From NCBI GenBank assembly GCA_017499595.2, contig CM039005.1, positions 1,364,001-1,428,000 on the forward strand: 64,000 nt of DNA. The letters run 5' to 3'. Under the pieces are notes generated by a model. The model had not been told where the DNA came from, did no database searches, and worked only from the letters and a program-made list of their open reading frames with translations. Position numbers and translations under genes: made by a program. The DNA comes from Psilocybe cubensis (lineage: Eukaryota). Positions 1 through 64,000 of this stretch are shown here, in pieces; within the stretch, counting starts at the first letter, position 1, and every line of letters begins with the position of its first letter.

Positions 1-783
1 AGGGAATGTCGCGCGTAATGGAAGCTGCTAGGAATGGCATTGGTAGGGTCCATCATATAGTTGAGAAAACATGCATCCCTGAAATAGAAAATTATAACCA
101 CCAGATAAAAAATAAGTAATGGAAACATGCCTGTGAGCGATGCGGTGTTCGTGGAGAAATACAATTCCCTGTGCAAACCTACGTCAAATAAGCCGTTGAC
201 TATAAACACACGGCCCCACCTTGATGAGCTGGTCAATTGCCTCTACAATCTCCCTGACGTGCTGAAATGGGAAGCTCCAACTCATCAAAGGGAATAAGAG
301 AGGCATTACCAAGAGCACTGCCGATTCACGCGATTTGGCCATTTCATACTGCGACGGTAAAGGTATTACTTCGAGGAGGGGGACCGTGTTATTTCTGGGG
401 TCCGCACGCATTTCAGGAGAATTCAAATATTCCAGGAGGGGTACGTTATCTTCCTCAAGGAAGACTTGCTTCATTACTACTCTTGCGCCGTCGCTGATGC
501 GGGTAGCATCCATAAGGTTGTATTTCTGTGAAATTATGAAAAATGAATTGTCTATCTGAGATAATTGACTGAAGCGACGGACTTGGTATGAAATAAAGTC
601 AGGAAAGTCAAACAGGTCCTTAAAGAAGTTCCAGGGTCTATTCCATGGAGGCTTCCAGTTTGGATGGTACCTAGGACGAAGCATGTACCCATGTTGTAAC
701 AGGAAGGGATATATTTCCACCCATCTTGCTTCCAGCTGGGTGATCAGGCCTGCGGGATGACCATTATCCATGATGTTACGCAT
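1..783 (-). CDS. AgaK1-like fungal protein kinase, copy 1 (3' end runs off the window)
   Basis: Spliced ORF containing YMLRPRYHPNWKPPW, MDATRISDGARVVMK, DPRNNTVPLLEVI and IAHR|DACFLNYMMD; closely similar to the copy at 1288-2672. Confidence 0.8.
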
Positions 784-1287
784 TCATAAGAGTTGGGGTG
801 GGGGTTCTGCAAGCTTGAGACTTGAGACTTATAAGCACAACAACGGCGAAAGAAAATATTAAGAAAAGACCTGCAACGTTAACATTTCGAATTTCAACCA
901 TCGCCGATCGGACATTTGATGTCACTGAGTTCGAACTGGATTTGAAATTTAAACCACGACTCCCAAGTGAGACGAGTCCAAGACGAGTCCCAACTTGCAT
1001 TGCCGACCTGGCTTTCCGTTCCCAGGACAAGGTCACTAAATATTCAAGGTGTATTCAGGGTCTGTCCATTGTCACTTCCAAACGTTTTTCTTCCTCCCTT
1101 TAGTTAACGTATCTGCCTAGTACGTGGATTTATGGCCATGAGCTCAACGTGAGCTTTGTTTGCTAGCCAGAAACAAGACCACTGATACCGTGATACCCCA
1201 GCGTGTGGTCAATGATACAGATTATTTGGACCACAATTGGAACCACGTGTTTGACATAAAGGTGTGTTATTACTTTTTATTACCTCC

Positions 1288-2672
1288 TCAGCTATCTACA
1301 CCAACTTTGACTTTCGAGCTTATCAACAAAAGACACCCGAAAACATTGGACAGCTTTTGATTGATCGATCTAAATATTCCAGGCTGGGTTTCGGGTGGTG
1401 AATATGCCATAGCTGCTTTTTGTCTAGCGAGTTGAGAAGCATTAAAACCTTTGATCCATATTTCGCGTTTTAAAGACGCTGGGTCCATCTCGTCGATAAT
1501 CTCCTTGAATTTTCGAAGGGAGTCAGCTGCAGTAGGCCTGAGATCAGGGTTGTCGCGTGTCATTGCAATGTAAAGTGGTTTCAAAAATTTTAAGCCTTTG
1601 TACTCCTGACAAGAGAAAAGTTCGGTTAGCACATTGCTCTTAGGAAAGAATGACTTCAGTATCTTACTTCTGCAAACCCTTTTACTTGGCATCCTAGTTG
1701 GTACACGTCCAGTTTAAAAGGGTCGTAAGGTGCGTCCAGCGACCACTCCGGAACTGTCTTGATTTGACCATATCGTCCCTCGGATAAAATGTTTGGAGGA
1801 AAGTATTCGGCAGTCTCGTAATCAATCATATAGTATTTTACTGGGGCAACCAGGCAACGGTCCTTGAAGACTGCCCGGGATTTGCCGTCGGGATGAAGGT
1901 AGTGTCGAACATAGTGGAAACTGTTGGGAATAGCGTTGGTGGGGTCCATCATGTAGTTCAGAAAACACGCATCCCTAGTACCAGACATCAGAATGAGCGG
2001 GTGGAACATGAGCATTGGGAACAAGCCTGTGAGCGATGCGGTGTTCGTGGAGAAATACAATTCCCTGCGCAATTATATGTCAAATAGGCCGTGGGCTAGA
2101 AACACACGGACGTACATTAATGAGCTGTTCAATTACTTCCACAATTTCCCTGACATGCTGGAACGGGAAGCTCCAACTCATCAAAGGAAAAAGGAGAGGC
2201 ATTACCAGGAGCACTGCCGATTCGCGTGACTTGGCCATTTTGTACTGCGACGGTACAGGTATTACTTCGAGGAGGGGAACCGTATTATTTCTGGGGTCCG
2301 CGCGCATTTCAGGAGAATTCAAATATTCCAGGAGGGGTACATTATCTTCCTCGAGGAAGACTTGCTTCATTACCACTCTTGCGCCGTCACTAACGCGAGT
2401 AGCATCCATGAGGTTATGTTTCTGTTGAATAAGAATAAGATTTTGAGTTGACTGTTCTGTAGTTGACAGAGATTACAGACTCGAGTTGAAATATAGTCAG
2501 GGCACTCATATTTGTCCTTATAAAAGTTCCAGGGTCTTTTCCATGAAGGCTTCCAGTTTGGATGGTATCTGGGACGAAGCCTGTACCCGTGTTGCAAAAG
2601 GAAAGGATATATCTCAACCCATCTTGCCTCCAGTGAACTGATAAGCCCTACGGGAGCTTCTTCACCCGTCAT
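1288..2672 (-). CDS. AgaK1-like fungal protein kinase, copy 2
   Basis: Multi-exon gene: LRPRYHPNWKPSW, HRDACFLNYMMD catalytic loop, VKYYMIDYETA (DFG equivalent), PYDPFKLDVYQLG, RPTAADSL; stop at 1288. Confidence 0.85.
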
Positions 2673-3735
2673 TTTCTGCTTGTATATACGACCTCGAGGT
2701 GAGATAGAACAACAGTGATCGTAGAAAACATACTGTGTAAGAGTTGAAATCCTTGAAACGTCAGCATCTCAGGGTTGGCTCGTACCCACCCGTTTCTGAC
2801 TAATCACTTTTCCAAGTCCGCATGCGTTTTATTTTTGGAGGTCTGATCAGAATCCGCGTGACGTTTTCCGGTTTAAACTGACCCTTGGGCCGTGAATGTT
2901 ATACTCGGCAACCATGGATGGACGGCAATACAGAGCTTGAGGGTGGACTCTATTTCACACCAACTTGTTCTCAACTGTGAGGGGACTATACTACTAGCAT
3001 TACGAGGATAGAGCACTAAGCCCGAGCTGAGACTTCAATTGCCAGTGGGTACAAGATCAAACAAAAATTGGTACATTAGCGAGAGATATATTCCCACTTC
3101 TTTACTCATCATTGGCCAGCTTAACACTGACGACTCTTCGCTATCCTGCAGTACCCCGGGTATATAACTACAAATATCTCAAGCAATAGGCATGCGGCGG
3201 CTTTTGGGTCCTCGGATTATCACTGGCTTGGCCAGTGTTGTCGTGGGTCGAATTGAACCGTGGCCAATGTTTCCCGATCAAGCATGAACAAACACAAAAA
3301 ACGCGTGATTGAACTGTCCAGCAAGCCAGTGTGGGCCGCCCAAGGCGGCGCTTCCCGAGTACTTGGAGTCCGAATTGACATGTTGAGCGTTCTTGAGAAT
3401 GATCGATCCTGCAGAGACCATTGGCAGCTATAAAGAAGAGCAAGGAGCGCCGGTTTTCAGGGTCTATTCCATACTACGACAATCTGTTCTCACAGGGTTT
3501 AAGTCTCTCGGTCATAATGCGATGCGTGTATCTTGAGGTCTTATTTTTAGGTTTCGACTCACTGCGTTGAATCGATCTATTGTGTCTACCAAAGTGGGAA
3601 TTCCAGAGCCAGCACTCTATAGTGTGCGGAACTTCCGGCTCTTTTCATCATGATTAAGAGATAGTGACCCATATAACGTTTGTTTATTACTTGCCATCAT
3701 CCCCCCCTAAAAACTACCCTGCAATTCGAATTATC

Positions 3736-6021
3736 ATGGCGTCTAACAAATTAGAAGGGCACAAAAGCGAGCAAGACGACAACGGAGTTGCAGATGATGA
3801 CACTGGCAGTGAGCAAGACTACGATAGAAACGAAGAGGATGACAGTGGCCACGATTCTAGTGATGTCAACAGTAGCGAGAGCTCCGAGTCTCAAGAAATT
3901 GCCCTGTTGACGCTTCAAGCGAAGTTGGAGAAGGTGGATGCTACTCTTCTGGATATAAATCAATTGCGAGAGAGAGCATTGTCTGAAAATTGGGCAAACG
4001 ATGTAGAAGAGGCGTACATCAGACGCCTAAATGAGTAGGTGTCGTTTCCTCATGCAACAGATGAAACTGTTTTTACTGTATGGAGTAGATCAGAAATGTT
4101 GGCCAAGCGGCTAATCACGAAGTTAAAGTCCAAATTTTACATAATTCGCGGCCTCGGAAAACCTCCAAATGTCGACGATCAACTTGAAAAACTTCGTGAA
4201 GAAGTCAAAGATCTACAACATGATTATACTGTGAGTAAATCATCAACATTCTCGAAGAAGGGACATTTTTAAATCTGCTTACCACTGCACAGTTGGCATC
4301 TGAGCTTCAGAAGCGAGTGGATGCTCAGAGACAGTTGCTTAGCTCACAACCAAGGAAGAAATTTCAACCAAAGCACAAGAGAAAGTTATCAGATCTCACG
4401 TTCGCTCGCAGTGTCTCTCCGTCTCCGAGGTTAGATGTTGCTTTAATTTCGTATTGTAGCATCTTATGCACGACTAACCCGATTCTTTTGGAACCCATAG
4501 TCAAAGTGATACTTCCTCCCTCCAGTAAGCTTCTAATTGAAAATACGAGTTGTATATCTCATCAATCCGGATCGAAAAGTCGCACTATCAGGCCGCCTCT
4601 ACAAACCGAGCGTTATTTCAGGTGTGTGCACCATGTCTCGAACTAACCACATGCTGAACACTTTAACAGCCGTGCTCTTCGGTCGAACCCAGACCCGCTG
4701 AACTCTCAACTCAATTCTTCGCAGTCAGTCGTCATCCAGATATCTCGTTATTGTATGCATAAGCAAGAATCTGACCTACATATATTCATCACAGAAATGA
4801 CATTGGACCTTCTCAGACGACGCAGAATCCAAGCCATTATAGACAACCTCCACAAAGGCGTGGCGATGTACCCGATGCAGCAAATGCGGGTTCTGGTCTG
4901 CCCAAAAAGCGATCGCTTTCTAGATTGGTACAAGATAAATTCTCCAATTTAACGAAATCGAAAGAAGACAAGGCCGGTACAGGTTATGTCCCATCGTAGG
5001 TGTGCGAAATATATATCAACCAGGCAAAAATTACTCACAAGGTTCCAGCACACCATCCAGTCAAACAACTCTACCTTCTCCCAATCAGTATACAAACGTA
5101 TCCAGGTATGAGGAGTCGTCTCTACTTTCGTGATTATATGACTATCTTAACTTATAGTAACAGGCAGGATACTATCCAGAATTCTTCGTCCCCAACTAAC
5201 GATGCCTCCGGAGATCCTGCGCAAACGAGTCAACCTTTCATTGAAAGGTCGGAATTCATACTCAATACAGAACGACGATTCTTATAATGCTCTATCAGGC
5301 ACATCTTGGATCCTCGAGAACTCAATCTGCTGCTATCTGGAGGGGAAAATTTAGTTCAACAAACGAACAGAGAGATATTGGAAAACTCTCAGGATCGCCG
5401 TCAAGGGTATGTGCTATCCACATGGACTATTACACCACTGAATGGACCCCAATGATAATATTCACCTCTACAACAGGTTGTCGCCTCCACCTCGCCACAC
5501 ATCTCTTCCACGTCGTGGCATTCCATCACCGCAGCGCCGATCGGGAGGTAGGACTCTGAATATCCCAGTTGGTTCTCGCAATGATGATGTTGGTGTCCAT
5601 GGCACCGAGAGGTAAGTCATAAAAACCATGCGTGTATCTAAATATACGAGTAGACATTTATTTTAATACTTTAAAGCTCTCGACGCGTTGCTGACAGCGG
5701 AAGGGAGCAACCTTCTGTGTCAGCACAAAACGCCCACAGACTTCAACCACCCCCTGCACTTCGCTACACTTCAACGAATAACTCTGCGAGGTACGTAACT
5801 CATTATGATTTAATGACGCGAGACATACTAATTGTATTGTATACCATATTTACTGTAGAAGTGTGAATTATCGTCAACAAATACCCCAGCAAGCTGATTA
5901 CGCTTCAGCAATGGCTTCACTTCAGCTGTCCAGCGGATTGCCTAACCCCTCGTCTCCCGCGGCTGCTGATGAGCAAGAACCTCGGGAATACATCTCTCAT
6001 GACGATATATACGACGATTGA
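3736..6021 (+). CDS. Hypothetical multi-exon protein (acidic N-terminus, coiled-coil-like segment, S/P-rich C-terminus)
   Basis: ATG at 3736 (MASNKLEG...), a chain of short ORFs separated by GT-AG introns, final exon ...HDDIYDD-TGA at 6021. No recognisable domain. Confidence 0.55.
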
Positions 6022-8280
6022 TTGAATGACTGTACTTACTGGGTGAATGGCCATTTGGCTGGTGTATAAATTCAGAATATAATGAAAATTATTAAAACCT
6101 TACCTGATACCTCTGATTGTGCACTAATCAAGAGAACTACTTCAATTTACTCTCTTTTCCATACAGTTTAGGAGAATGAGGTAGACAAAAGTGGGTAAAC
6201 TACTCCCACATAGCAACTTTCCGGTTCGGCTCCCCGATGTCAGAAATTCTACACATCACTTGTTCAAACCGCATTCTGCCAGGCTTGCCAGGCTCTTTAT
6301 CCGAGTCGATGTGCAGGATAAGGATTGTGTGTCATTGCGGTGTAAAAATTGAACACCGGGTATGCTACGGAGGAGCATGAGACTAGGATGTATGTGACTC
6401 CGACAAGAATAACTTGGGGAGATCAAAAGGATGCCAATGAACCGGCGCGGTTGCTCATTGACATGGGAAGGCCTCCTAATGTAATTGCCTGTTTTGGTCA
6501 ATTATAATGACGTCACTGATTAAGCAGACTCACGTGTGTTAATTTTGTCGGTTTCTGTGATGCCAGCAACTCAACATCGAGTCGATTTTTCCCGGGCATT
6601 CAGGCCGACCCATAGGTCCACCGAAGTCGTCTACAGCACCTAATCATGGAGAACAGCATTGATCCCGGGATTCACTGTCTTTTTATATCTAGATTGCCTC
6701 CTTGTCGAGATAAGGCACTGCTTTCATGTGTCAACTGACATATCCAAACGCCTAATCCATGAGATCGGCTGCTCCGAGCTCGAAGTACACTGTGCTTTCC
6801 CAAGAGATCGTCCCATTACACAGATCTGCCAGGTTACTGGTCTCGTCTTCCAAACTTCAGACTTACTCTGAACGCCCACTGTATCCCTACTCTCTTCAGC
6901 CTGGCAAACATGTCTGGACCTAAGCTCCCTTGGGCTCCCTTGGGCTTGCTTAGCGGTATTCTACTTGACCGCTTAACAATACTATGCATCTTCTTGATGT
7001 TAATGCTGCTGGTTACACAATTGTGTTTTTATATAATTCGGTTTGCACAACATTTTAATGCTTCAATTTCAAGCACCGATTATGTTCCATTTCCAGTTTG
7101 ACAAACCCAATCCACCAACTTGCCGCATCCACAAGCGTCAGAAAAAGAAATCGACAAAAAAAAATCAAACGTTCCAAGCGCCACCTCATATCAAAAGATA
7201 ACAACTCATCCAAAGTTTATCAAAGTATCTTTTTGATTTTTCCTGCTCGTAAAGTGAGCGGCCGTCGGTACGCATCTAGAGGCAAAATAGTACCTCGCTT
7301 TAGAGGGAAAAGGATGGGCATTTGCGGTACTGGCGGGAAAGCATTAGGTTTGCTTTTTGCATCTCTCTTTTAGACGTTGAATAAGAACTCAATCGAATGG
7401 TTTAGTTATCCGGGACGCAAGGATAATCAAAAGGTCATCAAAACAATCGACACTGGAAATCTATGCGAGTGCACCTAGGTTGGAGATCATAGTCGAATCA
7501 AAATTGTCTAAACCATGCCTCGAAAGATCGTCCATCTCCCGCGATTTACTTTCTATGTTAACCTTAAAACCAAGCGGATTTTTCTCCGACTGTGTCGACT
7601 GCCACTCAGATGGCTGGATTAATAAGCTTAGGGACTTGTTGTCGCCCGTTATTGTCTATCCTGTTCTTCAAACTACGCATAATTCTCCCCTAATCTCTTC
7701 TGATCCATCTGGATCTGCGCCTTTTTCCCCACCAAAGACTCAGCATGTGGTGCGTAAATGACCCCCCAATTCTTGATCTCGCTAACCACCGTATCGTAGG
7801 CCATGGACAAGTCAATCGACCTGTTATCTGCTTCAATGAAGGAATTCAAACTTCGAGAAGCAGCGCAGAGTCAACTTGTTAATTCTACAGCATCAGTCCC
7901 GCAAACTTCATTAACGGGACAGCAACAAGCACCCACAAACCCGTCGCCTACTGTACAAATACCGGTACATTCCTCAGAGAATCAACCTTTGCTTCCAAAT
8001 CCTACTGCGCTCGTAGGCTCTCCAGAAGAGCAAGTAACATCGAAACAACGAGTACCCCGCTTGCTGACCAACGCCAAAGCATCTTTTTCACGGCTCCAAC
8101 GTCCACCACAAGTCGCGAAAAGGACAAAACCAAAACAATCGTCCGCGGAGTCTGTAGACTCGGTAACGGAGCAATTTGCCTTGCTCGTGACTCCGTCCTC
8201 TTCAGAGAGTTCATCTTGCAAGAAGCCCTCGTTGAAGCAGATGAAAATATGGAATCAGCAAGCGGCTGTCAAGCAAGCTC

Positions 8281-8557
8281 TGTTAGGAATCGACTTAAGT
8301 CAAGAGAGAAGAATGCCCAAAGACCAAGTTGATATCGAAGCTGGGGTCTGACTACTGACCCCAGGACCCTATATATACATGGAGACCGGAGTAACTACTT
8401 CCCGGACCAGAGTACTCGACATATGACAACTATCAATAGATGAAACAGGAGAACGATAGACGTGGGACCGAACACAAAGATAGAACAAGGCATGACAGCG
8501 TGGGACCGTAACAGATAACGATAACGGATAGGGGTGGCACCAATACGTACCCTGACA
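8281..8557 (-). repeat. 3' LTR (277 bp)
   Basis: Reads TGTTAGGAATC...GTACCCTGACA on the plus strand; identical by eye to 9587-9863; abuts the PPT. Confidence 0.95.
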
Positions 8558-8570
8558 TCACCTCCCCTCT
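8558..8570 (-). promoter_or_regulatory. Polypurine tract (plus-strand priming site)
   Basis: Minus-strand AGAGGGGAGGTGA lies immediately 5' of the 3' LTR. Confidence 0.85.
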
Positions 8571-8598
8571 AAAGGTCGGTGTCCCAACGACCTGGTCT

Positions 8599-9495
8599 TC
8601 ACCGTGGACGGTTTGCACCAAAGACATGAGGCGGTCCACCGCCACAACGCGCGGTCTGAATTCCCTCCCTAGGCTGAACAGGCCCGGGGCGAGAGTAACC
8701 GTCAGAGTGTTGCTGCGGAGCCCTGAGAGCGTCCACCTCCATAGGCGAACCAGGGGCGAGCGACGAGGATGGGCTGGAGCGAGTGTCGACAGCCGTAGGA
8801 GTGGGCAAATGCGGAGAAGCCGTCCCGGAACGGGATGTCCGCGTAGTTGGGGTAGAGCTCAAGGTTGGAGTAGGAGAAGGAAGTTCAACGACGAGGGTAG
8901 GGGGGGCGGCAGTGGGCGCAGGAGGCTGTTTAGGCTTCTTGGACCTAGGGTTGCGGATGCGACGACGGGCAATCCGCTTGCCGATAGCAGAAAGAGCATC
9001 ACCAACTTCACGAGCGGTGCCCCTGATAGTGACGGCACGCAAACCGGAGGTGACGACGGGGGAGACCGAGATCTTTGCGTGCAAGATGTCGTGGATTTGG
9101 CGTAAGCCAGTTCCCGCGCGCCCTATGACGTGGCCAGCCTGTTCGTCCGCAATAGACAGGGTAGCGACGATCTTCTCGAGGGCGGCTTTGGTAGTAGTAG
9201 AGCGGATGGATTGGGAGTGCGGGGGCCCTGTAGTAGGGGTAGAGGTAGGTGCAGCCGGGCGTTCCTTCCTAGAGGTGCGTCGAGCGCGAGGTGCGCGAGC
9301 AGAGGGAGTGGGAGCGGCAGGCGGTTTGGGTAGGGAGGCTGTGAGGCGTTCAAGTTTAGACTCGATGGCAGACAGTCGGTCATCAACCTTTTTATCGGCG
9401 TCAAACCGGACTTGCTGCGCCCTAAAGAGGAGGGCGAAACGGTCCTCGAGGGACATCGTCATGAACCCATCGTAAGGCGAAGGAGGGTCGGCCAT
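8599..9495 (-). CDS. 298-aa intronless element protein: N-terminal coiled-coil-like helix, KH domain, basic and P/T/S-rich tail with PMEVD motif
   Basis: KH signature IVATLSIADEQAGHVIGRAGTGLRQIHDILHAKISVS...RAVTIRGTAREVGDALSAI, including the GxxG loop, at about 8980-9174. The ORF fills nearly the whole internal region. Confidence 0.85.
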   Translation of the reverse strand: MADPPSPYDGFMTMSLEDRFALLFRAQQVRFDADKKVDDRLSAIESKLERLTASLPKPPAAPTPSARAPRARRTSRKERPAAPTSTPTTGPPHSQSIRSTTTKAALEKIVATLSIADEQAGHVIGRAGTGLRQIHDILHAKISVSPVVTSGLRAVTIRGTAREVGDALSAIGKRIARRRIRNPRSKKPKQPPAPTAAPPTLVVELPSPTPTLSSTPTTRTSRSGTASPHLPTPTAVDTRSSPSSSLAPGSPMEVDALRAPQQHSDGYSRPGPVQPREGIQTARCGGGPPHVFGANRPR

Positions 9496-9573
9496 AGAGT
9501 ATAGTAGGTGGGGGCAAGGTAGAGTGGAGTAGACGAGCGCTGCACTGGATAGAGTACCAGGGCAACGTTGGGT

Positions 9574-9584
9574 AGCTTCGATAT
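9574..9584 (-). promoter_or_regulatory. Primer-binding site, self-priming type
   Basis: Minus-strand ATATCGAAGCT lies 2 nt inside the 5' LTR. It is the exact complement of AGCTTCGATAT in the LTR (9638-9648) and does not start with TGG as a tRNA PBS would. Confidence 0.8.
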
Positions 9585-9586
9585 GC

Positions 9587-9863
9587 TGTTAGGAATCGAC
9601 TTAAGTCAAGAGAGAAGAATGCCCAAAGACCAAGTTGATATCGAAGCTGGGGTCTGACTACTGACCCCAGGACCCTATATATACATGGAGACCGGAGTAA
9701 CTACTTCCCGGACCAGAGTACTCGACATATGACAACTATCAATAGATGAAACAGGAGAACGATAGACGTGGGACCGAACACAAAGATAGAACAAGGCATG
9801 ACAGCGTGGGACCGTAACAGATAACGATAACGGATAGGGGTGGCACCAATACGTACCCTGACA
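9587..9863 (-). repeat. 5' LTR (277 bp) with TATA box at 9676-9683
   Basis: Direct repeat of 8281-8557; TATATATA lies 27 nt upstream of the 11-mer complementary to the PBS. Confidence 0.95.
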
Positions 9864-12800
9864 AGCTCGGGGTGAAAAGAAGGTTAAACGCACACGTGGT
9901 AATCCCTATGAAAGACCGTCTAAGGGCAGTGGGCAGTACCAGACCAAACCCACGCAGGACATTGATCATCAGGAGTTAGAGGATAACCCTGATGATATCG
10001 TCAAATTTTTGGAAGCCCTTCAGGTGGGCCTCCCCTCCAACGCCGCTCAGGTCAACACTTTGGTAGGGAGCTCCCAGATCTATTCCACGATAGCAGAATC
10101 TCGGAGCCTCGATGATACCACCCCCGCAAGTGAAGACCACAATACCTTGTCCGCAGATGGCCAGAAGGGGTGTGATACCCTCATAGAACGACTTCCAGGC
10201 AGTAGCACAACATCGGCAAACTCAGACGGTCAAACAGTTAACGCCTTGCGAAAAGGTAAACAGGTCAATCGCACCCCAATAACAAAACTTGCGGTAAATG
10301 TTATATAACCCCTCTTTGCGAAAATAATCTGATCACCAATTCTTGGATCTAGGATTCACAGCCGCTTACTGGGTTGGCCGATGAAAGCGTATGTCATTTC
10401 ATTTGGATGCTCATGTCTTCAAACCTAACCCTTGTTGTCTTTCTGCAGCACTTCTTGGCGTTTGAACCCATTGATATTTTGGGTGATGTATCAACTGAAC
10501 TAGTTTGGGAGCCTGTTAACGTAAGTTCTTTGCGTTATTTCGTTGACTCCAATACTAAATCAAATATCACAAAAGGACGATGAGCAACCGCTGAACAGCT
10601 ACAAGGGAATCATAACTCTGGTGATTTTGTAACGTTTCTGCTCTGAATAGGCCTATATTGACTACAATACCTTCAGGAGCAACCACCTCAACAAGATCAG
10701 GAGCTAGTGGACGTTGGTACCAAAATACTCAAGGCTACCTACAGGCAAATTCCAGAACATGTCGTAGAGGTTTATGCCTTCAGATATTATCACTGCCTTA
10801 TTATTTTTATATCAATTACTGACAATTATCATTGATTTTAGGCACTTGCTGAGGACACAGGAAGACAGATGGCGGCAATCTGGGACATGGAGATTGGCAA
10901 GAATTCAACCATTGACGAATTGGAGTCTATCGTACAGACTCTATTAGCGAACGTCATTCGCGATTCGGGCATGTACCTCATTGGAGAAATTGCTCAGTGG
11001 GAACCAACCAATCCGAAGGAAGCCCTGCCAGTACCGACGACGACTGGATCATTGGATACGCCGGACATGGAAATTGATGTGAGGCCATTTAGTTTCTACT
11101 TATCATTTATTCATTATCTCATTTCAATCACTCTTGGTAGGATGATGATATTCTAGTTAGATATGCCCAGGTAAGACCTAAACACTTTAGCTCATGTATC
11201 TGCCAATGCAAGCAGCTTTGTTGCCAGGAGCAAGAAATTAGAGATCGTCATCTCGTTTCAAGCTTCCAGGAGGTAAAATGAATCTAGCAGTATTAAAAAT
11301 CATCGAGACTAATGTAGTTAATGCATAGGAACAACAGGAGCCAGAGCAAATCGAGCTCAATTGGGTACATATTGACCTGTTTAATTTACTTTATATCGAA
11401 ACTGATAGCTAACAATATCTTCTACACAGATTCAAGAACAGGAACGGCAACTCGAAGAGGGATGCATCTACACAACTAACCTCGTTGTCGATATCCTCAA
11501 TGCTGCCGCTTCTGGAGAGCTACCAGGAATAGTCGTCCAGGTCTGTAAACCTTTTGCTTTTTGAATCATTACTCAATATCTAAAATGGCATATTTTTTTA
11601 CTCGTGCAATAGGAAGAGATCTCACAGGCCCAACAATTTGTGGACTCGGCGACAGCCTTTATCCACCACACTGTCACCACGAACCAAGGGACGGTCGTTG
11701 AAGCCGTGGGCACGGTGCGCAAATACTTGGTTAATAAACTGCAATCAGCTAGTTTGCGCATTGAAGTCTCTTTGGCAATGGAAGAGCAGCTTCCCAGTGC
11801 TCCTATGGTCTCTCATCCGGCATATGAGCTCCATTATCAGGTATGTGTATTTTCCTAGACCCCTTCAATGATCCATTTATTCTGATTTCCTTCACTACTT
11901 TAGGACCCTTTGTTGGACAGCAACATGGACGAGGTATCAGCATCGGCAACGCCAACTTCAACACTGCCACCTAGATTGATCAAACCCCCTTCAGCATCTG
12001 CAGTAGAAGAGCCATCAAAGACACTACCACTGCCCGAGGAAGTTGACAATAGCTTCCACAAGGCACACCAAAATGCTGGCCACGACCAGAATGAGGTCGT
12101 TCGATCCGACGGAAATGTGGAAAAGGAGGAAGAGACACGCATTGGAGAGGACGCTCTCCTTTGCTTGGTTCATCCTACCCTTTCCAATGACGTCGAGACC
12201 TCCGCCGGCGTGGACCATGGAGAGGGCCAATCTGGCCTGGGCCATGGTGTGTCGGCGGAGGATCCGCCTTTGGAATTCGTCAATACTCAGCCGCTTGGTC
12301 ATGGATGCCTAAAAGCCAGTACGACGCAAGCGACAGCCTGCCCATCGTCTGAGCCGCAGGGTATTGATGAACACTAGGTGATGCCCGAATCAGTGCCCAA
12401 AGTGGCCGTTGGAGAGAGTACTCCGAACGGCGGGCTCGATGACTCGGAAGAAAAATCAGTAAAGGCCGAAATTGATGGTGTAAGTGTTCTATCTCAAGAT
12501 ATGCCATTGCATTGTTAACCTCCTTTTTATCTGTAACAGACTGCTACTCAAAATTCTGAAGATAGTGCTGGTCATCAAGCACTCGAAGATCAAGGCGTCG
12601 AAGTACTAGAGGAAATTGGTGCCGTGCCGGTAATATACCTTCTATCCTACTCTATCTCTCACATTAACTTCATTTTTTTTACTAGGTTTTGGATGCTGAA
12701 GTCGATCTGGGAAGGCTTGACGACAGAGCTAGTCATACGGAAAGGACCTCCAAAAAGCGCTGAGCGGAGGAGACAGGTAAATCCTATGTCGAGATAGAGG

Positions 12801-15616
12801 GGCTTAAACGAGCCGCGAAAAGAGGTCACTTCGGACCTGGCCCCAGTGATGACAATCCGTCAGTCACATTCTCGGACAATGCAATGGCGACGATGGCCCA
12901 GCTTGATAGAGAATCTGAACATTGGGACGCAGATCGCGGCCACAAGCGCACATCGGAGCCGGCACAGGATACGCACAAGGTCATATCGTCATCAACGCCA
13001 GTTGCTTCATCACGAAAGCGCAGCCGCGACGACGATTCAAGCCTTGCCACCCTCCTTCCTTCCAATAACTCTACACCAACTCCATCCAGCTCAGTGGCAA
13101 AGTTGAGCTTAGTTGGTTCAAAAACTGAGTCACAGACGGAAGACGATACAAGGCCTATGAAGCGGGCAAGGCAATCAAAGTTGTCGCCATTGCCCTCATT
13201 GACAGTGCCTGGCAATGATAATGTACAATCACCGTCCCGCCAGTCACCGCCTCCGTCTCTGGCTCCACGTCGTGCAAAGTCGCCGTCACTGTTACCCAAG
13301 GACATAGCGACGGAGAAGAAAAAGAGCCACTTAAGTTGGCTGGTGTCAAGGGCCATCGCGCGTTTACCAAGCTGGATGAGGCCTAACAGGAGCAAGCCTT
13401 CAAGAGGCTAATTCAGTTTCAATCAGTTGTATGTCATGCTATCATATGTGATTTGTTTCTGGTACTGATTCTCTTGTCTCTTTCCAGGACGTGTAATATA
13501 TATTTATTCTTTTGTTTAATCTAGAGTCGTGATACATATAGTTACACATTCTTGCTTTTTTGCTTTGTTATTGTTTTCTTGTTCATTTCTGCTTTTATCG
13601 CTGTACAGCTACTGTCGTAAATTATTTGTCTCTGCTTTGTAAATCAGGCATTGTATCTACTTGCTACATTGTGTAATATTTTGTCAAGCACTCTAATACA
13701 TGTACATCTCATCGAGTGTTGTCATTGATACGGCTGTTTGAGAATGGGCGGCTACATTGAATATGACAGCGCTATCACACCTACTTCAGAAACTCGAAAC
13801 AAAGTTGATGGTCACAGTTCATATCCACATCTGATTGTTGCTTCTTTTACAGTTTAGATCTTTCAACCGAGACAAACTAGCCATCTGTCTTTCCATGAAT
13901 CCATTCAACGCTGCAAAATATGCAACCCTGGGTGCCCTAGTTCAAGTTTAAACTCCACATTCTTAACAACCATCTGAAATTGGCTGCCTACGATGTTTCT
14001 GCTCGCTTCCTGAAGTGTGATAGGAAAGATGCGTTAACATCCGGCGTTCATGGCTCGAGGTACACGCGCAACCAAACAAGATATCAAGACTCGACAGCAT
14101 CATATGGTCCATTGGGGAAGTATGTTAAATCATGAGGCGCGTTCGACAGACAGACTGCATTCTGCATCCCCAGCAGGTGGTTGGGCACCACAACACTCAT
14201 GTATCAAGATAAGATTCAATACGTGAGGGAGGAGTGCGCACTGCACCGCGTTGACCAGATTGCAGGTTCAGTCTGGATGAGGCGGAATTTAAGGTGCGCC
14301 CAGTGTGTTTCAGTGTTGATGGAGGTGGTAACCAATCCCGCCAATGGAAAGCCAACACAATGCCTGATTTCGCTCTCGAGGCGATTCAGATTAAGACATA
14401 TAGGCAAGCAGCATTTCAATAGCGCAGAGATGCCCAGCGCAGCGCTCTGAAAGAGTCTTTAATAGACTCCGTTACCAACGAAGTGGTCATGGTTCTACCA
14501 GTACAGACAGGGCATCTTGATATGGGGCTCAGAAGCGCCCATTGCGGCCGATCTGGGTTTATACCTGATAACAAGGAATTATGCAAGATATGATCCCAGT
14601 ATATTAGGACTGGATGAAGATATAAGTATTAGTTTGAATCATTGGCAAAATGTGAAGCATACATGTAACGCACTGTCGTCATGACCTGTTGGTTAGTTGT
14701 CGTCGGGAAGAAATGACGAGTGATGTGGCGTTAAAGGGGCTAGGGTACTGGCAGCCCAGTGTATGTCCAGGTTTGAGCATTTCTGGGCTGCTGGCACGAT
14801 GCAAAGGAAGGGGGGTGCAAAAGGGATAAAATTATAATAAATAACATGCGCACCTAGGTTACTGCAAAACATTTCACTAGCAAGCCAGCCATCTGTCTCA
14901 TCCAAAACGCTACCGCATCTCGTACATTGTACGGCCTCGGACAACAGGTGCAGATGGTGCCAATAGGTTGGGAAAAAGGACTGACATCAACAAACACGGA
15001 TCAAATGGAAAATCGCGTCATGTCCTGTCACGTTTTTTAAAGCGGAGTTTAATCGAGTTTACTTCGACTTTTTTGTAGTACCCTTTGAAGTAAAGTACAT
15101 GATGGTAGGCTGCTAGGACAACAAACCAGGTTCTCCTACAGCAATAATGCTCTTAGGACATTCTGGAACTCATCACCACCCAATTCTCCATGAGGCAATT
15201 GTGCGACAACCTTCTGTACCTCACTTCAGTAGGCCAACAGGGATATCTAATTACGGAATCAGTCATGAAGACAAATATTTCGTACAACAGCAAAGCGGGA
15301 AGTATACATCAAAAAATACCATCTATCAGAGACGTGTTCTTCAAAGTGGCTCAGGACGATTTACCAATACAATCCTCACGAAGCCTTAGGTATACCTTTC
15401 GAAGTAGGATATTCGAGCGTGTTTGTAGCCAATGGAGAGGATACAAACCCCAAGGATTTTGACGACGACGATATGTATGTCTGATAAAACAATAGGATTG
15501 TGCTTTCATTCTCAGTTGAAATATTGAGGGCTATATCATGAATATAAGAGTACAAGAAAAATAATGAATTTATGACACAGAGATTACCGCAATGAGATGG
15601 CACAAGTGCGTTTCCG

Positions 15617-16988
15617 TCAGACAGAATTTGGCGATCTTTTTTGAAAGAGCCTTATTAACCGGATCCACCATTCAATAAATCCTATAATCTGTCTGGTAGT
15701 TCTGCTTTGGGGTGGTGGACTTTTCCTCCTGCGTTCTTCTGCCGTGGTCCTCCTTAGCCAAATTTCTCCTGACAGACAGGGTTGATCAAGCGATGTAACA
15801 ATTTGTCGAAGAATGCTAAGTGACTCCGTAGCTGTAGGCCTCAATGCAGGGTCGGTATATCTCATAGAATCGGCCAAAGGTGACAAAAAATCTAAGCCTT
15901 CGTATTCCTGGAGAGTGATATTTGAGCAAGTACTTAAATTGATGCGGGAGGCACTTACTTCAACAAATCTGTCGACAAGGTCTCCTAATTGAAAGACATC
16001 TAGCTTGAATGGATTATATGGAATAGTTCCCGACATCTCAGGGACATATTTGACTTGACCATAGTATCCAACACAGCTAGAGCCAGGAGTAAAAAATTCA
16101 GCTGTCTCGAAATCAATCAGATAGTATTTAACAGGTGCCACGGAGCAGCGATCCTTGTGGACTATATGTATTCTCCCGTCAGGCTGCCAGTAGTTAGCCA
16201 CATGGTGAAAACCACTCGGGATAACATTTGTGGGATCCATCATGAAATTACGGCGACATGCATCCCTAATAAGACATTAGCATCGGCATTTTCAAACTTA
16301 AGGTCAATGCTCGGTTTCTACCTATGCGCTATATTGTGCTCATGCAGGAATTGAATGCCCTAATAGAGAAAGTCGCAGGTTTTACTCGCAGCTTGATTGA
16401 CAGATAGTCTATATAAACATACCTGGATTAGTTGTTCAACCACCTCCAAAACCTCTCGAACATGCCGATATGGAAGAGTCACCGACATAAGTGGGAAAAG
16501 CATAGGCATCACAATAAGTGCAGAAGGCGAAGAAGTTTCGACGCCACTATCGTTTGGAAGCGGTAAAACCTCTAAGAGGGGGACGACATTATTCCTGCTG
16601 TCTTCACGCATCTTTGAAGTATTCAGGTATTGCAAAATTTCAACATTGTCTTCTGCAAGGACCACTCGCTTGATTACCACCCTGGTGCCGTCGCGGATAC
16701 GGACTGCGTCTATTAGTTTGGGTTCCTGTACAACGAGTCGGTCACGTAATATATTTGACATATTGGATTGAGGTTGCGTACACTTGTCCAAAGCCAGTCA
16801 GAGCAAGTTGTCATATCTTTATTGAGATTCCAAAATCTCGTCCATGAAGGTTTTCAATTTGGATGGTAACGAGGTCGTAATTTGTAGCCCATTCGCTTTA
16901 GAAATGGCTGGAGCTTGACCCATTCTACTTCCCAGGGTAGCAACAGGCCATCATCTTCCTCCGTATCCTGGCTTATCTGGAGAGTCAT
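15617..16988 (-). pseudogene. AgaK1-like kinase, copy 3, probable pseudogene (Trp to stop in exon 1)
   Basis: Same exon layout and motifs (HRDACRRNFMMD, VKYYLIDFETA). YHPN-TGA-KPSW at 16854-16856 has TGG in the other three copies. Confidence 0.75.
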
Positions 16989-17580
16989 TGATGGTGCTGC
17001 TTCTGGTTTCAAGGTACAAGCCTGAGGCAGAAACCAGAGGATAGCGGAGGTGAGTGTCTTCTACAACAGTGTTCTCAGTAAGTTGACAGGTCCTGACTAA
17101 TACCGAATGCCAGCAAATTAACTCCGACTCAAATTTTCATGCCAATCCGCCAATCCAATGTTCATGAACTCAAACCAAATTTTGAAACTAAGAATCCAGT
17201 CACCTGACATGTCGAAGTCGAAGTCGCGTAGCGTTTAACCCGTTTGCCTCAGGTTCTCCAATCTAATATTGGTCGACTGAAGAGGCCCCAGCAACTTGAA
17301 TACCCCATAGCTCAACTGTGACGATAAAGTATGACTGTCCAGACCGTTCCCACCAATCCAGTCCTCGGGAACCCCAGGTTTATCCAAACAATTCGCCTCT
17401 TTTAACTAAGATCTTCAGATACATCTGAAGCCATTGGAGAAATTACAAATTGAGAGGACACTGATAACGATTATATGTATGTTTTCATGAGTATACGAGT
17501 AGTAGAAAAGTGATATAAATATGACATATGAATTACTAGAGTAAGATAGCGCAAAACTTGTGAGTCGGCCCTCTTGTTTT

Positions 17581-18946
17581 TCAGACAGGGTTTGACGTTC
17601 TTTTTTGGAATAACATTATCAGCCTGATCCACCATTCAATAAATGATATAAGGCGTCTGGTAGCTCTACTTTGGGGCGGTGGACTTTTCCTCCCGCGTTC
17701 TTCGGCCGTTGTCTTTCTTAACCAGATATCCCCTGATAGACAAGCATAATCAAGTGATGCAATAATCTGTCGAAGAATGGAAAGTGATTCCGTAGCTGTA
17801 GGCCTCAACTCGGGATCAAAATATCTCATGGATTCCGCCAAAGGAGAGAGAAAATCTAAGCCTTCGTACTCCTGGAGGACAATATTTGAGCAAATACTTA
17901 ACCTGATTTGGGAGGCGCTTACTTGAACGAATCTGTCGACAACGTCACCTAATTGAAAGACGTCTAGCTTGAATGGATCATATGGAATAGTTCCCGACAT
18001 CTCTGGAACGTATTTGACTTGACCGTAATATCCAACACAGCCAGTACCTGGAGCAAAAAAGCGGGCCGTTTCGAAATCAATCAAATAGTATTTAACAGGT
18101 GCCACGGCACAGCGATCTCGGTAGATGATCCGCGTTTTCCCGTCAGGCTGGCAGTAGTTCGCGGCATGATGAAAGCTGCTTGGGATAACGTTCGTTGGAT
18201 CCATCAAGAAATTACCACAGCACGCATCTCTGACATAATTTTAAGATATTAGCTCTTCAAAGATTCGAGATCAAGAGCACTATACCTATGCGCAATATGA
18301 TGTTCATGGAGGAATTGAATTCCCTGGCGAGAAAATGAAACGCTCAACTTTCAAATTGATTGAGATCATGTTTAAATTTACCTGGATTAGTTGTTCGAGT
18401 AGCTCAAGAACCTCTTTAACATGTCGATATGGAAGACTATCCGACATAAGTGGAAATAACATAGGCATCACAAGAAGTGCGGAAGGCGAGGAGGTTTCAA
18501 GACCACTGTCATTTGGCAGCAATAAGACATCCAGGAGTGGGACGGTGTTATTTCTGCTGTCTTCGCGCATTTTTGGAGTATTCAGGAATTGCAAGATTTC
18601 AACATTGTCTTCTGCAAGAACCACTCGTTTGAGCACCACCTTGGCACCGTCACGGACGCGGACTGCATCTATCAACTTGGGCACCTGCCGACCAAGTCAA
18701 TTATTTTATTAGTATCGAAAGATGCATATTTCGTACGCTTGTCCAAAGCCAATCAGAGTAGTCTGACATATCTTTATTGAGATTCCAAAACCTTGTCCAA
18801 GGAGGTTTCCAATTTGGATGATACCGAGGTCGCAATTTATAGCCGTTCTTCTTCAGAAAAGGCTGTAGTTTGACCCAATCAACTTCCCAGGGTAACAAAA
18901 TACTGTCGTCCTCATCCGTATCCTGGCTTATAGGCTGGGGAGGCAT
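17581..18946 (-). CDS. AgaK1-like fungal protein kinase, copy 4
   Basis: MPPQPISQDTDEDD..., YKLRPRYHPNWKPPW, IAHR|DACCGNFLMD, VKYYLIDFETARFF, PYDPFKLDVFQLG; close paralogue of copy 3. Confidence 0.85.
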
Positions 18947-19239
18947 AGAGGGAGATGTGTCTGGACTGCAAGGCACACCACGTAAAATTTAAACGTTAAA
19001 CACCGGAGGAAAGTGGGGGTGAGGGCACTGTACAATAGCAACGTGGCGTACTCAGTCCTACAGGTATAGATGAGAACAGGAAACGAGTTGACAGGCTCGG
19101 ACCAACTAAGATTTGTCCCGAATTTCAATGTTAATAAACAATCCAGTCACCTGACGTGTCGAAGTCGCATCTCGTTTCCAGGCGCATAACTCAGAGACCA
19201 CTGGGCACTGTTTTGGTCTGACCGCAGGAAACATATGGT

Positions 19240-19452
19240 CGTACACTAATGAGCTGTTCAATCGCATCTAACTTTCCCTGCCATACTGGAATGGAAAGCT
19301 CCAACTAACTGTAAAAGGGAAAAGGAGAGGCATTACCAGGAGTACTGCCGATTTACGGAACTTGGCCATTTCGTACAGCGATTGTAAGAGGAGGGAAATT
19401 GTATTATTGCTGGATCCGCACGCATTTTAGACGAATTTCAAAGTTCGAGCAG
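19240..19452 (-). pseudogene. Degenerate kinase exon fragment of the copy 1/2 subtype
   Basis: Nucleotide similarity to 2110-2330 (AGGAGAGGCATTACCAGGAG..CTGCCGATT, GCTCCAACT), with indels. Confidence 0.75.
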
Positions 19453-19930
19453 ATATCCCCCACAGTATCGATTATACATACTTTGGTGGACGAGTTGTCG
19501 ATATTCTCGGTCAAGGGGAAAAGTTGTTTATATGAAGACGTTTAAAGGCGAAGTCGCGGACAACGGAATGCGATGATCCGAGGTTAACAGTCGCGAAAAC
19601 GCAGGGGAGGCAGAACTCTCTTGTGTAGATTATAATGTCAGTGATTATAAATTCTAGACTGGGATTTCCGCTGTCCCACACATACTTGCATGAGCAATGT
19701 TGGTCAACAGCTTCTTAAGCAACGTTGCGTGGAAGGAAATAAACCACTGCTGTTTCTTCGAAAACCAAAGCGAAATGATAAATGACCATTATGTGGGGTA
19801 AGCGTAATTATACACAAAATATGCATCCAAAACTTAGCGCAGATGAGGTCCAACTTTCCCGTCAACAATGATACACTTTCATCCCGCCTCGACGATAGCC
19901 AACATTCTACATAGCTGAAGCAGATTAGAA

Positions 19931-20791
19931 TTAGTCGATGAGGTACTTTCGCTTGAAATAAGAGCGGAGGTGGAAGATTTGCCATGCGCCGAGGCCGGCC
20001 AGAGAGATGATTGAAAACCAGGCAAAGTTTTGTACGCGTTTATTGGTTGAAACTGGAAGGAGAGTAAGCACCCAGGGTAAGATAGGAGAACATTGTAACC
20101 ATAAAAAACTCACAATTCGTCTTGGTAAACCGCTCTTCACGCTTCTTCAAATAGTTCATCTCGTCTACAACCTCCTTAACGAGTCCTTCCAGCTTACGCA
20201 TTTCGGTTTCGAGACCAGAAAGTGATTCCTGGTTAGCAATAGCGCTGTTCGCACGTTTTACAATAAGATACCGGTTCATACATCGGCTTTTGCAATGAGA
20301 CACTCACTTGTAGTCGACGGCGTCAGCGCCTATATCAATGTCTAGGTCGATGACGCGACTCAATTTCCCCTGTTCGTCTTGCGAGAGCTTAGCATCTATA
20401 GCGATGTTTAGTAAACGCAGCTTCAGATTAATGATACAAGAGCAGACAGACCTGTATCGATGTAGTTTCTCAGACACACCCCCACTTCACCCTCAGAATG
20501 CGTGGTGATTGCCAGCCTCGACTCCGCTTTGATCCCCCTTTTGCTCAAGTAGATATTCCTCTTCGGACTTGAGTCTACAATCTCGATGTCTACGCGTTGG
20601 TGCAAACCAGGCCCAACGTTGGCTGTGACAATGACGAGAGCGTTAGGATGAGCTGGGTTCCATATGCATTTTTGTGGAGGATAGCGGAATGCTGGCAGGT
20701 TGAACTTGATGGCCGAGACGGTGTGGCAAAACGACAGGAAAAGAACGACAAGAGGAAGAATCAGCGATAATGGCCGCGATGACGAAGCCAT
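19931..20791 (-). CDS. ERV25: p24/emp24/gp25L family cargo receptor (Erv25/TMED10-like)
   Basis: Signal peptide, GOLD domain, IDIGADAVDY..AIANQESLSGLETEMRKLE, TNKRVQNFAWFS transmembrane segment and YFKRKYLID dilysine-type tail. Confidence 0.93.
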
Positions 20792-21059
20792 GCTGGAGTG
20801 GATGAGAGGTGTTGTCGTGGTCGTCGTGAAAGCGGGTCGTGAGTCTGCCAACCGTGATTGGCTCGGCAATAGTGGGACTCACATGCTACGTGGGACTCTT
20901 CGGACACGCAACACTACCCAGCGGCCGGCTTTTCACCTCGTACTCCTCCACCAATCTATCCTCTTTTCTGGCAACTCACTCCAACCTCCAGTATTGCCTC
21001 GTTTTGGTCTACGATATTTGATGGTTCTAGCAAAGAACTATCAGGTCACTTTTTCAAAA

Positions 21060-22460
21060 CTCTCGCATTCCTAGATCTCCCTGGATTCTGAGATCAACGC
21101 AACCGCTGGGGAAACGGGGCATATGGACTCGGGGCAGGTGAGTTCTCTTTCAGAGTGTGTCGTATATTCTGGAGGGGCCAGCTCCTCAAAACCACCATTG
21201 TTTGGCGTCATTGTTCTTGCAATCAGCTCATACTTCAAGATTCATTCGATCCTTTCTTATCGCTACGCAAGACAGTAGTTTTCGGCCGTTTGGTGGATTG
21301 TGTGATGTGCACCATAGTGCATTCTATTCATTCACTGGAAAGTATCGCTACTTACGGGAGCGACGTCTCATACAGACAGTGATTTGACGACCTTTACAGC
21401 GTGGCGTCGGCGTGCTCTTACTCTACCGACTAATGATCCAGATGGTGTCGATAACATTCACCCTAAGGAGCGTCTTTGTGCTATCCTGAAGGCGGGATGG
21501 TTGATATACGAAAAAGCTATCATCACTATCATCCGTGGGCGTATCGGCTCAAGATCATTTTTTTCGCCAATCCTGAAAACATCGACACACTTTTATTACT
21601 GTGCTTCACATGCATTTTGAAAATGCTTGTCATTTTCCGTAGCATCTATTTGAGACGCTCTTCCTTCGCCTGTCAGGCAATGGTCAAAAGGTTGTCAAGT
21701 AGTTCATGACATATGACATACCTCGTATGATCAGGGCTTGACTGTACTACCTTCTACTATATGGGTGGCCAAAGTCCAGACATGGAACTGGAACCGATTC
21801 AAATCTGATGCTACGATATTAATGACTTGCGTTTTCGAATGAATATCTCCCAACGTACGTATCATCATCGGGCAGATGGTGAAATTCCGGCCACGTATAC
21901 TGTGTATCTGCGGGCTCTCTCTGACGGACAGCGAAACTGGATGTAAAGCTTAGACCACAAAGGCAGAAAAACGGTAGAGAATGAATACTCACTTTTCTGG
22001 AAGGGGCAGGTCCATACTCCGAAGAACCGCTAAAGAGCGTAGTTCATTCCCAATGGCATGGTAATCCAATGATGTCAACTTTTCAAGTGAGTAGATTAAC
22101 GAAGCTTGTAGGTACTCGAGAATGATCGCTGCACAAACCTCAAATTGACGCTCAATCAGCAGCAGATTATTTTCAAGTCGAGCAAGTGCCGCCGCGTCTA
22201 TAGATTCAGCAAAGAACGCGTTAAACGCCCCATCCAAGGCATCGTGTAATCTCTTTAAATTCAGTTCCATACTACGCGCTTCAGTATCATTACAGAAGCC
22301 TGATCAAAGCCATTGACTTACACATGCAATTCATGCAGATATTCTGCGCGTATATCCTCCTCTAATTCTGCTTGCATGACTCCGTCGCGAAATGATGTTG
22401 TAAATCTTTGAAGTTTAGCAATCTGGGCCATTTTGAGGTTACGGTAAGCCATTTTTTGTT
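21060..22460 (-). other. Possible degraded multi-exon gene of unknown family
   Basis: Helical 93-aa ORF at 21989-22270 ends at a splice donor; flanking exon-like segments contain stops. Confidence 0.3.
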
Positions 22461-22659
22461 CGATAAAGATCTCAATTTGGCGCGATGAAGTTGTCATGGT
22501 GCGTAATAAGGATCGGTATAGCGTTATCAGTTTGATGTAGACACAATATTACGAACAGAAATGTTTCTTTTATACAATCTATGGGTAATCAATGACTTCT
22601 ACATAGGTTCTCCACCATCCGCGATCGGCATCGAAGCCACTCATCAATAGAATAGAGCT

Positions 22660-22829
22660 AGGGGCAACAAAATTGTGGGCGACAGCATTGTGGGCGACAG
22701 AGTTGTGGGCGACAGAGTTGTGGGCGACGATATTGTGTGCATATTGTGGGCGGAAAGCATTGTGGGCAGAGTTGTGGGCGACAACATTGTGGACAGAGCT
22801 GTGATTGTGGGCAGCGTTGTGGGCGACGG
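22660..22829. repeat. Minisatellite of about 15-bp units (TTGTGGGCGACAGAG consensus, about 11 degenerate copies)
   Basis: Repeated TTGTGGGC(GAC) cores visible directly; they generate the VAHNS and CRPQL periodic ORFs. Confidence 0.9.
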
Positions 22830-24099
22830 TAGAGCTGAATAAGCGCCCATTTCGGCTCAGCACCGCCGGCAATCCTTTCCGCACTGGCAAGAATCGACCC
22901 GATATTCATAAATTTGCGATGTGAGCAGTTTTAGAAAAGAGACTGTCCTGGACACTCACACATAGACAGTGACTAGTGACGGGTCATATCGCCTGTCGCC
23001 TGTGATACCAGGCTATGATCCTGAAAGTCTTCACCCTTCGTCGTGCAACCTCATGGTCTATGCCTTCATCAGGCTAAAATTATCTTCGGAAAGTGCATCA
23101 CGCGGAGCATGGCCCAAAACGAAGTCTTTTCTGCGGCGCTGAAACAAGAAGTAAAGAAGATGAAGCTCTTAAGGGGTGACGCATAGCCACGTACATCGTG
23201 TCGCGATTCGATTTTAACATGGAAATCGAATTCCTCAGAATGACTAGGTGTCGAACAGGATCCGGGTCAGGCTGGTGGGTAATCTGCCTGGACGGAGACG
23301 AGAATCTAATGATGGATTTGGCCCGAGTACCTGGAAATTCGCGTGCAACCGAAGGTCCATGGTCCAGAGGATCTCCAATAAACCTCTTATGGGGATGGGG
23401 AAACCTTCGAATCCAACTCGAACCACCGTGGATACCCAAAGCGAAGCGGTGACATGGTTTGTATCTCGGTGTCAATCCCGCGACTCAGTCAAGGGCCGGC
23501 ACCCGGTGCTGATTGGATGTTTTAGCTGTTGACAGAACAATGGAAAGCGAGCAGAAGTCCAGATCAAGATGGAGTAGAAGTCAGGAAAAAACATGAGGTC
23601 CGCCGGAAGCGTTGGCCCCTTTTTTTGCGTGGGAGTTCAATATTATCGATGAACCATGAGAGACTTTGTCGCAGAAAGAGGGGGGTTAACAAGTGAACGC
23701 GCAATGAAAACTGATGCGTAGTTAACGAACGAACAGATCAATTGATAAAATACTGGTCCTTGATTAGTTTGGATACACTAGCGTGATGTCAACAAGCCAA
23801 CAACTTGAATCACACAAAAAATGAAGAAGAGAAGGCATCGAGCATCAAAAATACCATTGGGGAATGAGCAAAACGAAACAGATATTATACGTGAATTAAG
23901 AGAAACATTGTGCGCACAGATATTAGCGCGGTAATATGATAGAATATAGCTATAGTAAGTACTACAGATGTGCATTGTCCCAGTGAGTAGAATTGCGAAG
24001 ATACAAATCAGAAAAAACAGAAAGCAGGGCGACAGCGAAAACAGAAACAAAAAACGAAGAAAACAGATCAAAAAACAAAAATGCAATGAGAGAAATAAT

Positions 24100-26748
24100 T
24101 TATGCGAAGCGACCAAACCTAAACATTATCGCAATTGAAGACAAGAATTTTGCACATATTCTTGTCTTCACTTCAACGGTGTTCCTATTATTCCTTGTGT
24201 CGTCCCCGGCGACATCCGTGTCTGAGTCTTCTTCATCGCCGTCCTCGAGATTAGGAAGAGCAAATGTCACCTTTTTTTTAGAGCGATTTGAAGAGGCGGA
24301 TGACGGTGAAGGTCGACGAAGGGCACTATAAAGTGGCCCATTTTTCATCTCGTTAACACGATTCTCGAAGGCCCGGGCGCGATCTGAGGAAGAGTAGTCC
24401 GAGACATGGTCCCTTGAGATAATTTCCAATGGCTCATTGGGAAAGAGAGTATTGGACAGAGACGAGGTGGGCGGCAGGCAGGGAGGGGATGGTGCACGGG
24501 CATCTCGTACAAACCTCTTCATCGAAGCTTTACTGGTAGACATTTTAAACTTTGATGTAGACTTTGAAGGCGACGAGTTTGATTTCTTCTTGGACGGTTT
24601 GTTAGAAGGAACCTTGCCGTTGTTGTGGGTGGAGGACGAAGCGGAGAGGTCGTCGGCCCGGACGCGCTTTGATGGTCTCTCAATGGCATCGTCAGAATCC
24701 GAGTCATCGGAGACGCGCATCCTTCGTTTTCCAAGAGAATTGGCAGAGAGCCTTGCCAATCTTTCCTACTAAGAAGTTGAATGACAAACAAGAAATGAGC
24801 ATAGAGCTCGGACTTACATTTTCTGCCCTTTTCATTTCTTCATGAAGTTTGCGCACGGCGGGCGTTCCATATACGTGCGAATTTGTAGGCCGTTGGGGGG
24901 GAACAGACTTCTTGGGGAGGGTAGCAGGTAGGGGAGCTGGCTTAAAGGAGCGGCGGGATAACATGAGTGTGTTCATGGGCGACGTCGACAGGACTCGCAG
25001 ACTTCTTTGCAGGTAGGCAAACTTGGAAGGACCCATTGAAGCCGCAATGGAATAGGGGAACCTCCTTCGGAGGTCACGATCGACGTTTTCGCGATCCATC
25101 ATCCTCTTGTATTCACGCTGCGCTGCACTCATGCCCTTCTCAATAGGCTGACTCGGAGTCGGCTCAGACGGAGGAAGGGTTGCCGCTGAAGATGCGACGG
25201 TTGGCGGCGTCGCGGTGGGTGGCCTTGGAAGCGCTGGAATTGAGTTCCAGAACCTGGTTGCCCGCTCCAGCCGGCCTTCTAGTGAAGCTTCCCACATAGT
25301 CGCCATCTGCGCCTCGTATTGCTGTCGCTGTAGATAGGACAACAGTCAGCGAAGCTAGAACATCGACAAAATACAAATAAAAACGCCCACCTCTAGCAGC
25401 CTGATTTGTTGTTGTCTGTACAGTTCCTCGTACAAGATCTGTTGTTGATGTTGGTGCTCCTGCTGTTGTATCATTTGTTGTTGCAGAAGGTACCGTTGCT
25501 GCAATATTTAATTTAGTTTTATATGAATATATGCAAATAAATCGACGATGATACTCACCGCTTGGATCCACACGGCCTCTCCGAAATTCCCCTCAGGGAT
25601 CTCCACCCCAGATCCAAAGATCTGCTCACAGGTGTATCCCTCATCCTGTACATAGTTGTTAATCATCCAAAACACATCAAAACTGTGAATAATCTTAATG
25701 TGATACATACATCGCACATTGGATAGTCCTCCTCGAGTTCAGGACCCTATTACATGCCCGTTGTTAAAAAAGAAGTAAAAAAAAAGTCAGACATACAATC
25801 ATTGGGATGTCGCCCAACTCAGAAGCTACTTCCATTGGCAAGTCGTCATTGTCAAGCAGGAAATGGGGGACACTTTCCTGCTGAGGAAATGAGGTTTGTC
25901 CTGGAGATGGCCCCTGCTCCCACTGATGATTTGAGGTCGATGCAATATTTGATGATGGAAGAATGGGGATTGGATCTTGTACTCCTCGGTGCGAAGAATC
26001 AGAGGTCGAGGCAGGTGGTTCGTTGAAATCTAGAAGGCCAGACATTGTATGGGGATCCTGCCACCATGAAGAACTTGAAGACTCAGGCTCTTGTGGTGCA
26101 GCCCGACCTAAACTGGACCACTGTGAACTATTAGCATCATGAGTAAACTTAGGTCTACACGAGGGACCTACAAGCGAAGCCTGATCTTGATATATATCTT
26201 CCTGATCCGCTGTGACGCTCACCGACGGCAGCCGCGAAGGCCCAGCGAGCGATTCCTGAGTTTCGAACGCGGGATCTAGTGAGAATACGCGGTGGGAGCG
26301 GTTTTGCGAGAGCCCGGGGATTTGGACGTCGTCTTCGGCTTCCGAATATTGTGGCGAATGGATAGTAGGGATGACTGGAGGCGGGGGATCCATATCGCGC
26401 GCCTTTCCCTTCCCTTTGATATCCGCTGCAACATCACTCAAAAGGTCCTCTGCCGCTTGCCATGCACTGGGATCCGGTGTTGGACCTTCAGTCGGAAGGG
26501 TGTGTTGAATCGGATCGCGTTCCGACTGTTGAGTGGCGCTGGCGTATAAATCTTCTTCGTCCTGTTCATCCTCCTGCTGCGTCGTGCTATCGCGTGGTAT
26601 CGGGGCCGCGGTGGTTTCATCGTCACTGATATAATCATCGCTGCCCAGATTGAAGGATTAGCACAAATTGAAGGCTAAATTGCAGCAAACAAAATCAAAC
26701 GCACAGGCCGTCAGCATCTGTGGCCTGCATGGAATAGCTTGTTGTCAT
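24100..26748 (-). CDS. Low-complexity multi-exon orphan protein (KGKGKA motif, S/P-rich)
   Basis: Long open exons (about 25795-26645, 24818-25330, 24100-24765) joined through short exons by GT-AG introns; no domain recognised; ends approximate. Confidence 0.6.
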
Positions 26749-27855
26749 TTTAAAATATGTGATGCGCGGTGAGAAAAGAATAAAAGGTTAGAAAGCGCAG
26801 GAAAGCAAGGTGAAAACGCGACACAAGATGGTGGTCGATGATTAAGAGAGTATAACAACGCGCTTTCCTTTGTCGGATTGTGAAAGCAAAGAGAAAATGT
26901 CACTATGCCACTTTTCGCAGGGGCCTAAAGAGGCGTCATTACACTGACTCAGAACAATGTGCCACGGGCCATTGGTTGTGTGTATCCTTGGGAAACTCAC
27001 TCATGGAACGCGTGTTTGTCGGCCATTTGACACGGTATACTTGTTCCCGGCATATCATTAGAAGCCCAGCCTCAAATCATAGGACTCGCAGAAGCCTAGA
27101 TAAGAGTAAGTGCCACTCCGGTAACGGACTTACCTTCTTTTCATTGTTCTTCCGTGAACGAAACTGAACAAACGGACAACTCGACAACTCACAACTCCAT
27201 AATGACATCACGTGACTTATCAAAGGATTAGCTTCCGCGGTGGCGATGCGCTGGCATTTTTGTCAGGAACGCTACGTAAGGACTACATAAAGGCAGCTAA
27301 TCTATTCGTGTCGTATGTATTTATTGCAAGCAATACAGTACGGTGCATTCACAGTGTACACCCGAGATCGAAATGACAGTTAATGTGACCAAACCGTGAT
27401 GATCAAAAGAATGACCCATTTTACCAAAACAAATTGAAAATATGTTAGTGCCTTACAACGACAGCTAACGCAACTTCTAAATACAATAGATAGACCGACT
27501 AATGATGTAAATATTAGTGTTTATTATTTCACTACACCCGATTATTCTTAATGGCGAAAGATAAAATGATGCAAATAGATCTGATGTTGGTGGTACTACA
27601 GAGTGAGAATGAAGAAAAAAAATGCTGGTGGATTGCATATGGGATGAGTTTGTTGTACAGATTGAGAGAGAAGAAGAAAAACAGCAAGTCCAAAACACCG
27701 AAGTGCACTGAGAAATACCTATGCGACCTATGCCAGGGACAAGAAAAAAAGAGGATTCATGATCAACCGTGAACGGAAACCAAATGACCAAAGTACAGCA
27801 CAAGCAACCAAGCCAAAAAGAAAGAGGAAAAACACCATTCAATCCGATAACCCAG

Positions 27856-30800
27856 CTACCGGATGTCTGTGTCCAAAGGCACCCTGCACAATGGGCAGGT
27901 TTTACTCCTCCTCAACCACCGAGATAGACAGCTTTCATGGAACGAATGCTGGCACAACGACGTCAACGCGCCCATTTCGCCATCCTTGAACTGAAACAAG
28001 CAAATGCCACATTTATTCACCGCAACGTCCAAGAGCGACAACTTAAGCTTCACGACGCCCTTGTCGGTAACGCGCCGCCTCTTCACTTCAATACGCGCGA
28101 TGAGCGAGATATTGTCGCTGGGGTGCCGGGGGGTGCAGATCGGAGTGGACGAAGTCGCGTTGTTGCTGGATGTGATCGTAGGTGTTGTACGGTTGTCGGT
28201 TGCACCGCTGTGGTTCGGGCTCGAATTCGGGTTCAATGACAGGTTCGAGTTCGGGTTCGAGGTCGTCGTCGAGGTCAAATCTGTACTGGCTGGCCCAATT
28301 ATCTCGGAAAGCAGGAGAAGCGTCTGGGGGCTGTTTGAGGCGCGTACCGTTCCACCCGTGGTGACCAGAACTCACATCATAATCAGTACCGTTTGGATCT
28401 GCATCTGCCAGTCTGGAAACCAACAAATCCAAATCTGTCAGGTCTGAAAGTACATTATTCGGGGCGCTGCTGTTCTGCTGAATAGCAGCGCCAGGGGAAT
28501 GACGCGATCCTGACAAGGGGCTTCTTGAGGAGCTGATGTTCAGCATCCTTGGATCCCTCATAAGATTAACTGAGGATGAGGAAGCCTGAGCCTGTACTTG
28601 AGCCAATGGGAGGTGCGGCTGGGATGTATACCTCTCAGACGATAAAGGCGTCGAAGAACGGCTCGCTGGAATGGTGTCTAACGTCGTATCCTCCAAGTCA
28701 ATCAAAAGACCCTCCGGACAGGTGCTAAGCGGGTTATTTCTAAGCGTCAAAGTCGGGTCCGAGGACGCGTATACCGAATCGACAACATGAACACGGTTCG
28801 TGTTAGTAGGAACAGACGCACTCGGCGGCGGGCGCGGAAGTGGTCGGCCAGCGTAGTGGTGCCGTGATGGAGTGATAGGTTCCTCCAACGAGTTCGACTT
28901 TACCACTTCTGTAGTAACTGACATCGTAGAAGGTCCAGAAGGAGGCGGTGGTGTAGCCATCCTTGACGTCGTAGTTGCAGGTGCAGCGGTGAGTGCGGGT
29001 GCAATGCGATGATGGTCTTCGGAGATCGGGTTTGTCAGCAATCTTGGCGAGGTGCCGGCCGAGAGCACAGGCAGGTCTGACAAGATGTCTTCGTCGTTGA
29101 ATGCAGCGACAGAGCCGTCAAGATCAAACTGATGGTAGAGAGTGGGAGTCATTGGAAGTGGTGTGTCTAAAGCCTTCTGGTACATAGCTGCTTCGGCAGC
29201 TGACTGATCCCCCACGAGGCTATGAGTAGTGTTTGTACCCAATCGTAGAGGAGAAGGATGCGCAACCTGTGCGACGTGCTTCAACACCGTGAGTGAAGGC
29301 GCAGGAGATGGAGACACGGCGCGGACGCGTACAGACACCAATGGCGGGCCCGAGTTCAGGGAAGTTGTGGATTCAGAGGCCAGGAATGTAGGGCTCCTGT
29401 GCGTAGATTCGGAAGCACCAGGTGTCGGGGATCGGTTTCGATGTACAGAACGATCAAGGAAAAGTTGAGATGACCCTTTCCAATCTCTCAGGAATGTTTC
29501 CTGGGAAGCCTGTGGCGATGGTATTCTCAGCGTACGCCGTTCTTCCTCTGAGGACTCTGGTACCATTAGCGATCTCTTTGCCCTAGAGGCATCAGACATG
29601 TATGGTGTCCCTAATGAAAAGCTCACGCTCTTCGTTGGAGAAGTATCGCCATTGCCATTGGAATGTTGTTGGATTGACTCAATCGCTGACAACAAGCTGC
29701 GAGGATGAATAACAGTTTCATTCCCCAATTCATCGACTCCAGCATATGTTTCTTCCTCGACAACTTCCCAAGTTTCAATTGGTTCCGCATTCTGGTGTAG
29801 ACCATCTGAGTTCTGCTTGCTGCGATCTCTTCTGAAAATTCTTCGCGATAAAGGTTCTCTTTTTCCGGTGTGCGGCGGCGGCGGTGATAGAAGTGGCAAC
29901 CGAAGGAAAGATGCGGTCGCCAACGATGATGAGCTTCGGAAGAAAATGGAGCGGGAAGTATGGTATGGTGATGTTGGCGAAGGGTGCGCAGACAAAGTTG
30001 CGCGATCTTCGTGAACCGGCGAACGTGGAGGAAATATCGTCTTTAATGGGGAGAGCGACAAAAAACGTCGCTTAGGACTGACGGGAATCGGCCCAAAGTC
30101 ATCATTCTTTGGGTCTGGGTCGATAAGCAAAGGCGTCAAAAGCTTTTTAGCAGATCGTCCCCGTGTGAGGGCATTAATCCCATCACTTAGAGGTTTACTC
30201 GCAGAGGAATGGTTCATCAAGGCCGATGATTTATTTGGAAACTCCGTTCCTCGGCGCTTGAGCCAGTCGCTCTTTACTCGTTCCTCCAATGCAGCACCAC
30301 TCGGGAGGTCGGTAGAACAGACAGGAACCGAATTTCGATCGATAATAAACATCTCGCCTTCAAAATCCACGTCGTTATCGGCACCCTGTGGGTCAGTCGT
30401 GACCACTTGCGCTACGGGTTGATCAATCGATTCTCGCGGTTCCTCAACGGGCTGGACAATCGATACTTGTGGTTCTTCTGGTATGTTAGCGGGAATAATC
30501 AACGGCAGTGTGGGCGCCAGTGGCAGCGACGTCGTACTAGAGCATACAGAAACTGGGGGCGTAGTCATTGCCTCCTGAAACGAAGGCGGAGGGTAATCAG
30601 GTATTCCTACAAGAAAAAAACGCATATAGTAAGCATACATGTCCGTCAAACGATAAAAAGCATACCATTCTGATCTTCAGGGTACGTCCTTCCTGGTATA
30701 CGAAACCCTCTGCGGACCCCTCTACTTGCCGGCGGAGGGCGCAAACTTCTAGGCCCAGTATTGAATCTCATTTCTTCTTCCTGCCTAGGAGGTCTCTCCG

Positions 30801-31023
30801 CCCTTGGCTTCGCCTTGGGCTTTTTCCCTTTCCCATGAGGAGCCCCACGATCCGCGTTTTCATTGACATTCGTAGCAGCGGTAGCAGACGTCACGGCGCC
30901 TGCCCCTCCTGAGACTGGACTGGATGCATGGACCAGCGTTTGGCCAGACGTGGCCCGCTCCTGACGAGCATCATACACGTACGGCGAGACGGTCGCTGCG
31001 CCCGCAACTCGATGAGGAGCCAT
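27856..31023 (-). CDS. Long S/P-rich protein with C-terminal RING-H2 finger (putative E3 ligase)
   Basis: CGICLFQF...CQHSFHESCLSRWLRRSKTCPLCR; PPPSFQEA motif; LTDLDLLVSRL segment; three exons. Confidence 0.88.
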
Positions 31024-31471
31024 CGTAAAACAAGGGAATTGCCAGCAATATGCTGGTAGAGGGAAGTAATACAGCAAATAAGACTGTCTCCACCTAGCCC
31101 CCGGGAATGAACGACTGCAGGTGACAGAACATGCACCAGCCACGAATTTGCAGCATTGCGCCTCGTTTGGCGCTATTTGTGATATGCCTAAGTTGAGCAC
31201 AGCGGAAACGAGGATACTTGGGTTTTTAAGGCTCCGCGGCATATGTTTTGGGGTATCTGTAACTGCGCCATTTCAGCTTCTGGGTGAAGGATGGAGCGGA
31301 TGGCTAAAGAAAGAGAGAGATAGCGCAGAAGGTCGAAACGAGGTCCAATGTTATTGTGGTTACGTCGGCACGTTCATCAAGTCCGATTTTCGACAGCGAT
31401 GTCATCGATATCGGCACCCGGGCCGTTTTCTTTGTTCTCGACTTGTTTCCTCATCAGAGCCGCGACTTCTA

Positions 31472-34325
<2,854 letters not shown>

Positions 34326-35255
34326 GGTATATCAGCTAGTTAAGCCGGCGAATAAAAGGTGTCGCAGACGACCTCGGCGTAGGAGACGTTATAAACACTT
34401 GCAGCTCTTTCCAGCCACGTATCATCGTGTCAAAACCCGACCAAACAAATGTTGTCTGCCTCGGTAACTCCCGGCCCGTTACCTTGCTCTACCACTGACT
34501 CTGCTCTGAGGCTAAGCACGTCAAGCTGTAAACTGCTCTGTAGCTTGTAAGATTTTCAATGCTCCTGGAAACTGAAATAGAGTTGATTTTTTTTTTACTA
34601 AATATTCAACAAGCAATACTTGGTATGTATGTATCTGGCGACTCACCGGATATGATAGTGCAGGATGTTTTCATACTCGGAGCTGGCTTTTGAAAATTGA
34701 AGAAGTGAATATTCTTCAAGTTTCGACCTACTTCTTCCGCAAGAGAAGTACAGATAGTAATACGTATATGAAATTGTGGACATGCAGTTAATTTCGGGAC
34801 TAGGCAACTAAACAACATGATGATCTCTATGCCGCAGCCGTTTGGTGGTGCCTTACGCGTTTAAGCTTCAAATTTTGATACATTTCACTGTTCATTCGCT
34901 CATATAAATTTGGGCGACTTCTACATATGTGGTGCCAAATCATTCAGCCTTCATGTTTCTTTTGACGAACCTATAAGAACCCCCGTCTACGATATTAAAT
35001 CAGACGACAATGTCCTAGTTAGCCTTATCTTTGGTGCCTCCCCTGATAATACAGGCTTGTTTTACATCAGGTTCTATAGTACCGTACCACTGAACCTTCC
35101 ATTCCAGCATTGCAGTTATAGTATACTAAAGAACTCGAGCAGGCAACCAGCAGGGTGATATTTTGAAGGCAGGTTCCCAACACATGATGTATTTCTTATC
35201 TGTTCTCGCTCATATTGGCTCTCGCTCCCATGTTTCCCATAGCATCTTCTTTCAT

Positions 35256-35900
35256 TTTAGGCCCTTTTGTGGATCCACGTGTAGGCCACGACGTTCGAAT
35301 TAGAGTCAGGAGCAAGTCCCGATATGGTAATTAACGGAGGCATCGTGTCCGCCAAATTGCCCAATCCGGTACTTGGATCGCCTTTGGCGGAAACAAGCAC
35401 AGCATTCGTGCAATCGCGGCCAGTGGAGTACGTGTAATCGCTACACTGAGGAGAGAGAGACCCGGAATAGGTTTAATTGAGCCAGTATTTCCTTGTTGCG
35501 ACCAGCAAATGGGTACAGCTCTTGGGCGCGATTGAAGAGTCACTGCACGTTGTGCTTTTTGAGTCTTCGATCGTTCTGTTATCATCTAGCACATTCCAGC
35601 GATTACCCGTGTCCCACGAAATCCCATAGCAAATACGTGGTCTATGGACCATCCACGTTGTATAGTTATTAAGTGGCCTATGTGGGAGCTTTTCCAGGGG
35701 TAGAACCGGTTCATGTGATGCCAGCAACCATCATCTTTGGATGACACTGTTTTGACATAGTCACCACGCAGAGTTGTTATTTCAAGAAATATGCTTGTAT
35801 ATACACTGGCCTGTCAGGTATATGGCTGAGTTAACAGCTGGCGGCCATATATCCACTGGACCAATAAATAGGGCGGTGTTGATTCAGGAACGATCGACGA
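35256..35900 (-). other. Possible small or degraded gene of unknown function
   Basis: Protein-like exon ...CSDYTYSTGRDCTNAVLVSAKGDPSTGLGNLADTMPPLITISGLAPDSNSNVVAYTWIHKRA* follows a pyrimidine-rich acceptor; upstream structure unresolved. Confidence 0.3.
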
Positions 35901-37149
35901 ATTTTGGCAGGCGTGTTTATCATATCGTTTAAGACTCTTGTTTTTGTATGATATAGACGTGAGGCGCAGAAGATTGCGTTTGCTGTGTATAAAGTTTTAC
36001 TGACCACCTTTGGTAGAGTATTCTGTAGCATGTGTCATTTTTGCGACGAAGGTCTACCTCAGGTTTTATTAACGATTTGAACCAATGAGAGAAAAGTTGT
36101 ACAGTCATAATGACCAAAGTTCGGGAGAAATGTCGACAGCGCCCATTTGAGAAAAAGTAGAACAACTTGATGAATCTCAATTAAAGTAAGCCCTCGAGCA
36201 GAAAAAGCTTCTAGTCGAGCGATTTGTCACGTATGACTTTTTGTCGCTTGTAGGAAGCAGGTACAAGGTCATATATCGTCTGACTTTTAACCTGGAGTAA
36301 ATACAATGACCATTCGTCTAAAATGGTTCGACATTATTGTACCGCGATGACTGTGCGTATCAATGTTGTGGAGACTGCAATATTCTGGTCAGCTATGATT
36401 CATGGTTCGACGCATCCAACGTAGCCGCGTACTGCGATATACGCCTGCGCATGCAGTATCCGCATTACATTCTAGCAATGAATATAGTGGGATCGTCTTT
36501 ACGGTGGATGGTGTGAGCTACCACGCAGCTGCGCCGTAGGCTTTTGTAAATGACAGACCCTAGAAAATTAATTGACCGATGAAATACCCCATGATTGCAC
36601 CCGCGAGCATCGTCATCACGTTTGCCCTGAGATTGATCAAGGAACTGGACGAATAAGGATGGGCTTCTTGGCCGGCCGGTCCTCATCGAGACTTGGGTAG
36701 GTCTGAACGCCCAGGAAAGCCCTATATTAGACAGGCTGCTCCCAGTGTCCGCGTTACGTCCCTGACCTGCCCTTCTCATACAGAATACCGCGATATGAAC
36801 CCATATTTTTGTTCAACCTCATGTCGAGACGACGCACAAGGAGTCCGAGCGGCCTCGCGAGCGTGCGAATACTAGGAGGCGGAGGGCAGTGCTGCGCCGT
36901 CTTACAAGGGGCAGATAAGTAATAGCGGAGTTTGTATTTTCTTTCTCTTGCTTTCTTTCCTTCCACATCTTTGGGAGCGGACCTGCCGACCCGTCCTCTC
37001 ATATACCCTATATAATACCCATTCCTCTCTCTTTCTTTTCTTTCTTCCTTGCCCACCAACTAATCGTATGTTCACCTGTTCACGACGAGCCTGCTCTCTT
37101 CGTTTCCTAACCAACCGTTATCGCAGGGAGCCACCATCCGCCACACCCT

Positions 37150-37963
37150 ATGTCTGCTAGGTCTGATTCACCTAAATCCGTGGTCTTCGAGGGCGACGAC
37201 GACAAAGACATGTTAGAGAGTCTTAGAGGCTTGAGTATAAAAGGTTTTCACGATTGGTACGTCGTCGTTCTTCCCCGTGCTTTCGTTCTCACTGACACCC
37301 CCCACAGCACAGAACCCAACGCCAATACGCCGTCGTCCACCAACGCCTCCCTGCCAACTCCTCCAGCTCTTAAGAGCTCACACATCTATCTGGCATCCCC
37401 AGAACGCCCATAGTATGTGTGCTTGCATTGCTGCTCCTCATCGCCCTGACCTCTTCATTAGCGTTGGGCACTCTACCTGGTACCCGGAGGAGCGTACCAT
37501 ACCCCCCAATGCCCCTCTCATGAAGGACCTTGACTCCTTCACAGAGGGCACGGGCCAGGGCAGCTTCGACTTCCCGCTTGCGTCCGGACCCGATGAACCC
37601 CCCAGGCTCCCCCTCATCTTCCACCCCACTGAAAATTTCGTGGCTGCCGGCGACATATCGCCTACAATTCCCAGCCCGCTGGCATTGGACCTCTTGCCAT
37701 CTCCTAGCGACCCCACTGATGCGGTGCTTGCCTGGAGAGAGAGCGTTTCAGCTACATCGGAGGAGTTCCCACCGACATCGTCAGACTCTCCCTCCCCTCC
37801 CAAAAAGCGTAGAAGGTCCTTCACACAGGACAGCGACAACCAGGAGCGCCGCACTCGGGCCTGGAGTCCCACGATCGACTCGTCGTTTATACCCTACTCT
37901 GAAAACCATGAAGACACCCCCGAAGTTCTCGAGTACCGCTCAGAACCCGATGCTCCCGGCTGA
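37150..37963 (+). CDS. Hypothetical P/S-rich protein with a KKRRR basic motif
   Basis: ATG at 37150, probable intron at about 37257-37307, then a long open exon to 37963; CT-rich 5' region. Confidence 0.55.
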
Positions 37964-38752
37964 CCAGTCGCCCCTTCTCCCTCACCATCCTAACTCACTG
38001 GCCCCGCTGCCAACCACCGTCTATTAACTCGTTATCATCGTTGGACTCATTTTTTTTGCCACGGCATCTTTGATATGCCCATGATACAACTCAATTCCAT
38101 TGTGGAAACAAGAACAATCTCCGAGTCGCCGTCGTCGTTCAAGAGTAACGGAATGCCTATCTATTGCCTCATGAGGCTTTCCTCATTTTATGCCCCCAGG
38201 AATCTATGCTCAATCCCCTTTCTCATTGTGTTAGAATGATTTGCGACATCTTCCCAACTCTGTCCACTCTCCTCATCGTCTGCCCCCTGATTCGTGCTTT
38301 CCTTGGTTCAGTCTTTTCTATTTAGTGTTCTTCTGCTATCCATTACCATTAGGACATTCACTTCCTGGTCATCGACTTTGGTTTTGCGTACATACCCCAA
38401 AGATGAGATTGGATAGATTTTTATACTTTTCATTATTCGGCCTCCCCCGCTTGCTCCCCGCATTACTGCATTTTAGGTGCTGTTATTGCTGTTTTCATGT
38501 ACATCCCCGTATTGGCTAGTTTCCCCGCTTTCCCTCCGCCTGCTCAGAATATGACTCGATTGATCGCTTGCAAAAATATACCCACGAAACTTACTCTCAG
38601 TGGTGTGATAAGATAAAGTGTGAAGTAGATTAGATGCAAGCCAAACAAGCTCTAATAACGCGTACACATGACCAAATAAGCTCGATCACGAATTACGATC
38701 AACTGAATGTTCTCAGGGTTCAATATCAATTCTCTCCTCACCTCCAATCTCC

Positions 38753-64000: not shown

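Follow-up and report, generated by a model that had tools for sequence, protein, structure and literature searches.

A non-autonomous LTR retroelement of Psilocybe cubensis that encodes a predicted KH protein carries covarying sequences expected of self-primed reverse transcription

How does an LTR element prime reverse transcription when no tRNA-type start stands beside its 5' LTR, and which enzymes does it use if it encodes none of its own? These questions are raised by an element of 1583 bp located on the minus strand at 8281-9863 of the 64-kb stretch of Psilocybe cubensis DNA analysed here, referred to as the window. Direct-repeat search and self-BLAST delimit two 277-nt LTRs (9863-9587 and 8557-8281) that are 100% identical and both read TGTCAG...CTAACA, with TG..CA ends. 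The TSD GAGCT directly adjoins the outer end of the 5' LTR (9864-9868) and recurs on the 3' side (8276-8280), where it is seen in the sequence and in the empty-site contigs described below. Going inward from the 5' LTR on the same strand, a 2-nt spacer GC (9585-9586) separates the terminal CA of the LTR from the putative PBS ATATCGAAGCT (9574-9584), a single ORF of 298 aa occupies 8599-9495, and a polypurine tract (PPT), AGAGGGGAGGTGA (8558-8570), abuts the 3' LTR. The PPT/LTR junction, of the type GGTGA followed by TGTCAGGG, is also found in four relatives (L004, L010, L001 and L006). With two LTRs, a TSD, a PBS and a PPT and without RT or integrase, the element is a non-autonomous LTR retrotransposon; it is non-autonomous because gag, protease, RT and integrase are all missing. 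No second copy of the element was found in the window by self-BLAST. Additionally, none of the 39 further open frames scanned in the window, comprising 6 of the 10 that reach 250 aa and 33 of the 69 that reach 140 aa (the remainder being mostly overlapping or shorter), contains an RT, RNase H, integrase or Gag domain.

The element has moved recently. Two DNA runs with the same organism label, X1 and X2, each contain one contig that joins position 8273 to 9862, and these empty-site contigs skip 1588 nt, corresponding to the 1583 nt of the element plus the 5-nt TSD. The X1 contig is 7430 nt long and extends through both flanks. The insertion is absent from the isolates of X1 and X2, and the presence of an empty site in two DNA runs, together with the identity of the two LTRs, indicates recent transposition. 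The summed contig depth is far higher for the LTR than for the flanks (in X1, for example, 2379 versus 71), which, contig depth being not itself a copy number, suggests that many LTR copies exist. In the empty allele, an open frame of 306 codons starting from the ATG at 7803 (plus strand) crosses the insertion point; in the window, its two halves lie at 7800-8273 and 9862-10308 on the plus strand, and neither half has a Pfam family. Because this frame spans the empty site, the element interrupts a possible host gene in the present isolate. Taken together, the locus is best explained as a non-autonomous LTR retroelement that inserted recently in the genome of an Agaricomycete.

Fragments of host genes for p24/GOLD (20423-20878), RING finger (27856-28371), Sec23/Sec24 (32254-34286) and DASH Dam1 (43799-44368) proteins confirm the fungal chromosomal context of the window. 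Three regions of tandem direct repeats are also present, at 1-2686 (1.9-kb units, 75-79% alike), 15617-18931 (units of approximately 1.96 kb, 80-82% alike) and 45386-49707 (2.98-kb units, 85-95% alike). The first two regions have a 73-nt piece in common, and the ORFs tested in all three yielded no Pfam family.

The first-pass annotation of this locus had claimed that a TATA box, a 27-nt gap and an 11-mer are followed, 2 nt inside the LTR and at the position of a PBS, by the complement of that 11-mer, and every one of these features is present. Specifically, the U3 TATA box TATATATA (9683-9676, minus strand) is followed after a gap of 27 nt by AGCTTCGATAT (9648-9638), which begins 35 nt after the TATA box start, and ATATCGAAGCT (9584-9574) is the exact reverse complement of AGCTTCGATAT over 11/11 nt. 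Since this complement begins 2 nt past the end of the 5' LTR, it sits where a PBS belongs. Self-BLAST of the 64 kb places the 11-mer and its complement in the LTRs and at the PBS, and nowhere else. When the LTR was shuffled 20,000 times with dinucleotides preserved, and the stretch starting 0-5 nt beyond the LTR served as the target, a complement of at least 11 nt arose in 2 shuffles and one of at least 10 nt in 16. The 11-nt complementarity in the window element is thus confirmed as real rather than a product of chance.

These shuffles bear on a first alternative, in which the site is an ordinary PBS for a tRNA or a tRNA fragment and its complementarity to the LTR is coincidental, a match for which they give a chance of about 1e-4. 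As the first-pass annotation had also stated, no tRNA-type TGG start stands directly past the 5' LTR; the nearest TGG lies 27 nt downstream and is not conserved in relatives. A search of 8100-10000 against Rfam returned no match at E ≤ 1 and nothing tRNA-like, and a tRNA gene search of the 64-kb window found none. The relatives of the element, described below, weigh further against this alternative.

The family set consists of 13 elements, namely the window element and twelve others (L001-L012) from a metagenome contig scan with protein alignment, and the relatives with a readable structure share the layout of LTR, KH ORF, PPT and LTR within 1.25-1.7 kb. Pairing between primer and PBS could be assessed in 10 of the 13. 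L006 was left out as a contig without the primer part of either LTR, L012 because its LTR runs into an unrelated flank and hence has no PBS, and L009 because it has no recognisable LTR of the KH element family. The open frame of L009 (L009:627-1496, in a 3.2-kb contig) belongs to the KH family, has no upstream ATG and is surrounded by AT-rich sequence and other repeats; it may be a decayed or captured copy.

A perfect primer/PBS pair of 10-13 nt is found at the homologous two places in all ten assessable elements, and the PBS-side strand starts 0-2 nt past the terminal CA of the LTR in each of them, the spacer in the relatives being 0-2 nt long. These pairs comprise nine different sequences: besides AGCTTCGATAT with ATATCGAAGCT in the window element, the primer and PBS are AGCTTTGATAT and ATATCAAAGCT in L008, AGCTTTGAAAT and ATTTCAAAGCT in both L010 and L011, ACCTTGATAT and ATATCAAGGT in L001, ACCTTTGAATTT and AAATTCAAAGGT in L002, ACCTTAGAATTA and TAATTCTAAGGT in L005, CACCTTTGAATTA and TAATTCAAAGGTG in L007, ATCTTTGCAATA and TATTGCAAAGAT in L003, and TAGACTTGATAT and ATATCAAGTCTA in L004. 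The PBS sequence thus differs between members, and it never begins with TGG. The first-pass annotation had proposed that compensatory changes between the 11-mer and the PBS be sought across relatives, and the outcome is positive. In a nine-row MAFFT alignment (A2; L011, whose two parts lie at opposite contig ends, was omitted), 6 of the 11 primer:PBS pairs have changed on both sides, and 93.6% of the primer:PBS cells are paired versus 79.5% in shuffles. The observed covariation values were reached by 0 of 500 shuffles on any of five measures, in a shuffle control that ignores the kinship of the rows. Sliding the partner by 1-3 columns leaves only 22-48% of the cells paired. Because a gap at column 248 in four rows shifts 2-3 true pairs out of register, these counts are conservative.

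In line with a pairing that is specific to each element, the primer side matches its own PBS over 10-13 nt and the PBS of other elements over at most 8 nt, except among close kin (L010/L011, L002/L007 and L008/L010). L010, whose LTRs are 90% alike, has one mismatch in the primer copy of its 5' LTR, whereas the copy in its 3' LTR still matches the PBS, a pattern that fits what decay after insertion would produce in an old copy. As the PBS varies in step with the element's own LTR, a conserved tRNA template cannot explain the site. The ten compensated pairs support the claim that the partner of the site at the PBS position is the element's own LTR and not a tRNA, and we consider the tRNA alternative very improbable.

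The pairing is also recovered at the level of RNA folding. RNAalifold independently predicts the primer:PBS duplex, and when the primer-to-PBS segment is folded, this duplex closes the minimum-energy structure in 9/9 elements (z -2.4 to -5.1). Such folds, like the covariation, demonstrate base pairing and not priming, and this leaves room for a second alternative, in which the conserved duplex closes the 5' leader as a structural stem, acting in packaging, dimerisation, translation control or RNA stability, while another primer is used. A further point in its favour comes from the Tf1 pretzel, in which the primer:PBS duplex is described as flanked by two duplexes, both formed by LTR sequences with sequences next to the PBS (PMC10085805). 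The flanking duplexes that Tf1 needs are not detectable here: when the U5-end and post-PBS stretches were scored against the LTR by duplex energies, neither arm did better than shuffles in any of the 9 elements; even in the best case, a fraction of 0.07 of the shuffles equalled or exceeded it. Of the three-duplex pretzel, the family shows the central primer:PBS duplex and, on the U5 side, a 2-bp contact in which the GG of a conserved AACTTGG motif, located directly 3' of the primer stretch in the family alignment (9630-9636; GG at 9631-9630), pairs with the CC (9593-9592) that precedes TAACA at the LTR end. This contact covaries over its 2 bp, being GC in most rows and AU (GA:TC) in L010, L002 and L005; at that column pair it is intact throughout the alignment and in RNAalifold.

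Three observations speak against the duplex being only a structural stem. Its 3' strand starts 0-2 nt past the LTR terminal CA in all ten elements, which is the position set by the start of the minus strand; there is no alternative PBS candidate, given that a TGG start is lacking and the sole nearby TGG is unconserved; and pairing that is perfect in ten of ten elements is more in keeping with a site copied from a primer than with a stem under selection. We therefore regard a purely structural role as unlikely, and favour a duplex from which minus-strand synthesis would be primed.

If the duplex primes, the transcript would be expected to start close to the primer stretch. Nine family LTRs have a recognisable TATA box, and in these its first base precedes the primer stretch by 33-38 nt. 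At Pol II promoters outside budding yeast, such spacing would allow transcription to begin with the paired stretch or a few nucleotides ahead of it. From this conserved TATA spacing, which is the evidence bearing on the start site, we predict that the RNA begins at or near 9648, so that AGCTTCGATAT (9638-9648) would be transcript nucleotides 1-11 and the start of R.

Between the TATA box and the 11-mer, the GGGGTC (9668-9663)/GACCCC (9654-9649) hairpin noted by the first-pass annotation is present and extends to a stem of 8 bp, CTGGGGTC/GACCCCAG, formed by 9670-9663 with 9654-9647 (hairpin 9647-9670, minus strand). It folds at -15.4 kcal/mol, a value reached by 6 of 500 shuffles, and its 3' arm reaches 2 nt into the primer stretch. 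Hairpins of differing sequence occupy the same place, at the predicted U3/R border, in 9 of the 10 family LTRs (window, L001, L002, L003, L005, L007, L008, L010 and L011; L004 has none), with energies of -7.7 to -15.9 kcal/mol and z of -1.2 to -4.9, and the 3' arm covers the first 2-3 nt of the primer. The stems of L010 and L011 differ by a G-to-A change with a C-to-T change to match. An RNA that begins with the primer stretch would contain the hairpin only in its 3' U3. The U5 palindrome GACTTAAGTC, another feature of that annotation, is likewise found (9607-9598), and L001, L002 and L007 fold with U5 stem-loops in a similar position. Short palindromes can also be seen by eye right after the PBS, namely CAACGTTG in the window element (9564-9573, minus strand), AACTAGTT in L001, CAATTG in L003 and GTCGAC in L008; they recall the dimerisation sites of retroviruses, but this reading was dropped, as they are absent or different in L002, L004, L005, L007 and L010.

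Taken together, these sequence comparisons make it probable that the 5' end of the element's RNA serves as the primer for minus-strand cDNA, in the manner of Tf1. The RNA of Tf1 anneals to the PBS through nucleotides 1-11 and is cleaved by RNase H between nucleotides 11 and 12 (PMC7175516, PMC10085805). By the proposed mechanism, RNA polymerase II would start approximately 30-35 nt past the TATA box, at or within a few nucleotides of 9648; nucleotides 1-11 of the RNA would loop back across R-U5 to anneal to the 11 nt located 2 nt past U5; the RNase H of a helper would cleave the RNA behind the paired stretch; and from the 3' OH so released, the helper RT would synthesise DNA across the GC spacer and U5. 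The primer would later be copied into the plus strand, and, being copied in each round of transposition, it would cause the PBS to be rewritten as its exact complement. That the pairing is perfect rather than merely good fits a PBS recopied from the primer at every transposition, as this analogy with Tf1 would predict.

The covariation and folding data fit priming in cis and in trans alike, and a third alternative is that the same complementary stretch primes in trans, from the RNA of a family member or of the helper, or else from the R copy at the 3' end, without the transcript's own 5' end folding back. An identical stretch is indeed present in the 3' LTR, at 8342-8332. A donor acting in trans would have to be a near-identical copy, because each PBS is matched by the LTR of the same element but by no LTR of a diverged relative, and the use of the 3' copy, an internal stretch, would require two cuts or an end. 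We judge priming by either route improbable, and retain fold-back of the transcript's own 5' end as the preferred mechanism.

For this mechanism, RT, RNase H and integrase would be supplied in trans by an autonomous element able to perform the cleavage. A Tf1/sushi-group chromovirus is the most plausible helper, as a source of an RNase H that cuts an RNA duplex, although the case for it is not compelling. Self-priming is also predicted for the TAR lineage of plant Ty1/copia elements in the account of PMC6317226, so that self-priming alone is no proof of a Tf1/sushi helper. One X1 contig has a loose end at window position 8560, where the start of a family LTR is joined to a different internal sequence ending purine-rich; this contig may represent another element type that shares the LTR, and perhaps the helper.

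What, then, does the element encode? KH_1 (PF00013) is the only Pfam domain above cut-off in the 298-aa ORF (E 9.2e-8; 32.2 bits versus 21.5). The ORF consists of a long N-terminal helix, a basic linker, a KH domain at approximately 109-176 and a disordered Pro-rich tail. An AlphaFold2 model built with 24 family sequences shows a long helix at 16-53, a KH fold at 109-176 and disorder elsewhere, with a mean pLDDT of 60.6 and values of 73-88 per ten-residue block across the helix and KH parts. The secondary structure of the KH part in this model is E109-116, H117-124, H126-138, E141-145, E152-159 and H161-176, and G125, G128 and G130 are invariant in the family. The ORF product belongs to KH_1, as its score exceeds the gathering cut-off and it has the GxxG loop and the beta-alpha-alpha-beta-beta-alpha fold, and it is predicted to be a coiled-coil plus KH RNA-binding protein.

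The nearest proteins are several paralogues from Psilocybe cubensis, at 97% and 90% identity, and the next relatives come from Agrocybe pediades, Psilocybe cf. subviscida, Dendrothele and Sphaerobolus, plus short contigs. A profile search of 1.84 billion representatives gave 1008 matches at E ≤ 1e-3, 49 of them at E ≤ 1e-30. The full-length matches are approximately 250-440 aa long, and no Gag-Pol-sized protein is among them; fused or longer KH forms were found neither among the longer proteins, which is weak evidence, nor in viral contigs. In all 23 pairwise comparisons for which dS is defined, the KH ORF has a dN/dS of 0.2-0.43 (L005/L007: 0.41 at a dS of 0.36), which indicates that the ORF is under purifying selection. 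The literature found on the KH domain with LTR retrotransposons, on basidiomycete self-priming and on Psilocybe cubensis retrotransposons describes no KH-encoding LTR element, and a family of pol-less, KH-only elements appears to be undescribed in the literature searched.

Self-priming as a mechanism is already known; what is new is its carrier, a pol-less, KH-only and recently active family of mushroom elements. To our knowledge, self-priming of reverse transcription has been demonstrated experimentally only for Tf1 and is elsewhere predicted from single sequences. The present family amounts to a natural mutational series, with nine different perfect primer/PBS pairs, and this is about as strong as comparative evidence can be. 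If a pol-less parasite can depend on self-priming, a requirement is set on the RNase H of its helper. Because the element is young, with identical LTRs, an empty site elsewhere and a location inside a 306-codon frame, it is a candidate for an active and tractable retroelement in a cultivable mushroom. KH-only coding additionally raises the question of what a non-autonomous LTR element gains from an RNA-binding protein of its own, which is unaddressed in the literature found on KH domains and LTR retrotransposons. We tentatively suggest, as a picture that is possible rather than probable, that the family is a widespread and old Agaricomycete lineage in which gag-pol has been replaced by a coiled-coil plus KH protein acting as an RNA-coating or packaging adaptor, that it lives as a self-priming hyperparasite of Tf1/sushi-type chromoviruses, and that the U3/R hairpin is an extra cis signal for self-priming or strand transfer beyond the Tf1 model.

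Several known systems resemble the element in part. Self-priming has been proposed for Tf2 and Tj1 (PMC4600332), for Tosmo and Tcry elements (PMC10085805) and for Tcn1 of the basidiomycete Cryptococcus (PMC7175516), and is predicted for the plant Tcn1 and TAR clades by a search that required complementarity over 10 bp or more, with its start 0-5 bp past the 5' LTR (PMC6317226). By the same measure, the window element pairs over 11/11 nt and all ten assessable members over 10-13 nt. Like the Tf1/sushi-group chromoviruses Tf1 and Tf2 of Schizosaccharomyces pombe and Tj1, Tosmo and Tcry1 of further fission yeasts, as these are described in PMC7175516, PMC10085805 and PMC4600332, the element appears to have no tRNA-type PBS, has TG..CA LTRs and has a PPT, a likeness judged from published descriptions. 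Unlike the Tf1 group, it has no gag, protease, RT, RNase H, integrase or chromodomain and carries a single KH ORF; its host is a basidiomycete mushroom, the flanking pretzel duplexes are undetectable, and a U3/R-border hairpin overlapping the primer start is present here as an extra feature and absent from the published Tf1 model. As it has no pol, the element falls outside the Tf1/sushi chromoviruses when these are defined by the grouping of their RT, RNase H and integrase, the last with a chromodomain at its C-terminus.

With Tcn1 of Cryptococcus neoformans, whose clade occurs in fungi and non-seed plants, it shares being a basidiomycete LTR element with proposed self-priming, according to the accounts cited (PMC7175516, PMC6317226). 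Unlike the element, Tcn1 is autonomous and encodes gag-pol with a chromodomain, a comparison made by description only. The layout of the KH protein recalls that of another protein. LINE-1 ORF1p has a long N-terminal helix followed by a single-stranded-RNA-binding domain (RRM); the resemblance is an analogy in layout and not homology, since the folds are RRM versus KH and LINE-1 belongs to another element class, and RNA binding by the KH protein is a prediction. Non-autonomous LTR retrotransposons also include gag-only elements such as BARE-2. With TRIM and LARD elements, the present element shares the general plan of a short, LTR-bounded unit with PBS, PPT and TSD, without RT or integrase and mobilised in trans (TRIM as defined in PMC6934838). 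Unlike TRIM and LARD elements, which are non-coding, the family keeps an intact ORF under purifying selection, and this ORF encodes neither Gag nor a Pfam retroelement domain but a KH protein, in an element that putatively primes its own reverse transcription.
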